From positions 1-6,735 of the forward strand of contig JAHQXC010000069.1 of the NCBI GenBank assembly GCA_029856525.1: a stretch of 6,735 nt of DNA. The letters are read 5' to 3'. Of the stretch, positions 1 through 6,735 are shown piece by piece. The position numbers and the translations under genes are program-made. The stretch is from Candidatus Odinarchaeia archaeon. Its GTDB lineage: Archaea; Asgardarchaeota; Odinarchaeia; Odinarchaeales; Odinarchaeaceae. The stretch's first letter is position 1. The number at the start of each line of letters is the position of its first letter. Under the pieces are notes generated by a model. The model was not told where the DNA came from. It saw nothing but the letters and a program-made list of their open reading frames with translations, and ran no database searches.

Positions 1-452
1 CTATCAGCTAAATAATTTAAGTCTAATTCCTCCAGTCCTAGAATTTTTTTAAGAACGGCTTTTCGAAGTGACGCGCGCGCAGCAGCCTTGATAACATTAA
101 ACACAATGTCGTCACGGTCCAAATAAAATATGTTATCACTGTTATCTGGGAAAATTATTAAATCAAGTTTTTCAATATACTCTTGTAAAGCTTTTTCTAA
201 CCTCTCTCTATCTAAATTATTGCTAGCACAGTAATCTTCAAGATTCAAAGCGTAAGAACGGTGGTTAGGTTTATGAGACGCGATATAAGCTGCAGCCCAA
301 AAATAAACTTCATCCACATCTATATTAGAAGCATCTATTAAACGCGCTAAAAGACTAAGCGAGTATAAAACAGTTCTATTATTTAAACCAGATTTTAAAG
401 TAAGAAGATTATAAGCTCGAGAGATGATTTCATGATGAATTCTCCTCTCCAT
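1..452 (-). CDS. Hypothetical protein, running off the window at position 1 so its C-terminus is missing; contains a TFIIB/cyclin-box-like helical repeat
   Basis: Manual translation from ATG at 452 is open for 150 codons to the window edge: MERRIHHEIISRAYNLLTLKSGLNNRTVLYSLSLLARLIDASNIDVDEVYFWAAAYIASHKPNHRSYALNLEDYCASNNLDRERLEKALQEYIEKLDLIIFPDNSDNIFYLDRDDIVFNVIKAAARASLRKAVLKKILGLEELDLNYLAD... A GGATGGTG SD-like motif ends 6 nt upstream. It is absent from the ORF track, presumably because the window contains no stop codon for it. The CDS call is solid; the fold call is only motif resemblance. Confidence 0.8.
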   Translation of the reverse strand, partial: MERRIHHEIISRAYNLLTLKSGLNNRTVLYSLSLLARLIDASNIDVDEVYFWAAAYIASHKPNHRSYALNLEDYCASNNLDRERLEKALQEYIEKLDLIIFPDNSDNIFYLDRDDIVFNVIKAAARASLRKAVLKKILGLEELDLNYLAD

Positions 453-729
453 TAGAGCACCATCCGATAACCAGGTTATTGATTTACATGATGAAACTGT
501 AATCGAGAATATTTAGCCGGTGAACTATTAGAAGACCCGTCTAAACTATTAATATATATTTAAAGTTAAAAACCGATATATATTATTATTTAAGCAGGTC
601 GCCTATATTTAAACAGAAAATTTATAAGCGGTTAATTTTATTTAATAACAGTTTTAATTAATATCGTTAAGTAGTCGCTGAATTCGATATAAGTTTTCAT
701 TCCACCCGGTTTTTAAAGGTGTGGTATAA
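453..729. promoter_or_regulatory. AT-rich divergent promoter region
   Basis: Lies between divergent genes. It has TATA-like boxes on both strands, e.g. cagaaaaTTTTATAA at ~615-628 on + and TTTAAATATATA at ~564-553 on -. An AGGTG SD at 717-721 precedes the TTG at 730. Which TATA boxes are used cannot be determined. Confidence 0.55.
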
Positions 730-1914
730 TTGTCCGGTCAAGTGAACAGCAAGGATACAGGTTTACGAGGTGTATATGTAGCTAACACCGGCATAAGTAT
801 GATAGATGAAACAGCCGGTAAACTTTTCTATAGAGGGTATTTAGTTAACACACTCACTAAGTATTCCACGTATGAGGAGACCGCTTATCTCATAATGCAT
901 GGTAAGCTACCTTTAAGAAGCGAGTTAGATAAGTTTAGCTCAAACTTAAAATCTGAGAGGAAGATACCTAGCGAAGTTCTAAAATTTATGATGCAGATTC
1001 CGAAAGAGTCACCTCCTATGGATGTTCTTCAATCAACTATTAGCATACTTGCACATTACGACCCTGATATTTACGATCAGTCGAAAGAAGCACATTACAG
1101 GCAATCTATAAGAATTATAGCTAAAATACCTACAGTGATAGCTGCATGGGATAGAATTAGAAAAAATATGAGCGTGATAGAACCTGATACCAGTCTATCG
1201 CATACAGATAATTTTCTTTACATGTTATTCGGTGAAAGAGCACCGCCGAAGATTGAAAAATGTTTTGATATAGCTATGATTGCTCATGCAGAGCACTCTT
1301 TCAACGCTTCAACATTCGCAGCTAGAATAGTGGCGTCGACTAATGCGCATGTATACGCGGCGATAGTAGCTGCTATTGGAGCGCTCTCAGGGGATCTTCA
1401 CGGCGGCGCGTGCTATCAGGTGATGAGAAATCTTAAAGAGATAGGGTCACCTGAGAAAGTTGAACAGTGGGTTATAAACCAGCTTGCCAATAATAGGAAG
1501 ATAAGTGGAATGGGGCATGCGGTATATAAGACGGTTGATCCGAGGGTTAAAATACTCGATGAATGTATACGGGTACTAACCGAAAATATAGAGGACTACA
1601 AGTATTATAAAATGATTAAATTAATTGAAAAATATACTAAAAGAGAATTTAGAAAATTGAAAGGCGCGGATATATATCCGAATGTGGATCTTTACAGCGC
1701 TGTCCTCTATAATTTAATGGGAATAGACTGCGACCTTTACCCTGCTCTTTTCGCGCTTTCGAGAAGCGTAGGCTGGTGTACTCATATAATAGAGCAGAAA
1801 TACCCTGATCCACCGCTTAAACCTGTATTATACAGGCCTTTAGCTGATTATAAGGGATTATATTATGGACCTAACGGGGGAAGATACATTCCAATAGATA
1901 AAAGAAAACACTAG
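730..1914 (+). CDS. gltA: Citrate synthase (Si-type, ~390-aa dimeric class; citrate/2-methylcitrate synthase family)
   Basis: Has the N-terminal GLRGV and LFYRGY motifs and HAEHSFNASTF (H189). The catalytic motifs are present: GDLHGGA (H224), GMGHAVYKTVDPR (H263, R272) and PNVDLYS (D320). The C-terminal LYRP arm is present. TTG start with an AGGTG SD. Confidence 0.95.
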   Translation: MSGQVNSKDTGLRGVYVANTGISMIDETAGKLFYRGYLVNTLTKYSTYEETAYLIMHGKLPLRSELDKFSSNLKSERKIPSEVLKFMMQIPKESPPMDVLQSTISILAHYDPDIYDQSKEAHYRQSIRIIAKIPTVIAAWDRIRKNMSVIEPDTSLSHTDNFLYMLFGERAPPKIEKCFDIAMIAHAEHSFNASTFAARIVASTNAHVYAAIVAAIGALSGDLHGGACYQVMRNLKEIGSPEKVEQWVINQLANNRKISGMGHAVYKTVDPRVKILDECIRVLTENIEDYKYYKMIKLIEKYTKREFRKLKGADIYPNVDLYSAVLYNLMGIDCDLYPALFALSRSVGWCTHIIEQKYPDPPLKPVLYRPLADYKGLYYGPNGGRYIPIDKRKH

Positions 1915-2435
1915 GATACTGCTTTAGTAACAGTCCATCTTAAAGCTCTTTCAATCTCTCTAACCCGTTGCTGCTCACGGTAATTCTCTATTAAAATTCT
2001 TTTTATATTAGAGTCTTCTTCCTCTATAGTATACTTAAATAAAGACTTTTCATCTAAACCTTTCTGCCCTCGAATATTTTCATCTTCAACCCTATATTTC
2101 TCTAGAACTTTAGGTATAAAAAACGATTGAAGAGAAGGAGATTTAACACTTATTTTAATATTAGATGACGGAGTGAAGATTATTTTATTATCTGTGATCT
2201 CGAGTCGACCTAAAATATTACCTGCACTGTCTTTAATATCTCTAACAACACCGGATTCTCCGGGTTTAGTAAGCTGATCCGCTGTTTTAAGACTTGTTTT
2301 AACTAGAAAAAGATCTATAGCTTTAATGAATTCTTTGTATTCAGCTAATTTCGCCTCTAGTTCATCAATCTGATCTTCTAAAAAAGATTTTAGCCTAGCT
2401 AAAGCTTCAACCGGTTTCTCATCTCTATCAGACAT
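1911..2435 (-). CDS. Conserved archaeal hypothetical protein, 174 aa: N-terminal coiled coil plus alpha/beta C-terminal domain
   Basis: ATG with SD AGGTTGA (2446-2440) and an upstream TTTTATATTTAA box (2490-2479). The N-terminus has a heptad pattern (LARLKSFLEDQIDELEAKLAEYKEFIKAIDLFL). The C-terminal SFFIPKVL...NYREQQRVREIERALRWT resembles an uncharacterised TACK/Asgard family as I recall it. Confidence 0.85.
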   Translation of the reverse strand: MSDRDEKPVEALARLKSFLEDQIDELEAKLAEYKEFIKAIDLFLVKTSLKTADQLTKPGESGVVRDIKDSAGNILGRLEITDNKIIFTPSSNIKISVKSPSLQSFFIPKVLEKYRVEDENIRGQKGLDEKSLFKYTIEEEDSNIKRILIENYREQQRVREIERALRWTVTKAVS

Positions 2436-2478
2436 CGAATCAACCTGCGAAATTTAGTTATAGAATAATTTAACAAAC

Positions 2479-2490
2479 TTAAATATAAAA
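2479..2490 (-). promoter_or_regulatory. Putative TATA box for the 174-aa hypothetical gene
   Basis: TTTTATATTTAA on the minus strand about 45-55 nt upstream of ATG 2435, leaving a short leader that contains the SD. Confidence 0.5.
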
Positions 2491-2681
2491 TATGAGCATT
2501 CTTTAAATCATATACTTCACGCATATTCTAAAATGAATACTACCTTGAAACACAGTTTTCACAACCCAGTTCACTTAAAGAAAAGAAATATTAGATATTT
2601 ATCCGCCACCGGCTTACATAGCTGTAATCCATGCTTAAAGCTAATAAAACAATTTATAGGCGAAATGCTAACATGTTGAAA

Positions 2682-2703
2682 TTTATAAAATTAAATGTTT
2701 AAA
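2682..2703 (+). promoter_or_regulatory. Putative TATA box(es) for the Zn-ribbon gene
   Basis: TTTATAAA at 2682-2689 and TTTAAA at 2698-2703. The latter is ~25 nt upstream of ATG 2728, which fits a leaderless transcript, and no SD precedes 2728. Confidence 0.45.
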
Positions 2704-2727
2704 TCTTCGAGGGCTTATAGTAGTTTT

Positions 2728-2967
2728 ATGGCTGATTATTTAGTAACTAGGTGTTCGCGGTGTAAGATGCCTTTCTATTTTAAAACTCCTCAAAAAACTA
2801 AGCGGTGCCCTAATTGCAATACACTGCTTACACTCTCTAAATTGAGCATACTTTATAAAGCTGTTAACGCTGAGGATGCGTTAAAAATTGTTTTAATGTT
2901 GAAGCAGCCTGGCGCTAACAGTAGCTTCATAGAGGCCTCTAAGATTATGAATGGAGATGAAACTTGA
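2728..2967 (+). CDS. Small Zn-ribbon protein, DUF1922-like (79 aa; ORF track extends the start to 2695)
   Basis: MADYLVTRCSRCKMPFYFKTPQKTKRCPNCNTLLTL... has two CxxC pairs, the xKTKRC spacing and a following ILYKAVNAEDALKIVLMLK helix, which is the DUF1922-type layout. The start at 2728 is preferred because the family begins just before the first CxxC and the TATA spacing fits. Confidence 0.75.
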   Translation: MADYLVTRCSRCKMPFYFKTPQKTKRCPNCNTLLTLSKLSILYKAVNAEDALKIVLMLKQPGANSSFIEASKIMNGDET

Positions 2968-3033
2968 GCGACCGCCGGTCTTCACAAATAGATTCCCGCT
3001 TCCGCAACCGGTTTCGATATCCACGAGTGTAAC

Positions 3034-3144
3034 GTTAACTTACCTATGCATAAGTGAACCCATTCTATCGGATGGGGTTCCTGCTTCAATGATGAAGCTT
3101 ACCGGTATTTTCGACCGGTAGAGGCCCAGTCTCAGCCCTGCAGC
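3034..3144 (-). ncRNA. Candidate orphan TnpB-type omegaRNA (IS200/IS605 right-end-derived scaffold 3144-3054 plus ~20-nt putative guide 3053-3034)
   Basis: The minus strand reads GCTGCAGGGCTGAGACTGGGCCTC-TACCGGT(CGAAAAT)ACCGGTA-AGCTTCATCAT-TGAAGCAG-GAACCCCATCC(GATA)GAATGGGTTC-AC. The order CCTCTAC/hairpin/AAG...TGAAGCAGGAA/hairpin/TTCAC matches my recollection of archaeal IS605/IS1341-type tnpB 3' ends. It also encodes the relic peptides ETGPLPVENTGK and KQEP, typical of TnpB C-terminal tails. No alignment was run. Confidence 0.6.
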
Positions 3145-3168
3145 TTTATTCTTTTTGACGATGGAAAC

Positions 3169-3182
3169 TATAAATACTTTTC
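3169..3182 (-). promoter_or_regulatory. BRE/TATA promoter candidate for the omegaRNA-like RNA
   Basis: The minus strand reads GAAAAG-TATTTATA: a purine-rich BRE followed by TATA. Standard archaeal spacing puts the TSS near 3146-3143, at the start of the GC-rich scaffold. Confidence 0.55.
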
Positions 3183-3204
3183 AGCTTTCATCCTCAGCTG
3201 TCAT
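3181..3204 (-). repeat. Tandem 11-nt imperfect direct repeat ATGA(C/A)AGCTGA
   Basis: ATGACAGCTGA (3204-3194), GG spacer, ATGAAAGCTGA (3191-3181). It can also fold as a CAGCT/AGCTG hairpin. Confidence 0.7.
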
Positions 3205-3291
3205 AGCGGACTTCACGCCGATAAAGTTAAAAATGAATATAAAGTTTTTAGTCTTCAATCTCTTATTGGAATGAGACCTAGCTGTTTAATC

Positions 3292-4614
3292 TTAAAATTC
3301 AACCATAACCGGGCTGAATTTCACAGCTGTTTGGTTTATTGTACTCTGCTCTTCACGTCCGCCTACATCTACTATAGAGTTTAAAATATTTGTACATGAA
3401 GAGGAGAGCAGAGGCCCGTAGATAGGCTTCGATATTTCACCGTTTATTATTAAATAACCACATATAACCACAACTCCGAAGTCTCCTGTAACGCTATTAG
3501 AGGTGTGAGCGCCTGTGACTGTTTCAATATAATAACCTTTAGTTATATCATGAATTAGATTATTACTTGTAGTTGAAGGAATGTGAATTGTGTTTAACCC
3601 TATGCTTGGGGGGGTGTAGTAACTTCTATGAGCGTTACCTGTGCTCTCTAATCCAGCTCTACTACTCCACTCAATATCGTATACAGCCTGCTTTAAAACA
3701 CCGTGGTTAATTATTATATTTTTTCTCGTTGAAGTCCCTTCACCGTCAAATGGCCGGCCGCTTACAAAATTATTAGAATCACCCCAGTCAATTAAGAATA
3801 CTTTCTCAGACGCGATCTTGGATCCTATTTTATCGGAGAGGAAACTCCTCCCTCTCGCTATATTCTCACCTGTAATAGCCTGGCCGAAGGTGTGATAGAG
3901 TATTTCACCTAAAGCAGCCGGGCTTAAAATCAACTTATTATTTAGATTAATCTCTCTACTCGGCTTTAACGCTGATTTTAATTTATATGCGAATTCATCA
4001 GCGATTTCGTCTATTACTCTCCCCTCTGATAAGATTGAAAAATCTTCGACTTGGCATTCAAGAGATGGAGGGTTGTCAGATTTCCCGTAAACTATTTTTC
4101 TTAACATAGATTTTTTATAAGTAGATTCGAATCCTGTTGTATTATATAATCGGGTCTCTATTAGAAAACGCTCAACACCCCCGGATAAAATCGGGTTGAC
4201 ACCTAGTTTCTTCGATTTCTCTAGCGCTTGATTAAGTAAAGCTGTTGAATCCTCTAAAATTTTTGAGCAAGGTAATTCAGCTATCTTATCAGAGTAGAAT
4301 AAACCGCTATCTCTCACAGGCTTGTCTTGAAACTTAATAAACGGGTTCACCTCATTAATTTTAGCTAACCGAATAGCCTGTTTAAGCAGACGGTCTAAGT
4401 TTCTAGGCGCTAGGTTACAGGTGGAAGCGTAGCCTAATCTATTATTATAGAGAACTCTAACACCGACTCCAGCATCAGTCACATCTTCAAAAACATCTAT
4501 TTTATTATTTTCAAAACTTGAAGTTGTGTGAGAAATTTTAGAATAGTATATTTCACATTCAACTCCAAGTTTGGAAGCTTTAGCTAAAATTTTTTCGAAC
4601 AAATTAAATTCCAC
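3292..4614 (-). CDS. pmbA: TldE/PmbA family protein (non-catalytic partner subunit of the TldD/E metalloprotease)
   Basis: Has GVGVRVLYNNRLGYAS, LILSPAALGEIL, GRSFLSDKIGSKIASE, RPFDGEGT, STGNAHR and TGAHTSNSVTGDF. It lacks the HExxGH zinc motif (EILYHTFGQ instead). The GTG start overlaps the last codons of tldD by 11 bp. Confidence 0.9.
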   Translation of the reverse strand: MEFNLFEKILAKASKLGVECEIYYSKISHTTSSFENNKIDVFEDVTDAGVGVRVLYNNRLGYASTCNLAPRNLDRLLKQAIRLAKINEVNPFIKFQDKPVRDSGLFYSDKIAELPCSKILEDSTALLNQALEKSKKLGVNPILSGGVERFLIETRLYNTTGFESTYKKSMLRKIVYGKSDNPPSLECQVEDFSILSEGRVIDEIADEFAYKLKSALKPSREINLNNKLILSPAALGEILYHTFGQAITGENIARGRSFLSDKIGSKIASEKVFLIDWGDSNNFVSGRPFDGEGTSTRKNIIINHGVLKQAVYDIEWSSRAGLESTGNAHRSYYTPPSIGLNTIHIPSTTSNNLIHDITKGYYIETVTGAHTSNSVTGDFGVVVICGYLIINGEISKPIYGPLLSSSCTNILNSIVDVGGREEQSTINQTAVKFSPVMVEF

Positions 4615-5995
4615 CTACCGTTAATTTTGGAACGCGAACAGATGGGCCTCCATCACCTACAGTAACCCATTGTCCTTTACCACAGGTTCCAATATCTGTG
4701 TCAAAATTTTCTCCAATACCGTCTATACTCATCAAGGTTTCAAAAGTTGAACCGGATATTGAGACATCTCTAACTGGCTGTTTTAACTCGCCGTGTTCTA
4801 TAATCCATCCGATCTGCGCGGCGAATTGAAAGGCACCTAGAAGAGAGGCTTGACCGCCGATGAATTTTTCAACAAAAACTCCTTTATCAATATCCTCTAC
4901 TAGCTCTTCAAAAGATAGGTCACCGTTTTTAAGATAAGTGTTTCTCATTCTAATAATCGGCGGGTAACGGTAGCTTGAAGCACGAGCGTTACCGGCAGGG
5001 GGCTGATTGAAGAGTCTAGCGTATTCCCGGTTAACCATAAAACTTTTAAGAACACCTTTCTCCACCAGTACAGATTTAACTCCCTTAACACCCTCCTGAT
5101 CGTATGGAATCCAACCTCCGTCTAAGTTTAACGGATCATCGATAATCGTAATATTTTCATTAGCTATTCTCTCATTTATTTGCTGGGGTTTAATCACGCC
5201 TCCTGCGGCGGCTAAATCGGCTTCACATAAATGCCCGAAGGCTTCATGAATTAAGGTACCAGTCATAGAAGGGTCCATAACCACGGGCACAGCTCCTTTA
5301 GGAGGCGTGGAGCCGGCGAGAATGTTTTTAACCCTGTTAATTGAACGCGTTATTAGCGGCTCAGGATCCCATTTACCGCCTGTTTTAAAAGCTTCCAGAC
5401 CTCGCACACCTCCGACGGTTTCAGATGAACGGGCGCGTTTCCCGCTATCTAAACCTGTTAAATTAATAACAAGCCTGTTGAACGGATGGGTCTGAGTTAT
5501 TCTAGACCCCTCGCTATTAGAGTAAAACTCCTCTCTATAAGATGAATTAAAGAGTATGTTAAAAGATTTTATAAAAGAGGCTTCAGATTTTTTTAAATCT
5601 AGCAGGCTCTCGTATACAGATAACGGAATATCTGCGATTTCCTCTATATTTGTATTTAACAGGGACTTGGAGACCTTAACAGTGACGTTGTCAACGTATA
5701 CATCCGTATCATATAATTCAATTTTTTTAAAATAAGCTGGCTTAATTTGAAAGAAGTTGCTTTCAAAAATTTTTTTCAAAGATTTTTTATTAGGATTAGT
5801 GATAAATGTGAAAAACCATAACCCATCTTTTAAAAATCTAATACTTAAACCGTTATCCTCGTTGAAAAGCAGCTCTTTAACACCATCCTCAGTTATCCTT
5901 ATAGATATTGTTTGAATAAGCTCCTGTCTGCACTCCACGAAATCGAAGTTTTTAAAGATCGGCTGATTTAAAGCAAAGCTAGTTAAATCCTCCAT
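4604..5995 (-). CDS. tldD: TldD family zinc metalloprotease (catalytic subunit)
   Basis: Has the HEAFGH zinc motif (5248-5231), DDP...YDQEGV, GNARASSYRYPPIIRMRNTY, and the C-terminal CGKGQWVTVGDGGPSVRV with the conserved Cys ligand. ATG with a GGTG SD. Confidence 0.95.
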   Translation of the reverse strand: MEDLTSFALNQPIFKNFDFVECRQELIQTISIRITEDGVKELLFNEDNGLSIRFLKDGLWFFTFITNPNKKSLKKIFESNFFQIKPAYFKKIELYDTDVYVDNVTVKVSKSLLNTNIEEIADIPLSVYESLLDLKKSEASFIKSFNILFNSSYREEFYSNSEGSRITQTHPFNRLVINLTGLDSGKRARSSETVGGVRGLEAFKTGGKWDPEPLITRSINRVKNILAGSTPPKGAVPVVMDPSMTGTLIHEAFGHLCEADLAAAGGVIKPQQINERIANENITIIDDPLNLDGGWIPYDQEGVKGVKSVLVEKGVLKSFMVNREYARLFNQPPAGNARASSYRYPPIIRMRNTYLKNGDLSFEELVEDIDKGVFVEKFIGGQASLLGAFQFAAQIGWIIEHGELKQPVRDVSISGSTFETLMSIDGIGENFDTDIGTCGKGQWVTVGDGGPSVRVPKLTVGGI

Positions 5996-6035
5996 TCACA
6001 ACACCGTGATAAATTAAAATCTAGTTAAAAGAGTT

Positions 6036-6557
6036 CTAGAAGGAATTGAAATGTATAACTGAACTTAAAGGTTTCCTTGAAGGCTTCTCAGGTGTTTCAG
6101 CCGGATAACCTAAGGGGATTATCGCTACAGGTCTTATGAAATCTGGTAGTGAAAGAATCTTTGAAACAGTTCTTTCAGAAAACGCGCCAACCCAGCAAGA
6201 GCCGATTCCTTTAGAATAAGCATATAATATCATGTTTTCAATAGCGGCTGCGGTGTCTTGAATACAATAAAGGTTAACGCCTCTATCCCCGTAAGCGCGT
6301 GACGCTTCAAATAGATTAGCGCATACAACTATGACAATAGGAGCCTCAGCTATAAACATTTGGCTGTAAGCTGCCTTAGCTAAAGAGATTTTACTCTCCC
6401 GGTCTTTGACGACTATAAACTCCCATGGTTGAACATTACCAGCGGAGGGAGCTGACACAGCTGCCCTGATAAACTCGTATATAATTTCATCAGGTATAAT
6501 ATCGGGTTTAAACCTTCTAATACTCCTCCTATTATACATTAACTCCATTAAATTCAT
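6036..6557 (-). CDS. Nitroreductase family FMN-dependent oxidoreductase (173 aa; ORF track extends the start to GTG 6599)
   Basis: Has the RRSIRRF FMN-binding motif, APSAGNVQPWEFIVV, QDTAAAIENMIL, GIGSCWVGAF and IIPLGYP. ATG 6557 is preferred because SD GGCGGGTGG lies just upstream and the family starts ~10 aa before RRS. Confidence 0.92.
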   Translation of the reverse strand: MNLMELMYNRRSIRRFKPDIIPDEIIYEFIRAAVSAPSAGNVQPWEFIVVKDRESKISLAKAAYSQMFIAEAPIVIVVCANLFEASRAYGDRGVNLYCIQDTAAAIENMILYAYSKGIGSCWVGAFSERTVSKILSLPDFIRPVAIIPLGYPAETPEKPSRKPLSSVIHFNSF

Positions 6558-6735
6558 ATGAACCACCCGCCTTATTGAGAAAGTAAACGGCAAGATCACA
6601 GTTTTCCAAAACTATTTTAACAAGCATCCCTATCATGATTTATAATATGCGGCTATTTCTTTATAAGATTGCCAATTTTCATCTCAACTATGAAATTAAA
6701 AATTAAATATTACAGGTAGCATAGAAGGATTATTC

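Follow-up and report, generated by a model that had tools for sequence, protein, structure and literature searches.

Positions 3054-3232 of the window (the whole stretch of 6,735 nucleotides analysed here, from a Candidatus Odinarchaeia archaeon) very probably hold, on the minus strand, one copy of a non-autonomous and protein-less derivative of an IS200/IS605-family, tnpB-carrying element, i.e., a PATE (palindrome-associated transposable element). Alignment with full-length elements shows a left end (LE) with its own predicted archaeal promoter joined to the element's final ~93 nt by what appears to be the loss of the whole tnpB body, and these ~93 nt are homologous, in the same comparison, to the omegaRNA scaffold that overlaps tnpB in full-length elements and have the same GTTCAC terminus. 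The parts of the window copy are as follows.

3226..3231, minus strand: TTTAAC motif that directly abuts the element on its 5' side; probable insertion target or transposon-adjacent motif (TAM)
3183..3225, minus strand: left end with a subterminal imperfect hairpin, delimited by the LE profile and the 16-copy alignment
3169..3182, minus strand: predicted BRE/TATA promoter, GAAAAG plus TATTTATA, read from the sequence
3054..3146, minus strand: omegaRNA-type scaffold of ~93 nt, from the predicted start at ~3146-3144 to the right-end terminus TTCAC
3131-3124 / 3098-3091, minus strand: family helix C, in the scaffold
3119-3114 / 3106-3101, minus strand: family helix B, in the scaffold
3076-3072 / 3063-3059, minus strand: terminal hairpin, in the scaffold
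3038..3053, minus strand: predicted 16-nt guide TTATGCATAGGTAAGT, the flank directly 3' of the right end (a length of 16 nt being assumed from published TnpB systems)

The window copy and its repeat family

Read on the minus strand of the window, GAAAAG (3182-3177) is followed by TATTTATA (3176-3169), and a GC-richer block starts ~25 nt downstream of the latter. This block contains a perfect stem, formed by TACCGGT (3120-3114) and ACCGGTA (3106-3100), then TGAAGCAGGAAC (3088-3077) and, right after it, a hairpin of CCCAU (3076-3072) and AUGGG (3063-3059), and it terminates in TTCAC (3058-3054). The GC content of the block amounts to 0.44-0.49, versus 0.31-0.39 in the adjacent stretches on both sides, and its 111-nt RNA folds at -36.2 kcal/mol, with z = -2.6 against shuffled sequences. 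One frame through the block reads ETGPLPVENTGKLHH and then a stop, and the only open reading frames across the 179-nt unit described below are artefacts of 35-56 aa, too short for a transposase or any other protein. Rfam was run over the entire window at E<=1 and gave no match in 3000-3300, and ARAGORN did not find a tRNA in the block region. Three sub-threshold Rfam miRNA/snoRNA-like matches elsewhere in the window were taken as chance. A hairpin at 4510-4576, at the junction of the two TldD/PmbA-like genes, with an Rfam miRNA-type score of 25.7 bits versus a gathering threshold of 48, was treated likewise.

An earlier note on this DNA had placed each of these motifs correctly on the minus strand, including an archaeal BRE/TATA ~25 nt upstream of the block. 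Its reading of the frame holds for ETGPLPVENTGKLHH and the ensuing stop, but the stop lies three residues later than claimed; moreover, the box that it had drawn, 3054-3182, lies inside a repeat unit but is too short, since the unit spans 3232-3054 and adds a left-end module upstream of the TATA box.

This unit became apparent in the genome to which the window belongs (1.32 Mb in 127 contigs, 93% complete, GC 38.5%), where a search with the block returned 20 matches, and a profile HMM together with a covariance model yielded 16 full or strong copies and ~6 weaker or partial ones. Alignment of the 16 full copies with their flanks defined a unit of ~179 nt, in which the left end with its imperfect hairpin, the BRE/TATA, a 25-nt spacer, and the structured block follow each other from 5' to 3'. 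The boundaries are sharp, with a start at TTTAAC/TTTATCGG and an end after GTAGTTCAC, the copies ending at GGGGTAGTTCAC with the GTTCAC terminus, and in the 16-copy alignment the flanking DNA on either side differs from copy to copy and shows no relationship. The DNA right after the end, where the earlier note had placed the guide, is thus variable. With ~20 genomic repeats and sharp, conserved boundaries, the block is far more than chance.

The flanks carry no target-site duplication and the unit has no terminal inverted repeats. Instead, a CCCC..GGGG hairpin is located ~16 nt inside the left end and another one 8 nt before the right end, both read from the alignments and both preceded by GGAAG(T/C). 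A terminal-inverted-repeat MITE was considered and rejected, since the two ends share T-AACT only and target duplication is lacking. All 21 copies examined are intergenic, and 20 of them have no overlapping ORF of at least 90 aa. Copies are 59-90% identical to each other (median 79%), which indicates an old family, and conservation is near-uniform along the element, with the exception of the LE hairpin. Guide cassettes outnumber the tnpB genes assembled in this genome by ~10:1.

The match of the LE profile in the window spans 3232-3168 (E 5.9e-19). The family consensus of the left end reads GGGAAGTC-CCCC..loop..GGGG-TGAAAG, of which the window copy holds a degenerate version (TCCGCTATGACAGCTGAGGA), and the LE hairpin region is the least conserved and an indel-rich part of the element, with a column identity of 0.65, whereas that of the BRE/TATA reaches 0.92. 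TTTAAC(T) is present 5' of the conserved left end in 15 of the 16 aligned copies, the DNA further upstream being unrelated, and TTTAAC also stands before the left end of L070, a tnpB element, while TTTAAAC precedes that of L064. The motif is likely, judging from its position in these alignments, the target or TAM after which the element inserted.

The profile HMM also finds solo units of ~45 nt in the same genome, consisting of TTTAAC and the LE hairpin only, with neither TATA box nor scaffold. Further deletion may have left them as relics, or they may represent a REP-like mini-form.

C3:4618-4660, C10:5042-5090, C84:613-654, C82:20388-20429, C85:9940-9979 and C18:1814-1883, own genome: solo left-end units

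Copies of the element were not found in three genomes of the same genus, and more distant genomes of the same phylum do carry them. At the syntenic site of the congeners, two convergent genes abut and the element is missing, so that the conservation at this site in relatives that the earlier note had wanted checked is absent from the three same-genus genomes. What the three congeners lack at the window site is ~320 nt, not a clean 179 nt, and an exact empty site was not recovered from them. Contigs of one DNA run break inside the repeat and exhibit no excision joint, a result that comes from contigs only and is not evidence on excision. No RNA run lists the locus, and this, in turn, is not evidence on expression. 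Around the PATE, positions 2968-3053 and 3233-3285 of the window comprise ~140 nt of unique intergenic DNA with no counterpart in the three congeners. Within it, the GC-rich segment 2983-3036 was considered as a second degenerate left end and discarded, as its match (E 0.96) is not significant.

Kinship with tnpB 3' ends and origin of the promoter

The transposon origin of the block is indicated, in the first place, by a locus designated L043/L054 (JAHPYV010000211.1), where a 377-aa ORF with OrfB_IS605, Cas12f1-like TNB, and HTH_OrfB_IS605 domains is preceded by a Y1-transposase-like tail, a remnant of tnpA. In an nhmmer search (E 2.8e-12), positions 97-180 of the repeat profile align with the last ~70 nt of this ORF and the 8 nt that follow it, and the match stops at GGGTAGTTCAC, after which unrelated DNA follows. 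Moreover, an exact-pattern scan of ~185,000 species genomes gave six loci, one of them linked to tnpB (in a Methanomethylicales MAG), another one to a tnpB pseudogene (in a Thermoproteota MAG), and the others devoid of ORFs.

These six loci and 12 copies of the own genome were combined in a structure alignment, from which three nested helices, A, B, and C, were derived, and which served as the basis of the covariance model R1. RNAalifold on a first, raw MAFFT alignment had given a poor consensus of 8 pairs and was replaced by the hand-derived nested structure and pair counting. In the 19 pairs of the three helices, 82.7% of the cells are paired, versus 23-53% with slid partners, and both sides have changed in a compensatory manner in 6 of the 19. 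Of 45 family members, 42 form the guide-proximal terminal hairpin before TAGTTCAC, and they do so through many different stem sequences. Support for the structure comes mainly from the comparison between lineages in these alignments; among the own copies, the level of pairing would also be expected under neutral decay, and nothing shows selection on the RNA within the genome.

R1 scores the window scaffold at 80.4 bits (E 3.2e-18). In this copy, 4 nt of the right end are missing, namely the GTAG that separates the terminal hairpin from TTCAC in the family, and the two strands of family helix A do not complement each other. In the same phylum, R1 matches 32 of 151 genomes. At 11 of the 29 R1 loci inspected, an ORF of 343-470 aa ends inside the match, and Pfam identified TnpB in all ten of these long ORFs that were tested. 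Most of the tnpB-linked R1 loci are outside the training set of the model, and loci not used in training were recovered with E values of 3.5e-16 (L064), 1.1e-15 (L066), and 7.1e-10 (L070). In addition, some PATE scaffolds contain remnants coding for a TnpB C-terminus, 62-86% identical to the tail of the L055 TnpB. The block is, by homology, an omegaRNA-type scaffold and right end. In this respect, the earlier note, which had proposed an orphan omegaRNA scaffold with no tnpB gene and covariance models as the way to examine it, is upheld both by the nhmmer match at E 2.8e-12 and by R1, whose matches end inside ORFs that Pfam confirms as tnpB (10 of 10 tested).

The TnpBs closest to the PATE scaffold, L054:3146-4276 and L055:4742-6334 (JACIVQ010000030.1), have no CxxC...CxxC zinc ribbon, which is present in other scaffold-linked TnpBs, and that of L055 continues into a long, unrelated C-terminal extension; both are probably degenerate copies. 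Another genome of the same phylum (G018, 2.2 Mb) contains 24 R1 matches, including the tnpB-linked L064, and these are an independent expansion of the same scaffold family.

As for the promoter, the earlier note had suggested that a dedicated one replaced the body of tnpB. However, a module of the same kind precedes an intact tnpB in L070, an element from the same order, where TTTAAC, an alignable GCGGGAAGTC-hairpin-GGGGATGA, a TATA box, and TTTCCAATC stand upstream of the start of the gene, which points to a native left-end promoter. A similar architecture of a hairpin followed by GGGGATGA can be recognized by eye upstream of tnpB in L064, L078, and L089. This likeness was read by eye, and the LE profile gave no score at E<=0.1 against the tnpB-linked loci L070, L064, L078, and L089. 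Since the LE and TATA module precedes an intact tnpB in L070, an internal deletion of tnpB would have fused promoter and scaffold, and the simplest history suggested by these comparisons is that the promoter is the element's own left-end promoter, set before the scaffold by that deletion.

The process of deletion can be seen directly in the same genome, in a second PATE family with units of ~280 nt (C125:1-278, C29:3820-4100, and C71:10583-10863). These units correspond to a resident element with a 426-aa tnpB (C93:25961-27305) minus ~1.07 kb (C93:26066-27132), and they are 88-96% identical to this parent. The second family is younger than that of the window. For the family of the window, a parent element in the own genome was considered and dropped, as both the repeat profile and R1 miss the right ends of the C93 element and of the other resident tnpB element, C44. 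Further right ends of the C93 element lie at the ends of contigs C77 and C78 and, therefore, it is probably a multi-copy element that was collapsed in the assembly.

Putative mechanism, partners and alternative readings

From published work on IS200/IS605 elements (PMC10055086, PMC8612924), we infer the steps through which such a PATE could operate, with promoter use, RNA ends, and guide length likewise having the status of predictions. Transcription would start near 3146 under the control of the LE TATA box and proceed through the scaffold into the flank, so that the product would be an omegaRNA with the 16-20 nt past 3054 as its guide. The two subterminal hairpins, which resemble each other, would be bound by a Y1 TnpA, with cuts made behind TTTAAC and behind GTTCAC. 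With a cognate TnpB in the same cell, the empty donor site (TTTAAC plus guide) would be cleaved under the guidance of the RNA once excision has taken place, and recombination after this cleavage would restore or re-copy the element. The PATE would, in this manner, parasitise both TnpA and TnpB in trans.

The own genome contains two types of tnpB and one fragment. The C93-type TnpB has an intact D-E-D triad and a zinc finger. The other type is found at C44:8180-9899, where the only Y1 tnpA of the assembly is followed by a 447-aa tnpB whose product has, as judged from alignment alone, a Gly (VVGNL) in the column of the RuvC-II Glu and may be of a rearranged-active-site type or inactive. The triad that the earlier note had wanted checked in TnpB homologues is, hence, intact in C93 but carries Gly in the Glu column in C44. 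The element to which the C44 Y1 TnpA belongs has different-looking ends, so that this TnpA is at most a candidate for mobilising the window's family. Both resident TnpBs are only ~25% identical to the TnpBs linked to the scaffold class, and R1 gave no match at E<=1 to the 3' ends of either gene. A tblastn search with 12 scaffold-linked TnpBs retrieved only the distant C93 and C44 genes and the small coding remnants inside PATEs. Neither a cognate TnpB nor a nuclease-dead partner for the scaffold class was found in the assembly, which is 93% complete and in 127 contigs, so that a true absence is not proven. Regarding the guides, the 16-mer of the window copy has no other match in the genome at <=2 mismatches, and none of the 18 guides (16 nt past the right end) has a second, TAM-flanked match in it at the same threshold. 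Because a partner was not found, the family is old, and the right end is damaged, the window copy is most likely a decaying relic, which, at most, still fires its promoter into the neighbouring DNA.

This outward transcription is at the core of an unlikely alternative, compatible with a PATE origin and not exclusive of it, according to which the unit, whatever its provenance, serves as a portable promoter or antisense generator that transcribes neighbouring DNA. In the window, the outcome would be an antisense transcript against the 3' end of a 90-aa zinc-ribbon gene (2695-2967), and elsewhere transcription would run into co-directional genes. The BRE/TATA does belong to the best conserved segments, as its column identity indicates, an oligo-T terminator between scaffold and flank was not found in the sequence of the window, and 12 of the 20 callable copies have a co-directional downstream gene, six of them within 27-78 nt. 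However, the resulting split of 12:8 reveals no bias in orientation, and the near-uniform conservation along the element leaves no special constraint on the promoter.

Slightly harder still to credit is the proposal that the cassettes are a live, dispersed guide library for a TnpB acting in trans, or that LE promoters have been co-opted to drive or antisense-regulate host genes. In the case of a library, the TnpB could be an unassembled cognate or the C93 nuclease, cross-recognising the shared GGAAGC-hairpin-TAG(C/T)TCAC module. If either held true, transposon-derived guide cassettes would constitute a host-level regulatory layer in an Asgard-type archaeon.

It is very improbable that the locus is a domesticated stand-alone guide RNA, kept by the host to guide a TnpB, or a nuclease-dead TldR-like derivative, to a host target. 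A predicted promoter and a scaffold are present without tnpB, and TnpB homologues are encoded, C93 with its intact D-E-D and zinc finger and C44 with Gly in the RuvC-II Glu column. However, the single stand-alone locus of the earlier note has turned out to be one of ~20 dispersed mobile-element copies of the same family, whose flanks all differ; for none of the guides was a further TAM-flanked site seen at <=2 mismatches; the cassette is absent from three same-genus genomes, the syntenic site included; and the window copy carries a deletion in its right end. Furthermore, the cognate TnpB-family partner that the earlier note had envisaged elsewhere was not found in the assembly, the resident TnpBs being only ~25% identical to the cognate clade and their right ends being missed by the scaffold model. 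The findings that the earlier note had itself named as marks against its proposal point to a transposon relic and not to a domesticated system. Finally, a structured small RNA of some other kind, or a GC-rich block that arose by chance, in either case with no link to transposons, would agree with the lack of Rfam and tRNA matches in the region, but is refuted by repeats with defined ends that are homologous to tnpB 3' ends in many genomes and can be dismissed.

Comparison with known systems

The PATE class was established in 2011 on elements of Haloquadratum walsbyi (Dyall-Smith et al. 2011, PMC3119063); PATEs arise by deletion of the core of IS605-type elements, and some of them keep C-terminal tnpB remnants (PMC3119063). 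The PATE-like elements of Geobacillus stearothermophilus "often encode omegaRNAs", and these depend on a TnpB provided in trans (Meers et al. 2023, PMC10055086). The window's family resembles these elements in that terminal inverted repeats and target duplication are absent, each end has a subterminal hairpin, insertion follows a short conserved oligonucleotide, the ends are in common with those of tnpB-carrying elements, and the origin lies in core deletion. It also keeps a tnpB C-terminal coding remnant and the omegaRNA region, and it is a heterogeneous, old family, comparable to the "heterogeneous PATEs". It differs from them in its host, an archaeon with a small genome from the Asgard phylum, in the lack of a detectable cognate tnpB in the assembly of the window, and in its layout, with the archaeal LE BRE/TATA ~25 nt before a minimal scaffold of ~93 nt, which results in a compact promoter-plus-guide cassette. 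The PATE class has been known since 2011 and its link with omegaRNA since 2023; what is new here is the host lineage, the compact layout of a promoter plus 93 nt, and the breadth of the family across the phylum. No new kind of RNA-guided system is revealed.

With regard to the TnpB-derived RNA-guided transcription factors termed TldR (Wiegand et al., PMC10705468), the common ground does not go beyond the broad notion of employing a TnpB-family guide RNA outside transposition. A TldR system consists of a nuclease-dead protein and a guide to a conserved host promoter, at a conserved locus, whereas none of these was encountered here: the element is multi-copy and absent from congeners, and its guides match their own flank only. 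Moreover, the C44 TnpB sits beside tnpA in its own element and has no link to the scaffold of the window's family.

Several aspects of this element can be useful beyond the present genome. For annotation, what looks like a GC-rich, promoter-bearing "small RNA gene" between the genes of an archaeon, in AT-rich DNA, can be an IS200/IS605 derivative devoid of genes, and R1, starting from one genome, recovers the family, with and without tnpB, across those 32 genomes of the phylum. For transposon biology, the locus provides a clean example from an archaeal MAG of how deletion of tnpB sets an element's own promoter directly before its guide scaffold, with a second family in the same genome caught beside its intact parent. 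For the building of tools, it offers a naturally minimal scaffold of ~93 nt and TTTAAC as the candidate TAM for a clade of archaeal TnpBs of ~400 aa.

RNAs at the 3' ends of archaeal tnpB genes (sotRNAs) were reported as early as 2015 (Gomes-Filho et al. 2015, PMC4615843), and the omegaRNA, or reRNA, of TnpB has been described for IS200/IS605 and IS1341-type elements (Karvelis et al. 2021, PMC8612924). As in these RNAs, the scaffold studied here derives from the right end and, in full-length relatives, overlaps the 3' coding region of tnpB; its end coincides exactly with the transposon boundary, where the flank then becomes the would-be guide, and it adopts a multi-helix fold with a guide-proximal hairpin. 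In contrast to these RNAs, there is no tnpB in cis, and the predicted transcript would come directly from the LE promoter instead of a tnpB mRNA or a start inside the gene. The scaffold of the window's family is also shorter than that of the relatives L055, L056, L058, and L059, which retain an extra 5' hairpin.

Longer ORF-less relatives occur in the genomes G058, G043, G051, and G034, with lengths of ~390 nt (L037, L038, and L046) or ~440 nt (L039, L040, and L047). Their left end and TATA box are ~80% identical to those of the window copy, and the TATA box is followed by a structured RNA region of 300-350 nt and then by a right end of the form hairpin-TAGTTCAC (or GATGTCAC). Between lineages of these longer relatives, the RNA body has diverged much more than the left end has.
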